64,000 bases of DNA from an uncultured Gammaproteobacteria bacterium. GTDB taxonomy: Bacteria > Pseudomonadota > Gammaproteobacteria > UBA9214. Made by a program: the position numbers and the translations under genes. How positions within the stretch are numbered: the first letter of the stretch is position 1; each line of letters opens with the position of its first letter. The notes beneath the pieces were generated by a model, which made no database searches, had not been told where the DNA came from, and was given only the letters and a program-made list of their open reading frames with translations. The stretch spans positions 160,001 through 224,000 of the forward strand of contig CAVVHS010000006.1 of the NCBI GenBank assembly GCA_963748215.1. The letters run 5' to 3'. Below, piece after piece: positions 1 to 64,000 of the stretch.

Positions 1-471
1 CAGGAGGGCAGGCTGTACCGGAATTTCCAGGGCTATTCGACCCATGCCGGGTGTGACCTGGTCGCCATGGGCATCACCTCGATCGGCAGCGTCGGAATTA
101 CCTATGCGCAGAATGTGAAAACCCTCGAGGCGTATCACGAACGCATCGACAGCGGGCACCTGCCGGTGTACCGGGGCGTGGTGCTCAGTGCGGACGATGT
201 CCTCAGAAGGAATGTCATCACAGACCTTATTTGTCATTTTTACCTGGATATACACGTCATCGAGGAAAAATATCAAATCGCGTTCAACGACTATTTCAGC
301 AGCGTGATCGGGCAGCTCGAGGCCATGCAGGATGACGGCCTGCTGACCGTCGACGCACAGGCGATCAGGGTGCTGCCGGCCGGACGCCTCTTGATCAGGA
401 ATATCTGCATGGCCTTCGACAGCTATCTCCAGGGCCGGCCGGAGAAAAAAGCCTTCTCCAGGGTGATCTAG
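1..471 (+). CDS. hemN: Oxygen-independent coproporphyrinogen III oxidase, C-terminal part (gene starts before window)
   Basis: Frame open from base 1: RLYRNFQGYSTHAGCDLVAMGITSIG...YAQN...GRLLIRNICMAFD..FSRVI, typical HemN C-terminus. Confidence 0.93.
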   Translation, partial: QEGRLYRNFQGYSTHAGCDLVAMGITSIGSVGITYAQNVKTLEAYHERIDSGHLPVYRGVVLSADDVLRRNVITDLICHFYLDIHVIEEKYQIAFNDYFSSVIGQLEAMQDDGLLTVDAQAIRVLPAGRLLIRNICMAFDSYLQGRPEKKAFSRVI

Positions 472-559
472 CCTGCATTTCGCATTGGGGCAGGCGCTGT
501 AAAAAATACCCGCTCTTCATTGCCGTGTTCGTATCGCTTTTAAGGATGTGTCTATTATT

Positions 560-1080
560 GTAGGAGCGCATCTTATGCGCGATAGATAATGGCCACGGAA
601 GCACACGGAAGCACACGAAAATTACATGCAAGATGCGTCGAGACGTGAGACGTGAGACGTGAGTAGGGTGCGTTTTACGCACCGAACGGTGCACAAAGTG
701 CACCCTACAAAAAATAAGGGCCACGGAATGCACGGAACAACACAGAAATGAGACCGTAGGGTGCGTTTTACGCACCGGCAGCGGTGCACGAAGTGCATCC
801 TACAAAAATAAGGGCCACGGAATCCACGGAAGAACACGGAAAAATCAAATGCAAGACGCGTGAGACGTGAGACGAAGCTGTAGCACCAAACGGTGCACAA
901 AGTGCACCCTACACCCTCTATTGAAGGTAGGAGCGCATCTCATGCGCGATCGATAATGGCCACGGAAGCGCATGGAATGACACGGAAAAATCAAATGCAA
1001 GACGCGTCGAGACGTGAGACGTGAGCATTAAATCGTAGGGTGCGCTGTGCGCACCTGCAGGCGTGCATCAACGCACCCCG
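560..1080. repeat. Mosaic REP/REPIN block 1 (GTAG-type REPs, GCCACGGAA repeats, GAGACGT heptamers)
   Basis: GTAGGGTGCGTTTTACGCACC paired with inverted GGTGCAC-N4-GTGCACCCTAC; GTAGGAGCGCATCT(T/C)ATGCGCGAT x2; GCCACGGAA..CACGGAA x4; (GAGACGT)n. Confidence 0.85.
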
Positions 1081-1222
1081 CATTCTATTCCCGCTCCCCG
1101 GCGCTCTCCTGAAGCGGTGGAAAATATCGGCCGCATGGCCGGTCGATCCGGGTTTGCCGTTGGATTATTCACCCTGTCCGGCTGTAACCCGTATCCCCCG
1201 GACAGAACCCGCAGCCGCCCGT

Positions 1223-2857
1223 TCAGTACTCCGGATAGAACATCAGGTCCGCTATCATTTGCTGCAGATCCTGCGGCTGTTCCGCGTCGGCCAGACCGGC
1301 ATCCCAGGCGGCACGCGCCACCTCCATGGCAATGGCGGTCGATACCCTGCGAATGTCGGTCAGGGGCGGGTACACCGTGCCCCTGGCAAGGTCCTGCCCG
1401 GAGACCATGGCCGCCAGGGCGCGAGCCGCCGCGAGGAACATGGCATCGCTGATGGTGCGCGCACGGCAGGCCAGTGTGCCGAGACCGATCCCGGGAAAGA
1501 CATAGGCATTGTTGCCCTGGCCCGGGCGCGAGATCCTGCCGTCGATCTCGACGGCGTCAAACGGGCTGCCGCTGGCGAACACCGCGCGCCCGTCACTCCA
1601 GCGGTAGGCCTGTTCGGCGGTACACTCGGCGCGCGAGGTGGGATTGGACAGTGCGAAAATCACCGGCCGTTCGTTGATCTGTGCCATCAGGCGGATGACC
1701 TGTTCGGTGAATATTCCGGGTGAGCCGGTCGCCCCGATCAGTACCTGGGGCCGCAGGTCGCGAATGGCGTCCACGAGACTGCGCGCGGGCACAGCGTGTG
1801 CGTAGTTGGCGAGATGCGCGGCGTGCGGGCCGTTGTCCTGCACTATCAGCCCGGAACGGTTCACGAACCACAGCCGGCTGCGCACCTGCCGTTTGTCCTG
1901 GCCGGCCTCGCATTGCGCGGCAACGATCAGGTCGGCGATCCCGGTGGCGGCGGAGCCGGCGCCGAGGAACAGGATGCGCTGGCCGGTGAAATCGGACCCG
2001 GTGATGCGGCACGCGGCCAGCAGGCCGGCCAGTACCACTGCAGCGGTGCCCTGGATGTCGTCGTTGAAGCACAGCACGCGTTCGCGGTAGCGATCCAGCA
2101 AGGCATAGGCGTTCGGTGTCAGGAAGTCCTCGAACTGGATCAGGGCAAGCGGGAACGCGTCCTGCACGGCCGCGACGAATTCGTCCACCAGTGACCGGTA
2201 GTCCGCGCCGCGCAGGCGCGGCCGGTCGATCCCGAGATAGAGCGGATCGCGGCGCAGGGTTTCGTTGTCGGTGCCGACGTCGAGCATCACCGGCATGCAT
2301 TGCTGCGGCGGAATGCCCGCGCAGGCGGTGTACAGCGCGAGCTTGCCGATCGGGATGCCCATGCCGTTGGCGCCCAGGTCGCCAAGCCCGAGGATGCGTT
2401 CGCCGTCGGTCACCACGATCAGGCGCACGTCCCGGGCCGGCCAGTTGTCCATGATGGTGCGTATCTGTCCGCGGTCCTGCGGGGTGATATAGAAACCGCG
2501 CGGCTGGCGGAAGATGTGCGCATATTCCTGGCAGGCCTGGCCGACCGTCGGCGTGTAGATCAGCGGCATGATCTCCTCGATGTGGTCGATCACCAGGCGG
2601 TAGAACAGACGCTCGTTGCGGTCCTGCAGGGCGAGCAGGAAGATGTAGCGTTCGATGTCATTTTCCTTGCGGCGCAGGTTGGCCAGTGCGCGTGCTTCCT
2701 GTGCCGCCAGGCTGGATACCCGCGCCGGCAGCAGGCCGCGCAGTCCGTAGCGGTCGCGCTCCGCCTCGGTAAATGCGGTACCCTTGTTGAATTCAGCTCG
2801 CTTCAGCAGGTCGTAGCCGCTCAGCAGCGGATGTAAAACCTGATGGTCGTCGGCCAT
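1223..2857 (-). CDS. maeA: NAD-dependent malic enzyme
   Basis: FNKGTAF, YTPTVG, VTDGERILGLGDLG, QFEDF, FNDDIQGTA, GAGSA, ALSNPT motifs; AGGAG RBS spacing favours second ATG (2857). Confidence 0.92.
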   Translation of the reverse strand: MADDHQVLHPLLSGYDLLKRAEFNKGTAFTEAERDRYGLRGLLPARVSSLAAQEARALANLRRKENDIERYIFLLALQDRNERLFYRLVIDHIEEIMPLIYTPTVGQACQEYAHIFRQPRGFYITPQDRGQIRTIMDNWPARDVRLIVVTDGERILGLGDLGANGMGIPIGKLALYTACAGIPPQQCMPVMLDVGTDNETLRRDPLYLGIDRPRLRGADYRSLVDEFVAAVQDAFPLALIQFEDFLTPNAYALLDRYRERVLCFNDDIQGTAAVVLAGLLAACRITGSDFTGQRILFLGAGSAATGIADLIVAAQCEAGQDKRQVRSRLWFVNRSGLIVQDNGPHAAHLANYAHAVPARSLVDAIRDLRPQVLIGATGSPGIFTEQVIRLMAQINERPVIFALSNPTSRAECTAEQAYRWSDGRAVFASGSPFDAVEIDGRISRPGQGNNAYVFPGIGLGTLACRARTISDAMFLAAARALAAMVSGQDLARGTVYPPLTDIRRVSTAIAMEVARAAWDAGLADAEQPQDLQQMIADLMFYPEY

Positions 2858-3013
2858 GGCCATAGCTCCTCGCGGCCGGTGCAGGCCGCAGCTGCTGCCG
2901 GCATTGTTGCCTGTGGCGGGGCGCGGGGCAGGCCGTCACCCCGGGCATGTGCCCGGGCGCGCAACACCGCGGAAGCCGTAATGTACCTGAAATGACCGGG
3001 TTTTGTGCGTTAC

Positions 3014-3027
3014 TTGACTGATATCAA
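3014..3027. promoter_or_regulatory. FNR-like box upstream of malic enzyme
   Basis: TTGAC-TGAT-ATCAA, 1 mismatch to TTGAT-N4-ATCAA. Confidence 0.55.
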
Positions 3028-3059
3028 CGTATATCATTCAATTGTGGGCTAACTAGTCA

Positions 3060-3455
3060 TAGAAGCCCTGATTCGTTGAAAAATTTCCGTCATTGCGAGC
3101 GCGATGTACATGGATGTACAAGTGGCGCGTAAGGCATGGAGGAGGTGAAACCGGGAACCGGTTGAGAGACTGGCCTGGGCCATGCCGGGAGCGGCTAGTG
3201 CGGCAATCTCATGCCATGGAATCAGTTACTTAGGGAGGCTCTGATTAATTCGTCATTCCGGGCGTAGCCCGGACTTGATCCGGGGGGAGACCCGGAATCC
3301 AGGTGTTACAATTCAGGCCATTACTGGATTCCGGCCCCTGCCTTCGCAGGGGCAGGCTCTGAGCCGGAATGACGAGCATTGAATTAATCAGAGCTTCCTT
3401 AGAGATTGCTTCGTCACTTTGATCCTTGCAATGTCGAATTAATCAGAGCGTCTTG
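3060..3455. mobile_element. Nested palindromic MITE/CGTC-type REP elements
   Basis: Inner IR TAGGGAGGCTCTGATTAATTC(3231)...GAATTAATCAGAGCTTCCTTA(3401) enclosing CGTCATTCCGG...CCGGAATGACG, inside an outer CGTCATTGCGAG..GCAATCTC / GAGATTGC..GCAATG element. Confidence 0.7.
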
Positions 3456-3484
3456 AAAAATCAATCAGCGTCACGGGAGTCCAG

Positions 3485-5728
3485 ATGGCAACCAGTATTC
3501 ATTCGGTAACAACATCCGCAAAACCCGGTACCAAGCCGGCGACAAAGGATGCCGGGGCAGCAGGCACCGTCAAACCGGCGTGCAACATCGAGACGGACAG
3601 CCCGCAGTGTTACCTGAACCGGGAGCTGACCTGGCTCGAATTCAACCGCCGCGTAATGCATATGGCCGAGGACGAAGGCACGCCGCTGCTGGAACGCGTC
3701 AAGTATCTCGCCATCGTCAGCAGCAACATCGACGAGTTTTTCATGAAACGCATCGGCGGTCTGAAACAGCAGATCGCCGCGGGTATCCGCACACCGACTG
3801 TGGACGGGCGGACACCCTATGAACAGGTGATAGAGTGCCAGGCCGTGGTGCGCGATATCCACCAGCGGCAGAAGATTATCCTCGAACGCCTGCGTGAGCT
3901 GCTCAGGCATCATGATATTCGTATCGTGCCATATGCCGAACTGCCCGCGGATAAACAGGCGGCCCTTCGTGAAAACTTCAGCATCAATATATTCCCCCTG
4001 CTGACGCCACTGGCAATGGACCCGGGACACCCGTTCCCGTTTATCTCCAATCTCGCGCTGAACCTGCTGGTGACCCTGCGACACCCGGGTGGCAGTGCCA
4101 GCCATATAGCCCGTGTCAAGGTGCCGATCTCGGGGGATGTGGCGCCGCGCTTTATCAGTGTAGGCGATGGCAACACCTTCGTGACCCTGGATGATGTCGT
4201 CACGGCCAATATGGACATGCTGTTCCCGGGCATGGAGATTCTGTCCTGCGAGTTGTTCCGGGTGACCCGCAACGCCGTCGTGGAAGTCGATGAAGAAGAG
4301 GCGGATGACCTGCTGGAAATGATCGAATCCGAGCTGAGAGACCGCCATTTCGCACCGATCGTCCGCCTGCAGGTCGCGCATGGCATGAATCCCGTACATC
4401 GCGGCATGCTGGCCGCCGAGCTCGGGCTGGACGAGGAGGCGGACGTCTTCGAGGTCAATTCGCTCATGGGCATGCGCGACCTGTTCGAGATCGCATCCCT
4501 GGATATGCCGGAGCTGCACGATCCGGTGCATACCCCGATCGACCATACCCGCCTGGCGCATGACTCACGCAATATCTTCCACATCATTCGCGAGCACAAG
4601 GCACTGCTGCTGCAGCACCCCTATGAATCGTTTGCGACCAGCGTGGAGCGCTTCCTGCGCACCGCCAGCGAAGATCCCAAGGTGCTGGCGATCAAGATGA
4701 CGCTCTATCGCACCTCCGGGGAAGGCAAGGTCATAGAATCCCTGGTCCAGGCCGCCCTGAATGGCAAGCAGGTGGCGGTACTGGTCGAACTCAAGGCGCG
4801 CTTCGACGAGGCGAAGAACATCGGCTGGGCACGCCGACTCGAGCGGGTGGGTATCCACGTCACCTATGGTGTCGTCGGACTGAAGACGCACAGCAAGGTC
4901 ATTCTCGTGGTGCGCAAGGATTACAACGGTCTGCGCCGCTATGCGCACATCGGCACGGGCAACTACCATGCCGGTACCGCGCGAATGTACAGCGATCTCG
5001 GCATGCTGACCTGTGATCCGGACATTGCCCAGGACCTGACCGAATTGTTCAATTTCCTCACCGGCTATTCGCCACCGCCGCGTTACCGCAAGATACTTAC
5101 CTCGCCCTATGCCCTGAAAAAAGCGCTGCTCGAGAAAATCGAACGCGAGGTCAAAAACCACCGCCCCGAGTCGCCCGGTTTGATCCAGCTGAAGATGAAC
5201 GCACTCGAGGACGAGGACATCACCCGTGCGCTGTACCGTGCTTCCCAGGCGGGTGTCCGCATCGACCTGATCGTGCGGGATACCTGCCGGTTGCGGCCAC
5301 GTGTCCCGGGCCTGAGCGAGACGGTTCGCATTATCAGCGTGGTCGGACGTTTTCTGGAACACACCCGCATCTACTATTTCAAAAACAACGGCAGTGAAGA
5401 GTATTTCATCGGTTCCGCGGACCTGATGAAGCGTAACCTGGAAAGCCGAGTGGAAGTCGTCGCGCCGGTCGAGGAGCCGAAACTGCGCCAGGAGCTGCGC
5501 CTGATCCTGGATGCGCAGCTGTCCAGTCGCAGGAATGTCTGGGAAATGCAGTCCGATGGCAGCTACCTCGAGGTGCCGGACAGTGGCGAGAAGGAGTCAC
5601 GCAGTTGCCAGGACATCTTCATCGAACTGGCACAGAAACGTCAGGCGGCTGCACTCAAGCATCGGCAGGCCAAGCTGCGCAAGAAACTGCTGACGTACTT
5701 CCACAAGCGCGTGCAGAGCAACAAGTAA
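3485..5728 (+). CDS. ppk1: Polyphosphate kinase 1
   Basis: YLNRELTWLEFNRRV, NIDEFFMKR, HPFPFISN, HPYESF, IKMTLYRT, ELKARFDE, KTHSK, HIGTGNY, GRFLEH, GSADLM. Confidence 0.97.
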   Translation: MATSIHSVTTSAKPGTKPATKDAGAAGTVKPACNIETDSPQCYLNRELTWLEFNRRVMHMAEDEGTPLLERVKYLAIVSSNIDEFFMKRIGGLKQQIAAGIRTPTVDGRTPYEQVIECQAVVRDIHQRQKIILERLRELLRHHDIRIVPYAELPADKQAALRENFSINIFPLLTPLAMDPGHPFPFISNLALNLLVTLRHPGGSASHIARVKVPISGDVAPRFISVGDGNTFVTLDDVVTANMDMLFPGMEILSCELFRVTRNAVVEVDEEEADDLLEMIESELRDRHFAPIVRLQVAHGMNPVHRGMLAAELGLDEEADVFEVNSLMGMRDLFEIASLDMPELHDPVHTPIDHTRLAHDSRNIFHIIREHKALLLQHPYESFATSVERFLRTASEDPKVLAIKMTLYRTSGEGKVIESLVQAALNGKQVAVLVELKARFDEAKNIGWARRLERVGIHVTYGVVGLKTHSKVILVVRKDYNGLRRYAHIGTGNYHAGTARMYSDLGMLTCDPDIAQDLTELFNFLTGYSPPPRYRKILTSPYALKKALLEKIEREVKNHRPESPGLIQLKMNALEDEDITRALYRASQAGVRIDLIVRDTCRLRPRVPGLSETVRIISVVGRFLEHTRIYYFKNNGSEEYFIGSADLMKRNLESRVEVVAPVEEPKLRQELRLILDAQLSSRRNVWEMQSDGSYLEVPDSGEKESRSCQDIFIELAQKRQAAALKHRQAKLRKKLLTYFHKRVQSNK

Positions 5729-5829
5729 TAAGGGCGTTTGACAATCGGTTGTCGGTACATCTCGACCGGCAGGCATGGTTAATCTTCTAGCCGGCCCGTT
5801 TGCATGTCCACGCTTGCCGCCGTGCAGGA

Positions 5830-5925
5830 GGATCTACGAGACGGATCGCCTCGGCCTGGGGAGGGAATATAAAAGAGAGATCATCGATGACTGCGAGCAG
5901 CGTGATCGAACTGTCCCCGGGGAAT
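5830..5925 (+). pseudogene. Possible remnant of a RelE/ParE-family toxin gene
   Basis: YETDRLGLGREYKREII...PGEW resembles the 'YE...GLG.EF..E' N-terminal helix of ParE-like toxins; no credible start or C-terminus. Confidence 0.25.
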
Positions 5926-6052
5926 GGAAGCCGACCAGAAAATCCATTGCAGCCCTGGCGCAGTCAGATCCGTCGGTTGCCAGTAAAATCTTCATTATCA
6001 GGTTCCTTGTTTACCCGTGTTGTCTTGCCTGTCAGTTCCGCGCGGTATGACA

Positions 6053-6381
6053 TCATGCCGGATGTGCGCCACCGATGTTCAGGACATATTGCATAACGAT
6101 GTACGTAAAATACACGCCCAGCAACCACACGCCCTGCCAGCGGTAAAATACTCCGGCCGTGTTCATCGAGATAAATACCCGGAATGAGTACAGTATGATG
6201 AGCATGGCGGGGAAGTGGAAGTAGAAGAAATTGTCCGGTATCGCCAGCGGTGCCGTGGCAGTGGCCGCACCGATAACGAACAGGCAATTGAGGACATCGG
6301 CGCCGACAATATTGCCAACCGTGATCTCGGGATAACCCTTGCGCACCGCGGCAATCGCAGTCGTCAGTTCCGCAACGAGGT
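6053..6381 (-). pseudogene. C-terminal fragment of a YrbG-like Ca2+/Na+ (CaCA) antiporter
   Basis: ELTTAIAAVRKGYPEITVGNIVGADVLN = alpha-2 repeat; upstream acc tcg ttg cg gaa reads TSL(P)E with one base missing; the N-terminal part is absent and the fragment abuts the stop of the upstream gene. Confidence 0.75.
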
Positions 6382-7103
6382 CAGACGGCGGGCGCGCTGG
6401 TCAGGTGGTCGGCGTCAGCATCATCACCCGGGACCGGTGGGACGCTGATCGTTACCGGACCGTTTGACCAGGGCACCTTGATGCTGCCCGAACGCAGGAA
6501 CCCCGATTTCTTGCCAAGCTCATCGTAGCGTGTGCAGTTGCCGTCCCGGTCGAGGGTGAAATCCCCGATGTAGCGGTGCGAAACCTTCTGTTTTAGCTGG
6601 CTGGCGTAATCAAGGCCGAGAAAATGACTGACGAAGCCGCGGATGACGCCGGCATGCACGACCAGCAATATCGTGCTGTCAGGATGGCGTGCATTCTGTG
6701 ACAGCAGGAAATCGACGCTGCGCTTCTGCATCTGGCGGAAGCTTTCGCCTTCGGGGTAGACAAAGTCCGGGTCCTTCTTGTGTTGCGGGAGATGCTTCGT
6801 GACCCACTGCTTGCTTTTGTTGTACAGCGCACCGTAATTGACTTCATTCAGCTCCGCCGCATCGTGCACACAGAGGATGCTGTAATTGCGGGCATAGTGC
6901 ATGGCCGTGCGGCGTGCGCGTTCGAGGTGGCTGGAATAGACGCGATCGAAGCTGATTTCAAGCTCGCGCAGGCGGCCATCGATGTAGGCGATGTCGTCTC
7001 CCCAGTCCTTCGCGCGTGGTGCATCGCCCCAGCCCATGATCCGGCCGGAGGCATTCAGGAGGGTCTTGTAGTGCCTGACGACTATCGCGCGCATATTCAT
7101 CAA
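6381..7103 (-). CDS. Histidine phosphatase / phosphoglycerate mutase family protein
   Basis: VVRHYKT (RHG-like), SSHLERARRTA, LNEVNYG, PEGESF, VVHAGVIR. Confidence 0.85.
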   Translation of the reverse strand: MMNMRAIVVRHYKTLLNASGRIMGWGDAPRAKDWGDDIAYIDGRLRELEISFDRVYSSHLERARRTAMHYARNYSILCVHDAAELNEVNYGALYNKSKQWVTKHLPQHKKDPDFVYPEGESFRQMQKRSVDFLLSQNARHPDSTILLVVHAGVIRGFVSHFLGLDYASQLKQKVSHRYIGDFTLDRDGNCTRYDELGKKSGFLRSGSIKVPWSNGPVTISVPPVPGDDADADHLTSAPAV

Positions 7104-7373
7104 GTTAGCAAGTCAGGCGCGGCTTGTAAAAACATACCGACCGGTTGAAGCAATGCTGCGGGTGGCATTGCACCTCGCAGGCGTCACTGGCTGGATGCCA
7201 AGCGATTGAATAATATGGGCTTAAGTGGTGAATGTGCGGCTGCCCGCCCGGTAGGGGCGCGTCCGGTGCGGCCGCATGAAGAAAATGCCTGTCAAGCCGA
7301 ATTGCTAATGTACTATCGTCAGCGATAATCCGATTGTACCCCGCATTTGACGGGATCCGGCAAGGTGTCGCAT

Positions 7374-8564
7374 ATGGCAAAAACCGTTGTTATCAATCAG
7401 CCCGATGGCGACCGTACACCTTTTTTGCGCGGCATCCTCGTGCAATCGCTGATGAATGTCGGACTGCAATTCGACGAGGCCTACCCGCTGGCGCAGAAGG
7501 TACGCGACGAACTGCGCGACACCGAGGAAATCACCAGCACCGATCTGAAAAAGAAGGTGGCCGGGTTGCTGGAGGCACGGTTTGGCCGGAACCGGCGCAA
7601 AACATATGAAACACGGCCGGCTGACGAAACCGATGTCGTGGTGCATACGCCGACTCGCAGCGAGCCGTTTTCCGCCGGTCTGCTGGCCCATTCACTGGAA
7701 AGCTGCGCGATCGAACCGGATATCGCCCACGAGGGCGCGCGCAAGGTGTACGCATCCCTGCAGAAAACCGGGCACCGGGAAATCAACCACAAGACCCTGC
7801 GCAAGCTGATTTACCAGTGTCTGAAGGATCATTGTTCCCCTGAGTCTGCGGACCGCTATCTCTCGTGGCGCAGGTTCCAGAACAGCGGCGATCCGCTGAT
7901 CCTGCTGATCGGTGGTGTGACCGGCGCCGGCAAGAGCACCATTTCCTCGGAGGTGGCCTACCGGCTGGATATCGGTCGCATCCAGTCCACGGATATGATG
8001 CGCGAAATCATACGCGCCTACCTGACGCCCGAGGCGGTGCCGACGCTCGGTTATTCGAGCTTCGAGGCCTGGCGTGGCCTGGCCTCGCCGCTAGATGAGC
8101 AGAGCGGTGAAACCGAAAATCCGGTGATTGCCGGGTTTCTTTCCCAGTTCACTACCATCAAGCCGGCGCTGGTCGCCGCCATCGGCCGCGCAGTCAAGGA
8201 ACAGCACGACCTGATCATCGAGGGGGTGCATATCGTGCCCACCATGCTGGGCCTGGAGGATGCACGAAAACAGGCCATCGTCGTACCGCTCATGCTGGCA
8301 ACCATGGAAAAGTCGGCGCTGGAAAAGCAGCTCAAGCGCCGCGGCCGCGAGAAGAGCGGGCGGCGGGCATCGCGTTACCTGAAACACATCGATGATATCT
8401 GGGAGCTGCAGTCCTACCTGTTGAGCGAGGCCGACAACGCCGGTGTTCCCATCATCACCAACTGGCACATCGAGACCACCGTGCGCGAAGTGCTCAATCT
8501 GGTCATGGCCAAGGTCATGAAACGCTACCCGCCAAAATTCAACGACCTGGACTGGGAAAGCTAG
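7374..8564 (+). CDS. 2-phosphoglycerate-kinase-like P-loop kinase with two N-terminal ATP-cone-like repeats
   Basis: PFLRGILVQSL and PFSAGLLAHSL repeats; LIGGVTGAGKST Walker A; STDMMREIIR, SSFEAW, IIEGVHIVP, RYL...IWELQSYL as in archaeal 2PGK family. Confidence 0.8.
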   Translation: MAKTVVINQPDGDRTPFLRGILVQSLMNVGLQFDEAYPLAQKVRDELRDTEEITSTDLKKKVAGLLEARFGRNRRKTYETRPADETDVVVHTPTRSEPFSAGLLAHSLESCAIEPDIAHEGARKVYASLQKTGHREINHKTLRKLIYQCLKDHCSPESADRYLSWRRFQNSGDPLILLIGGVTGAGKSTISSEVAYRLDIGRIQSTDMMREIIRAYLTPEAVPTLGYSSFEAWRGLASPLDEQSGETENPVIAGFLSQFTTIKPALVAAIGRAVKEQHDLIIEGVHIVPTMLGLEDARKQAIVVPLMLATMEKSALEKQLKRRGREKSGRRASRYLKHIDDIWELQSYLLSEADNAGVPIITNWHIETTVREVLNLVMAKVMKRYPPKFNDLDWES

Positions 8565-8725
8565 CCCGGGATTTGCACGGGGCTACCGTGCCGCTATGCC
8601 GCTAAAATCAGCGCCCATGGCTTTCATCTCCCGCAAATCGGTATAGAATCGACCGCTGTTTAAAAAAATCAATCAGCCCGGTCAGCCGCATCCGCTGTCA
8701 TGACCGGCAGTTCAGGGGGCAAACC

Positions 8726-9205
8726 ATGGCAACGGCGCCAGCAACAAATCCGATACTCGTGCCTGTCGACTTTTCGCCGGATTCGGAAGCGGCTCTTGCC
8801 TGTGCCGCCGAACTTTCCACGCTGTTCAACGCTCCCTTGCTGGTCGTGCACGTCGTGCATGATCCGGGCGAGGCGCCCGGTTACTACGCAATCAAGGGCC
8901 ACAACAAGCACTTGCAGAAAATGGAGGACGTCGCTGCCGGTATGCTCAAGGAATTCATGAAATCGTTTTCCGAGGCGCACCCCGACCTGGTTGCTATCAG
9001 TACGGCTGAAACCAGTCTGGTCACCGGTCTGCCGGTCAACCGTATTCTCGAACTCGCCGACAAGTCCGCGGCGCGCATGATCGTGATGGGCAGCCAGGGA
9101 CGCACCGGGCTGGCGCGCGCGCTGCTGGGTTCCAAGGCCGAGCAGGTCGTGCGCCTGGCGCATATCCCGGTGACGATCGTCAAGTCTGACGAAAAACACG
9201 ACTAG
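8726..9205 (+). CDS. Universal stress protein
   Basis: ILVPVDFSPDS...IVMGSQGRTGLARALLGSKAEQVVR...PVTIVK. Confidence 0.9.
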   Translation: MATAPATNPILVPVDFSPDSEAALACAAELSTLFNAPLLVVHVVHDPGEAPGYYAIKGHNKHLQKMEDVAAGMLKEFMKSFSEAHPDLVAISTAETSLVTGLPVNRILELADKSAARMIVMGSQGRTGLARALLGSKAEQVVRLAHIPVTIVKSDEKHD

Positions 9206-9369
9206 GAGCCTGTCGGACTTAGGTGTTCGTAGCGAGGCGAGTGGGAAAGGGAGAGCAAATGATCACGATTTTGAGGCGCATAGTGGTCCTACGTAACGAG
9301 AAATCGGGGACATTTGGGCCGCTTTCCCGCCGCCGCAGTAGAATCATCCTAAGTCCGACAGGCTCCTAG
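9202..9369. mobile_element. 168-bp MITE-like palindromic element
   Basis: Perfect 22-bp terminal IR CTAGGAGCCTGTCGGACTTAGG / CCTAAGTCCGACAGGCTCCTAG; left end supplies the USP stop codon. Confidence 0.75.
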
Positions 9370-9393
9370 GGCAGCCAGGGAAGGAGAATCGAT

Positions 9394-11208
9394 ATGCCGG
9401 AAATGCACAGCCGCAGTCAGCTTGCACGGGCATGGCGTCAGACCGGGATGCTGCTGCTCGCTGCTGCAATCCTGCTGGCGGCAGCGCCGTCATGGGCTGC
9501 GGACGAGGCGGCGCTGGAAATGAACTGGGGCGGCATGGCCATGAACCTGCTGGGGGGGCTGGCGCTGTTCCTGTTCGGCATGGAACAGATGGCCGATGCC
9601 CTCAAGGCCGTCGCCGGCGAGCGCATGAAGATCGTGCTGGCCCGGTTGACCACCAACCGTTTCATGGGCGCGCTGACCGGCGCCTTCGTCACCGCGATCA
9701 TCCAGTCCTCGTCGGTCACCACGGTGCTGGTCGTCGGTTTCATCTCGGCCGGACTGATGTCCATGGCCCAGTCCATCGGCGTCATCATGGGCGCCAACAT
9801 CGGCACCACCATCACCGCCCAGATCGTTGCCTTCAAGGTTACCAAGGCCGCGCTGCTGATGGTTGCCGCCGGTTTCGCCATGCTGTTCTTCTCCTCCAAT
9901 GACAAGATCAAGCACTACGGCGGCATGCTCATGGGGCTGGGTCTGATCTTTTTCGGCATGAGCGTGATGAGCGACGCCATGTACCCGTTGCGCGCCTACC
10001 AGCCGTTCCTGGACCTGATGACGCAGATGGCGAACCCGTTGATCGGCATCCTGGTCGCGGCCCTGTTCACCGCCCTGGTGCAGTCGTCCTCGGCCACCAC
10101 GGGTATCGTCATCGTCATGGCCAGCCAGGGCTTCATCACGCTGCCCGCGGGTATCGCGCTGGCCTTCGGTGCCAACATCGGCACCTGCGTGACGGCGATG
10201 CTGGCCGCGATCGGCAAGCCCCGGGAAGCGGTCCGCGCCGCTGTCGTGCACGTACTGTTCAATGTCTTCGGCGTGCTGGCCTGGGTCGGCCTGATCGGCT
10301 GGCTGGCGGAGTTCGTCACCGCCATCTCGCCGGCCCATCCGGAACTGTCGGGAACCGCGCGCCTGGCCGCCGACACGCCGCGGCAGATCGCCAATGCGCA
10401 CACCTTCTTCAATATCGCGAATACCTTGCTGTTCATCGGTTTCACCGGCCAGCTGGCGCGGCTGGTCGAATGGCTGGTTCCGGACAAGCCGCTCGTGGAG
10501 GGGGCTGTTGCCGAGCCGCGCTACCTCGATGATTCGCTGTTCGAGACGCCATCGATCGCGCTCGACCGGGTGCGCCTGGAGATCGGTCATATCGGGGACC
10601 GGGTGCGGGACATGCTGGACCAGATCATGCCGGCGATCCTCGGCGGTGACCGTTCCGCGCTGCGCGACGTGGCCAGGATCGATGATGATGTCGATGTCCT
10701 GCACGGACATGTCGTCACCTACCTGGGGAAGATCAGTCGCAAGGAACTGACCGAAGACCAGACGCATCAATTCGTCAACCTGATGGCGGCTGCCAATGAC
10801 CTGGAGAACATCGGGGACGTGGTAGAAACCGACCTCGTACACCTGGGTAACCAGCGCATCAGTGAAGGGGTTTCGATCAGCCCGTCGACGCGGCAGGTGC
10901 TGACCGAGGTGCACAAGGCGGTTACGGCGGCGACGGACCTGGCAATCAGGGCCGTTGCCGAAAACAACCCGGATGCGGCACGCGAGGTGATCGGCATGAA
11001 AGAGGCTATCGGTGAGCTGGCGCAATCCGCGGCCATGCACCAGATCAAGCGCCTGGTCGCTGAAGAGCCGAACCGGCTCGCGGCCTACACTATCGAGATG
11101 GACATTATCGAGAAACTGAAGCGCACCTACTACTTCGCCAAGCGCATGGCGAAAACCCTCGACGTAGCGGTCGAGGAGCGCGCGGAGGAGGCGGAGGCGG
11201 CCGCCTGA
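9394..11208 (+). CDS. Na+/Pi cotransporter family protein with C-terminal PhoU domain
   Basis: GGLALFLFGM, QSSSVTT, GANIGTT, second QSSSATT/GANIGTC repeat; C-terminal DLENIGD PhoU-like bundle. Confidence 0.92.
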   Translation: MPEMHSRSQLARAWRQTGMLLLAAAILLAAAPSWAADEAALEMNWGGMAMNLLGGLALFLFGMEQMADALKAVAGERMKIVLARLTTNRFMGALTGAFVTAIIQSSSVTTVLVVGFISAGLMSMAQSIGVIMGANIGTTITAQIVAFKVTKAALLMVAAGFAMLFFSSNDKIKHYGGMLMGLGLIFFGMSVMSDAMYPLRAYQPFLDLMTQMANPLIGILVAALFTALVQSSSATTGIVIVMASQGFITLPAGIALAFGANIGTCVTAMLAAIGKPREAVRAAVVHVLFNVFGVLAWVGLIGWLAEFVTAISPAHPELSGTARLAADTPRQIANAHTFFNIANTLLFIGFTGQLARLVEWLVPDKPLVEGAVAEPRYLDDSLFETPSIALDRVRLEIGHIGDRVRDMLDQIMPAILGGDRSALRDVARIDDDVDVLHGHVVTYLGKISRKELTEDQTHQFVNLMAAANDLENIGDVVETDLVHLGNQRISEGVSISPSTRQVLTEVHKAVTAATDLAIRAVAENNPDAAREVIGMKEAIGELAQSAAMHQIKRLVAEEPNRLAAYTIEMDIIEKLKRTYYFAKRMAKTLDVAVEERAEEAEAAA

Positions 11209-11211
11209 ACG

Positions 11212-12492
11212 TCATGTGCCGGATTGCGGCGGCGGGTTATCCGCCGGCGCGGCAGTCTCGTCCCCGGCGATCCGCCTGATGCTGACCTGCTCGATGCGGC
11301 GCGGGGTGGCCGAACGTATCGTGACCTCGAGTCCATCGATCATGAACCTGTCGTCCGGGGCCGGAATGTTCTCGGAATGGGTCAATATCCAGAGATTCAC
11401 CCGGTCTGTCGGTTTTCCCGGCAGCTCGATCCCGAAATAGTCCTCGACCACCCGCAACTCGGTGGCACCCTGTACCAGCAGTTCGTTTACCGAGACGCCG
11501 GTTGTGCCGGCGGGCCCCTCGTCGCTTTCGTCGTAGATCTCTCCGACCAGTTCCTCCATCAGGTCTTCCAGTGTGACCAGCCCCCTGACCACGCCATGCT
11601 CGTCGACGACGATGGCGAAAATCTGTTTGCTGCGCCGGAATTTCGCGAACAGCTCGTCGATCGGCTCATACTGTTGTGCGAACAGCGGCTCATGAGCCAG
11701 GTCGCGCAGCGAGGCATCGAGCAGGCCCTTGTCGATCGCGCCCAGCAGATCGCGCAGGTGCAATACCTTGTACAGCCGGTCCCGGTGCTGTTCGTAGATA
11801 GGAATACGGGAATAGGGCGCCTCCACCACTGCCGACAGCACATCACGAACGGTCTGGCTGCCTTCCAGCGAAAAGACCGCGGTAAGCGGCGTCATCACGT
11901 CACGTACCTTCAGGTCGTTGAAAGCGAATACGCGCTCGATCAGCTCGCGTTCGCTGTGTTCGATGGTGCCTTCCCGTTCCCCGTGCTGCAGCATGCTGAT
12001 GAATTCCGATTCGGTCACGATCGGATCCCCTTCGTGGCTGCTCATGCCGTGGATCCAGGTTGTGAACCTGCCAAAAATCCATACCAGCGGGTAGATCAGG
12101 CGCATGAATCCCAGCAGTGGCACGGCGATAAACAGTGAAACCCGCTCGGAGTAGCGCGTGGCGAGGCTTTTCGGCGTGATCTCGCCGAATACCAGCACCA
12201 GCACGGTCAGTACCCCGACCGCCACGCCGGGGCCGGCGCTGCCGAGCCAGCGCGTGGCCACCACGGTAGCCAGTACGGAGGCTGCGATGTTGACGAGATT
12301 GTTACCGATCAGGATAGTGGTCAGCATGCGAGAGGGGTCTTTTTTCAACCGGTACAGCGCAGCCGCGCCGCGCCGGCCTTCACGGACCAGGCCCTCGACC
12401 CGCCCGATGGACAGGCTCACCAGGGCCGTTTCGGAACCCGAAAAGACGCCCGACAGGATCAGCAGTAATAACAGGGCGAGCGGTTCAGCCAT
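11212..12492 (-). CDS. CNNM/HlyC/CorC family (DUF21-CBS-CorC) Mg2+ transporter-like protein
   Basis: FSGSETA, ILIGNNLVNI, FGEITPKS, YSRIP, VVDEHG..GLVTLEDLMEELVGEIYDE. Confidence 0.9.
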   Translation of the reverse strand: MAEPLALLLLLILSGVFSGSETALVSLSIGRVEGLVREGRRGAAALYRLKKDPSRMLTTILIGNNLVNIAASVLATVVATRWLGSAGPGVAVGVLTVLVLVFGEITPKSLATRYSERVSLFIAVPLLGFMRLIYPLVWIFGRFTTWIHGMSSHEGDPIVTESEFISMLQHGEREGTIEHSERELIERVFAFNDLKVRDVMTPLTAVFSLEGSQTVRDVLSAVVEAPYSRIPIYEQHRDRLYKVLHLRDLLGAIDKGLLDASLRDLAHEPLFAQQYEPIDELFAKFRRSKQIFAIVVDEHGVVRGLVTLEDLMEELVGEIYDESDEGPAGTTGVSVNELLVQGATELRVVEDYFGIELPGKPTDRVNLWILTHSENIPAPDDRFMIDGLEVTIRSATPRRIEQVSIRRIAGDETAAPADNPPPQSGT

Positions 12493-12719
12493 GCATAAGA
12501 TCTCTTGTGTCCGGTAGCAATTGAAATGATCGCCGGTTTTTTATCATCACCGGTAATGATTCTCGTTCAGTTGACGTAGATCATATCCAGTACGCTGACA
12601 GATGCAGTAGTTTACTACCGAATAAATATGCAACCATCTGTATTTTTTCTATAAATGAGCGTCGGTCCCGGTGGAGCTATCAGTGCCGGACGGATTTCAT
12701 TAAGCCACCCGGAGGAATT

Positions 12720-13592
12720 ATGCTTCACAAATCCTGTTTCATCGCACTGCTGGCCGGTACCTTGCTGGTTGGGACGGCCGCACAGGCACGCACCGAAATC
12801 CAGAACAAGGGCTCGGATACGCTGGTCAATGTGGCCCAGGCGTGGGCGGAAGCCTACCAGAAGGTCGACCCCGACGTGGCGATTGCGGTATCCGGCGGCG
12901 GTTCCGGAACGGGCATCGCCGCCCTCATCAACGGCACGGTGGATATTGCCAATGCCAGCCGCCAGATGAAAGACAAGGAGATGAAACTGGCCGAAGAGCA
13001 TGGCCACAAGCCGGTGGAGTTTATCGTGGGCTACGACGCACTGGCCGTATTCATCAACAATGCCAACCCGATCACCAAACTGTCCATCGCGCAGCTGCAA
13101 GAGATCTTCGGTCGTGGTGGCAAGACGACGAAGTGGACGGATATCGGTGTCACCGTGCCGGGCTGCAAGGACCAGGAGATTATCGTGGTCAGCCGGCAAA
13201 ACAATTCCGGCACCTATGCCTACTTCAAGGATGCCGTACTGGGCAAGAAGGGGAAATACCGCCAGGGCACCCTGGACATGCACGGTTCCAAGGACGTTGT
13301 CGACCTGGTCGAGAAAACGCCCTGTGCGATCGGCTACAGTGGCCTGGCCTACGCCACCGAGCACCTGAAGATGGTCTGCATAGAAAGCGGTGAGGATGGC
13401 AGCTGTGTGAATCCGAGCGTGGAAACGGCCAGTGACAACACCTACCCCATTGCACGGCCGCTGTTCATGTATACCAGTGGTGAACCGGCCGGTGCGGTCA
13501 AGACCTATCTTGACTGGATATTCAGTGACGAGGGTCAGTGCATCATCAGCAACAAGGGCTATGCGCCGGTGAAGAAGGTCACTTGCCAGTAA
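12720..13592 (+). CDS. pstS: Phosphate ABC transporter substrate-binding protein
   Basis: Signal peptide; KGSDT, GGGSGTGI, DIANASR, SRQNNSGT, YPIARPLFMY. Confidence 0.92.
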   Translation: MLHKSCFIALLAGTLLVGTAAQARTEIQNKGSDTLVNVAQAWAEAYQKVDPDVAIAVSGGGSGTGIAALINGTVDIANASRQMKDKEMKLAEEHGHKPVEFIVGYDALAVFINNANPITKLSIAQLQEIFGRGGKTTKWTDIGVTVPGCKDQEIIVVSRQNNSGTYAYFKDAVLGKKGKYRQGTLDMHGSKDVVDLVEKTPCAIGYSGLAYATEHLKMVCIESGEDGSCVNPSVETASDNTYPIARPLFMYTSGEPAGAVKTYLDWIFSDEGQCIISNKGYAPVKKVTCQ

Positions 13593-13710
13593 ACGGCGGC
13601 TGAGTGTGTCACTCGTCAGCTATCCGGCCCCTTTCTGCCTGCGCACTAACCGTGTATTCTCGCGCTGACTGTTTGCATTCTGAACGCGCAACCTGGCGGG
13701 AGTCATTACC

Positions 13711-14793
13711 ATGAGGCATTACGAGGAGCGGCTGGAGCATGACCTGAAGCGGATTCGCGATCGCATCGCGGACATGGCCGGCAGTGTCGAGAAGGCTGTC
13801 GCGAACGCCATTCATGCTTTCCAGACCGGCGAAAGCGAACTGGCCGCCGCGACGATTCTCGGCGATCACCCGATCAACCGCGCCATGCGCGAAATCGACC
13901 GCCTGTGTCATGCCTTTATCGCCGTGCATCTGCCGAGCGGTGCTCACCTGCGGCTGCTGTCTTCGGCGATCCGCGCCAATATCGCACTGGAGCGCATCGG
14001 CGACTACGCGGTCACGATTGCACGCGCATCCGGACAGCTGTCCGCGCCGCCGGGCGGCTTGATGGGACGCGAACTGGAACGTATCGCGACCGAGGCGACG
14101 GTGATGCTCGAGCAGTCCATCAAGGCCTTCAATACCCTGAACGCGGAACAGGCCAGGACAACGATGGTGCTGGAAAAGGAAATGGAGTATGACCTGGAAT
14201 CGGTATACTCGGAGCTGACCGCGAACCCGGATCGGGAGAAGGTCAAGGAATTGCTGGTGGTGTTCGTGGTGCTCACGCACCTGAAACGTGTGGCCGACCA
14301 GGCAAAAAACCTGTGTGAGGAAACCGTGTTCGCCGTCACCGGCGAGGGCAAGGTCCCCAAGGTCTATCACATCCTGTTTCTCGACGAGGACAACAGTTGC
14401 CTGGCCAAAATGGCCGAACTCGTCGCGCGCAAGACCTTCCCGGAAAGCGGCAGCTACAGCAGTTGTGGCAGAAACCCCGCTGCTGCACTCGATCCGAACA
14501 TGGTGCGGTTCCTCGAAAGCCGCGGTTTTGACCTGAGCGACGCAAGCCCCGCGCCGCTGGATCTGACGCACGCGGAACTGGTCGACAAGCATGTCATCGT
14601 GAGCCTGGAGGGGCCGGTCAGAAGCTATATACAGCAGCTTCCGTTCCACACCACGGCCCTGGAATGGAAGACCAGGCCTGTGCCAACCGGCAGTTTCGAG
14701 CAGCAGCCGGAGCCGTGGGAGGCGCTGTACCGGGATGTCGCGACCCGTATACGCGACCTGATTGAAATCCTGCGCGGGCCGGATGCGCCCTGA
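13711..14793 (+). CDS. phoU: PhoU fused to a C-terminal LMW-PTP/ArsC-like domain with a degenerate active site
   Basis: PhoU motifs EID..C, LERIGDYA, LKRVADQA.N; C-terminus HILFLDEDNSCLAKMAE...S.G...W resembles LMW-PTP lacking the nucleophile Cys and Arg. Confidence 0.8.
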   Translation: MRHYEERLEHDLKRIRDRIADMAGSVEKAVANAIHAFQTGESELAAATILGDHPINRAMREIDRLCHAFIAVHLPSGAHLRLLSSAIRANIALERIGDYAVTIARASGQLSAPPGGLMGRELERIATEATVMLEQSIKAFNTLNAEQARTTMVLEKEMEYDLESVYSELTANPDREKVKELLVVFVVLTHLKRVADQAKNLCEETVFAVTGEGKVPKVYHILFLDEDNSCLAKMAELVARKTFPESGSYSSCGRNPAAALDPNMVRFLESRGFDLSDASPAPLDLTHAELVDKHVIVSLEGPVRSYIQQLPFHTTALEWKTRPVPTGSFEQQPEPWEALYRDVATRIRDLIEILRGPDAP

Positions 14794-14809
14794 GAGGGGA
14801 CTGCTCGTG

Positions 14810-15724
14810 ATGGAGACACGCGCGACAGCCAGCTTTGATCGTCGGAACCTCGACTGGTATATCGACAAGTTTGTCCAGGTTGTGGTCTTCATCAGCGGCA
14901 TTTCCGCCATCATCTTCATTATCGGTATCTTTGCCTTCGTCACCAAGGAAGGCATCGGTTTCATACTGGATACCATGGATCCCCGGGAATTTTTCCTGTC
15001 CCAGTACTGGGAGCCCAGTGACGAGGATGCGCCGGAATACGGCATCCTGGCGCTGGTGGCCGGAACCGCCAGTGTTACCGGGCTGGCGCTGCTGGTGGCC
15101 ATTCCGTTTTCGCTCGGCGCGGCCATCTTTATCGGTGAATTCGCATCCGGCAAGACCCGGGAATTTCTGAAAATACTGGTCGAACTGCTGGCCGCGATCC
15201 CGTCGGTGGTGTGGGGCTTCATCGGGCTCACCATCATGAACCCGTTGATCATCAAGACGTTCGATGTGCCGGTCGGTTTGACTGTGCTCAATGCCGGTAT
15301 CATTCTCGGGCTCATGGTGGCGCCGATCATGACCTCGATTGCCGAGGATGCACTCAAGGCGGTGCCCGACCGCTACCGCGAGGCGGCGGAGGCGATGGGC
15401 GCGACCCGCTGGCAGGTCATCTTCAAGGTTGTGCTGCCGGCAGCGAAGAACGGTCTGCTCGGCGCTATCCTGCTGGGCATCGGCCGGGGCTTCGGCGAAA
15501 CCATGGCGGTGCTGATGACAACCGGCCACTCGGTCAACCTGCCGACCAGCGTGTTTGACTCGGTGCGTGCACTGACGGCGACCATTGCCGCCGAGCTCGG
15601 CGAGACAGCGGTCGGTTCCGAGCATTACCAGGTGTTGTTCACGATCGGTATCCTGCTGTTCGTCATTACCTTCGTTATCAACCTCACGGCTGACCTGGTC
15701 GTGCGTGGTATACGCAAGGGATAG
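14810..15724 (+). CDS. pstC: Phosphate ABC transporter permease PstC
   Basis: ELLAAIPSVVWG, EDALKAVP..REAA.AMGATRWQ, GRGFGETMAV. Confidence 0.93.
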   Translation: METRATASFDRRNLDWYIDKFVQVVVFISGISAIIFIIGIFAFVTKEGIGFILDTMDPREFFLSQYWEPSDEDAPEYGILALVAGTASVTGLALLVAIPFSLGAAIFIGEFASGKTREFLKILVELLAAIPSVVWGFIGLTIMNPLIIKTFDVPVGLTVLNAGIILGLMVAPIMTSIAEDALKAVPDRYREAAEAMGATRWQVIFKVVLPAAKNGLLGAILLGIGRGFGETMAVLMTTGHSVNLPTSVFDSVRALTATIAAELGETAVGSEHYQVLFTIGILLFVITFVINLTADLVVRGIRKG

Positions 15725-15729
15725 CCATC

Positions 15730-16599
15730 ATGTTTACCGAAACAGAACTCAACGTCCGTAATAAACGCATCGAACGACTCTTTCGTATCCTGTTCCTGCT
15801 CATGACCGGCCTGCTGATACTGCCGGTACTTATCATCCTGGCCACCCTTGTCTACAAGGGAGGCCCGGTTATCTCCATCGATTTTCTGTTCACCTCGCCG
15901 ACCGACGGCATGACCGCAGGCGGCATCTTTCCGGCGCTGCTGGGCACGGTCTGGCTGGTTGCGGTGGCGCTGCTCGTATCGGTACCGATCGGCGTTGCGG
16001 CCGCTATCTACCTGAACGAATATGCGACCGACAACTGGTTTACCCGCATCATCAACCTCGCCATTATCAACCTGGCAGGCGTGCCCTCCATCGTGCATGC
16101 GCTGTTTGGCGTCGGCGCCTTCGTCATCTTTTTCGGTTTCGGCACCAGCATTCTGGCCGCCAGCCTGACGCTGGCGATCATGACCCTGCCGGTTGTCATC
16201 GTGGCGACCCGTGAATCCCTGCGTTCGGTGCCGATGGCATTTCGCGAGGCCTGCTGGAACATGGGTGCGACCCGCTGGCAGACCATCCGGCGCATCGTGC
16301 TGCCGAATGCCGTCAGCGGTATACTCACCGGCATAATCCTCGAGGTATCGCGTACCGCGGGCGAGACCGCGCCGATCATGTTTACCGGTGCCGTATTTTT
16401 CACCCCCTTCCTGCCACAGAGTGTCTTTGACCAGACCATGGCGCTGTCGCTGCATCTGTTCGTGGTGGCGACCCAGGTGCCGGGCGTACCGGAAAACCTG
16501 CCCTATGGCGTGGCACTGGTGCTGATTTCCATGGTGCTGCTGATGAACAGTCTTTCCATCGGTTTTCGCATGTACCTGCGTGGACGCAAGAAATGGTAA
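15730..16599 (+). CDS. pstA: Phosphate ABC transporter permease PstA
   Basis: AIYLNEY, LAGVPSIV, GATRWQTI, SRTAGETAPI. Confidence 0.93.
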   Translation: MFTETELNVRNKRIERLFRILFLLMTGLLILPVLIILATLVYKGGPVISIDFLFTSPTDGMTAGGIFPALLGTVWLVAVALLVSVPIGVAAAIYLNEYATDNWFTRIINLAIINLAGVPSIVHALFGVGAFVIFFGFGTSILAASLTLAIMTLPVVIVATRESLRSVPMAFREACWNMGATRWQTIRRIVLPNAVSGILTGIILEVSRTAGETAPIMFTGAVFFTPFLPQSVFDQTMALSLHLFVVATQVPGVPENLPYGVALVLISMVLLMNSLSIGFRMYLRGRKKW

Positions 16600-17417
16600 C
16601 CGCAGGCACTCGCGCAACGCCGGCCGCAGGCGGGGCCGAACGGATGGCAGGGGAACCCGTCGCAAGCCCGACGCTCGAGGTCTCGAACCTGAGCATCCGC
16701 TACGGTAATCATGTAGCGCTGCGCGATATCAGTCTCGAGATCCAGAAGAACGAAATCTTCGGCATTATCGGTCCGGCAAATGCAGGCAAGACCTCGTTTC
16801 TGAAGTCGATCAATCGCATGGACATGTTCGATGGCGCCATGCATGTGGACGGGACGGTTCGTTTCAGCGGGGTATCAATCAATCACCTCAGGAATATCTA
16901 TGCCCTGCGCTCGCGTATCGGGGTGGTGTTTCCCTTGCCGGTGGGGCTGCCCCTGACAGTCTACGAAAACGTTGCCCTGGCACCGCGCCTGGCCGGTAAC
17001 AGCAACAAGGCCGACCTCGATGTCATCGTCGAACGCTGCCTGCAGCGCGCCGCGTTGTGGGACGAGGTCAAGGACCGGCTCGATTCGCTCGGCAGCCTGC
17101 TGTCAGGCGGGCAGCAGCAGCGGCTGACCATCGCGCGGGCGCTGTCGCAGGAACCTGAACTGCTGATGCTGGATGAATTCTCGATCGCAGTCGATCCGGT
17201 AACGACCATGCGCATCGAGGATGTGCTCAAGGAACTGAAGCACGAGATGACCATCATACTGGTCACCAACCTGGTGCAGCAGGCGCGCCGGCTGGCCGAC
17301 CGGACCGCGTTTTTCCTGGACGGGGAGTGCGTGGAGATCGGTGTCACGGAGGACCTGTTCGCCGGACAGGTCCAGGACAAGCGTACCCGCGACTACCTGG
17401 AAGGCAGGTTCGGCTGA
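16593..17417 (+). CDS. pstB: Phosphate ABC ATPase copy 1 (intact signature; degenerate Q-loop and H-switch)
   Basis: GPANAGKT, VFPLP, LSGGQQQRL, LMLDEF, VTNLVQQA, TRDYLEGRFG; start uncertain. Confidence 0.85.
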   Translation: MVTAGTRATPAAGGAERMAGEPVASPTLEVSNLSIRYGNHVALRDISLEIQKNEIFGIIGPANAGKTSFLKSINRMDMFDGAMHVDGTVRFSGVSINHLRNIYALRSRIGVVFPLPVGLPLTVYENVALAPRLAGNSNKADLDVIVERCLQRAALWDEVKDRLDSLGSLLSGGQQQRLTIARALSQEPELLMLDEFSIAVDPVTTMRIEDVLKELKHEMTIILVTNLVQQARRLADRTAFFLDGECVEIGVTEDLFAGQVQDKRTRDYLEGRFG

Positions 17418-18196
17418 TGAATGATGCAGCAGGGCAGTACGCCATACAGACACGCAAGCTCAATCTCTGGTACGGGACCTTCCAGGCCCTGTTTGATGTG
17501 GACCTCTCTATCCGGAGCGGCCGGATCACGTCCCTGATCGGGCCATCGGGCTGCGGGAAATCGACCTTCCTGCGCAGCATCAACCGCATCAACGAGCGTC
17601 TCGGTTATGCCCGCATTGAGGGCGCCATCGATGTGCTGGGCCACAACGTCTATGCGCCCGACGTCGAGCTGGTGCAGGTACGCAAGCAGGTCGGCATGGT
17701 GTTCCAGCGTCCCAACCCGCTGCCGATCTCGATCCGGGAGAATGTGCTGTTCGGACACACCCTGCATTCCGGCCAGGGCAAGGGATCGCGCAGTGAGCGC
17801 GATGACATCGTGGAATCGGCACTGAGTCAGGTATTGCTCTGGGACCAGGTCAAGGACCGGCTTGACGACAGGGCCATCGGGCTGTCACTCGAGCAGCAGC
17901 AGAAGCTGTGTATAGCACGCCTGCTGCCGGTCAAGCCCGCCGTATTGCTGATGGATGAACCCTGTTCGGCGCTGGATCCCAAGGGTACCGAGGCAGTGGA
18001 AGAACTGATCTGGGAATTGCGCGGGCAATACACGATCCTGATCGTGACCCACAATATGGCCCAGGCAAGGCGTGCCAGCGAAGAGTGCATCTTCATGCTG
18101 ATGGGCAAGGTCATCGAGCATACCGCGACCGATAAACTGTTCGTGACGCCGAAGTCCAGCGAGACTGCGGATTATATCGAGGGTCGTTACGGCTGA
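17417..18196 (+). CDS. pstB: Phosphate ABC ATPase copy 2 (intact Walker A/B, Q, H; degenerate signature)
   Basis: GPSGCGKST, VFQRPNP, LSLEQQQKL, LMDEPCSALDP, VTHNMAQA, TADYIEGRYG; ATG overlaps upstream TGA. Confidence 0.9.
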   Translation: MNDAAGQYAIQTRKLNLWYGTFQALFDVDLSIRSGRITSLIGPSGCGKSTFLRSINRINERLGYARIEGAIDVLGHNVYAPDVELVQVRKQVGMVFQRPNPLPISIRENVLFGHTLHSGQGKGSRSERDDIVESALSQVLLWDQVKDRLDDRAIGLSLEQQQKLCIARLLPVKPAVLLMDEPCSALDPKGTEAVEELIWELRGQYTILIVTHNMAQARRASEECIFMLMGKVIEHTATDKLFVTPKSSETADYIEGRYG

Positions 18197-18223
18197 CCGG
18201 CAACGGGCCGGCGCGTGCCTCAC

Positions 18224-18811
18224 TCAGGTCAGCCTGTGTTTGTCCTCGTGCCCGATGCTGTCGCGGGGCCACCATTCGGCAGTTGCCGCATCAGCCTCGT
18301 TACCGCCGCCGTCGCCGGCCGGCGCCTTGACGATGGTGACCGGCACGCGGCAGTGCTGCATCACCTCGGTCGATACCGATCCCGCGGCCATGCGCGCCAG
18401 CCCGGTACGCCCATGCGTACCCATCACGATCAATCCGGCCTGTTCACGCACGGCGATTTCCTGGATGCGTGCCGCGGGCAGTCCGCTGACCAGCAGCAGC
18501 TGCGGTTCGATCGACCCGCCGGCATCGTGGCAATCGCCGCATACACCGGCGACGAATTCCCTGAGCATGTCGCGGGCGATGTCCTCGACCGGCCGCAGCG
18601 TCCCCGGCGCACCGTTACTGCGGTAGAACCCCGCTTCGTTGCCCGCTTCGTGGACCACATGCAGTACCAGCATCGGTGCATTGACGCAGCGGATGAGGTT
18701 TGTCGCGAACTGCAGGGCGGCGTGCGAGCAGGATGAAAAATCCACCGGTACCAGGACCGGGTGTGCCGTCGGCGCGGCCGTAGATGATGTGTGTGCTTGC
18801 ATGTCAGTCAC
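18224..18811 (-). CDS. Universal stress protein
   Basis: VLVPVDFSSCS...IVMGTHGRTGLARMAAGSV...PVTIVK; paralogue of 8726..9205. Confidence 0.88.
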   Translation of the reverse strand: MTDMQAHTSSTAAPTAHPVLVPVDFSSCSHAALQFATNLIRCVNAPMLVLHVVHEAGNEAGFYRSNGAPGTLRPVEDIARDMLREFVAGVCGDCHDAGGSIEPQLLLVSGLPAARIQEIAVREQAGLIVMGTHGRTGLARMAAGSVSTEVMQHCRVPVTIVKAPAGDGGGNEADAATAEWWPRDSIGHEDKHRLT

Positions 18812-18888
18812 TCCATGCAGTCTGGCTGTCGGGCCGCTGGCCTGTCAGGAAGGCGCAGCGGATGATAGCGGTACTCTAGCAGCGCAGT

Positions 18889-18917
18889 GTTACGGGAGTG
18901 TTACAGCTGTGTGACAG
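18889..18917 (-). promoter_or_regulatory. Pho-box-like site (three half-sites, 11-bp period) upstream of USP
   Basis: Minus strand CTGTCAC-ACAG-CTGTAAC-ACTC-CCGTAAC followed by TAGAGT (-10-like). Confidence 0.6.
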
Positions 18918-19025
18918 GTCCGGCGGGGCAGGGATACGGTGTGCGTTCAGCTCAGCGGGGCGATGCACAGCGTGCACGCTGCGGAATGCAGGTGCGGCAA
19001 GATGCGTTCCACGCACCGGGCAGTG

Positions 19026-20576
19026 CTATTTCTTTTCCAGCCTTTGCTCCAGCCGGTCGGCGACGTTCCTGATCACCTTGATGCGCGCATAGCGCTTGTC
19101 GTTGCCCTCGACCAGGGTCCAGGGCGCGTTGATGGTGCTGGTGTGCTGCACCATGTCATGTACCGCGTGTTCGTAGTCTTCCCATTTTTCGCGGTTGCGC
19201 CAGTCTTCATCGGTCAGCTTCCAGCGCTTGTAGGGGATCTTCTCGCGTGCCTCGAAACGGGCCAGCTGCTCGTCCTTGGTGATGTGCACCCAGTATTTCA
19301 CGAGCACGATGCCATGCTCGATGAGCTGGTCCTCGAAATCGTTGATCTCGGCATAGGCACGCCGCCAGGTATTTTCATCGGCATAGCCTTCCACCCGCTC
19401 GACCAGTACGCGCCCGTACCAGCTGCGGTCATAGATCGTGAGTTGTCCGGCACTGGACAGGCGCCGCCAGAAGCGCCACAGGTAGTGGTGGGCGCGCTCC
19501 TCGTCGGTCGGTGCGGCGAACGGCAGGACCCGGTAATTGCGCGCATCCAGCGGCCCCGTGATGCGACGGATGCCACCGCCCTTGCCGGCGGCGTCCGGAC
19601 CTTCGAATACCAGGATGGTAGAGACTTTTTTCTCCAGCGCCGCCCGGCACAGCTTGCTGAGCCGGGCCTGCTGTTCCTTGAGCTGGCGCTGGTAGTCCTT
19701 TTTGCCCAGATGCTTCGACATGTTCAGCGTGCTCAGTACCGTCAGCACCGGCGCTGTCACAACCGCGGGCTGTGGTGCATCCGGTTCGACCGCGTCGGTG
19801 GTCTCTTGCGCATTGTGCGTGTCGACGGACTTGATCCGGTTGCGTGCCTCGCGCTCCCAGCGCACCTCGTCGAGCCGCTTGCGCACGGCGTCGCGGATGA
19901 TTGTGCCGACAGTCAGGCTGCGGTAATTGGCGTCCTCGCCCTCGACGATGGTCCAGGGCGCGCGCCCGGTGCTGGTACGCATGATGGTCCGTTCCGCGGC
20001 CTCGATGAAACGCTCGTACATGTCCCAGTGTTTCCAGTCGCGTTCCGTCACGCGCCATTTGGTCAGGGGATCCTTTTCGAGATTTTTCAGGCGCCGCTTC
20101 TGGGCGCTCTTGCTGAGGTGCATCCAGAACTTGAGCAGGACGACGCCGTCCTCGGTCAGCGCATTTTCGAACGCCACGATACGGTCCAGGCTGTCCACGA
20201 ACTGGGGCAGGTCCAGCTTGCCGTAGACGCGGTCCAGCACCGGCCGCGAGTACCACGAACTGAGAAACAGGCCGATGCGGCCCTTGGCGGGAAGATCACG
20301 CCAGAATCGCCAGTATTCAGGTCGATCGCTCTCTTCCTGGGTGGGTTCGTTGTAGGCGCGCGTGACGAGCCAGCGCGGGTCCATCCATTCATTGAGCAGG
20401 TTGACGGTCTGGCCCTTGCCGCCACCGTCCACGCCGGCGAACACGATAATGACCGGAAACTCCGCGAATTCACGCAGCTCCTGCTGCAGTTCCAGCAGTT
20501 CCTGGCGCAGCACGGGTTCGCGTTGCTTGTATTCCTCTTTCGATACGGTGGAACCGACTTCGGCTGCCTCGAACAT
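19026..20576 (-). CDS. pap: Polyphosphate:AMP phosphotransferase (two-domain PPK2)
   Basis: MFEAAE start; two PPK2 domains (AGVDGGGKG; FEGPDAAGKGG, HHYLWRFW, DRSWYGRVLVERVEG, WKLTDEDWRNR). Confidence 0.92.
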   Translation of the reverse strand: MFEAAEVGSTVSKEEYKQREPVLRQELLELQQELREFAEFPVIIVFAGVDGGGKGQTVNLLNEWMDPRWLVTRAYNEPTQEESDRPEYWRFWRDLPAKGRIGLFLSSWYSRPVLDRVYGKLDLPQFVDSLDRIVAFENALTEDGVVLLKFWMHLSKSAQKRRLKNLEKDPLTKWRVTERDWKHWDMYERFIEAAERTIMRTSTGRAPWTIVEGEDANYRSLTVGTIIRDAVRKRLDEVRWEREARNRIKSVDTHNAQETTDAVEPDAPQPAVVTAPVLTVLSTLNMSKHLGKKDYQRQLKEQQARLSKLCRAALEKKVSTILVFEGPDAAGKGGGIRRITGPLDARNYRVLPFAAPTDEERAHHYLWRFWRRLSSAGQLTIYDRSWYGRVLVERVEGYADENTWRRAYAEINDFEDQLIEHGIVLVKYWVHITKDEQLARFEAREKIPYKRWKLTDEDWRNREKWEDYEHAVHDMVQHTSTINAPWTLVEGNDKRYARIKVIRNVADRLEQRLEKK

Positions 20577-20678
20577 CCATCATCCTCCTGCGTGACTCGT
20601 CCGGCGTGGTCCGCCGGTTACCTACACAACCTGAAACAGTTATAACACATGACAGTCGGCAGGCCAGATACACGTGCC

Positions 20679-21347
20679 TCAGTCCGCCGCGACCGGTTCC
20701 GTGCAGTGCACTGAATCATGACGCGGGTTGTTGACCAGCCGGCTGACCGGCCAGGCCTCCAGCGCGGTGGCGGTCCAGGGTGCGAGCATGGCCAGGAGTT
20801 GTGCTTGGTCCGTGTTGGCCGGGTCCAGCCACGCGGCGTACTGCGCCGGGGCCAGGATCGCCGGCATGCGCGCATGGATCGGCGCCATCAGCCGGTTGGC
20901 CGCGGTCACGATGAGGGTGCAGGTCTCCAGTGCCTGGTCGTCATGCTGCCAGTGCTCCCAGAGGCCGGCAAAGGCAAACAGGCCGCCGTGCTGCATATGG
21001 ATGTAGTGGGGTATCTTGTTGTCGTCCTGCTGCTGCCACTCGTAGAAGCCGGTGGCCGGGATCAGGCAGCGCCGCTGCCGGAAGGCGGCGCGGTAGGCAG
21101 GCTTCTCGGCGACCGTCTCGGCACGGGCATTGATGGTGCTGTATTTCGTTTTCGGTTCCTTCGACCAGGCCGGTACCAGGCCCCAGCGCAGCAGCACGCA
21201 CTCGCGCCCGCCCGCGCCCTGGCGCACCACGGCGATATCCTGTGACGGCGCGATATTGTAGCGCGGTGCAAGGGCCGGCGCGTCCGCCAGGCCGAAATGA
21301 CTGGCCAGCGTGTCCGGCAGTGCATCCAGCGAGAAGCGGCCACACAC
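20679..21347 (-). CDS. SOS response-associated peptidase (SRAP/YedK family)
   Basis: MCGRF N-terminus, YNIAPSQ, WGLVPAW, INARAET, RCLIPATGFYEW, IHARMP. Confidence 0.92.
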   Translation of the reverse strand: MCGRFSLDALPDTLASHFGLADAPALAPRYNIAPSQDIAVVRQGAGGRECVLLRWGLVPAWSKEPKTKYSTINARAETVAEKPAYRAAFRQRRCLIPATGFYEWQQQDDNKIPHYIHMQHGGLFAFAGLWEHWQHDDQALETCTLIVTAANRLMAPIHARMPAILAPAQYAAWLDPANTDQAQLLAMLAPWTATALEAWPVSRLVNNPRHDSVHCTEPVAAD

Positions 21348-21410
21348 GGGTCTTACCTGCTATCCATTGGACCGTGCCTGCAACCGAAGGTCATGTGAAT
21401 ACATTCCGCT

Positions 21411-22220
21411 TCAGCGTACCAGCAGCACCGGACGGTCCAGCGTTTCCTGGAAGCGTTCGAGGCCGCCCAGCTGCCACATATCCTGGCCGGCTTCAGCGAT
21501 CAGCAGCCCGGTGCCGGCGGCCTGTGCCGCCTGCATCAGCCGCTGCATGTCACAGCCACCGAGCGGCACCAGGCGGGCCGCCTGGTCGAGCGTGCCGAGC
21601 AGGGTATGCAGCCTTTCCTCCAGGCGCAATAGCCGGTCCGAGCCGCCTTCGGGCAGGAATACCGTGAGGTTGGTGCCCAGGTCCCTGGCCAGGCGGGCGG
21701 CGGTGGTGATGGCCCGGGTCGCCGGTTCCGACAGGCCCGCGAGGACGCCGATGCCGGCGAGGGGTGTGCCGACCGGCGGTGGGCGCACTGCCCTGGCCCA
21801 GTGGCGGCAGGAGGCCAGCGCGCTGAGCCTGCCCAGGCTCAGGATGTCGGCGCTAAAGGCGCGGGTGAGTGCCTCGGTCCCGGTATGGCCGCGCCAGACC
21901 TGGAACGTCCAGGGCACGTCCAGCTTGCTGGCTTCCTGCTCCAGCAGGGTACGCGCCTGGCGTGCCATGGCGCGCAGCTGGCGTTCCATGCGCTGGCTGC
22001 TTACGGCCTGCTCCGCCAGTGACCAGGGGCTCAGTTCGCGCAGGAACGTCAGCCCGGCCAGCTGGATCAGGTTGATGTCCTCGATGAATACGCCCTCGAG
22101 CTCGGCACCCAGCGAGCCGGCCAGTCGCACGGCGATCGCCAGGGGCGCGCGGCTGCCCGGCGCCACGCCCAGGGTGACGACGATGCGCCGTGTCCCGGTT
22201 TGCATCGCGGCCGCGGTCAT
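21411..22220 (-). CDS. Hypothetical USP-like protein
   Basis: RRIVV...AELEGVFIEDINL...RPVLLVR; ATG overlaps stop of the Lon-like gene. Confidence 0.65.
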   Translation of the reverse strand: MTAAAMQTGTRRIVVTLGVAPGSRAPLAIAVRLAGSLGAELEGVFIEDINLIQLAGLTFLRELSPWSLAEQAVSSQRMERQLRAMARQARTLLEQEASKLDVPWTFQVWRGHTGTEALTRAFSADILSLGRLSALASCRHWARAVRPPPVGTPLAGIGVLAGLSEPATRAITTAARLARDLGTNLTVFLPEGGSDRLLRLEERLHTLLGTLDQAARLVPLGGCDMQRLMQAAQAAGTGLLIAEAGQDMWQLGGLERFQETLDRPVLLVR

Positions 22221-24664
22221 GTCGCTGCGTCGTCCGGTGCCTGGTTCTGCCGGTTGCCGCCCCTGGCGGCGAAGGCCTGCAGCTTTTCGGCGTAGTACGC
22301 CAGCGTGTCCTCCACGCGGCGGTTGATGCTGCCTTCCGGAAAGCAGCCCGTGCTGTCGCGTGCTCCCGCCGGGACGCCGGTCAGCAATTCGATGCCGTCG
22401 TCGACCGTGTCGACGGCGTAGACGGCAAACTGTCCGGCCGTTACCGCCTGGCGGACGTCCTCGCGCAGCATCAGGTGCCTGACGTTCGATGCGGGGATGA
22501 TGACCCCCTGTTCGCCGCTCAGGCCGCGCAGCTTGCAGATATCGAAGAAGCCCTCGATTTTTTCGTTGACGCCGCCGATCGGCTGGATCTCGCCGTGCTG
22601 GTTGACCGAGCCGGTGACCGCCAGCGACTGCCTGATCGGTGCATCCGCGAGCGCCGACAGCAGGGCGTAGAACTCGGCGGAGGAGGCGCTGTCGCCTTCG
22701 ACCTCGCTGTAGGATTGCTCGAACACGAGGCTGGCGGAGACCGCCAGCGGACGGTCGGGCAGGTAGCGTGCGCCCAGCAGCGCGGTCAGGATGAAGACGC
22801 CCTTGGAATGGATCGGGCCGCCCAGTTCCACCTCGCGCTCGATGTCCACCACTTCCTTGTCGCCGATGCGTACCCGTGCCGTGATGCGCGTCGGCCGGCC
22901 GAACATGAAATTGCCCAGGTCGATCACCGAGAGGCCGTTCACCTGGCCGCTTTTTTCCCCGTCGGTAGCGATAAACAGGGTGCCGCGCCGCATTTCCTCG
23001 TTGATGTGTTCACGGATGCGGTCGACCCGGTAGACACCGGCGGCGATGGCCTGCTGCACGTCGTCCGCGACGACCGGATCATGATTGTGCTGCGTGGCCC
23101 AGTAATCCGCCTCGCGCAGCAGGTCGATAAGGCTGCGCGTGTGGGTGAGCAGTTTCTCGCCGTCGCCCAGCAGCCGGCCGCTGTGTTCGATGACGCGGGC
23201 GACCGCGGCGCGGTCGAAGCGGTGCAGGGCTTCCTGGCGAATCAGCGTGGCGATCAGCTGTGCATACGACTGCTGGGATTCCGGGGTGCGATCCATGCGG
23301 TAATCGAAGTCGACGGCGACCTTGAACAGTTCGCTGAACTCCGGGTCGTACATCGACAGCAGGTAATACAGGTGCGGCTCGCCGAGCAGGATTACCTTGA
23401 CGTCGAGCGGGATCGCTTCCGGTTCCAGCGACACGGTGCTGACCAGGCTCATCAGCTGGGCCAGCGACTCGATACGCATCTCGTTCGACTGCATTGCGCG
23501 TTTCAGCCCTTCCCAGGCATAGGGCTGGGTCAGCAGCTTGATGGCGTCGAGGATGAGGTAACCGCCGTTGGCGCGGTGCAGGGCGCCGGGGCGGATCATG
23601 GTGAAGTCGGTGACCAGCGCACCGAGCTCCGCGCGATGCTCGACGCGTCCGAGCAGGTTGTTGTAGCCCGGGTTGTCCTCGTAAACGACCGGTGCGCCGC
23701 TGTTTTCATCGCGGATGACGAAATCGTTGACCCGGTAGCGGTTATCCTGCTGTTCCCCGTCTGCACGCTGGCCGACCTCCATACCGAACAGCGAAAAGCC
23801 GGGTTTTTCGCCTTCCTCGCGCAGGAAATGACGGAAGTTCTCGATGACGTCCTTTTCCACTTCGTCGAAAAAGACGATCACATCCGGCAGTCCGCTGTAC
23901 GCCTTGCGCAGTGTGCTGATGAGGTGGGAGATCGCACTGGATGCCATCTCGCGGTTGAGCGTGCTCATGCGGTCGCGCATTTCCTTATGCCACTTCGGCG
24001 ACTCCTGCAGCATCTTGCGCAGCTGCTCGTGCAGCACATCGGTATCCTCGATAATGCGCTTGCGCTCCTCCTCGGGGAGCTTTTCGAATTCCTCCTGGTT
24101 GAGCGTGCTGTCGTTGCGCACCGGTGCAAGGGTGAAACCGGACGGGGTGTGGATGAGCGCGATGTGCCGCTTTTCCGCCTCGTCCTGCACCGCCTGCATC
24201 GCCTTTTCCTTGCGCTCGCTGAATTCCTCCTCGATCTCCTGGGCACGGGTGTGATACTCGTCGCTTTCGAAGAGGGTGGGGATGGTGGCGTGCAGGTCCT
24301 CGATAAGCTGGTTCATGTCGCGCTTCAGCTGGCCGCCCCGGGTGGGCGGCAGGCGCAGCTTGCAGGGCTTGTGCGGGTCGTGGAAATTATTGACATAACA
24401 CCAGTCCGGGGGCAGCGGCTCCTGGGCCGCCTGCTCGCGGGCATAGCGCTGCACCAGCGCATGCTTGCCGGTTCCCGTAGGTCCGAACGCGAACAGGTTG
24501 TAGCCCTTGTGCCGAATACCCATGCCGAAACGAACGGCATCCACGGCGCGCGGCTGGCCGATAATCTCGGTCAGGTCCTCCAGTTCGTCCGTGGTCAGGA
24601 AGCCGAACTGTTCCGGGTCACAGCGATGGAGGAGGGTTTCTGCATCCAGTCGTCTGACAGCCAT
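22217..24664 (-). CDS. Lon-like (LonB-type) ATP-dependent protease
   Basis: IGQPRA, GPTGTGK, DWCYVNNF, PGALHRANGGYL, GQVNGL, EGDSAS (Ser) and GGVNEKIEGF (Lys). Confidence 0.9.
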   Translation of the reverse strand: MAVRRLDAETLLHRCDPEQFGFLTTDELEDLTEIIGQPRAVDAVRFGMGIRHKGYNLFAFGPTGTGKHALVQRYAREQAAQEPLPPDWCYVNNFHDPHKPCKLRLPPTRGGQLKRDMNQLIEDLHATIPTLFESDEYHTRAQEIEEEFSERKEKAMQAVQDEAEKRHIALIHTPSGFTLAPVRNDSTLNQEEFEKLPEEERKRIIEDTDVLHEQLRKMLQESPKWHKEMRDRMSTLNREMASSAISHLISTLRKAYSGLPDVIVFFDEVEKDVIENFRHFLREEGEKPGFSLFGMEVGQRADGEQQDNRYRVNDFVIRDENSGAPVVYEDNPGYNNLLGRVEHRAELGALVTDFTMIRPGALHRANGGYLILDAIKLLTQPYAWEGLKRAMQSNEMRIESLAQLMSLVSTVSLEPEAIPLDVKVILLGEPHLYYLLSMYDPEFSELFKVAVDFDYRMDRTPESQQSYAQLIATLIRQEALHRFDRAAVARVIEHSGRLLGDGEKLLTHTRSLIDLLREADYWATQHNHDPVVADDVQQAIAAGVYRVDRIREHINEEMRRGTLFIATDGEKSGQVNGLSVIDLGNFMFGRPTRITARVRIGDKEVVDIEREVELGGPIHSKGVFILTALLGARYLPDRPLAVSASLVFEQSYSEVEGDSASSAEFYALLSALADAPIRQSLAVTGSVNQHGEIQPIGGVNEKIEGFFDICKLRGLSGEQGVIIPASNVRHLMLREDVRQAVTAGQFAVYAVDTVDDGIELLTGVPAGARDSTGCFPEGSINRRVEDTLAYYAEKLQAFAARGGNRQNQAPDDAAT

Positions 24665-24754
24665 TCGTGGTTCCTGTTAGGGAGGTGATGAATCCGGCAC
24701 GCAACCGCCCCGGCTGGCGGGGCGTGCGTGGCAGAACTGTAGCACGTCCGCCGC

Positions 24755-24916
24755 TTATTCGGACGGCGGGGGTATTTCCGGCGGCGGTGCAGGCGGTGTT
24801 TCCGCAGGTGGCGCGGGAACCTCGGGCGGGTTACCGGGCGGCAGCTCCACGGGTAGTTCGGTCGGCGGTACCTCGGGTGGAACGCCGGGCGGGATTTCCG
24901 GTTCACCGTTTGACAT
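24755..24916 (-). CDS. 53-aa Pro/Glu-rich small protein
   Basis: AGGAG RBS before ATG; MSNGEPEIPPGVPPEVPPTELPVELPPGNPPEVPAPPAETPPAPPPEIPPPSE. Confidence 0.55.
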   Translation of the reverse strand: MSNGEPEIPPGVPPEVPPTELPVELPPGNPPEVPAPPAETPPAPPPEIPPPSE

Positions 24917-24979
24917 GGTATTCAACTCCTGTGTGGATCGGCGACAGCCCTGATTCTCCGCGTGCGCAGAAGATCTGCC

Positions 24980-24993
24980 TTGATTACGATCAA
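24980..24993. promoter_or_regulatory. FNR box
   Basis: Perfect TTGAT-TACG-ATCAA between the divergent Pro-rich/Lon operon and nrdJ. Confidence 0.7.
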
Positions 24994-25150
24994 ATCCCGC
25001 CGCAAGTATCCCGCGTCGGGCGGCCATTGGGACCGGCATCGGCACCATCGCCGCCCGGTGAGCGTCCCGGGTCATCCGGGTACTCTGTTACACTGGTTCT
25101 CGAGCGCGTGCGAATGTCGTGCGCGCCGACGTTGCATGGACTGCAGGCAC

Positions 25151-26980
25151 ATGGTACATGCCGAGACAGACTGGCTGAAGACCCCGGTCGCCCGTCATAT
25201 CTGGGAAACCCGCTATCGCCTCGCGGCAGGCGGCGCGCACGTGGAATCCACCATCGAGGAAAGCTGGCAACGCGTCGCTCGCACGCTGGCCGCGGTCGAA
25301 CCCGCACAGTCCGGGCAGCGGGAACAGCAGTTCCTGGCGCTGTTGCGCGGCTTCCGCTTTCTCCCCGGTGGCCGCATCCTCGCGGGCGCCGGCAGCGGGC
25401 AGCGCGTCACCCTGTTCAACTGTTTCGTCATGGGGCAGATACGCGATGACATGGACAGCATCTTCGATGCGCTCAGGGAGGGCGCGCTTACCATGCAGGC
25501 CGGTGGCGGTATCGGCTATGATTTTTCGACGCTGCGGCCCGCCGGCAGCGCGGCGCATGCCAGCGGGCGCATCGCCTCGGGGCCGCTGGCCTTCATGCGC
25601 GTGTGGGACGCCATGTGCGCCACCGTGCTGTCCACCGGTGCGCGACGCGGCGCGATGATGGCCAGCCTGCGCTGCGACCATCCCGATATCGAGGCCTTCA
25701 TCGACGCCAAGCGCGAGCCGGGTCAGTTGCAGCATTTCAACCTGTCCGTACAGGTAACCGACGCCTTCATGCAGGCCGTCGAGGACGACGCCGACTGGCC
25801 GCTGGTGTTCCCGGTCGCATCGCTCGAATCCGCAGACGATGCGCACAGCGTGTTGCGCGCATGGCCCGGTTGCGAAGCGCCGGTCCCGTGCCGGGTACTG
25901 GCCAGCCGGCCGGCACGCGTGCTCTGGGAACGACTGATGCATGCCACCTACGACACGGCCGAGCCGGGCGTGCTGTTCGTGGATCGCATCAACGCCTGCA
26001 ACAATCTCGCCTACCGCGAAACCATCGCCACCACCAACCCCTGTGGCGAGATTCCGTTACCGCCCTATGGCGCCTGCAACCTGGGATCGCTGAACCTCAC
26101 GACGTTCGTGCGCGAGCCATTCAGCCCGCGGGCGGTGCTGGATCTGGATACACTGTGTGACGCCGCCGGCCTTGCCACCCGTATGCTCGACAACGTGATC
26201 GACTGTTCCGCATTTCCGCTCGAGCAACAGGCGGCGCAGGCGCGTGGCAGCCGTCGCCTCGGGCTGGGTATCACCGGGTTGGCGGACGCGCTGATCATGC
26301 TCGGCCAGCACTACGGCAGCGCGGCGGCGCAGGCAACCGCCGTAGCCGTGATGCAGGTCGTCTGTCACTCGGCCTACCGGGCCTCGATCGGTCTGGCGAG
26401 CGAGAAGGGCGCGTTTCCCTTTTTCGAACGCGATGCCTATCTCGCCAGCCGGTTCGTGCAGGCATTGCCTGACGATATCCGCGCCGGCATCGCCAGCCAC
26501 GGAATCCGCAACAGTCACCTGACGGCCATCGCGCCGACCGGGACCATCAGCCTGCTTGCCAACAATGTCTCCAGCGGCATCGAGCCGGTGTTCGGGATGC
26601 GCCACGGCAGAAAGGTGCTCGACACGGCCGGCGCCTATCACGACTTCGCTGTCGAGGATTACGCCTGGCGCGAATACCGGGACAGCGGCGGCGATACCCG
26701 GGCGCTGCCGGCCGCATTCGTGACCGCGCGCGAACTGCCGCCGCGCGCGCACCTTGACATGCAGGCCGCGTTGCAGCCCTTCGTCGACAGCGCGATTTCC
26801 AAGACCATCAACGTGCCGGAAGACTGTCCGTTCGACGCGTTCCGGGAGCTCTACGTGCAGGCCTGGCGGCGTGGCCTGAAAGGCTGCACCCTGTTCCGTC
26901 CGAACCCGGTGCGTGGCGCGGTGCTGGAGGCGCAGGCGCCGGACCTGCACTGCTGCTCGATCGAACGCGAGGGCGGGTGA
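25151..26980 (+). CDS. nrdJ: Adenosylcobalamin-dependent (class II) ribonucleotide reductase
   Basis: PGGRIL, TLFNCFV, GGGIGYDFSTLRP, RRGAMM, EPGVLF, TNPCGE, ACNLGS, IAPTGTIS, DSAISKTIN, GLKGCT; no ATP cone or adjacent beta subunit; start uncertain. Confidence 0.9.
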   Translation: MVHAETDWLKTPVARHIWETRYRLAAGGAHVESTIEESWQRVARTLAAVEPAQSGQREQQFLALLRGFRFLPGGRILAGAGSGQRVTLFNCFVMGQIRDDMDSIFDALREGALTMQAGGGIGYDFSTLRPAGSAAHASGRIASGPLAFMRVWDAMCATVLSTGARRGAMMASLRCDHPDIEAFIDAKREPGQLQHFNLSVQVTDAFMQAVEDDADWPLVFPVASLESADDAHSVLRAWPGCEAPVPCRVLASRPARVLWERLMHATYDTAEPGVLFVDRINACNNLAYRETIATTNPCGEIPLPPYGACNLGSLNLTTFVREPFSPRAVLDLDTLCDAAGLATRMLDNVIDCSAFPLEQQAAQARGSRRLGLGITGLADALIMLGQHYGSAAAQATAVAVMQVVCHSAYRASIGLASEKGAFPFFERDAYLASRFVQALPDDIRAGIASHGIRNSHLTAIAPTGTISLLANNVSSGIEPVFGMRHGRKVLDTAGAYHDFAVEDYAWREYRDSGGDTRALPAAFVTARELPPRAHLDMQAALQPFVDSAISKTINVPEDCPFDAFRELYVQAWRRGLKGCTLFRPNPVRGAVLEAQAPDLHCCSIEREGG

Positions 26981-27013
26981 GCGGCGAATGTGTCGGTGCG
27001 CAATCCGCCTGTA

Positions 27014-27027
27014 TTGATCCGGGTCAA
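27014..27027. promoter_or_regulatory. FNR-like box
   Basis: TTGAT-CCGG-GTCAA about 95 bp upstream of the 27121 ORF. Confidence 0.55.
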
Positions 27028-27120
27028 TGTGGTCGCGGGCCGTGTGGTTTTAACATCAAGCTGTAAAACAGTGATCAGACACCCGTGCCGTGCGGCACGC
27101 ACACACGATCAGGAGCACAC

Positions 27121-27480
27121 ATGAAACAACCCATCATCACAGTGGAGTTCGGCGCCCGGGCAGAAGGGGTCGATTACCAGGAGGAAAGCGTACCGATCCA
27201 CAGCCCGGAAGAGTTGTTCGCCTTCGTCGCGCCGGGTGGCGGCTGCGAGCGCATACCGGACGAGGTCGATGAAATCCAGATGGTGTTCCTGCATCCCGAA
27301 CATCCCAATCTCACCAACCCGGCAGCCGACGTGCGCGCGACCCTGCAGCTCGGCATGGTGTACTTTACCGGGCCGCTGGCGGAGATCAGTCGTACCGCGG
27401 AGGAGCTGATGGACCGCTACGGTCGCGGTGAGCTCTCGCAGTCCTTCATGCGTGTGGCCGGGCTCGAGCGCGCCACGTGA
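27121..27480 (+). CDS. Hypothetical protein (119 aa)
   Basis: AGGAG RBS, ATG at 27121, host-like codon usage. Confidence 0.7.
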   Translation: MKQPIITVEFGARAEGVDYQEESVPIHSPEELFAFVAPGGGCERIPDEVDEIQMVFLHPEHPNLTNPAADVRATLQLGMVYFTGPLAEISRTAEELMDRYGRGELSQSFMRVAGLERAT

Positions 27481-27538
27481 CACGTGCCGAAAGCCATTGC
27501 GCGCCACAGGTGTCCGGACGCCTGCGGCGCGCAACGGC

Positions 27539-29131
27539 ATGACCGGGATCCCCGCAGCGTCCCGCACCCTGATCGCCGCCCTGCAGCAGGCGGACGTATA
27601 CGATCACCCCGTGCAGGCGATCGAGTTGATCGAGACCCATATTTCCTGGGTCATCCTGACCGGCGACTACGTCTACAAGATCAAGAAACCCGTCGATCTC
27701 GGTTTTCTGGATTTCTCCACGCTGGCTAAACGCCATGACTGCTGCACGGAAGAGGTGCGCCTGAATCGCCGCCTGGCGCCGGACCTGTACCTCGGCGTGG
27801 TGGCCATCACCGGCACACCGGAACGACCGCAGCCGGGCGGGACGGGTGCGGTCATCGAGTACGCCGTGCAGATGGCGCAGTTTCCGCAGCAGGCGCAGTT
27901 CGACCGCATGCTGGCGCGCGGCGCGCTGAGGGCGGTGCACATCGATGCCGTGGCGCAGCTGATCGCCGATTTTCACCGCCAGGCAGATGTTGCCGCAGCG
28001 GACACCGCATTCGGTGATCCCGTGACGGTGTTCCGGCCGGTCGAGGAAAATTTCCGGCAGGTACGTGACTGCATCGGACAGGATGCCCCCGCGCTGGAAC
28101 AGCTCGCCGTGCTGGAACAGTGGAGCCGGAAGACCTTTGAGCGGCTGCGCAGCGTGATCGGTTCGCGCAAGGCCGGTGGCTTTGTGCGCGAATGTCACGG
28201 CGACCTGCACCTGCGCAACCTGGCCTGGGTCGATGACCGGCCGCTGGCATTCGACTGCATCGAGTTCAATCCGGCCTTGCGCTGGATCGATGTCATCAGC
28301 GAAGTGGCCTTCCTGGTCATGGACCTGCAGGACCACGAACGGGCGCAGCTGGCACGACGTTTCCTGAATGGTTATCTCGAACGCGGCGGTGATTACGCGG
28401 GTGTGCGCGTGTTGCCGTTCTACCTGGCCTATCGCGCCATGGTGCGCGCGAAGGTAGAGGCGATACGCGTGTCGCAACCGGGAACCGGCGGCGCCGGGCG
28501 GGACGCCGGCCTGGATGCATTTCACGGCTACCTTGAACTGGCGGGTCACTACACGGCGACCAGCCGGCCGGTGCTGCTCGTCACCCGTGGCCTGTCCGCC
28601 TCGGGCAAGACCACGCTGACGCAACCCTTGCTGGAACAGCTCGGTGCCATCCGCATTCGCTCGGACGTGGAGCGCAAGCGCCTGTTCGACCTGCCGGCGC
28701 AGGCCGACGGCCAGGCCGCCGTCGGGCAGGGGATCTACACCCCGGACGCCGGCCGCAGGACCTATGCCCGTCTCGCCGAACTGGCCGGTACCGTGCTGGA
28801 GGCGGGTTTTTCGGTGATCGTCGATGCCGCCTGCCTGAAGACGGACCAGCTGGCGCTGTTCCGCACACTGGCCGACAGGCACGGGGTCGCGTGTGTCATC
28901 CTGGAATTCCATGCCCCCGCTGACGTACTGCGCGCACGTATCGTGCAGCGTAAGAAGGGTGTCTCAGACGCGGACCTTGCCGTCCTGGAGCATCAACTGG
29001 CTAACTGGCAGGCACTGCCGGAATCCGACGCGGCCGGCTGCATCCGCATCGATACACAGGCCGCGTTCGATGCGGCTGTCGTGCAGGCGCGGATCGAGGT
29101 ATTGGGCGCCGTCAGCAGGTCCAGCCTCTAG
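27539..29131 (+). CDS. Bifunctional aminoglycoside-phosphotransferase-like / P-loop kinase protein
   Basis: IETHISWV, YKIKKPV, ECHGDLHL.N, FDCIEFN; C-terminal GLSASGKT, RSDVERKRL, SDAD. Confidence 0.88.
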   Translation: MTGIPAASRTLIAALQQADVYDHPVQAIELIETHISWVILTGDYVYKIKKPVDLGFLDFSTLAKRHDCCTEEVRLNRRLAPDLYLGVVAITGTPERPQPGGTGAVIEYAVQMAQFPQQAQFDRMLARGALRAVHIDAVAQLIADFHRQADVAAADTAFGDPVTVFRPVEENFRQVRDCIGQDAPALEQLAVLEQWSRKTFERLRSVIGSRKAGGFVRECHGDLHLRNLAWVDDRPLAFDCIEFNPALRWIDVISEVAFLVMDLQDHERAQLARRFLNGYLERGGDYAGVRVLPFYLAYRAMVRAKVEAIRVSQPGTGGAGRDAGLDAFHGYLELAGHYTATSRPVLLVTRGLSASGKTTLTQPLLEQLGAIRIRSDVERKRLFDLPAQADGQAAVGQGIYTPDAGRRTYARLAELAGTVLEAGFSVIVDAACLKTDQLALFRTLADRHGVACVILEFHAPADVLRARIVQRKKGVSDADLAVLEHQLANWQALPESDAAGCIRIDTQAAFDAAVVQARIEVLGAVSRSSL

Positions 29132-29361
29132 CCTGCATTACTCGCCGGGCGGCTGTTCCCAAATCGAGTGGGTAGATTGCCGTTACAGGGCCGAATCCAT
29201 TCGACCAACAATCTTGCCATCGGAAGCAATGCGTCTCGTCTGAATTGATGTGTTACCCACTCAATCAGGGGAAGATCCTTACGGGCATAGCCTCTCGACC
29301 CGGGCTATGCCCGTAAAAATGGCTCACCTTCTCCGGGATCCCGGTGAGAAATCCGGGCTAG
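29128..29361. mobile_element. CTAG-ended MITE-like element (family shared with 61316..62000)
   Basis: Ends CTAGCCTGCATTACTCGCCGGG / CCCGGTGAGAAATCCGGGCTAG; both ends match the 61.3-62.0 kb element in reverse orientation. Confidence 0.7.
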
Positions 29362-29666
29362 CCGCCGCGATCATCCAGTTCCGTGGGCTGCCCGAGTGCG
29401 TGCTCGTAGGGATGATTGAGCGGTGTGTCGAGAAACGCCTTGCGGGTTTGCTCGGTTTCAAAATAGACGGTGAGCTTGCCATCCACGATGAACGGATGGC
29501 CCGCTACCGCGCCGATGTCGTGTCCGGTGATCGGATCGATGGTACCGATCATGTGATCCGGCTGATGCAGCAGGTGGCTCTGTTCCTGGTCACGTGGCAG
29601 CGGCGAGGTGGCAACCCAGTTGAGTTCCTCGAACCGCAGGGTATGTGCTGATGTATTGCTATTCAT
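29358..29666 (-). CDS. Hypothetical protein with YHS-like motif
   Basis: GAGGAG RBS; IDPITG...VYFETEQTRKAFLDTP. Confidence 0.6.
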   Translation of the reverse strand: MNSNTSAHTLRFEELNWVATSPLPRDQEQSHLLHQPDHMIGTIDPITGHDIGAVAGHPFIVDGKLTVYFETEQTRKAFLDTPLNHPYEHALGQPTELDDRGG

Positions 29667-29744
29667 GTCGGTAACTCCTCCGCATGTGCGGCGGTGGCTC
29701 GGTGAACACAATGCTCACCGGCTCGGAATGCAAAAACAGGCGCA

Positions 29745-30254
29745 TCAAACGTGCAGGATGTCGAGGTGCCAGCCGACGCCGCCGGGCACCGCACCGGGGT
29801 GATGCCGGTGTACCAGCGATTCCACGTACGATACCTGCTGCACCGGTACGTCGACCATCAGCAGCAGTTCGCCATGATGAATGGCGTCGGTGAACTCCGA
29901 CAGGTGCACATTGGGAATGCGTGCTGTGAACACCACCCCGGCCGCGAACGTGACCAGCATGACTGCGGCGGGTATCAGCAGCGAGGTCCAGTGCACCTGC
30001 AGCAGCAACAGTCCGGCCGCTGCCAGCAGGGCAACGAAGAATATCGCCAGGTTACCGTCCCATAACCAGGTTTCCAGTCGTCCGCCGGTGTCCCTGAGCT
30101 GTTTGGACGTGGCAACCGGCAAATCGCCCGTCTCCATGCCCGGTCTTGTCACCACGTGCATGGTCTTGTAGCGGATGCCGCTGCTCGTCAGGTCATCGAT
30201 CACCGCGCGGGTATGGGCGGCATCGGGTAGCAGAAAATACAAACGACGTTTCAT
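29745..30254 (-). CDS. Hypothetical membrane protein (DUF1269-like)
   Basis: MKRRLYFLLPD, two TM helices, GELLLMVDVP. Confidence 0.7.
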   Translation of the reverse strand: MKRRLYFLLPDAAHTRAVIDDLTSSGIRYKTMHVVTRPGMETGDLPVATSKQLRDTGGRLETWLWDGNLAIFFVALLAAAGLLLLQVHWTSLLIPAAVMLVTFAAGVVFTARIPNVHLSEFTDAIHHGELLLMVDVPVQQVSYVESLVHRHHPGAVPGGVGWHLDILHV

Positions 30255-30286
30255 AATTGACTCCACACCGGTCCGTGTATGGCCGG

Positions 30287-30622
30287 TCACTGCATGTAGG
30301 TTTTCGCTTCCTCACCCGGGTCGGGCAGTCCCGCGATGCGCCAGGCCTCGCGTTCGCTGCGAAACAGACGCTCCAAGCAATGCCTGCCGAGGTGGTGCTG
30401 GTTGCACAGGTGACTGAATGCCGGCGGTGCTGTGCCGAAGCGCCGATAATGTTCACGCAGGGCGTTAATGATCAGCCAGTGATCGTGCGTCAGTTCCGGC
30501 AGGCCGTCGCACTGCGCGAGAACGATGGCGACGTCCTCGGACCAGTCGCGCGGATCATCGAGAAAACCCTCGCTGCCCAGCAGGTCGCCGAGGTGTTCAA
30601 TCGAGTGTGTCATTTCAGCCAT
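30287..30622 (-). CDS. TusE/DsrC-like protein lacking the C-terminal cysteines
   Basis: EGFLDDPRDWSEDVA...ELTHDHWLII..LREHY...LF...AWRIAGLPDPGEEAKTYMQ. Confidence 0.8.
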   Translation of the reverse strand: MAEMTHSIEHLGDLLGSEGFLDDPRDWSEDVAIVLAQCDGLPELTHDHWLIINALREHYRRFGTAPPAFSHLCNQHHLGRHCLERLFRSEREAWRIAGLPDPGEEAKTYMQ

Positions 30623-30870
30623 CGTAATGTCACTGCAGTGCCTTCCACTGGCGTCACGGATGACCGGAAAGGCCTGCCTCCTGGGGTGGGAGCATGCACT
30701 AACACTAGGACATGTCTGCGCTTTGTCAAGGTGGTCCGCGTCGTGCGTCATTCGCGGCAACCCGGCGGATGCCGGTTTTTTAAGACAGCCGTTAAATTCC
30801 AGCCGGTTTAACCCCGTTCGCTGCCGCGCAACGTTTACAGCATGACAAGCCTACCCTCAAGGAGCGTGTC

Positions 30871-32562
30871 ATGACCTGTCTGAACCCAAAACACCTGGTG
30901 TTTTCCGTAACCGTTGTACTGCTGGCCGGCGCCTGCAGTGTCGAGACCGATGGGCGCAACAGCGCGTTCCGTCCAACCGACGTATCGCCGGTGCCTGTGC
31001 CGTCCGTGCCACCCGGGCAGGGTGTGATGCCGGCACGGGAAGACGACATGACCGGCGGCCAGGCGCGGCGCGCGCCGGCCGCACGCATGGCGCAGTTCAG
31101 CAGGCTCAAGGCGCAGCCCGTGCCGGATTTCCGCCAGGCCATGGAGCCGCTCAATCGCGAACACTACGCCCGCTTCAATGACAACCCGTTGCAGCGGGTC
31201 GACGCGCAGCCTTTTTCCACCTTCAGCATCGATGTCGATACCGGCGCCTACAGTAACCTGCGGCGCATGCTCAATGCCGGCAGCAGGCCGGTGCACGATG
31301 CCATTCGTACGGAGGAACTGGTCAACTACTTCAGCTACGACTACCCGCGCCCGGACCGGCGCGGTGCACCGTTCTCCATCACCACCGAGGTCGGTCCGAC
31401 ACCGTGGAATGCCGACACGCAGCTACTGCATATCGGCATCCAGGGCTACGATGTGCCGAAACAGGACTTGCCGGCGGCCAACCTGGTCTTCCTGGTCGAC
31501 GTGTCCGGTTCCATGCGCTCGCCGGACAAACTGGAGCTGCTCAAGTCGGGCCTGAAACTGCTGGCCCGGCAGCTCGACCAGGATGACCGCGTGTCGCTCG
31601 TGGTGTATGCCGGCGCCTCCGGCATCGTGCTGCAGCCGACGCCCGGCGATCAGACGGCAGCCATCACGGCGGCGCTGGATACGCTCACCGCCGGTGGCTC
31701 GACCAACGGCGGTGCCGGCATCCGGCTGGCCTATGCAGTTGCACGCCAGGCATTCATCAAGCATGGCATCAACCGTGTGATCCTGGCCACCGACGGGGAT
31801 TTCAATGTCGGCACCGTCGATTTCGAAATGCTCAAGCAGCTGGTCGCGGAACAGCGCGACAGTGGCATCGGCCTGACGACGCTCGGCTTCGGCAGCGGCA
31901 ACTACAACGACCAGCTGATGGAACAGCTGGCCGATGCCGGCAATGGCAACTACGCCTACATCGATACCCTGGGCGAGGCCGGCAAGGCGCTGGTGGACGA
32001 GCTGTCATCGACCCTGTTCACCATCGCGAAGGACGTCAAGCTCCAGGTCGAGTTCAATCCCGCCACGGTGGCGGAATACCGCCTGATCGGCTACGAAAAC
32101 CGTGCCCTGGCGCGCGAGGATTTCGGCAACGACCGGGTGGACGCCGGTGAAATCGGCGCCGGGCATTCGGTGACGGCCATCTACGAGGTGGCCCTGGCGG
32201 GCAGCGGGGGCGAGCGACTGGGCGCGGGTCGCTATCAGCGCGAGCGCGGCGGCAAGGGCGGCCTGGCAAATGAACTGGCGATGGTGCGCGTGCGTTACAA
32301 GTTGCCGGACAATCCGACGAGTGCGCTGGTCGAGGCGCTGATGCTGAAGTCTGCCATGATCGGCGACATCGCGCAGACCTCCGAACGCTACCGGTTCGCG
32401 GCTGCGGTGGCCGGGTTCGGACAGCTGTTGCGCGGAGGTAAATATACCGGCACGTTCGATTATAGCGACGTGCTCGCACTGGCACGCGGTGCGCGCGGTG
32501 ACGATGCATACGGCTATCGTGGCGAGTTCCTGCAACTGGTGAACCTTGCGGCATCCCTGTAA
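30871..32562 (+). CDS. vWA-domain lipoprotein (YfbK-like)
   Basis: Lipobox-like AGAC; STFSIDVDTGAYSN, NLVFLVDVSGSM (MIDAS), LATDGDFNVG, IAKDVKLQVEFNP, YRLIGYENR. Confidence 0.9.
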   Translation: MTCLNPKHLVFSVTVVLLAGACSVETDGRNSAFRPTDVSPVPVPSVPPGQGVMPAREDDMTGGQARRAPAARMAQFSRLKAQPVPDFRQAMEPLNREHYARFNDNPLQRVDAQPFSTFSIDVDTGAYSNLRRMLNAGSRPVHDAIRTEELVNYFSYDYPRPDRRGAPFSITTEVGPTPWNADTQLLHIGIQGYDVPKQDLPAANLVFLVDVSGSMRSPDKLELLKSGLKLLARQLDQDDRVSLVVYAGASGIVLQPTPGDQTAAITAALDTLTAGGSTNGGAGIRLAYAVARQAFIKHGINRVILATDGDFNVGTVDFEMLKQLVAEQRDSGIGLTTLGFGSGNYNDQLMEQLADAGNGNYAYIDTLGEAGKALVDELSSTLFTIAKDVKLQVEFNPATVAEYRLIGYENRALAREDFGNDRVDAGEIGAGHSVTAIYEVALAGSGGERLGAGRYQRERGGKGGLANELAMVRVRYKLPDNPTSALVEALMLKSAMIGDIAQTSERYRFAAAVAGFGQLLRGGKYTGTFDYSDVLALARGARGDDAYGYRGEFLQLVNLAASL

Positions 32563-32603
32563 GCTTGCACGACGACCGGCGAGCGGTATGACAGGGGGCA
32601 TGC

Positions 32604-33185
32604 ATGAGCGGTGATATTCCGGCGGCGGGCAGCGACGAAGATCTCATGCTGCGCTACGGCCGGGGCGACCTCGAAGCGTTTCACAGTCTCTACAATCGAC
32701 ACCGTGCCGGCCTGTACCGCTATTTCCTGCGCCAGACCGGTGCCGGCATGGCCGAGGAACTTTTCCAGGACGTATGGGCCAGCGTGATCCAGTCACGCCG
32801 GCGCTACCGTCCGACTGCCGGCTTCCGTACCTGGCTGTACACCCTGGCGCGAAACCGCCTGATCGATTACTGGCGTGCCCGGGGTCGGTTGCCGGCCATG
32901 GATGACAGCGTGGATGACGACTGTCTGCTGGATACGGCCGGCGCGCGGGCCGGACCGCTGCAGCTCGCCGGCCTGCGTGACTGTATCGAGTATTTGCTGG
33001 CGCAGGTGGCGGCGCTGCCGAATGCGCAACGCGAAACCTTTCTGCTGTGCCACGAGGGCGGCCTGTCACTGGCGCAGATTGCCGCGGCCATGAAGACCGG
33101 CACCGAAACGGCGAAGAGCCGTTTGCGTTATGCCATGGACCGGTTACGCATGGCGCTGCCGGAAGAATGCCTGGAAGAGGTTTGA
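32604..33185 (+). CDS. ECF RNA polymerase sigma factor
   Basis: DEDLMLRY, AEELFQDVW, FRTWLYTLARNRLIDYWR, TAKSRLRYAM. Confidence 0.92.
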   Translation: MSGDIPAAGSDEDLMLRYGRGDLEAFHSLYNRHRAGLYRYFLRQTGAGMAEELFQDVWASVIQSRRRYRPTAGFRTWLYTLARNRLIDYWRARGRLPAMDDSVDDDCLLDTAGARAGPLQLAGLRDCIEYLLAQVAALPNAQRETFLLCHEGGLSLAQIAAAMKTGTETAKSRLRYAMDRLRMALPEECLEEV

Positions 33186-33190
33186 TCCCG

Positions 33191-34186
33191 ATGGATGAAC
33201 GTGACGACAGTCTTGCCCGGTTGTACCGACGCTCCTCACGCGAGGAGCCGCCGGCGCAGGTTGATCTTGCCGTTATGGAAATGGCGAGACGGGCGTCCCG
33301 GCGTGCGCCGTGGTCGCCGTTCGGCAATCACTGGCTGGCCACCGGGGCGGTGGCCGCCGTGGCGCTGGTCAGCGTGGTACTGGTGGTGTTCATGCAGGAG
33401 CAGTCCAGCCTGACGGCGCTGCCCGAAGCAGCGCGGGACAGCGTTGCGCTGCGCGTACCGGAGGCGGGCCGGGAACAGGCACTGGATGACGGTTCCATCC
33501 GGCTGCCGCTTCCGCCCCCCGGCAAGCAGATGGACAGCGAAGCGGCGCTTGCCGACAAGGCCCCGGCCGGGATGAAACGGGAGCAGGCGGAGTTACCCGC
33601 GGCGCAACCCGCAGACGCACCGGCGTCGCAACCTGGCGCTGCCGGGGCGCAGCAGCCACGCGAGTCGGGACCGCCGCAACCGCGTTTCGATTTCTACAAG
33701 TCCTCGCCGGAGATGCAGGTCGTCGTGCCGGCACCGGCTCCGGCACCGGCTCCGGCGGCAGTCACGCCGTCGCAGCCGTCGCCGCCGGCTGCGACGATGG
33801 CTGCCCCCGAACCACCGGCCGGGACGCCAGAGGAGCTGGACTCGCAAGCACCCGCGGCCCCGGCCGGCGTACCCGCGCCGGCAACCGTCGCGGCGCCGTC
33901 CGCCGAGCTTGCCGCTGCGACAGTGGTCGGCTCGCCTGCGGCGCCGCCGGCCGGCTACTATCTGCAGGTCGGTGCGTTTCGTGCCGCGGACTCCGCGGCA
34001 CGATTCAGGACCCGCCTCGAGGCGCTGCAGCTGCCGGCCAGCGTCGAGGCCATCGAACTCGCCAACCGGGAGACCTGGCACCGCGTCCGGGTCGGGCCCT
34101 ACCCGGACATGGCGGCCACGGAAGCGGTGCGTTCCAGGCTGAAGGCGCAGGGGATCGACAGTCTGCTGGTGAAGCCCGCCGAGTGA
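33191..34186 (+). CDS. Putative anti-sigma membrane protein with Pro/Ala linker and C-terminal SPOR domain
   Basis: LARLYR...EEPPAQVDLAV, one TM, PRFDFYK..PEMQVVVP, YYLQVGAFR...WHRVRVGPY. Confidence 0.75.
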   Translation: MDERDDSLARLYRRSSREEPPAQVDLAVMEMARRASRRAPWSPFGNHWLATGAVAAVALVSVVLVVFMQEQSSLTALPEAARDSVALRVPEAGREQALDDGSIRLPLPPPGKQMDSEAALADKAPAGMKREQAELPAAQPADAPASQPGAAGAQQPRESGPPQPRFDFYKSSPEMQVVVPAPAPAPAPAAVTPSQPSPPAATMAAPEPPAGTPEELDSQAPAAPAGVPAPATVAAPSAELAAATVVGSPAAPPAGYYLQVGAFRAADSAARFRTRLEALQLPASVEAIELANRETWHRVRVGPYPDMAATEAVRSRLKAQGIDSLLVKPAE

Positions 34187-34300
34187 CGCGGGTCTGCGGC
34201 AGGCCGCCATGTCATGGTCGTGTCTTTCGCTGATCGTATGTATAAAAGTGTAAGATATCGCGCACTCCCACACGCTTTTCCTGCGAAACGTTATTAAGAT

Positions 34301-34318
34301 ATTGACTTTAAAGTCAAT
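34301..34318. promoter_or_regulatory. Perfect 18-bp palindrome upstream of the SARP regulator
   Basis: ATTGACTTT-AAAGTCAAT in an AT-rich intergenic region. Confidence 0.5.
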
Positions 34319-34485
34319 TACTATGCTATGCATCCCGGGCACTGTGTCAGAAATGTCATGATAATTGACAGTCTCGGGCGGCGGCTGGTTGGTTTGCGGC
34401 CATTAAAAATCGGTATTTCAACGACATAACAACGGTGGCGTAATTATTGCAGTAAATGTCTTGTTAGGCAGTCGCTTGGCAGGTA

Positions 34486-35334
34486 ATGGACAGACAGCAT
34501 TCATCGGGTATAACAGCGCCAGCAGAGAATTCCGTGCTGGTCCGCGAGCCGTCTGACGCGGCTGGCATGCCTCTTCGCGTCTATACCCTGGGACGTTTCT
34601 CGCTGGTCAGGGATGGCCTGCCACTGCGCTATACCCGCAAGGCGCCAAGTAAACCGCTCCTGCTGCTGAAGGTACTGCTTGCCTGCGGTGGCCGTCAGGT
34701 CGGCGCTGGCAACATCGCCGCCACCCTCTGGCCCGACAAGGACGGCGACCTGGCCCAGCAATCTTTCGAAATCACCCTGCATCGGTTGCGCAAGTATCTC
34801 GGTGACGACGGGTTCCTGCTGCTGGAGGACGGCCGCCTGACCCTCAACAGCGCGAAGGTCTGGGTTGATGCCTGGGAATTCGAGCGGCACCTGTCCGAGC
34901 TGCGCCGGTTGATGCGCGGTCAGGGTAACAACCATTCCATGCGGATCAACCAGCTGGCAGACCGCGTACTGTGGATCTACCAGGGACACTTCCTGTCACG
35001 CGACGACACGGTATGCTGGATGGTGTCGATGCAGGAGCGGTTGCGCAGCAAGTATACCCACTGCCTGGTCGATCTCGGCAATTACTGGGAGTCCCGGGGT
35101 CTGCCGGAGCAGGCCGCGTGTTGCTACCGGAAGGGTATCGTGGTCGACGACCTGATCGAGACGTTTTACCAGCGCCTGATGGTCTGTTTCCTGCGCACCG
35201 GCAGGGAGCCGGATGCGATCGCGACTTACCGCCAGTGCCGGCAGGTGCTGTCTGTCATCCTTGGCCTGCAGCCTACCGATTACACCACGCAGATCTACCA
35301 CTCCGCACTCGCACGCTGCGCAAAGCGCGCCTGA
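34486..35334 (+). CDS. SARP-type transcriptional regulator (winged HTH + BTAD)
   Basis: LRVYTLGRFSL, LWPD..GD.A, TLHRLRK.LG, VWVDAWEFE, YQGHFL, E.FYQRLM..., LGLQP. Confidence 0.85.
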   Translation: MDRQHSSGITAPAENSVLVREPSDAAGMPLRVYTLGRFSLVRDGLPLRYTRKAPSKPLLLLKVLLACGGRQVGAGNIAATLWPDKDGDLAQQSFEITLHRLRKYLGDDGFLLLEDGRLTLNSAKVWVDAWEFERHLSELRRLMRGQGNNHSMRINQLADRVLWIYQGHFLSRDDTVCWMVSMQERLRSKYTHCLVDLGNYWESRGLPEQAACCYRKGIVVDDLIETFYQRLMVCFLRTGREPDAIATYRQCRQVLSVILGLQPTDYTTQIYHSALARCAKRA

Positions 35335-35464
35335 CTTCCGGGAAAGACTCACCGCCGGCGCATTCGTGTCCGGTTCACCTGTTGTTGATCACGCCTGTTG
35401 AGCCACGGGCAGGTCTGTACCGAGCGTAGACATATTCCATCCTGCGCAGCTATGAAATTCTCGA

Positions 35465-35484
35465 ATCTGTAAGTTATCTGTAAG
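35465..35484 (+). promoter_or_regulatory. Direct repeat with 11-bp period, putative SARP binding site
   Basis: ATCTGTAAG-TT-ATCTGTAAG about 70 bp upstream of the small ORF. Confidence 0.55.
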
Positions 35485-35552
35485 CCGGTGTCGGTTAGTG
35501 TGGATCTCAACAACAGCAAGACCGCTGTAACACACTAATAACTGGCATAGCT

Positions 35553-35792
35553 ATGGATTGCTTCATCATACGGGTTTATCGCCACATCACTCCGGAACAC
35601 GGCAAGCCGGACGAGATTGCCGGCCTGGTGGAGCGCGTTGGTCGACAGGACAACGGCAAGCCCTTTTCAGGATATAGATCCCTGGTAGATGTCCTGCGTA
35701 GGGAATATATGGCTGATTCTGACAATTCGCCAGATTATTCCGAACTGCCGGTGAGCAGAATTCAGGTTGTGCATACCGGTAAGAACCGATAG
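35553..35792 (+). CDS. Small hypothetical protein (79 aa)
   Basis: MDCFIIRVYR...IAGLVERVG...PF..Y.SL..VL; lies between the SARP gene and the VPLPA-CTERM gene. Confidence 0.65.
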   Translation: MDCFIIRVYRHITPEHGKPDEIAGLVERVGRQDNGKPFSGYRSLVDVLRREYMADSDNSPDYSELPVSRIQVVHTGKNR

Positions 35793-35846
35793 CCGGCGTG
35801 GTCAGCAAACATCGAGAATAGCTATTTTGGGGGAGTGCCTGTCACT

Positions 35847-36665
35847 ATGAATTCTAAAAACACACGTTCACTGTTTGTTTCATTATTTCTGCTGGTTATA
35901 TCGTCAGAGTCGCTGGCTACGACTCTTAGCTATGTACTGGATCAGTCCAATGCGCTGCCTGACAATGTTGACTACCTCACGGTAACCATATCGGACGACG
36001 TTGAAGGCCAGCTCGATTTCTGGGTGGATGTCCGGTCACCGTTGACAGACATTGCCGGTAAAAACTTCGGGATCCAGAAATTTGCCTTCAATGTCGGTGG
36101 TGACATCGTGCCGGGCAATTACGGGCATCATCGTAGGGATACTCATCGACAGAACTGGTGGGGCGACGACGGGCGTCATCATAGGGACAGGCGGGAAGGC
36201 CATGGGGATTCTGCACGCAAAGATCGCAGGCATTCAGACAGGGAGTCCTGCTTGCTGGACACCTTGCTGGCGGCCGAGGATTTTATCCTGCCAGATGGCT
36301 GGAATGTAAAGTTTGGCAAAAACAGGTCGCATGGCGGTGACGGCTTTAACGTGCGCCTGCTGGGCAACGGCAGCAACCGTCAGGACCCGCTGCATTTTTC
36401 CGTACTCGGCCTTGAGCTTGAAAACGTGCTTGCCGGATTTTCCGCTTATGTCGCCGGCTTTGAATACATCAGCGGCGATTGTGGTCACGGCAACGGCGGT
36501 CATAAAGACAGGCATGCGGGTGGCTGCAGACGACGTATCACCAGCGCCTACTTCTTTGGTGATCGTCCCATAGTCGTGCCGCTGCCTGCCACGGTCTGGC
36601 TGCTGGGTAGCGGGCTGCTCGGTTTCGTCGGTGTGGCGCAGCGCCGCAGGGTTAACAGGTTTTAG
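35847..36665 (+). CDS. Secreted VPLPA-CTERM (PEP-CTERM-like) sorting-domain protein with His/Arg/Asp-rich inserts
   Basis: Signal peptide; C-terminal VPLPATVWLLGSGLLGFVGVAQRRR. Confidence 0.85.
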   Translation: MNSKNTRSLFVSLFLLVISSESLATTLSYVLDQSNALPDNVDYLTVTISDDVEGQLDFWVDVRSPLTDIAGKNFGIQKFAFNVGGDIVPGNYGHHRRDTHRQNWWGDDGRHHRDRREGHGDSARKDRRHSDRESCLLDTLLAAEDFILPDGWNVKFGKNRSHGGDGFNVRLLGNGSNRQDPLHFSVLGLELENVLAGFSAYVAGFEYISGDCGHGNGGHKDRHAGGCRRRITSAYFFGDRPIVVPLPATVWLLGSGLLGFVGVAQRRRVNRF

Positions 36666-36676
36666 GTTTTATCCGA

Positions 36677-37166
36677 CTCCGTAAATTGCCCCCGGCGCAG
36701 GTATCGACCGGGGGGATTTTTTCGGAAGAGGGATGTAACAGGTTTTCAGTCTCCGTAAATTGCCCCCGGCGCAGGTATCGACCGGGGGGATTTTTTCGGA
36801 AGAGGGATGTAACAGGTTTTCAGTCTCCGTAAATTGCCCCCGGCGCAGGTATCGACCGGGGGGATTTTTTCGGAAGAGGGATGTAACAGGTTTTCAGTCT
36901 CCGTAAATTGCCCCCGGCGCAGGTATCGACCGGGGGGATTTTTTCGGAAAAGGGATGTAACAGGTTTTCAGTCTCCGTAAATTGCCCCCGGCGCAGGTAT
37001 CGACCGGGGGGATTTTTTCGGAAGAGGGATGTAACAGGTTTTCAGTCTCCGTAAATTGCCCCCGGCGCAGGTATCGACCGGGGGGATTTTTTCGGAAAAG
37101 GGATGTAACAGGTATTCAGTCTCCGTAAATTCCCCCGGCACGTGAAAACGACCGGGGGATTTTTTT
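36677..37166 (+). repeat. 74-bp tandem array (6 full units + 1 diverged partial), each unit with a terminator-like hairpin
   Basis: Units start at 36677, 36751, 36825, 36899, 36973, 37047, 37121; CCCCCGG-CGCAGGTATCGA-CCGGGGG-GATTTTTT. Confidence 0.95.
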
Positions 37167-37484
37167 GACGGCGCATGTCCGTCTCGCTATTCAAACGCCA
37201 GTAAGTGGGTCGGCATGAAATCCGGCTGTTGCGTCATACTTACTTACTCCTGCCGATTACCGGTCTGCCTGGCCTGACGGGGTAAGTCCGCTGTTGCATC
37301 TGACAAACTCTGGCCGTGGGCAGGCCCCGGGGCTATGGCTGACCGTCATGTCACCCGCCAGCTTTTATGCTACCTTTCGTTCAGGTAATACAGGCGGAAA
37401 CTGCCTGTAGGGGCGGCTGAACTGCGAATTTGCACCTGGCATCGCGGAGTTCACCTGAATAACACGTTTTCGCGGAGGTTCATC

Positions 37485-38240
37485 ATGAGCAAATCTTTTT
37501 TCATTCCAGCCGGACTGCTTGCGGTGCTGATCGCCAGTAATCCACTGCACGCCGGCCTCTCGGACATGTTCGACAAGCTGAAAGGCAGCGTGTCGGGCAA
37601 GGCACCGGACAGCACGGCCGCCATGAGCGCACTCTCCAACGACGAAATGATCTCCGGTCTCAAGGAAGCGCTCGGCAAGGGTACGCAGTACGCAGTGGAC
37701 AATCTCGGCAAGGAGGGTGGTTTCCTGGATAATGCCAGTGTGCGCATCCCGATGCCGAAGAGCCTTTCCTGGGTGGAGAAAACCCTGCGCACCCTGCGCC
37801 AGGACAAACTCGCGGACGAATTCGTGGCCTCGATGAACCATGCCGCGGAGCGTGCCGTGCCGGAGGCGGCGGACGTGTTCGGCGATGCCATCCAGCAGAT
37901 GACGCTTGAGGATGCACGCGGTATCCTGAGCGGCCCGGATGATGCTGCGACGCAGTATTTCCGCAAGACTACCTCAGCCACACTGACGGAAAAGATGCGA
38001 CCCATCGTCGAGGAGGCTACGGCGGCGACCGGCGTCACGTCATCGTACAAGAACATGATGTCGAAGGCGGGCGGCATGACCAGCCTGCTGTCATCCGATG
38101 CCACCGACCTGGACGGCTACGTCACCGAAAAGACCCTCGACGGCCTGTTCCTGATGGTGGCCGAGGAAGAGAAACGTATCCGCCAGAATCCGCTGGCCCG
38201 ATCCACGGATCTGCTGAAAAAAGTGTTTGGCAGCCTCTAG
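37485..38240 (+). CDS. DUF4197 family exported protein
   Basis: Signal peptide; GLKEAL..G, GGFLDN..VRIP, SMNHAAE.A, AATQYF, ALDG-like TLDGLF...EEKRIRQNP..R.TDLLKKVFG. Confidence 0.85.
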   Translation: MSKSFFIPAGLLAVLIASNPLHAGLSDMFDKLKGSVSGKAPDSTAAMSALSNDEMISGLKEALGKGTQYAVDNLGKEGGFLDNASVRIPMPKSLSWVEKTLRTLRQDKLADEFVASMNHAAERAVPEAADVFGDAIQQMTLEDARGILSGPDDAATQYFRKTTSATLTEKMRPIVEEATAATGVTSSYKNMMSKAGGMTSLLSSDATDLDGYVTEKTLDGLFLMVAEEEKRIRQNPLARSTDLLKKVFGSL

Positions 38241-38448
38241 CCCGCCCGCCGCACCGGTGTCCCGGATGATCACTCCCGCCATCCAGGGCCGGCGCGCAGC
38301 CGTATGTTCCCTGCATCGTGACGCTCACACAGGGTCCGGGCTGCTGGAATAGGCGGGCCCGCCCCGATCGGGTAAACTAGTACACTTCTTTTTTCCACGG
38401 TACCGCGGCGCATGCGCCGCGGTCTGCTGATTACCGAAGGCCCGTTTC

Positions 38449-40774
38449 ATGACCCGACGCCGCCCGCGCCGCCGCAAGTCGTCCCGGCGCAAGCGCAGCC
38501 ACAAGTCGTTGCCCTGGTTCAAGCTGCTGCTGGTCCTGCTGCTGGTGCTGGCGGGTTACGTCGTCTGGCTCGATATCCAGGTCACCGCGCAATTCACCGG
38601 CAAGCGCTGGTCGCTGCCGGCGCGGGTGTACGCACGGCCGCTGGATCTGTATGCCGGGCAGGAGCTGACGCCAGAGCAGCTGGTATCGGAGCTGAAGGCA
38701 CTCAACTACCGGCCGGTGCGTTCCGTGCAGCAGGCCGGACAATACTCGCGCAACAGCGGCGTATTCCACGTCATGACCCGGCCGTTCACCTTCTGGGACG
38801 GACAGGAGCCGGCACGCAACCTGCGGATCGGTTTTTCCAGAGGGGCGGTGTCGCAGCTGGCCGATCGCAGCAGCGGCGGCACCATTGCGCTGGCGCGCCT
38901 GGACCCGGTACTGGTCGGCAGCTTCTATCCGGCGCATAACGAGGACCGCGTCCTGTTGCAGCTGGAGCAGGTGCCGGTCGGCCTCACCGATGCGCTGATC
39001 GCGATCGAGGACCGCGGTTTCTACCAGCACCACGGCATCGCACCGCTCGCCATCCTGCGCGCGCTGTGGGCCAACATCCGCGCCGGCGGCGTGGTGCAGG
39101 GGGGCAGCACCCTGACCCAGCAGCTGGTGAAAAACTTCTTCCTCACCAGCGAGCGCTCGCTGGTGAGAAAGGTGAATGAAGCGATCATGGCCCTGCTGCT
39201 GGAGTTCCACTACAGCAAGGACGAAATCCTCGAGGCCTACCTGAACGAGGTTTACCTCGCGCAGGACGGCAGCCGTTCCATCAATGGCTTCGGCCTGGCC
39301 AGCTATTTTTATTTCGATCGACCGCTGGTGGAGCTGAGCGTCGACCAGTACGCGCTGCTGGTCGGCCTGGTCAAGGGCCCGTCCTACTACAATCCCTGGA
39401 AACACCCGGAGCGCGCGCGGGCACGGCGCAACCTGGTGCTGGACATCATGGCGGACCTCAAGCTGATCGGCACGGAAGAGGCCGGGCGCGCCGAAGTCCC
39501 AGAAGCTCGGTGTCGGGCCGGTCGGGCGCAAGGCGATCAACACCTTCCCGGCCTTCCTGGACCTGGTACGGCGCCAGCTGCAGACCGATTACCGCGACGA
39601 GGACATTACCTCGGAAGGCCTGACCATCTTCACCACGCTGGACCCGCAGGCGCAGTGGCAGGTCGAGCGCGTGCTGTCCAGGCGCCTGGATGAGCTCGAG
39701 CACGGCCTGGGCATGGAAAGCGGCAAGCTGGAGGGCGCGGCCGTGGTGACCTCGGTGCAGGGCGGCGAAGTGCTGGCCATGGCCGGCGGACGCGATCCGA
39801 AATTCGTGGGCTTCAACCGCGCGCTGGATGCCTACCGCCAGGTCGGCTCGCTGCTCAAGCCGGCCGTCTACCTGACGGCACTGGAACAGCCGCAGCGCTA
39901 CACACTGGCCACGCTGATCGATGACAGTCCGCTGACCTACACGGCGCGCAACGGCGATGTGTGGGAACCCGGCAACTATGACAAGCAGAATCACGGCATG
40001 GTGCCGCTCTACCAGGCACTGGCGCATTCCTACAACATCAGCACGTCGCGGCTGGGCCTGGCCATCGGCGTGGACAAGGTCATCGACACGCTGCGCCGGC
40101 TGGGCGTCGAGCAGAAACTCAATCCCTATCCGTCGCTGCTGCTCGGTGCTGTGGAGATGTCGCCGTTCCAGGTGACGCGCATGTACCAGACCTTTGCCAG
40201 CGGCGGCTTCGCCACGCCGCTGCGCGCCATCACGGCGGTGCTGGCTTCGGACAAGACGCCGCTGCAGCGCTACCCGCTCAATGTCCGTGCGGCCATTGCG
40301 CCGGGGCCGGACCACCTCATCACTACCGCGCTGCTGTATGTCGTGCGCGAAGGCACCGGCCAGGCGATTTACCAGGCGCTGCCGGCCGATCGCAATGTCG
40401 CCGGCAAGACCGGCACCACGGACGACCTGCGTGACAGCTGGTTTGCCGGGTTCACCGGTGACCGGCTTGGCGTGGTGTGGGTGGGCCGTGACGACAACCA
40501 GCCGACCGGTCTGAGCGGCTCCACCGGCGCGCTGCGGATATGGCGCGACGTGTTTGCCGGTTTCAACGACTCGGGCTGGACGCAAACGCTGATCGATGCT
40601 ATCGAATACCACTGGATCGACCCGGCGACCGGCCTGCTGGCCGATGCCGGTTGCCTGGATGCCGTACAATTACCCTTTATCAAGGGCAGTGCGCCGACGC
40701 AGTCCGCACCCTGCGTGCGCGGCGCCGGTTCCCTGCCGGAAGCGGTTGACTGGTTCAAGGAGCTGTTTCAGTGA
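38449..40774 (+). CDS. mrcB: Penicillin-binding protein 1B, split by a +1 frameshift near 39493
   Basis: UB2H, TG motifs EDRGFYQH, GGSTLTQQLVKN, RKVNE; after the shift FPAFLDLVRRQL, GSLLKP (SxxK), SYN, GKTGT. Confidence 0.9.
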
Positions 40775-41319
40775 AAATGATCAAGCTATCCCGTCTGTGG
40801 CTGCCTGCACTGCTGGGCGTGCTGCTGGTGCAGGGCTGTGCGCCGACCTACTATCCACCGCGCGGCGACCGGTTGCCGCCGCCGGTCGTGGAGCAGGGCA
40901 GCCAGGTACCGGACGACATGCGCCTGCCGCAACCATCGCCGCCGGTGACGAGCGTGCCACAACCGGCGCCGCCGGTCGTGACACGGCCGCAATCGCCGGC
41001 CGTGGTGGCGCTGCTGGACACCGCCGAGCAGCAGGCCAACAGCGGCGACCTGGAGGCGGCCGCCGCCTCGCTGGAACGCGCCATCCGCATCGATTCGCGC
41101 AATCCGCTGCTGTGGCACCACCTCGCCACGGTGCGCCTGTCGCAGGGTGACGCGCAGGCCGCGGAGCAGCTCGCTACCAAGTCGAACAGCCTGGCCTCGG
41201 GCAATACCGTGCAGCAATCGCGCAACTGGGAACTGATCGCGCGTGCGCGACGTGCCCAGCGCGACGAACCGGGCGCTGCCGCGGCTGAGCGGCGCGCCCG
41301 CGAACTGGCGGGGCGGTGA
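40771..41319 (+). CDS. TPR-containing lipoprotein downstream of PBP1B (possible LpoP-like activator)
   Basis: Lipobox VQGC, Pro-rich linker, AAAASLERAIRID.RNP.LW..LA TPR. Confidence 0.8.
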   Translation: MKMIKLSRLWLPALLGVLLVQGCAPTYYPPRGDRLPPPVVEQGSQVPDDMRLPQPSPPVTSVPQPAPPVVTRPQSPAVVALLDTAEQQANSGDLEAAAASLERAIRIDSRNPLLWHHLATVRLSQGDAQAAEQLATKSNSLASGNTVQQSRNWELIARARRAQRDEPGAAAAERRARELAGR

Positions 41320-41334
41320 GGGTGCGGGACATGA

Positions 41335-41802
41335 TGCGTGAAAGGTGGAAGGGAAACGTGAAACGTGAAACGTGAAATGGCCACGGAATCCACGGAAGAA
41401 CACGAAAAAATTATGTTCGGGCGTAGGGTGCGTTTTACGCACCGACGACGGTGCACGGAGTGCACCCTACACCGTCCATTGGGGCCAGGAGCGCATCTCA
41501 TGGCCATCCCCGCACATGGCCCAGGCCAGCCTCACGGAATGACACGAGACGTGAAACGTGAGACGTGAAAGGTGAAATAGCCACGGAATCCACGGAACAA
41601 CACAGAAATATAAACGCAGGAATATTTTGTAGGAGCGCATCTCATGCGCGATAGATAATGGCCACGGCATGACACATAACGAACATCAGCATTCCGTGTG
41701 CTTCCGTGTGGTTCCGTGGCTATGATCCTTATCAGAAATGACCGTGGAAGCTTACGGAATGACACGAGACGTGAAGCGTGAAAAATGAAATGGCCACGGA
41801 AT
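41335..41802. repeat. Mosaic REP/REPIN block 2
   Basis: (GAAACGT)n, GCCACGGAATCCACGGAA, GTAGGGTGCGTTTTACGCACC..GGTGCACGGAGTGCACCCTAC, GTAGGAGCGCATCTCATGCGCGAT. Confidence 0.85.
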
Positions 41803-41886
41803 TCAATTACCAGGCATTAGTGCTGATCCGGTGTGCGGGATGCATACTGCACTGACAGGCACTAACGGCTGGCGCGAAGAGCGAAC

Positions 41887-43830
41887 ATGTCCGACATCAC
41901 CGGTCTGCTGAGCGATACCGGGCCGCTGGCCGCGCATGTGCCGGGTTTCGCGCCACGCGCGGAGCAGCAGCAGATGGCCGAGGCGGTGGCCGAGGCCATC
42001 GCCGGCCGTGGCAGGCTCATCGTCGAGGCGGGCACCGGTACCGGCAAGACCTTTGCCTACCTGATGCCGGTGCTGCGGGCCAAACGCAAGGTCATCATCT
42101 CCACCGGCACGCGTCACCTGCAGGACCAGTTGTATGGCAAGGACCTGCCGGTGGTGCGCGCCGCACTCGGCGCGCCGCTGCATGGCGCGCTGCTCAAGGG
42201 GCGCACCAATTACCTGTGCCTACACCGGCTGGAAACCGCAGCGACCGACGGCCGGCAGTTCAGTGGCCGGCAGCTTCACGAACTCGAGCAGGTGCGTGCC
42301 TGGGCGGGACGCACGCCGCACGGCGACATCGCCGAACTCGGCCTGGTGCCCGAAGACTCGCCGCTTTGGCCGCGCGTGACCTCGACCGCGGAGAACTGCC
42401 TGGGCCAGGAATGCGAGCATTTCCAGGAGTGTTTCGTCATCAAGGCGCGCCGCAATGCGCTGGAGGCGGATGTGGTGGTGATCAACCATCACCTGCTGTT
42501 CGCGGACATGGTGCTGAAGGAGGAGGGCTTCGGCGAGCTGTTGCCGGGCGCCGATGCCTTCATCATCGACGAGGCGCACCAGCTGCCCGAGGTCGCCTCG
42601 GTGTTTTTCGGCATCACCCTGAGCAGTCACCAGCTGCGCGATCTCGCGCGCGACGTGCGTATGGAGCACCTGCGCGAGGCCGGTGACATGCAGGACCTGC
42701 CGGAGGCCACGGAGCGGCTCGAGGGCCTGGCGCACCGCCTGCGCCTGGCCCTCGGCCAGCAGGACCGGCGCGCCGCCTGGTCGGAGGTCGCCGGCGACGT
42801 GCGTGTACAGGACGTACTGGAGGAACTGGCCGCGGCGCTTACGCAGCTGGCCGACTGGCTGGTGCCGGCGGCCGAGCGAGGCAAGGGGCTGGACAACTGT
42901 CGCCAGCGCGCGGTGCTGCTGCGCGACCGACTCGCACAGCTGATGGGTCACGAGGCCGGTGAGTACATTCACTGGTTCGAGACCCTGCATACCTCGTTCC
43001 GCCTCAACCTGACGCCGCTCAACATCGCGCCGCCGTTCCGCAACTGCCTCGACAACCTGGCCAGCGCCTGGGTGTTTACCTCGGCCACGCTGGCCGTGGG
43101 CGACAGCTTCGCGCATTTCGCCGCGCAACTTGGACTGGAGGATGCGCGCACGCTCAAACTGGACAGCCCGTTCGATTATGCACGCAATGCGCTGCTTTAC
43201 CTGCCGGATGGCATGCCGGACCCGAATGCGCCGCACTACAGCGATGCCGTGGTGGAGTGCGCCCGCCAGGTGCTCGCCGCCAGCGGCGGGCGTGCCTTCC
43301 TGTTGTTCACCAGTCACTACGCGCTGCGCGCCGCAGCCAGGCAACTGGAACACGACTGCCCTTACCCGCTGCTGGTACAGGGCACGGCGCCACGCCGCGA
43401 ACTGCTGGAGCGTTTCCGGCAACTCGGCAATGCCGTGCTGCTCGGGACCAGCAGTTTCTGGGAGGGCGTCGACGTGCGTGGCGAGGCCTTGTCCTGCGTC
43501 ATCATCGACAAGCTGCCGTTCGGCTCACCTGGCGACCCGGTGCTGCAGGCGCGCATCGAGGCCCTGCGCAGGCAGGGCGTGAACCCGTTCATGGCCTACC
43601 AGTTGCCGAACGCGGTCATCACCCTCAAGCAGGGTATCGGGCGCCTGATCCGCGATCACACCGACCGCGGCGTGCTGGTGTTGTGCGATCCGCGCCTGCG
43701 CAGCAAATCCTATGGCCGGGTGTTTCTGCGCAGCCTGCCGAACATGCCGCGCATCCACGACGTCGGAGCGATCCATGAATTCTTTGCCGGCGTTGCTGCG
43801 TCGCACGCCGAGCCGCTGGTGGCCGACTGA
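41887..43830 (+). CDS. yoaA: ATP-dependent DNA helicase, DinG/YoaA family
   Basis: EAGTGTGKT, KGRTNYLC, Fe-S cysteines, DEAH, SATL, SFWEGVDV, QGIGRLIR; upstream of tsaB. Confidence 0.9.
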   Translation: MSDITGLLSDTGPLAAHVPGFAPRAEQQQMAEAVAEAIAGRGRLIVEAGTGTGKTFAYLMPVLRAKRKVIISTGTRHLQDQLYGKDLPVVRAALGAPLHGALLKGRTNYLCLHRLETAATDGRQFSGRQLHELEQVRAWAGRTPHGDIAELGLVPEDSPLWPRVTSTAENCLGQECEHFQECFVIKARRNALEADVVVINHHLLFADMVLKEEGFGELLPGADAFIIDEAHQLPEVASVFFGITLSSHQLRDLARDVRMEHLREAGDMQDLPEATERLEGLAHRLRLALGQQDRRAAWSEVAGDVRVQDVLEELAAALTQLADWLVPAAERGKGLDNCRQRAVLLRDRLAQLMGHEAGEYIHWFETLHTSFRLNLTPLNIAPPFRNCLDNLASAWVFTSATLAVGDSFAHFAAQLGLEDARTLKLDSPFDYARNALLYLPDGMPDPNAPHYSDAVVECARQVLAASGGRAFLLFTSHYALRAAARQLEHDCPYPLLVQGTAPRRELLERFRQLGNAVLLGTSSFWEGVDVRGEALSCVIIDKLPFGSPGDPVLQARIEALRRQGVNPFMAYQLPNAVITLKQGIGRLIRDHTDRGVLVLCDPRLRSKSYGRVFLRSLPNMPRIHDVGAIHEFFAGVAASHAEPLVAD

Positions 43831-43831
43831 C

Positions 43832-44521
43832 ATGGCCACGCGCATCCTCGCCATCGAGACGGCGACCGCCGCCTGTTCCGCCGCACTGGCGGTCGACGGC
43901 GAGGTGCTGGAACGCTATGCGCTGGCGCCGCGCCAGCACGCGACACTGATCCTGCCCATGATCGAATCGCTGCTGGTGGAGGCCGGCCTCACGGTGACGC
44001 AGCTCGATGCCATTGCCTTCGGGCGCGGCCCCGGTTCGTTTACCGGGGTGCGTATCGCGGCCAGTATCGTGCAGGGCATCGCCTTCGCGGCCGGACGCCC
44101 GGTGGTGCCGGTATCGACGCTGGCAGCGCTGGCACTGGGTGCGCAACGCGAGAGCGGCGGTAGCGCCGTCCTGGCCGCACTGGATGCACGCCGGGACGAG
44201 GTGTACTGGGGTGCCTACCTGAGCGACGCCGCAGGCTTGTTGCAACTGCAGGGCGAGGAGGTGGTGCGTGCGCCGGAAATGGTCGAAGTGCCGGCGGCCG
44301 GCGACTGGATTGCCGCGGGCAGCGGCTGGGAGGCCTACGGTGCACGCCTGATGCCGCGGCTGGACGCACGGGTGGTGCGTGTGCTGCCCGACCTGGAACC
44401 GCGTGCCGCCGATGTCGCGCGGCTCGCACGCTCCGCCTTCACGCGGGGTCAGACGGTCGCCCCGGAGCAGGCCATCCCTGTCTACCTGCGCAACGACGTG
44501 GCCGACGTGAAGCGGGCGTAG
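43832..44521 (+). CDS. tsaB: tRNA threonylcarbamoyladenosine biosynthesis protein TsaB
   Basis: ILAIETAT, GPGSFTGVRI, DARRDEVY, P.YLR. Confidence 0.93.
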   Translation: MATRILAIETATAACSAALAVDGEVLERYALAPRQHATLILPMIESLLVEAGLTVTQLDAIAFGRGPGSFTGVRIAASIVQGIAFAAGRPVVPVSTLAALALGAQRESGGSAVLAALDARRDEVYWGAYLSDAAGLLQLQGEEVVRAPEMVEVPAAGDWIAAGSGWEAYGARLMPRLDARVVRVLPDLEPRAADVARLARSAFTRGQTVAPEQAIPVYLRNDVADVKRA

Positions 44522-44593
44522 TCTATAGCCCGGGCCGAGCGGCAACGAAAACCGGCATGACGCCACCGAAAAAAACCGTTCATATTTGTTGTG

Positions 44594-44607
44594 TTGATAC
44601 ACATCAA
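44594..44607. promoter_or_regulatory. FNR box
   Basis: Perfect TTGAT-ACAC-ATCAA upstream of USP. Confidence 0.7.
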
Positions 44608-44689
44608 GGCATCGTGCGTGTACATAAAATAGCTTCAGACTGTCGGCTCACGGCATCGTGATGGATGTGTCTGTCAAGGAGTCTCCATA

Positions 44690-45133
44690 GTGAAAAATAT
44701 ACTCGTGGCCATCGATGACATCGAAACCACGACCATTGCGTCACCCCTGATACAACGAACCCTGGAACTGGCAGGCGCCTTTTCGAGCCAGGTATGGCTG
44801 GTGCACATTGTGGCGCGCACGCGCGAATCCGTACCCTTCAATGTCGATAGCAAGGTGCTGCGGAACGAGGGTGCCGCCGAGCTGGGCAAGGAACACGAGT
44901 TTCTGCAGTCGCTGGCGCGTTGCCTGCGCGACCGGGGTGTCGAGGCGAAGGCGCTGCTCATCGAGGGTGCGACTGTGAAAACGATACTCAAGGAGTCCGA
45001 CCGGTTGGCTGTCGACCTGGTCGTGCTGGGCTGTCACCGGCATCGGGCGCCTTACGGCGTACTGACGGAATTCACGGAAGAGGGGCTGCTCGCCAATTGT
45101 ACACGACCGGTCATGTATGTTCCTGTGCAGTGA
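44690..45133 (+). CDS. Universal stress protein
   Basis: KNILVAID...DLVVLGCH...RPVMYVP; AAGGAG RBS, GTG start. Confidence 0.85.
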   Translation: MKNILVAIDDIETTTIASPLIQRTLELAGAFSSQVWLVHIVARTRESVPFNVDSKVLRNEGAAELGKEHEFLQSLARCLRDRGVEAKALLIEGATVKTILKESDRLAVDLVVLGCHRHRAPYGVLTEFTEEGLLANCTRPVMYVPVQ

Positions 45134-45308
45134 CGGTGTTGTGCGAACGGTTGACGTCAGGGCAGATGGGCCGCGACGAAGTCAGTGTGCCTTGCCAGTC
45201 CCGTAATGTAACAGAAGCGTGTGACACGGGTAATCATGATATTTCGAAATGATTGCCGAATGTCATTGCAGGAAAATCTGATGCGCAAATGACAAGGAGG
45301 AATGCACC

Positions 45309-45521
45309 ATGACAAAGCTACGGTTTCAAATGGCTCCCGATGTCGAATTCAAGATGGATCTCGAGGTGGAAGGCATCGGCGCGGACAGTCGCGATTACGA
45401 CGTCCAGCAACACAAGACGGAAATCTACCGGGAGTTCGAGCGACGCCTGAACATCGCATTTCCTGAAGGAATCAAAATCGACAGGTTTGAATTCGGGTTA
45501 AGTCCCGAGAGCGATGGCTGA
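45309..45521 (+). CDS. Small hypothetical protein (70 aa)
   Basis: Strong AAGGAGG RBS; MTKLRFQMAPDVEFKMDLEVEG. Confidence 0.7.
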   Translation: MTKLRFQMAPDVEFKMDLEVEGIGADSRDYDVQQHKTEIYREFERRLNIAFPEGIKIDRFEFGLSPESDG

Positions 45522-45853
45522 TCAGCGGACCAGGAGCAGGGCCGGTTACCGGTATGCGTGATCGGTACTGGCCGATCCCGGGCGTGTCGTGTATGAGTTG
45601 CCTGATAGCGGACGAATTTCCGAGAAATCTTTAACCCGTAAGCCCGGCATTATCGCTTGAACATATGAAAAATAGCGCAGAACGGACATTGATATCTGTC
45701 TGGTTGCCGCGCTGTCATGCAGAAACGATTCATGGCCCTGCAGCTGTTATGAGAAGCATCATGATATTGCTGCCAACGATTTGATAATCGGTTTGGTAGT
45801 GATTCTGTTGTCTGGAATGCAGTAAGATCCAGCAGTGAAATTTCGTCAATATA

Positions 45854-45867
45854 TTGATAGGAATCAA
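45854..45867. promoter_or_regulatory. FNR box
   Basis: Perfect TTGAT-AGGA-ATCAA upstream of the DUF4395-like gene. Confidence 0.65.
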
Positions 45868-46015
45868 TGAATAAACCGGCCATATGGTGTTTAAATTAGA
45901 AAGTAGAAAGAATCCGCTTCAATGTTCGAAAGGGTGGATAAAGGAGTAATAAAACCACATCAGAATCAATTTGTTTTTATCAGCCTGCAACGTCAGTCAA
46001 GGGGGGGGCAATCTG

Positions 46016-46540
46016 ATGAATGCGACAACTGATACACACCATACATTCCTGACGAAGCCGTGGTGGTCTATGGGACAGGCGATGCCGGGTGAATGCGGGC
46101 CGTGCATTAATGAGACGGCAACCCGGGCAAGAGCGGGGCTACTGAATATATTGTCCGGAACAACAATATTTCTGTTACTGGCCGTGCCGGAAGTGGATCC
46201 CATTCGCTTCGTCGCACCCTTTGTGATTTTTGATATGGTGTCTGCCGCCACTTTCGGTCTGACCCCGGTTAGTCCTGCCGGTATCTTCGGTACTGCGTTA
46301 ACCATGAAGATCCGTCCGGTGTGGAAGCCGATCAAGCCGAAGCGTTTCGCCTGGACATTGGGAGCCATGCTGGGTATTTGTTGCCTTACATTCTGGATAC
46401 TGGGTATGACCGAATGGATTATTGGGGTACTGGGGGTTTGTTTTATCCTGACCTGGCTCGAGGCCGTTATGGGGTTCTGTGTAGGTTGCTGGATGTATTC
46501 CCTGTTGTTTAAATGCGAAGTATGTCAATTGAATCACTGA
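46016..46540 (+). CDS. DUF4395-like membrane protein
   Basis: INET.TRARAG, PKRFAWTLG, LEAVMGFCVGCWMY. Confidence 0.75.
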   Translation: MNATTDTHHTFLTKPWWSMGQAMPGECGPCINETATRARAGLLNILSGTTIFLLLAVPEVDPIRFVAPFVIFDMVSAATFGLTPVSPAGIFGTALTMKIRPVWKPIKPKRFAWTLGAMLGICCLTFWILGMTEWIIGVLGVCFILTWLEAVMGFCVGCWMYSLLFKCEVCQLNH

Positions 46541-46560
46541 ACAGTCAGCGAGGAGAAGTT

Positions 46561-46797
46561 ATGGACCAGATACATCAGGTTGAAGTCGTTATCCATGTCG
46601 ATGAAGCGCTTAGTGAGGAACAGCGTGCCACCCTGATTGGCAATTTACAGAAACAGGATGGCGTGGAGAAGGCAAAGTTTACGGACGGCCGTGAACACCT
46701 CATGCTGATTGACTACGATGCCAATAAGCTGAACACAAGTGAGGTGCTTGCTTACGTCAAGCAGGAACATGTTAACGCGGAACTGATCGGTATTTAG
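46561..46797 (+). CDS. Small HMA/ferredoxin-like-fold protein
   Basis: AGGAG RBS; VVIHVDE...GV..A.F...HLMLIDYD...HVNAELIGI. Confidence 0.7.
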   Translation: MDQIHQVEVVIHVDEALSEEQRATLIGNLQKQDGVEKAKFTDGREHLMLIDYDANKLNTSEVLAYVKQEHVNAELIGI

Positions 46798-46964
46798 TCT
46801 TCGACTGGACTCGGGGTGTCTGGGCTGCACTGTACTTGAAAAGCAGCCGTAATCCGGATTGGTTTACATATCTGGCGCCAGACAGCTACCATTTGATCTG
46901 GATGACGGCGGCCCCGATCATTTAACTTGCTTTTCAATCAATTCTCTAGAACAGGAGAAATCCA

Positions 46965-47195
46965 GTGGGCAGCATAGATGCAGGCGTGACTTTGCATATA
47001 GATGAAAATACCACGCACGATCAACGCGAGAGTTACCGTGACGCTTTATTGAAAATGAAAGGTGTGATGGCTGCTGCATATCACGATGACAAACCACACC
47101 TGATAGTTGTCATTTATGATCCAGGACTCGTCAAATCCATTGAGTTTGTTAATGTGGCCAGTAACCGTGGATTACATGCCGAATTGATCGCATGA
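46965..47195 (+). CDS. Small HMA/ferredoxin-like-fold protein, paralogue of 46561..46797
   Basis: AGGAG RBS, GTG start; VTLHIDE...GV.AA...PHLIVVIYDP...GLHAELIA. Confidence 0.65.
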   Translation: MGSIDAGVTLHIDENTTHDQRESYRDALLKMKGVMAAAYHDDKPHLIVVIYDPGLVKSIEFVNVASNRGLHAELIA

Positions 47196-47479
47196 TTAAC
47201 GGGCTGATGGCGGGGCCGATTGCTCATTCAAGAAGTGCTGTCTGGCACTCTGTGAACGCAGGTCGCTATGGGGTGTGGTGGTTCAGCAGCATCTGCAAGT
47301 GAATCCATGCCGGCGACCAGCAGACATCCACCAGCGATGGTCGGATGACAGACCCTGGCCGAATACGGCCATTCCGGATCCCGGTCAGCCAGTCAGGTCG
47401 ACTCCGGGATATTGCAGCCCGGTCTGCTGTTCGCTGCCTGTGCCTTTAAGTGACACTCAACCGGCAGGGTCGCCGTGAC

Positions 47480-48136
47480 TTATTGCACCGCGCCGCTGTC
47501 CTGCAGCATGCGATAGACGGCGAGGGCGATATGTTGATAGCCCTCGGCATTGGGGTGAATGCGATCCGACTTGAGTTGCCGGTCGGATTCCACGGCGGTG
47601 ATGACCTCGCCCTCGTAGACCAGCGCGTATTGCGCGGCCAGTTCCTCATATAGATCGGCGGGCGCCAGCCCGAACAGGGTGGGTTCCGGCACCCCGAGCA
47701 GCACAACAGGGATATTACGTGCCTGTGCCTCCAGGATCATTGCCTCGAGATTCGTGCGCAGGGCGCGCGGATCAAGCCGGCGCAACAGGTCGTTGCCGCC
47801 GTGGCAGAGCACGAGCAGCGCCGGCCGGTAGCGTTCCAGCAGTGCAGGGAGTCGTTCCCGGGCACGCGCGCTGATTTCACCGGGAACACCGGCATTGATG
47901 ACCTCGCGCCCGATCAGGCGCGCCAGTACCGCCGGGTAACTCTGCGCGTGCCCGGCACCGCTTCCCGCTGTGAGGCTGTCGCCGAAGGCGAGGATAACGG
48001 CATCGGTCGGCAGCGGCAGCAGGTGCGGCGCCCGATCGCTGCATGCATTGAGGAAGAGCGCTGTGCACAGCAGCAGTGCCGCAGTTGTTTGTCGATGTGC
48101 CAGCGATGGCATGTTTGCAGGGAACATCTGATTCAC
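47480..48136 (-). CDS. GDSL/SGNH arylesterase (TesA-like), lipoprotein
   Basis: FGDSLTAG, INAGVPG, GGNDL, DRIHPN; start uncertain. Confidence 0.88.
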   Translation of the reverse strand: MNQMFPANMPSLAHRQTTAALLLCTALFLNACSDRAPHLLPLPTDAVILAFGDSLTAGSGAGHAQSYPAVLARLIGREVINAGVPGEISARARERLPALLERYRPALLVLCHGGNDLLRRLDPRALRTNLEAMILEAQARNIPVVLLGVPEPTLFGLAPADLYEELAAQYALVYEGEVITAVESDRQLKSDRIHPNAEGYQHIALAVYRMLQDSGAVQ

Positions 48137-48317
48137 CAGCTACGCCACCAGTCAGGCGGAAATCCGGATAAAGGCAGGACCAGTGCAGCATCCGGAGTTG
48201 CATGCTCCTCGAACTTCCGTGTCATACCGTGAGTATCCGTGGCTGTTCTTTACAGGCGTGACGCTATCATGCACTGTCGGGTGGTTCATACTCAGCAATA
48301 ATAAACGGAGGTGGCGG

Positions 48318-48809
48318 ATGAACAGACTGGCATGGCTGCTGATACTGGTGCTGACGGTTACCACGGCACAGGCAGGGCTGGCCGGCGTGCTGCAATGGAG
48401 TACCGGGCAGGACCTGGAATCAACCTATAATAATGTTTATAAATCGCTGGAATCAAACAGGTTCTATGTTGTATTCGAGCCCAATATCGGGAATAACCTG
48501 GCCGGTTTCGCCGAGCGCTGGGGCGAGGACTATAACCGCAGCCAGTTGGATGGTATCCGCGCCATGGTGTTCTGCAACGCCTGGTATACCAACCAGATCA
48601 GCAACCTGGAGCCGCGCCTGCTGGCGACCTGCCCGCTGCACCTCACGCTTTACCGTCAGGGTGATGCGACGCACGTGGTGTTTCTGCGTCCGACGGTGGC
48701 GGGAGCCGGCAGCAAGGCCGAGGCCCTGCTGCAGGAACTGGAGACGGAGGTGACCGCCGCGGTCGAGCAGGGCCTGGCGGCCGGCAAGGTCCCGGGCAGT
48801 TCTGATTGA
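48318..48809 (+). CDS. DUF302 family exported protein
   Basis: GGAGG RBS, signal peptide, MVFCN...LATCPLHLTLY. Confidence 0.75.
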   Translation: MNRLAWLLILVLTVTTAQAGLAGVLQWSTGQDLESTYNNVYKSLESNRFYVVFEPNIGNNLAGFAERWGEDYNRSQLDGIRAMVFCNAWYTNQISNLEPRLLATCPLHLTLYRQGDATHVVFLRPTVAGAGSKAEALLQELETEVTAAVEQGLAAGKVPGSSD

Positions 48810-48918
48810 TTCGTTATTCGTATTCGTAGCCGTCATTCCGGGTTTCCGCTGCGCTGTCGCGGCATGACGCCTCTGTCGACCTGTTCTGAAAAAGCGTCAC
48901 GGAAAGATTAAACCGGAC

Positions 48919-49275
48919 GTAGGGTGCGTTATACGCACCGCGAACGGTGCACGGAGTGCACCCTACAAAACAATGGCCACGGAAACCACGGAAAAACGCG
49001 GAAATATAATGTCCGGGTGTAGGGTGCGTTTTACGCACCGCGAACGGTGCACGGAGTGCACCCTACAAAAAAACAATGGCCACGGAAACCATGGAAGAAC
49101 ACGGAAATATAATGTCCGGGTGTAGGGTGCGTTTTACGCGCCGGGGAGGGTAAGCGAAGTGCCACCTGTCAGGCACGGGCGCCGACAAAAACATCCTGAA
49201 TTTGTATTTCCGTGTTATTCCGTGTGTTTCCGTGGCCATATTCTATTTCACGTTTCACACCTCATGTCTCACGTC
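48919..49275. repeat. Mosaic REP/REPIN block 3 (tandem ~100-bp units)
   Basis: GTAGGGTGCGTT(A/T)TACGCACCGCGAACGGTGCACGGAGTGCACCCTAC + GCCACGGAAACC...GGAAATATAATGTCCGGGT x2. Confidence 0.88.
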
Positions 49276-49280
49276 CCGGC

Positions 49281-50540
49281 TTATTGCCACCACAGCGTAA
49301 ACACCGGCACGTAGGTGATGATGAGCAACCATATCACCATCAGCAGCAGGAACGGCAGCGCGGAATTGAACAGCATCAGCACCGGGCGCCGGAAGCGCTG
49401 ACTGGCGATGAACAGGTTGATGCCGACGGGCGGTGTGCTATAGCCGATTTCCAGGTTGGCCAGGAAGATGATACCGAGGTGAATCGGATCGATGCCGTAG
49501 CTTTTCGCGATCGGCAGGATCAATGGCACAACCACCACGGTGGCCGAGAAAATGTCCATCATGCAGCCGACGATCAGCAGGAACACATTCAGCAACATCA
49601 GGAATTGCAGCTTCGAATCGATGTGCGTTTCCATCCAGCCCAGCAGCTTCATCGGAATCTGTGCGTCGATCAGCAGGTTGGTGAGTCCCATGGCCACGCT
49701 GAGAATGATCAGGATGCTGCCGACCAGGATGGCGGCGTCGCGTAGCAGGCCCGGCAGGTGCCGGGTCAGGCTCAGTTCGCGGTGGATCACGCATTCCAGT
49801 AGCAGCACGTAGGCCGCGGTGCAGGCCGAAGCCTCGCTGATGGTGACGTAGCCGCCGAAGATGCCGAACAGCACGCCGACCGGCAGCAGCACGTCCCAGA
49901 CGCCTTCGCGCGCTGCGCTACCGAGGGTGCGCAGCGAGAAGTGGTGCCGTTGTGCACCGTCCTTGTTGCAGGCATACAGGCAGTACATGCCCAGGATCAG
50001 CATCAGCAGCAGACCCGGCACGATACCGGCCAGGAACATCTGGTCGATACTGACGCCGGCCACGATACCGTACAGCAGGATCGCCAGGCTGGGCGGGAAC
50101 AGCAGGCCCAGTGATCCGGAGGTGGTGAGCAGGCCGAGGTTGAAGCGCTCGCGGTAGCCGGCGTGCAGCAGCATCGGCATCATCAGGCCGCCGAGGGCGA
50201 GAATGGTGACACCCGAGGCACCCGAGAAGGCGGTGAAGAAGGCGCACGAGGTGAGCGTGACGGCCGCGATGCCGCCGGGTAGCCAGCCGACCAGGGCATT
50301 GAACAGCTGGATCATGCGCTGCGGGGCGCCACCTGCGGCCAGCACCACGCCGCTGAAGGTAAACAGCGGGATGGCGGCAAGGTAGGGCGACGAGGCCAGC
50401 CGGTTCAGTTCCACCGCCAGCAGCGCCGGGTCGAGACCGGCATTCCAGGTCGCCAGCAGGCTGCCGCCGGCCAGCGCAACGAACAGCGGCATGCCGAGCA
50501 GGGCCAGCGTGACCAGGGCGATGACCAGCAATACCGTCAT
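49281..50540 (-). CDS. dctM: TRAP transporter large permease
   Basis: AIPLF, FTAFSGASG, GSLGLLFPPS, GIDPIHLGII..NLEIG..TPPVG.NLF. Confidence 0.92.
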   Translation of the reverse strand: MTVLLVIALVTLALLGMPLFVALAGGSLLATWNAGLDPALLAVELNRLASSPYLAAIPLFTFSGVVLAAGGAPQRMIQLFNALVGWLPGGIAAVTLTSCAFFTAFSGASGVTILALGGLMMPMLLHAGYRERFNLGLLTTSGSLGLLFPPSLAILLYGIVAGVSIDQMFLAGIVPGLLLMLILGMYCLYACNKDGAQRHHFSLRTLGSAAREGVWDVLLPVGVLFGIFGGYVTISEASACTAAYVLLLECVIHRELSLTRHLPGLLRDAAILVGSILIILSVAMGLTNLLIDAQIPMKLLGWMETHIDSKLQFLMLLNVFLLIVGCMMDIFSATVVVVPLILPIAKSYGIDPIHLGIIFLANLEIGYSTPPVGINLFIASQRFRRPVLMLFNSALPFLLLMVIWLLIITYVPVFTLWWQ

Positions 50541-51031
50541 CGGCGCTCGTCCGCGGGCGGCAGGTATAAACCGCCCAGCAGGAAATGCACGGTCAGCAGG
50601 CAGAAACCGAACGGCGTGATCAGGGCCAGGATGGACGACCAGCGTTCGTTGGCGGCGACATACTGCCAGTCGTCATACCAGAAGCGCATGGCGGCCCAGG
50701 CCATCACGGCACATACGGCAGATGACAGCAGGTAGAGCGGTGGTGTGATGCGTCGCAGCCGTGCCGGTGTCAGGAAGGCGGCCACGATATCGATACGGAT
50801 GTGACGGTGATGCTCGATGGCGAGCGCGGCGCCGAAGAAGGTGATGTACAGCACCAGGTAGCGCGACAGGATGTCGGCATTGGGAATGCCGGAATCCATG
50901 AAGTTGCGCAGCAGGACCTGGCCGAGCACCAGCGCCATCAGCATCAGCAGCGACAGCCCGGCCATGAAACCGTCGAGGCGGATCAGGGTATGGCGCAGGG
51001 CGCTGATCCAGGCGGGCTCAGTGCGCAGCAT
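50537..51031 (-). CDS. dctQ: TRAP transporter small permease
   Basis: QVLLRN, HIRID, four TMs, between dctP and dctM. Confidence 0.85.
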   Translation of the reverse strand: MLRTEPAWISALRHTLIRLDGFMAGLSLLMLMALVLGQVLLRNFMDSGIPNADILSRYLVLYITFFGAALAIEHHRHIRIDIVAAFLTPARLRRITPPLYLLSSAVCAVMAWAAMRFWYDDWQYVAANERWSSILALITPFGFCLLTVHFLLGGLYLPPADERR

Positions 51032-52061
51032 CGCCCGGTGCGTCTGCCTGAGCCGCGCGATACTCGTCCAGCCAGTCGTTGACCCGGTGCAGTACGGACT
51101 CGGGAATGTAGCCGGCCTTCGTCAGCCGCTTGCCGGCCTGCTGGCTGATGGTCTCGATATCGCCAGAAATCAGCGACTCGTCGGGCTCGACCATGATCAT
51201 GCCGCGTTCCTGCATGAGTTGCAGGCTTTCGAGATTGTCCCGGCGCGTCGCCGCGACGAGCTTCGCGCCGGTTTCGCGGCCGGTACGCCTTAGCAGCTTC
51301 TGCAGGTCCTGCGGCAGGTTCTGGTAAAAACGGCGTGACACCACCAGCGAGCCGATGCCGTTGGCCATGGGCACATTGGTGATGTACTGCGTCTTGGTGA
51401 ACCACTGCAGCGCGATGGCACCAAGCGGGGGCGCGTACACCGTGTCGATCATGCCGGTCGACAGGCTGGTATAGACATCGATGATCGACAGCGGCACCGG
51501 CGCCAGGCCGCCGGCATCGAAGAATGCCTTGCCCAGCGGGTCGCCCTGCCAGAACCAGATGCGGCGCTTCCTGAGATCGTCCAGCGTGGCGATCGGTTCC
51601 CGGGAAAAGAAGTAGATATAGCCGACCTCCATCCAGCCCACCAGTTCATAACCGTTGTCGCGGTAACCCTGTTCGATAGACGGCATCAGGCGTTCGCGCA
51701 CGTAGTCGATTTCCTCGATGTTCTCGAACAGGAACGGCAGTTCCAGCACGCGTGTGGGCGAATATATCTGTCCGATCCCGTAGCCGGTGAAGGCGCCGCC
51801 CTGCAGCTGGTTGAAGCGGATTTTTTTCAGCACATCAGGCTCGTCGCCCTGCACCCCGCCCGGGTAGAGCTTGAACACCAGGCGGCCGCCACTCTCGGTC
51901 CTGACCTGTTCGGCCCATTCCTCCAGCAGCTTGACCCAGGTGGTGCCGGCAGGGGCCAGGGTGGCGAACTTGAGCACCCACGTCTTCTCCGCCTGCGCGC
52001 TCGTGGTGGTAATACTCAGTGCCAGCAGCAGTGTGGCAAGGATTCCTTTCAATGTATCCAT
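51018..52061 (-). CDS. dctP: TRAP substrate-binding protein (TatP/DctP)
   Basis: Signal peptide, LKFATLAPAGT.W, YPGGVQGDE, LELPFLF, SLSTGMID. Confidence 0.88.
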   Translation of the reverse strand: MDTLKGILATLLLALSITTTSAQAEKTWVLKFATLAPAGTTWVKLLEEWAEQVRTESGGRLVFKLYPGGVQGDEPDVLKKIRFNQLQGGAFTGYGIGQIYSPTRVLELPFLFENIEEIDYVRERLMPSIEQGYRDNGYELVGWMEVGYIYFFSREPIATLDDLRKRRIWFWQGDPLGKAFFDAGGLAPVPLSIIDVYTSLSTGMIDTVYAPPLGAIALQWFTKTQYITNVPMANGIGSLVVSRRFYQNLPQDLQKLLRRTGRETGAKLVAATRRDNLESLQLMQERGMIMVEPDESLISGDIETISQQAGKRLTKAGYIPESVLHRVNDWLDEYRAAQADAPGDAAH

Positions 52062-52067
52062 GGCGTA

Positions 52068-52964
52068 TTAAAACCAGTCAGTCTCGTGTTCCAGCAGGCG
52101 AGCGGCATGCTGTCTGGCAATGTTATTGATGAGCATCAGCTCCGGGTCGAGGTCGGCGGGCGCGTCCAGCACATGTTGCAGGCGTGCGTGGAAAGCGGCC
52201 TGGTCGAGCTGCTGCCGGTGCAGGTATTGTGCCTGCAATACGTCGACCATCAAGAGCTTGTCCGCATTCAGTTGCGCCGCCCGCACGAAATGCTGTCCGG
52301 CGCGTGCGAAGTCGCCGCCCAGCAGGGGCGAACGCCCGCCGTAGTAGACACCGAAGAACAGGTGCGGGCCGGCATGGTAGAAACCCTCGTCCAGTTCCAG
52401 CGCCCGCTGCATGAGCGCGGCGGCGTTGGCCAGGCTGGCAATGCCGCTGACCGTGTCACGGTTGAGATCGATCCACTTGCCGAGACAGGAGGCGGTCCAG
52501 AACAGCGCCGGGACGGCACGCTCATCGAGCTTGCCGGCGGCGGTTGCGAGTGCCTCCGCGCTGGAGGTTTCGGGGTCGGTCGCCAGCCCGGACGACTGCA
52601 GCGCTGCCTGTGCATGGGTGTAGCAGCGCCGGTACAGCTGGGCAGCACGCCCGGCATCCTCGGCCTCGATAAAGCCGAAGCTGTAGCCGTAAAAACCTTC
52701 CGCGGCATACAGGCGCAGGGTGCTGTTGTTCGGGTCCTCGATCAGCATGCCTTCGAGCAGCTTCAGGTTCGCGGGCATCGCCTCGCGTGCCAGTTGCAGG
52801 TCCGACTCGCGGTTCATCGCCTCCAGGCCGCTGTCGAGAATGGAGGTCGTGCCGCGCACCACCAGCTGGCCCATGGAGCAGGCCGATAGCAGCAGCACGC
52901 TGGCGAGTGTGCCGGCCAGGCGCGGCAGCGGAAACAGGTGGCAGGTGGATGCTGTGAATATCAT
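52068..52964 (-). CDS. TRAP transporter TatT component (TPAT lipoprotein)
   Basis: Lipobox LSAC; [34 protein letters not shown]...A..HF. Confidence 0.82.
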
Positions 52965-54100
52965 GGCGTTGGCTGTCCTAGCAGTAGTATAAGGATACTC
53001 TCATAGATTGCGGATATCCGGTCAATTTCATCGACACCGACACATTCGTTGACCTTGTGGATGGTGGTGTTCACCGGTCCGAGTTCGACCACCTGGGCAC
53101 CGGTGGGTGCGATGAAACGCCCGTCCGAGGTGCCGCCGCCGGTGGACAATTCGGTGTGGATGCCGGTGATGTCCGCTATTGCCTGGCGGGTGGCATCGAC
53201 CAGCTCGCCGGCGGGTGTCAGGAACGGCGCGCCGGACAGGTGCCAGTCCAGCGTGTACTCCAGCCTGTGTCCCCGCAGGATGTCCTCGACACGGGTGCGG
53301 ATGCCGTCGGCCGTCGAGGCAGTGGAGAAGCGCAGGTTGAACAGCACCTCCAGCGTGCCCGGGATGATGTTCACGGTGCCGTCGCCGGCATGGATGTTGG
53401 AGATCTGGAAGCTGGTCGGCGGGAAGTGTTCGTTGCCCTGGTCCCATTCCACCGCCACCAGGTCGGCCAGCGCCTGCAGGGCACGGTGAATCGGGTTGTC
53501 TGCACGCTGCGGGTAGGCGACATGGCCCTGCTGGCCGCGCACCCTGAGCCTGCCGTTGAGCGAGCCGCGACGCCCGTTCTTGATGACGTCGCCGGCGCGC
53601 TCCACGCTGGACGGTTCGCCGACCAGGCACCAGTCGATGCGTTCGCCTCGCGCCGCCAGCCACTCGATGACCTTGACCGTACCGTCCACGGACGGGCCTT
53701 CCTCGTCGCTGGTGAGCAGGAAAGCGATCGAGCCCCTGTGTTCCGGATGGGCCGCGACGAAGCGCTCGCTGGCCGTGACCATCGCCGCCACGCTGCCTTT
53801 CATGTCCGCTGCGCCGCGCCCGTACAGGCAGCCATCGCGGATCACGGGCGTGAACGGTTCGGAGTCCCACTGGTCCAGCGCGCCGGGCGGCACCACGTCG
53901 GTATGGCCGGCGAACACGAACAGCGGTGTGGCCGTACCGCGCCGCGCCCACAGGTTGTCCACGTCGCCGAAGCGCAGGTGCTGGATGTCGAAGCCGGCTT
54001 GAGCCAGGCGTTCGGCCAGCAGCGCCTGGCAGCCGGCATCGTCGGGTGTGACCGACGGCCTCGCGACCAGCACCTGCGCCAGCGCCAGGGTGGCGCTCAT
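52961..54100 (-). CDS. dapE: Succinyl-diaminopimelate desuccinylase
   Basis: [59 protein letters not shown]. Confidence 0.96.
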
Positions 54101-54456
54101 GACCGTGCGGCCTTGCCGAACATGGCGTGGTAGTCGTCGGCGCTGAACCCCACGTGCAGCCGTTTGCCCCGGGCCAGCACGGGGCGCCTGATGATGGACG
54201 GTTGCTCGAGCATCAGGCGGGAGGCGCTGCCGCGGTCGATATGCTCGCGCGCCGCCGCCGGCAGTTTGCGCCAGGTGGTGCTGCGCCGGTTGAGCAGCGT
54301 CTCCCAGCCCAGCTGCTCGATCCAGCCCGCGAGCAGGACGTCGTCCAGGCCATCCTTGCGCAGGTCGTGAAAGCGGTAGGCCACGCCGTGCTCGTCGAGC
54401 CAGCGTCGCGCCTTTCTCACCGTGTCGCAGTTGGAAATACCGTACAGGGTCGTCAT
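54097..54456 (-). CDS. yffB: ArsC/Spx family protein (YffB-like)
   Basis: [31 protein letters not shown]; between dapD and dapE. Confidence 0.85.
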
Positions 54457-54474
54457 GGTCCGTGCCGGCAGTGA

Positions 54475-55296
54475 TCAGATATCGCGCAGCAGTTCGTTGA
54501 TGCCGACCTTGGAGCGGGTCTTTTCATCGACGCGCTTGACGATCACCGCGCAGTACAGGCTGTACTTGCCGTCCTTCGACGGCAGGTTGCCGGACACCAC
54601 CACCGAGCCGGCCGGGATGCGGCCGTAGAGGACCTCGTCCTTCTCGCGATCGTAGATGCGCGTGCTCTGCCCGATGTAGACACCCATGGAAATGACCGAG
54701 CCTTCCTCGACGATGACACCCTCGACCACCTCGGAGCGCGCGCCGATGAAGCAGTTGTCCTCGATGATGGTGGGTGCGGCCTGCACCGGTTCCAGTACGC
54801 CGCCGATGCCGACGCCGCCGGACAGGTGCACATTCTTGCCGATCTGTGCACAGGAGCCGACCGTGGCCCAGGTGTCCACCATGGTGCCGGAATCGACATA
54901 GGCACCGATGTTCACATAGGAAGGCATGAGCACCGCACCCGGCGCGATGTAGGCACCCTTGCGCGCGGTGGCCGGCGGCACGATGCGCACGCCGCCCTCG
55001 CGGAACTCGCGCGAGTTGGTGTCGGCGTACTTGGACGGCACCTTGTCGTAGTAGTTGGTGAAGCCGCCCTTGATGAAGGCGTTGTCCTCGATGCGGAACG
55101 ACAGCAGCACCGCCTTTTTCAGCCAGTCGTTGACCACCCACTTGCCGTCCCGCTTTTCGGCCACGCGCGCAACGCCGCGATCGAGCATGTCGATGGCCTC
55201 CAGCGTGGCCTCCTTGACGTGGGTTTCCACGCTGCGCGGGGTGATGTCGGCGCGTCGTTCGAAGGCCTCTTCGATGGTTGCCTGCAGGTCGCTCAT
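54475..55296 (-). CDS. dapD: Tetrahydrodipicolinate N-succinyltransferase
   Basis: [54 protein letters not shown]. Confidence 0.97.
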
Positions 55297-55331
55297 GAAA
55301 TGATTCTCCGGATCGATGGAATGGCAGGGCG

Positions 55332-56540
55332 CTATGATACCCGCTGGGCGCCCTGTATGTATGCCTTGATGCGCTGCGCCGCCTCGATGCAGTCCTCGAG
55401 CGGTGCGACCAGCGCCATGCGCACATAGCCCTGGCCGGGATTGAAGCCGTCGACCGGGCGCGACAGGAAGCTGCCGGGCAGCACGGTGACATTGCAGTGC
55501 GCGTGCAGTGCGCGCGCGAACGCCGCGTCATCTCCGGGCGTGCGCGCCCACAGGTAAAACCCTGCATCGGGTTGCCGGACGTCGAGCACCGGTGCCAGGA
55601 CATCCAGTACCTCGCTGAATTTGCGCGTGTACAGGCGCCGGTTCTCGATGACGTGCCGCTCGTCAGCCCAGGCGCGCTGGCTGGCGGCCTGCGTGGCCGG
55701 CGGCATGGCGCAGCCGTGGTAGGTGCGGTAGCGCAGGAAGTTCGCGATCAGCGCGGTTTCGCCGGCGACGAAGCCCGAGCGCAGACCGGGCGCATTGGAG
55801 CGCTTGGACAGGCTGTGGAAAACCATGCAGCGCCGGAAGTCCGTGCGCCCCATGCCGGCCGCGGCGGCGAGCAGGCCGGACGGTGCCGTGGCACCGTCGG
55901 GGTAGATCTCCGAGTAGCACTCGTCCGAGGCGATGACGAAGTCGTATTCGTCCGCCAGCCGGATCAGTTGCTGCAGTTGATCGACCGGCATGACCGCGCC
56001 GGCGGGATTGCCCGGTGTGCAGACGTAGATCAGCTGGCACCGTTGCCAGACTTTCCGCGGCACGCTGTCGAAGTCGGGGCGGTAGCCGGTGTCACGCGTG
56101 GTGTTGAGGAAATACGGTTCGGCCCCGGCCAGCAGCGCGGCGCCTTCGTAGATCTGGTAGAACGGGTTGGGCATCAGTACCAGTGGCGCGTCGCGGCGGT
56201 CTATGGTGCACTGGGCAAAGGCGAACAGCGCCTCGCGCGTGCCGTTCACCGGCAGCACCATGCCCTCGGGATCGACACTGCCGGCCGGCAGCGCAAAGCG
56301 CGTCATCAGCCAGTCGGCGATGGCCGAGCGCAGGGCGGCCGAACCGCGCGTCACGGGGTAGTTCGACAGCCCGTGCAGGTGGGTGATGACTTCTTCCGCG
56401 ATGAAACCCGGTGTAGCATGACGCGGTTCGCCGATCGACAATGCGATTTCCTGCAAGCCGCCCGGCGGCGTGATGCCGCTGAACAGCTTCGCCAGCCGCT
56501 CGAACGGGTAGGGCTGTAACCTTGCCATATCGGGATTCAT
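55332..56540 (-). CDS. dapC: Succinyldiaminopimelate transaminase
   Basis: MNP....[54 protein letters not shown]. Confidence 0.93.
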
Positions 56541-56708
56541 GGTTTGTCGGCGGCGCGCTCCACCCTGGCGGGCAGGCGCGCCTGCTGGTCTGTCCGGTGT
56601 CCGGGGAGACGCAAGTATAATGGATTCCCGGCGCCGCATTAAACGGCCTGCCGGCTGCAAGGCATGAATTATTACCCGCTGCCCGGGATTTCACAGGTTG
56701 CACATGAC

Positions 56709-57596
56709 ATGAACAGCACCAGAACCGAACATCACCTGCTGCCGGTATTCAGCCTGCTGCTGACTGCCAGCCTGTGGGGCCTCGTCTGGTACCCGCTGCG
56801 CCTGCTGGAGGACGCCGGGCTGCATGGTCTGTGGAGTTCTCTGATCAGCTACGGCGCGGTGCTGCTCGCGTTCCTGTGGATCTTCGTGCGCGATCGCCGG
56901 CAGCTGGCAGCGCAGCTGCCGGCGCTGCTGATGCTCGGGCTGGCCGCCGGCTGGTGCAACGTCGCTTTCATCCTCGCGGTGCTGGAGGGCAACGTGGTGC
57001 GCGTGCTGCTGCTGTTCTACCTGTCGCCGTTCTGGGCGGTGGTGCTCGGCTGGCTCATGCTTGACGAGCGGCTCGATCGCCAGTCCCTGCTGGTGTTCGC
57101 GCTGGCGGTGATCGGTGCCCTGATCATGCTGTGGAACGAGGAGATCGGTGTGCCCTGGCCGCGCGATACGGCCGACTGGCTGGCGGTGTCCTCGGGTTTC
57201 GGTTTCTCCCTGAGCAATGTGTACGTGCGGCGGCTGCAAGGCGTGAACGTGACACTGAAGTCCGCCTGCAGCTGGGCGGGCGTGGTGCTGGTGGCCGTGG
57301 TCTGGATCGTGCTTGGCGAGACCGGACTGCCAGCGGCGGGTGCCGGCGCCTGGCTGGGTGCGGTCGCGCTGGGCCTGTGCGGTTTCCTGGTGATGACGCT
57401 CGCCGTGCAATACGGCGTGACGCGCATGCCGGTGCACCGTTCGGCGGTGATCCTGCTGTTCGAACTGGTGGTCGGTGCGGTCTCGTCGCTGCTGCTGACC
57501 GACGAGACCGTGCTGGCGCGCGAGTGGATCGGCGGCATCCTGATCGTGCTGGCTGCATGGCTGGCCGCACGCATTCACGCCGGGGAGGCAGCTTGA
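56709..57596 (+). CDS. DMT/EamA family transporter
   Basis: About ten TMs; LWGLVWYPLR, LLFYLSP.W, ILLFELVV. Confidence 0.85.
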   Translation: MNSTRTEHHLLPVFSLLLTASLWGLVWYPLRLLEDAGLHGLWSSLISYGAVLLAFLWIFVRDRRQLAAQLPALLMLGLAAGWCNVAFILAVLEGNVVRVLLLFYLSPFWAVVLGWLMLDERLDRQSLLVFALAVIGALIMLWNEEIGVPWPRDTADWLAVSSGFGFSLSNVYVRRLQGVNVTLKSACSWAGVVLVAVVWIVLGETGLPAAGAGAWLGAVALGLCGFLVMTLAVQYGVTRMPVHRSAVILLFELVVGAVSSLLLTDETVLAREWIGGILIVLAAWLAARIHAGEAA

Positions 57597-57967
57597 TCCG
57601 GGTCACGGGATTCAATCATGTCAGCATACTGGTCAGCGACACCGCGCGAGCCCTGGCGTTCTATCATGATGTGCTCGGCCTGCCGCTCAGCCCGGAAAGG
57701 CCGCCGCTGGCCTTCCCGGGCGCGTGGCTGGAGCTGGGGCAGGGCCTGCAGATTCACCTGCTGGAACTCGACGGGGCGGGGCGGGATGCCCGGGACGGGC
57801 ACGGCGGGCGCGACTATCACCTGGCGCTCGATGTAGCCGATCTCGATGCGGCCAGCGCGGCATTGCAGGCTGCAGGCATCGGTTTCACCCTGAGTCGTTC
57901 CGGGCGCCGCGCGCTGTTCTGCCGCGACCCGGACGGCAACGCCATCGAACTGGTGGAGGCGGGCTGA
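57593..57967 (+). CDS. VOC/glyoxalase family protein
   Basis: TTG start overlapping upstream stop; FNHVSILVSD..AL.FY..VLG, QIHL, GRD.H.A, FCRDPDGNAIE. Confidence 0.85.
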   Translation: MIRVTGFNHVSILVSDTARALAFYHDVLGLPLSPERPPLAFPGAWLELGQGLQIHLLELDGAGRDARDGHGGRDYHLALDVADLDAASAALQAAGIGFTLSRSGRRALFCRDPDGNAIELVEAG

Positions 57968-57989
57968 ACGACGATCCTGGATCCTGCGC

Positions 57990-58525
57990 AATGCCACGGA
58001 AAAAACAGGGTATTCCGTGTGCTTCCGTGCGTTCCGTGGCCATTGTTTTTTTGCAGGGTGCACTCCGTGCACCGTTCGCGGTGCGTAAAACGCACCCTAC
58101 ACCCGGACATTATATTTCCGCGTTTTTACGTGGTTTCCGTGGCCATTGTTTTTTTGTAGGGTGCACTCCGTGCACCGTTCGCGGTGCGTAAAACGCACCC
58201 TACACCCGGACATTATATTTCCGCGTTTTTCCGTGGATTCCGTGGCTATTTTTCTCGGCAATGGCCACGGAATCCACGGAATCCACGGAAAAATAAACCG
58301 GGCTATACGGTACTGTGTTGATCCAAGGATATTAAACAGGTGAATGGCCACGGAATCCACGTGATGGCTCGAAAAAATATTCCGTGTTTTTCCGTGTGCT
58401 TCCGTGGCCGTTATTTTTTGTAGGGTGCACTCCGTGCACCTCGCCGGTGCGTAAAACGCACCCTACGCCCGGGCATCATTTTTCCGTATTCTTCCGTGGG
58501 TTCCGTGACCATATATCGTCTCACG
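57990..58525. repeat. Mosaic REP/REPIN block 4 (contains inverted copies of block 3 units)
   Basis: GGGTGCACTCCGTGCACCGTTCGCGGTGCGTAAAACGCACCCTACACCCGGACATTATATTTCC x2 plus GCCACGGAA repeats in both orientations. Confidence 0.88.
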
Positions 58526-58594
58526 CCTTTCTGTTTGGCAGCACACACTGTGTACCCGGCAGTTATTGTGCTGTTATTTTTCCGTCGGGATTAC

Positions 58595-61297
58595 CTAGTT
58601 GTGGAACACCGACTGCCGGGTGCCCGGTTCCTGGTCCAGGTACTTGTGAATGACCTGCTCAAGGCAATCGAGTTGCGCCTGTTCGGTGAGCGGCCGGTTG
58701 TCGAGGTCGGTGATGTAATAGACGTCTTCCGCGCGCGCGCCGAGCGTGGCGATCTTCGCGTTGAACAGCCGCACCTTGCAATCGGCGAAGGCGCGGCCGA
58801 CGCGTGACAGCAGGCCGGGCCGGTCTGCGGTGATCAGTGTCATCACGGTTCGCTGGTCGTACTCGTCGTGCTTGAAGTCGACATGCGTCAGGATGGGGAA
58901 ATGTTTGTACTGGCGTGGCATGCGCCGCGCCACGTGCCAGTTCTCGCTGTCACCATGGTCGATCTCGGCCAGCAATGCCGTGCGGATTTCCTCGATGCGG
59001 TGCAGCTCCACGACCGGCTCGCCCGATTCTTCCAGCACATGGTAGGTGTGCAGGCCGAAATTGTTCTTGGTGGTGATGATGCCGGCGTCCACCACGTTCA
59101 GGCCGACCTGGTCCAGTACCGCGGTGATGCGGCTGAACAGATCGTCGGTGGCCGTGGCGTAAATGAAGATTTCCGTGCCGCCGCGCTCGGTCAGCGGCTC
59201 TATGTCGACCAGGCTGCCGGTCGGGTCGTGTCGGTCCATGAGCAGACGGGTATGGTGCGCCACCTGCCACGGAATGTGGCGCAGGAAGTACTCATCGCCG
59301 AGCTGCTCCCAGACGGCCTCGTAGCCGGCGCAGTCCGTAGCCATCAGTTCCCGGGCGGCCTCCTGTATTTTCTGGATATGTTCCGAGCGTTCCATCGGGT
59401 CCTGCAGGCCGCGATGCAGGGCGCGGCGCGTGTTGTAATAGAGTTGCTTGAGCAAGGCATCCTTCCAGCTGTTCCACATGCCGGGATTGGTACCGCGGAT
59501 GTCGGCGACCGTCAGCAGGTAGAGATAGTCCAGGTGCATCGGGTCCCTGACCAGCTTCGCGAAGCGGTTGACGACAACCGGGTCGCTGATGTCCTGGCGC
59601 TGCGCGGTGGATGACATGATCAGGTGATTATCCACCAGCCAGGTGACCAGGCCGGCGTCATACGCGCTGAGGTCATGACGCAGGCAGAACTCGTGTGCAT
59701 CCTGCGCGCCCAGTTGCGAGTGATCGCCGCCGCGGCCCTTCGCGATGTCATGGAACAGGCCCGCCAGGTAGAGCAGTTCCGGCTTGGGGATGGTGGCAAC
59801 GATATGACTGCAGAGCGGGAATTCGAGCGCATATTTCTGCACGGTGAAACGGCGCAGGTTGCGAACCACGGTGAGGATGTGCTCGTCCACCGTGTAGATG
59901 TGGAACAGGTCGTACTGCATCAGGCCAACGATGTTGCCGAACACCGGCAGGTAATGGGCCAGCACGCCGTAGTTGTTCATGCGGTGCAGGGCCCGGGTGA
60001 CACCATGCGGCTGGCGCAGGATTTCCATGAACAGGCTGCGCGCACGAATGTCGTTGCGAAAGTCGTCGTCGATGACGTGCCGGTGTTCGCGGATGGAGCG
60101 GATAGTGTCGGCGCGCACGCCCTTCAGCTCCGGGTGCTGCTGCAGGATCAGGAATACCTCGAGCAGCGCATACGGATAGTGTTTGAATACGGTCGGGTAG
60201 GCGATTTCGAGGAAGCCGTGGCGTGACTGGAAACGCTTGTTGATCGCAAACGGCTGCCCGGGGCCTTCCGGGAACAGGATGTCCTCGTAGAACAGCTGCA
60301 GCAGCATTTCGTTGAGCCGGTTGAGCGTCATGATGGTGCGGTAGTACTGGCGCATGAACGCCTCGACGCCGAGCCGGTTCGCGTCGTTCTCGTAGCCGAA
60401 CTGATCGGCCAGCGTGCGCTGGTAATCGAACAGCAGGCGGTCCTCGCCGCGCCCGGTGAGCATGTGCAGCGCGAAGCGGATCTTCCACAGCTGCTCGCGG
60501 CCCTCGACCAGCGTGCGGTATTCCGCGGCGGTCAGGAAATTTCGATCGACGAGTTTCTCCAGCGAGTCGGTACCGAAATGCCGGTTCGCAACCCAGGCGA
60601 TCATCTGGATGTCGCGCAGTCCGCCGGGGCCTTCCTTGATATTGGGTTCGAGGTTGTAGGCCGTGTCATTGTACTTGAGATGGCGGATGCGCTGTTCCTC
60701 GCGCTTGGCCCGGAAGTAGTCGCTGCTGCTCCAGATCCGTTCGGGCTCGGTCGCGTCCTCCATCTCGAAAAACAGTTCCAGCGAGCCCGCCAGCCAGCGC
60801 GCCTCCATCAGGTTGGTGATCACGGTGATATCGGCGAGCGCCTGATCCACGCACTCGTCGACGCTGCGCACGCTGTGACCCACTTCCAGACCGATGTCCC
60901 AGAGGAAGGTGAGCAGTGACTCCAGCCGTGTGTTGAAGCGGTCGCCGGCATAATCCGGCAACAGCAGCAGCAGGTCGATGTCGGAGCCGGGCATCAGTTC
61001 GCTGCGCCCGTAACCGCCGACCGCGGCCAGGGCCAGCAGCTCCGACGCATCGTCCAGGTGCAGTTGCCAGGCATGCGCCAGCACCTGGTCGACCAGCCAC
61101 GAGCGTCCGAGCAGCAGGGTCTGGATGTCGCGTCCGGCGTCGAACTGCTGTTTGAGTGCGGTGCGGCCGTGATTCAGGCAGGTCTTGTAGGCACTGATCA
61201 GCGTCGCGCTGTTGTCGTAGCTGATGGCCAGTGGTGCCAGGTCGAACCACGACTCGAAGTCCTGGGGGTCAGCCGTGGCTGTGCGGTGAGCGGTCAT
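58595..61297 (-). CDS. glnD: [Protein-PII] uridylyltransferase / uridylyl-removing enzyme
   Basis: AVGGYGR.EL.PGSDID, EPNIKEGPGGLRD, HIYTVDEH, LFHDIAKGRGGDHS, ACT DRPGLL. Confidence 0.96.
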   Translation of the reverse strand: MTAHRTATADPQDFESWFDLAPLAISYDNSATLISAYKTCLNHGRTALKQQFDAGRDIQTLLLGRSWLVDQVLAHAWQLHLDDASELLALAAVGGYGRSELMPGSDIDLLLLLPDYAGDRFNTRLESLLTFLWDIGLEVGHSVRSVDECVDQALADITVITNLMEARWLAGSLELFFEMEDATEPERIWSSSDYFRAKREEQRIRHLKYNDTAYNLEPNIKEGPGGLRDIQMIAWVANRHFGTDSLEKLVDRNFLTAAEYRTLVEGREQLWKIRFALHMLTGRGEDRLLFDYQRTLADQFGYENDANRLGVEAFMRQYYRTIMTLNRLNEMLLQLFYEDILFPEGPGQPFAINKRFQSRHGFLEIAYPTVFKHYPYALLEVFLILQQHPELKGVRADTIRSIREHRHVIDDDFRNDIRARSLFMEILRQPHGVTRALHRMNNYGVLAHYLPVFGNIVGLMQYDLFHIYTVDEHILTVVRNLRRFTVQKYALEFPLCSHIVATIPKPELLYLAGLFHDIAKGRGGDHSQLGAQDAHEFCLRHDLSAYDAGLVTWLVDNHLIMSSTAQRQDISDPVVVNRFAKLVRDPMHLDYLYLLTVADIRGTNPGMWNSWKDALLKQLYYNTRRALHRGLQDPMERSEHIQKIQEAARELMATDCAGYEAVWEQLGDEYFLRHIPWQVAHHTRLLMDRHDPTGSLVDIEPLTERGGTEIFIYATATDDLFSRITAVLDQVGLNVVDAGIITTKNNFGLHTYHVLEESGEPVVELHRIEEIRTALLAEIDHGDSENWHVARRMPRQYKHFPILTHVDFKHDEYDQRTVMTLITADRPGLLSRVGRAFADCKVRLFNAKIATLGARAEDVYYITDLDNRPLTEQAQLDCLEQVIHKYLDQEPGTRQSVFHN

Positions 61298-61315
61298 TGC
61301 GGAAGTGACGGCTGC

Positions 61316-62000
61316 CTAGCCCGCATGTCTCACCGGGATCCCGGAGAAGGTGAGACCGCGTAGCGGTCGAGAGGCTGGCCTGGGCCATGCTGGTCGCTCC
61401 CGGCATCCTGCCTCCCGCGACACTTGTACATCCCTGTACATCGGCGCACGACTGCAGGGAGAAGGTGAGACCGGGTACCGGTCGAGAGGCTGGCCTGGGC
61501 CATGCAGGAGGTACGAGTCCATGGATGGACTCGGTAGAGCGAAGCAGGATGCCAGAGCCGAGAGCAATGCAGGGAGCAATTGCCGTGGCTCGCGTGTCCG
61601 GACGCCGCTCTGGAATGAAGGACCCGCTCGAGGCGCAGAGCAGGGGCCCCGGCGTAGCCGGGGATGCGACCGCCGGTGGGCGGAAGATCGCTTCGAATAC
61701 CACCGCGGGTCTTCGCTCCACCGGGGGTCAGATCCCCACCGCTGCGCGGCGGGGCCCCTCTTCCGCCCCTCGAAGCGATGCAGCCGTAGCTACCACTTGG
61801 GTGAACAGATCGCTCCCGACTTCCTGTCTCCCGCGACACTTGAACGTCCCTGTACATCGCAAATACGGGCGTGCGAGAACCAGACAGGGCCGGGATAGGC
61901 AGCGGCCACTGACACGGTGTTTGTTGACGAATGGCTATTAGCTTCATGATTTCAGCTCATTATGTCGGATTACAGCCGCCCGGTGAGTAATGCGGGCTAG
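61316..62000. mobile_element. Composite CTAG-ended MITE-like element with internal duplications and GGA hairpins
   Basis: Ends CTAGCCCGCATGTCTCACCGGG / CCCGGTGAGTAATGCGGGCTAG; internal modules duplicated (61343 and 61458; 61395 and 61811). Confidence 0.72.
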
Positions 62001-62764
62001 ATCTCGTCGCCGGGCAGGCAGGTCAGGACGTCGTGGCCCTCCGCCGTGACCAGGATGGTGTGCTCCCACTGCGCGGACAGGCTGTGGTCCTTGGTGACCA
62101 CGGTCCAGCCGTCCGGCAGCAGCCGTGTGTGGCGCTTGCCGGCGTTGACCATGGGTTCGATGGTGAAGGTCATGCCGGCTTCCAGGCGCAGGCCGGTGCC
62201 CGGTTTGCCGTAGTGCAGGACCTGCGGGTCCTCGTGGAATTCGCGACCGATGCCGTGGCCGCAGTACTCGCGCACGATGGAGCAGTGGTTGGACTCGGCA
62301 TGGGCCTGGATCGCGTGGCCGATATCGCCGAGCTGTACGCCGGGCCGGACCATGTCGATGCCGATGCGCATGCATTCGTGGCTGATACGCGCCAGGCGCT
62401 GCGCGGCCACGGAGGCTTCGCCGATGAAGAAAATCTTGCTGGTATCGCCGTGATAACCGTCCTTGATCACGGTGATGTCGATATTCAGCATGTCGCCCTT
62501 TTTGAGCTTCTTGTTGCCCGGGATGCCATGGCAGACGACATGGTTGATCGAGGTGCAGATCGACCTGGGGAAGCCGCGGTAATTGAGCGGGGCCGGGATG
62601 GCCTGCTGTTCGTTGACGATATAGTCGTGGCAGATGCGGTCCAGTTCCTCGGTGGTGATGCCGGGCTGCACGTGCGGCCTGATCATCTGCAGCACCTCGC
62701 CGGCGAGGTGGCCGGCGACGCGCATCTTCTCGATCTCGTCCGGTGTCTTGATGGTGACTGGCAT
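61997..62764 (-). CDS. map: Methionine aminopeptidase type I
   Basis: MPVTIKT, SICTSIN.VVCHGIP, DGYHGDTS, GHGIG, FTIEPM, SAQWEHT. Confidence 0.97.
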   Translation of the reverse strand: MPVTIKTPDEIEKMRVAGHLAGEVLQMIRPHVQPGITTEELDRICHDYIVNEQQAIPAPLNYRGFPRSICTSINHVVCHGIPGNKKLKKGDMLNIDITVIKDGYHGDTSKIFFIGEASVAAQRLARISHECMRIGIDMVRPGVQLGDIGHAIQAHAESNHCSIVREYCGHGIGREFHEDPQVLHYGKPGTGLRLEAGMTFTIEPMVNAGKRHTRLLPDGWTVVTKDHSLSAQWEHTILVTAEGHDVLTCLPGDEI

Positions 62765-62890
62765 CCAGGGTCCTGATTCGTTGGCGGAATTTCGAAAGGT
62801 CGGGTGGTGGGGCAGATTGCCGTGACATGGAGTGTATGGTATAAAGGCGGGCTTGTTAAGTGGCCTGATTTGGTGCCACTGAACAAAATT

Positions 62891-62982
62891 CACGCCTGTA
62901 CCGGCACATGCTGCAGGGTGCCCGGGGAGCCGCCAGTCGGTGCCGGGTTGCAGCCATTGGGGTGCAGGCAAGACCAACCCTG
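62891..62982 (+). ncRNA. rpsB leader (t44-like) RNA
   Basis: Structured 5' UTR of rpsB with CCGGCAC..GGGTGCC..TGGGG..AACCC pattern. Confidence 0.55.
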
Positions 62983-63000
62983 AAAACGGAGAAGTACACA

Positions 63001-63954
63001 ATGGCAGACGTTACCATGCGCCAGATGCTTGAAGCGGGCGTGCATTTTGGACACCAGACCCGCTACTGGAACCCGAAGATGGCCCCCTATATCTTCGGCG
63101 AGCGCGGCAAGATCCACATCATCAATCTCGAAAAGACCCTTCCTCTGTTCAACGATGCAATGAACTACCTGGGCAGCCTGGTCGCGAACGGCGGCACCGT
63201 GCTGTTCGTCGGCACCAAGCGTTCGGCCCAGACGACGATCGTGGAGAATGCGGTCCGCTGCGGCATGCCCTTCGTCAACCACCGCTGGCTGGGCGGCATG
63301 CTCACCAACTTCAAGACCGTGCGCCAGTCGATCAAGCGTCTGAAGGATCTCGAGACCATGTCCAGCGACGGCTCATTCGACAAGATCGGCAAGAAGGAAG
63401 CGCTCATGCTGACCCGCGAGCTGGAAAAGCTGGAGCGCAGCCTGGGCGGCATCAAGGACATGCGCGGCATACCCGATGCCATGTTCGTGGTCGATGTCGG
63501 CTACGAGAAGATCGCCATCACCGAGGCGAAGAAGCTGGGTATCCCGGTGGTCGGTGTGGTCGATACCAATAACTCCATCGACGGCATCGACTACGTCATT
63601 CCGGGCAATGATGACGCCATCCGCGCCGTCAAGCTCTATGTCGAGAGCGCCGCCAATGCGGTCACCACCGGCAAGCTGAGCGTGGCCCAGGCCGTGTCCG
63701 AGTCCACCGACGAGTTCGTCGAGCTGGATGAAGAGGGCGGCACTCGCCCGGCGCGCAAGAAAGCACGCACTGCCGCGCCGAAAAAGGCCAGCAAGGTGAC
63801 GGTAAAGAAGAAGGCGGCTGCCACGCCGGCGGCGGACGAGGAACCGGTTGCAGCCGAGACCCGAGACCGAGGTTGCACCGACCGGGGCCGACGCGACCGG
63901 CGAATGAGGCTCACGGGCGGCAAGGCACAGAACAGATCTGACAGAGGACTTTGA
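63001..63954 (+). CDS. rpsB: 30S ribosomal protein S2 (tail probably frameshifted; alternative stop at 63905-63907)
   Basis: [41 protein letters not shown]. Confidence 0.97.
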
Positions 63955-63955
63955 A

Positions 63956-64000
63956 ATGGCTATAACTGCAGCGCTGGTCAAGGAACTGCGCGAAAGAACG
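63956..64000 (+). CDS. tsf: Elongation factor Ts, N-terminus (runs off window)
   Basis: MAITAALVKELRERT after a GAGG RBS, downstream of rpsB. Confidence 0.93.
   Translation, partial: MAITAALVKELRERT

Follow-up and report, generated by a model that had tools for sequence, protein, structure and literature searches.

How does a phosphate importer hydrolyse ATP when each of its two adjacent PstB genes lacks part of the catalytic machinery? This question is raised by a pst operon in the window, the stretch of 64,000 nucleotides from an uncultured gammaproteobacterium that was analysed here. Neither of its two ATPase subunits carries the complete set of motifs expected of a PstB equivalog (Walker A, Q-loop Gln, LSGGQ, Walker B and H-switch His). 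The most likely answer, to which we assign a probability of roughly 0.8, is that the products of pstB-1 and pstB-2 pair obligately into a heterodimeric ATPase, in which one site matches the consensus and the other is degenerate, and that this ATPase serves the organism's only Pst importer.

The pair lies in an operon whose genes described here are all on the forward strand. Directly upstream of it are pstS, encoding a periplasmic phosphate-binding protein (12720..13592; TIGR02136, 249.2 bits against a cut-off of 206.6, and Pfam PBP_like_2), phoU (13711..14793; TIGR02135, 131.6 bits against 130.25) and the permease genes pstC (14762..15724; TIGR02138, 283.4 bits against 196.45) and pstA (15730..16599; TIGR00974, 264.1 bits against 193.45), all scoring above the cut-offs of their families. 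The PhoU match spans residues 7-212 and is fused to a C-terminal domain; these last 145 residues weakly resemble low-molecular-weight phosphotyrosine phosphatases or ArsC (LMWPc PF01451, 20.8 bits, below the cut-off of 23.2), and the fusion is kept in four related loci (L025, L026, L027 and L029). TIGR00972 is the top-scoring family for both the upstream ATPase subunit, pstB-1 (16593..17417), and the downstream one, pstB-2 (17417..18196), yet both fall below its equivalog cut-off of 343.2 bits (274.3 and 322.3, respectively). Their scores for the ABC transporter ATPase domain PF00005 (81.4 and 93.9 bits) exceed the gathering threshold of 25 bits. Because of the low equivalog scores, annotation pipelines may name such pairs generically, and one NCBI record carries only a generic name for such a protein.

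The start of pstB-1 is either the ATG at 16593, which overlaps the pstA stop, or that at 16644; the same protein is called at 257 residues in the database (P0006), and residues 1-27 are poorly conserved. The longest open reading frame of pstB-2 extends from a GTG at 17327, within pstB-1, whereas orthologue alignments begin at the ATG at 17417, which is the likely start. This codon overlaps the pstB-1 stop (TGATG), an arrangement indicative of translational coupling between the two genes. Matches to PPK2, USP and a Na/Pi transporter were absent within 5 kb of the pair in the related loci L025-L031. The phosphate-island context therefore seems to be local and outside the conserved unit, and PPK2 adjacency was rejected as a component of the system. 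In four sediment metatranscriptome libraries, Logan contigs that are 90-99% alike cover parts of pstS through pstB-2, with pieces at 16490-16893 and 17349-17505 bridging the pstA/pstB-1 and pstB-1/pstB-2 junctions. At this level of identity the contigs come from relatives, and they are a weak hint of expression of the pst operon there, as such libraries can contain DNA, contigs are no proof of transcript and gaps in coverage are uninformative.

The two subunits are 37% identical (95/257), and their departures from the canonical motifs are complementary. PstB-1 has GPANAGKT (Walker A), VFPLP (Q-loop), LSGGQ (signature), LMLDEF (Walker B), IAVD (D-loop) and VTNL (H-switch), such that the Q-loop Gln is replaced by Pro and the H-switch His by Asn, with the Walker A Lys and the Walker B Asp-Glu kept. 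The corresponding motifs of PstB-2 are GPSGCGKS, VFQRP, LSLEQ, LLMDEP, SALD and VTHN, the signature being the sole non-canonical one. Translations and motif tables thus bear out the preliminary description, in which PstB-1 was said to have lost the Q-loop Gln and the H-switch His and to have an altered D-loop while keeping LSGGQ, and PstB-2 to keep Walker A and B, the Q-loop and the His but to have LSLEQ as its signature. That account also called the PstB-1 Walker A altered; GPANAGKT is indeed what is encoded, but it still fits the consensus GxxxxGK[ST] and retains Lys66. Across 31 sequences of the upstream type, Lys66, Asp194-Glu195 of Walker B and Tyr37 of the A-loop are invariant or nearly so, and LSGGQQQ is invariant (31/31).

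ATP sites of ABC proteins are composite, as the preliminary description had taken as established. In E. coli PstB, one monomer contributes Walker A and B to ATP binding and its partner contributes LSGGQ (PMC12976172, in excerpt), and a predicted complex of PstB-1, PstB-2, two ATP and two Mg reproduced this geometry. The complex scored an ipSAE of 0.73 (0.73, 0.73 and 0.72 in separate runs), compared with 0.00 for the best of three controls, and so passed the mark of the tool, a threshold that 58 of 80 solved complexes attain, as do 2 of 110 mismatched pairs; this pass may merely reflect structures already known to the predictor, because NBD dimers are solved structures with a textbook fold. 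Runs agreed in at least 88% of contacts, with a partner pLDDT of at least 86. In the predicted dimer, PstB-1 residues 170-174 contact PstB-2 residues 42-49 and 97-98, and the PstB-1 LSGGQ lies on the PstB-2 Walker A. The interface also holds PstB-1 residues 61-67, 114-115 and 226 and PstB-2 residues 155 and 157-160, and the PstB-1 D-loop (198-204) contacts both the Walker A and the D-loop of PstB-2.

As the sites are composite, a heterodimer would have two unlike ones. Motif tables and the predicted head-to-tail interface together indicate that the substitutions of the two different NBDs come together in a single composite site, the D-loop change excepted. The earlier suggestion that most substitutions fall into one site therefore stands for the Q-loop, H-switch and signature, but not for the PstB-1 D-loop, which maps to the consensus site and dimer core. 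Because of this altered D-loop at the consensus site, a clean division into one perfect and one dead site does not apply.

The pair appears to be the only PstB that this organism has. In its genome (95.28% complete), four matches reached E ≤ 1e-40, namely the pair and two others at 146 and 140 bits. None of the four exceeded the TIGR00972 cut-off, a score surpassed by at least one match in 13 of 14 control genomes, and no further PstB beside the pair was found in this 95.28% complete genome. The pair is also the sole PstB in two other genomes (G427 and G428), and it must work, being the only Pst system in some organisms. A PstB-1 orthologue (77-85% identity in full-length matches) was present in 14 of 24 other species of the genus, adjoined by PstB-2 in 13; the contig of the remaining one breaks off before that point. 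Seven of these 14 congeners have a third PstB-like match (41-46% identity) on another contig, and in those the pair is not the only option.

Within the genus, the PstB-1 motifs were all identical in 13 of 14 congeners, and the remaining one (locus L019, genome G008) lacks only the Walker A stretch. Its PstB-1 matches as two pieces in different frames, through a shift of the reading frame or a fault in the assembly. The PstB-2 signature is LSLEQ or LSLEE in 14 of 14 rows, including the window's own. All 119 close database homologues share the Q-loop, signature, Walker B, D-loop and H-switch motifs, and 117 of the 119 share Walker A. Median pairwise dN/dS was 0.089 for PstB-1 and 0.068 for PstB-2 (13 rows and 78 pairs each; codon-threaded alignment, with dS near saturation), values that indicate strong purifying selection on both genes.

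Pairs of this kind extend well beyond the genus. In a class-wide draw with 400 scored genomes, nine had an upstream-type match of at least 423 bits, the next best being 344 bits. Seven of the nine lie outside the genus, in five families, and all seven have an adjacent partner and reciprocal motifs. Among the matches listed, reciprocal adjacent pairs occurred in 10 of the best 80 named-genome loci: seven hold window-type pairs, in MAGs labelled Accumulibacter, Chromatiaceae, Pseudomonadota, Ca. Multivorans, delta-proteobacteria (two) and Poribacteria, and three hold more distant ones, in WOR-1, Planctomycetales and Anaerolineae MAGs. A MAG labelled Acidobacteriota also has the reciprocal pattern. 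These related loci are a sample of at least 600 stretches rather than a census. The Anaerolineae pair (L052) represents a milder form, with the H-switch His kept and the signature LSLGQ. Wherever both genes are on one contig, the subunit deficient in Gln and His is the upstream member. Aligning homologue pairs, the check proposed at the outset, showed the reciprocal pattern to hold without variation throughout the genus and to reappear in several phyla. By contrast, both copies are canonical in the tandem PstBs of B. subtilis, Ammoniphilus and Akkermansia.

In a quick tree, whose starred branches carry less confidence when long rows are included, one clade unites 22 of the 23 upstream-type rows and another 16 of the 18 downstream-type rows (SH-aLRT 99 for each). 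The branching order is mirrored between the two clades, and by this measure pstB-1 and pstB-2 are co-inherited. The mirrored clades also hint, indirectly, that the two NBDs may pair physically.

We infer heterodimer formation, catalytic asymmetry and nucleotide occupancy as follows. The consensus site would combine Walker A and B, the Q-loop Gln and the H-switch His of PstB-2 with the intact LSGGQ of PstB-1, and the degenerate site would combine Walker A and B of PstB-1, without the Q-loop Gln or H-switch His, with the LSLEQ of PstB-2. Either homodimer would have two defective sites, and the mixed dimer alone would have one complete catalytic site. Hydrolysis at the consensus site would drive the conformational cycle of PstC and PstA; for the histidine importer, one active site is reported to have been enough (PMC3971661, in excerpt). 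At the degenerate site, ATP would be hydrolysed slowly or not at all, with a latch or regulatory role as in heterodimeric ABC exporters. Conservation of the A-loop Tyr, the Walker A Lys and the Walker B Asp-Glu makes it probable that ATP is still bound at this site, and with the Lys of Walker A and the catalytic Glu in place the site may retain some turnover. The original proposal of one canonical and one degenerate, possibly regulatory, site is thus supported by the conserved reciprocal motifs and the mirrored clades, but the D-loop change qualifies the word canonical.

In every pair in hand that has Glu at position 4 of the downstream signature, position 4 of the upstream Walker A is Asn or Gln. 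The only pair with Gly at that signature position, L052, has Ala in Walker A and keeps the His. This covariation suggests a direct Asn/Gln-Glu contact across the degenerate pocket. A tentative and rather doubtful extension is that the pocket is a purpose-built latch or sensor, in which this contact could keep the dimer half-closed whether nucleotide is present or not, one ATP would be spent per phosphate and the pocket could report ATP or phosphate status to the fused PhoU-phosphatase-like protein.

Three other explanations of the pair were weighed. A decaying duplicate, with one copy becoming a pseudogene, would account for the scores below the TIGR00972 cut-off and for the split PstB-1 in one congener. 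It is hard to reconcile with dN/dS values of 0.07-0.09, five motifs without exception in the 119 close homologues, sole-PstB status in three genomes and a wide phyletic spread. We reject decay on conservation and dN/dS, and consider it highly improbable; the preliminary description had held that substitutions not conserved in orthologues would count against its reading, and the opposite was found, with dN/dS of 0.09 and 0.07. It is also improbable, if less extremely so, that both ATP sites are catalytically competent, with substitutions that tune kinetics and two ATP used per cycle as in canonical Pst. The Walker A Lys, Walker B Asp-Glu and A-loop Tyr of PstB-1 would fit such a scheme, as would the L052 pair, which suggests that milder forms exist. 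However, three catalytic elements that belong to a single composite site (the Q-loop Gln, the H-switch His and the two signature glycines) have changed together and remain so across phyla, and hydrolysis by HlyB, MalK and HisP is abolished or strongly lowered when the His or a signature Gly is substituted.

The subunits could instead form separate homodimers for different conditions, or PstB-2 homodimers could transport with PstB-1 as an accessory that signals towards PhoU or PhoR. PstB-2 keeps all catalytic motifs of its own Walker side, a fused PhoU is encoded in the same operon and the tandem PstBs of E. faecalis have unequal roles, with overexpressed PstB2 able to substitute (PMC12096839, in excerpt). 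Tandem PstBs need not be obligate partners: in E. faecalis, where both are canonical, excess PstB2 can replace PstB1 (same excerpt). Here, however, both sites of a PstB-2 homodimer would carry LSLEQ or LSLEE, and neither site of a PstB-1 homodimer would have the Gln or the His. The genes also overlap, adjoin wherever both are on one contig and have mirrored trees, and the invariance of LSGGQQQ in PstB-1 is hard to explain unless it completes the active site of the partner. We therefore regard separate homodimers as unlikely and favour the obligate heterodimer.

Searches of full texts outside subscription journals turned up no description of a PstB pair with a degenerate site, and no biochemical or genetic study of this pair came to light. 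The one-degenerate-site design is well known in drug exporters and is apparently not described for phosphate importers. How many ATP molecules a binding-protein-dependent importer uses per cycle, and whether its sites fire alternately or together, is an old open question, tackled to date chiefly by engineering mutants in a single site. A type I importer that relies on one consensus site, apparently long-running and in many phyla, would offer a natural test system for the ATP stoichiometry and energy cost of phosphate uptake, for importer site asymmetry and for communication between PstB and PhoU.

[quoted passage not shown] The E. coli transporter contains two identical PstB subunits with two consensus sites, whereas the window encodes two proteins that are 37% identical, score below the equivalog cut-off and would share one consensus site. 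Here, moreover, phoU sits between pstS and pstC and is extended by a further domain. Firmicute tandem PstBs (PstBA and PstBB of B. subtilis; PstB1 and PstB2 of E. faecalis) likewise place two adjacent pstB genes in one pst operon (PMC11466899 and PMC12096839, both in excerpt), and a heteromeric PstBA-PstBB-PstC-PstA-PstS assembly has been modelled for B. subtilis (PMC11466899, in excerpt). Those copies keep all motifs (loci L090 and L046, and E. faecalis in the excerpted source), in contrast to the complementary losses described here, and they do not group with the degenerate pair in the tree.

Heterodimeric ABC exporters (TM287/288, BmrCD, PatAB, TAP1/2 and CFTR) also have one consensus and one degenerate site that arise from complementary NBD substitutions, a combination reported to be frequent in exporters (PMC3971661, in excerpt). 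They are type IV transporters with NBDs fused to TMDs, unlike the free NBD subunits of this type I binding-protein-dependent importer, and the Walker B Glu that is changed in TM287/288 is kept here. Among importers, the RbsA and NupO ATPases of B. subtilis are likewise reported to have one degenerate site (PMC11466899, in excerpt). These are sugar and nucleoside importers with both NBDs in one polypeptide, whereas the window encodes separate subunits for phosphate, and their degenerate site lacks the Walker A Lys, which PstB-1 retains.

The two ATPase genes belong to a pst operon on the forward strand that comprises pstS (12720-13592), a phoU with an extra C-terminal domain (13711-14793), pstC (14762-15724), pstA (15730-16599), pstB-1 (16593-17417) and pstB-2 (ending at 18196). 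The first four products score over their NCBIfam cut-offs. For both ATPases the top-scoring family is PstB (TIGR00972), at 274.3 bits for PstB-1 and 322.3 bits for PstB-2, though both lie under its cut-off of 343.2 bits. The ATG at 16593 overlaps the pstA stop, and the ATG at 17417 overlaps the pstB-1 stop (TGATG); we take the latter as the true start of pstB-2, rather than GTG 17327, where the longest ORF begins.

PstB-1 and PstB-2 are 37% identical, and their translations contain the motifs listed in the preliminary description. The full sets are GPANAGKT, VFPLP, LSGGQ, LMLDEF, IAVD and VTNL in PstB-1, and GPSGCGKS, VFQRP, LSLEQ, LLMDEP, SALD and VTHN in PstB-2. By these readings, PstB-1 has retained its signature and lost the Q-loop Gln and H-switch His, and PstB-2 has retained all of its Walker-side elements and lost both signature glycines. 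All of 31 upstream-type (PstB-1-like) sequences compared retain the Walker A Lys and Walker B Asp-Glu, and conservation of the A-loop Tyr among them reaches at least 90%. The fourth Walker A residue of the upstream subunit is an amide where the fourth signature residue of its partner is Glu.

That ABC sites are composite, the premise of the preliminary description, is stated for E. coli PstB in passages of PMC12976172, where Walker A/B of one subunit meets the signature of the other. Combined in this way, the intact Walker side of PstB-2 and the LSGGQ of PstB-1 would form one consensus site, and the Walker side of PstB-1 and the LSLEQ of PstB-2 would form another that gathers the Q-loop, H-switch and signature changes; a homodimer of either subunit would have two defective sites. 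The conserved Walker A Lys, Walker B Asp-Glu and A-loop Tyr suggest that the degenerate site would still bind ATP. In HlyB, MalK and HisP, ATP still binds when the H-switch His is substituted but is no longer hydrolysed, and the degenerate site of yeast Pdr5 carries a similar signature, LNVEQ.

We predicted the PstB-1-PstB-2 heterodimer with two ATP and two Mg in three runs, obtaining ipSAE values of 0.73, 0.73 and 0.72 (best control, 0.00); as NBD dimers are solved folds, this score reflects likeness and is not proof that the pair binds. The prediction mark is reached by 58 of 80 solved complexes and 2 of 110 mismatched pairs. Contacts agreed by at least 88% between runs, with partner pLDDT of at least 86. 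PstB-1 residues 170-174 were placed against PstB-2 residues 42-49 and 97-98, and the predicted interface further included residues 61-67, 114-115 and 226 of PstB-1 and 155 and 157-160 of PstB-2. The altered D-loop of PstB-1 (198-204) was placed against Walker A and the D-loop of PstB-2, predicted contacts that would assign this change to the consensus site and the dimer core. Thus, the earlier proposal that most substitutions fall into one composite site holds for the Q-loop, H-switch and signature and, by this prediction, not for the D-loop.

The same motif changes might instead reflect decay of the pair, a reading that we reject on four grounds. The pair is the sole PstB found in a genome that is 95.28% complete; the next-best TIGR00972 matches there (146 and 140 bits) are other ABC ATPases, and 13 of the 14 control genomes contain at least one that exceeds the cut-off. 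Orthologues of PstB-1 occur in 14 of the 24 other species of the genus (77-85% identity over full-length matches), with PstB-2 adjoining in 13 and the contig ending first in the remaining one. Thirteen of these orthologues match PstB-1 letter for letter in all six motifs; the 14th, at locus L019, is without the Walker A stretch only, its remaining motifs being identical. Of 14 PstB-2 rows from the genus, that of the window included, 4 have the signature LSLEQ and 10 have LSLEE. Median pairwise dN/dS within the genus (13 rows, 78 pairs per gene) is 0.089 for pstB-1 and 0.068 for pstB-2, ratios that are approximate because dS is near saturation. Finally, every one of the 119 closest database clusters (75-100% identical) carries the patterns of the Q-loop, signature, Walker B, D-loop and H-switch, and 117 of them carry that of Walker A. 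The reciprocal pattern is thus conserved among orthologues, and the comparative evidence supports reading PstB-1 and PstB-2 as an asymmetric pair with one canonical and one degenerate site, as initially proposed; we infer its mechanism.

Elsewhere in the genus, two congeners have a canonical-like match alone, and eight, with genomes 75-92% complete, gave no match at E <= 1e-30. In L019 (genome G008, 1284-2040), the PstB-1 orthologue is split into two frames (residues 23-95 and 96-274), either by a frameshift or by an assembly error.

To survey the class, we searched 400 scored genomes with a profile of upstream-type subunits. Nine reached at least 423 bits, the next best match being 344 bits: the genome of the window, one congener and seven genomes in five other families, all seven with an adjacent partner and reciprocal motifs. 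The 400 include four genomes flagged as unpublished (G318, G308, G156 and G063), which contribute to the denominator and to the canonical-level matches alone. Among the best 80 named-genome loci listed, a sample, the window-type pair occurs in MAGs that bear the labels Accumulibacter, Chromatiaceae, Pseudomonadota, Ca. Multivorans (Acidobacteriota), delta-proteobacteria (two MAGs) and Poribacteria. More distant pairs in this sample come from WOR-1 and Planctomycetales MAGs (upstream Q-loop Ala and H-switch Asn; partner signature LSLEA or LSLEQ). A milder pair in an Anaerolineae MAG (L052, 5046-6635; upstream Q-loop Thr, His kept, partner LSLGQ) is basal in the upstream-type clade and may represent an intermediate stage of degeneration. 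A Desantisbacteria contig stops just past its upstream-type gene. The best 150 matches in a representative library of 1.84 billion proteins comprised 11 upstream-type, 9 downstream-type (PstB-2-like), 98 canonical, 26 partial and 6 other sequences. A lone upstream-type PstB in a Bacillota MAG (L082, 1894-2655) carries Ile in place of the Walker A Lys and Arg in place of the Walker B Glu, and its 6.9-kb contig has no second pstB between pstA and phoU.

In a quick maximum-likelihood tree of 76 rows, with single-copy canonical loci thinned to one in three, 22 of 23 upstream-type and 16 of 18 downstream-type rows fell into two separate clades (SH-aLRT 99 each). Both clades show the same branching order: Poribacteria with one delta-proteobacterium, then Multivorans and the other, then the proteobacterial group. 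The exceptions were a third copy from the Poribacteria locus, on a very long branch, and the LSLGQ partners of the Anaerolineae type, placed in a region without resolution. A single origin and co-evolution of the two subunit types are therefore likely, not proven, as the starred branches of a quick tree are less reliable with long rows. The third Poribacteria gene (L030, 7477-8274), very divergent and PstB-like (GPTNSGKST, LSIGQ, ATNK), follows the pair at a distance of about 1 kb and adjoins a second phoU. The window shares its whole operon with the Accumulibacter, Chromatiaceae and Pseudomonadota MAGs (PstS, PstC and PstA at 69-86% protein identity); this sharing and the patchy distribution suggest that the operon has spread horizontally as a unit. 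We found no PstB besides the pair in the genomes of Multivorans and of one delta-proteobacterium; the Accumulibacter MAG has a canonical one as well (386 bits).

The PhoU of this operon (residues 7-212) is fused to a C-terminal domain of about 145 residues that weakly resembles LMWPc/ArsC (20.8 bits, under the cut-off of 23.2). By eye, its Cys-X5-Arg phosphatase loop looks replaced, which would make the domain a possible pseudo-phosphatase. The same fusion occurs in the operon of the proteobacterial group (loci L025, L026, L027 and L029) and was not found in L028, L030 and L031. A phosphate island flanks the operon (9394-12492 and 18224-20576), encoding a Na/Pi cotransporter that contains two PhoU domains (9394-11208, forward) and, on the reverse strand, a CNNM/CBS/CorC protein (11212-12492), a universal stress protein (18224-18811) and a two-domain PPK2 polyphosphate kinase (19026-20576). 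In L025-L031, we found no counterpart of these genes within 5 kb of the pair. A further reverse-strand ORF (20679-21347) may encode an SOS-response-associated peptidase (SRAP/YedK), which its translation seems to resemble.

According to passages of PMC3971661, exporters frequently combine a consensus with a degenerate site, and one active site was enough for the histidine importer. For importers, passages of PMC11466899 note degenerate sites in the fused ATPases RbsA and NupO. We found no description of a PstB pair with a degenerate site in the full-text literature searched, which covers few subscription journals. According to the authors of a 2025 E. faecalis study, in passages of PMC12096839, tandem pstB paralogues had never been compared before. 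Among the best 80 loci listed, B. subtilis, Ammoniphilus and Akkermansia have tandem PstBs in which each copy is canonical. Whereas both copies are canonical in the tandem pstB arrangement known from Firmicutes, the pair described here is reciprocally degenerate.
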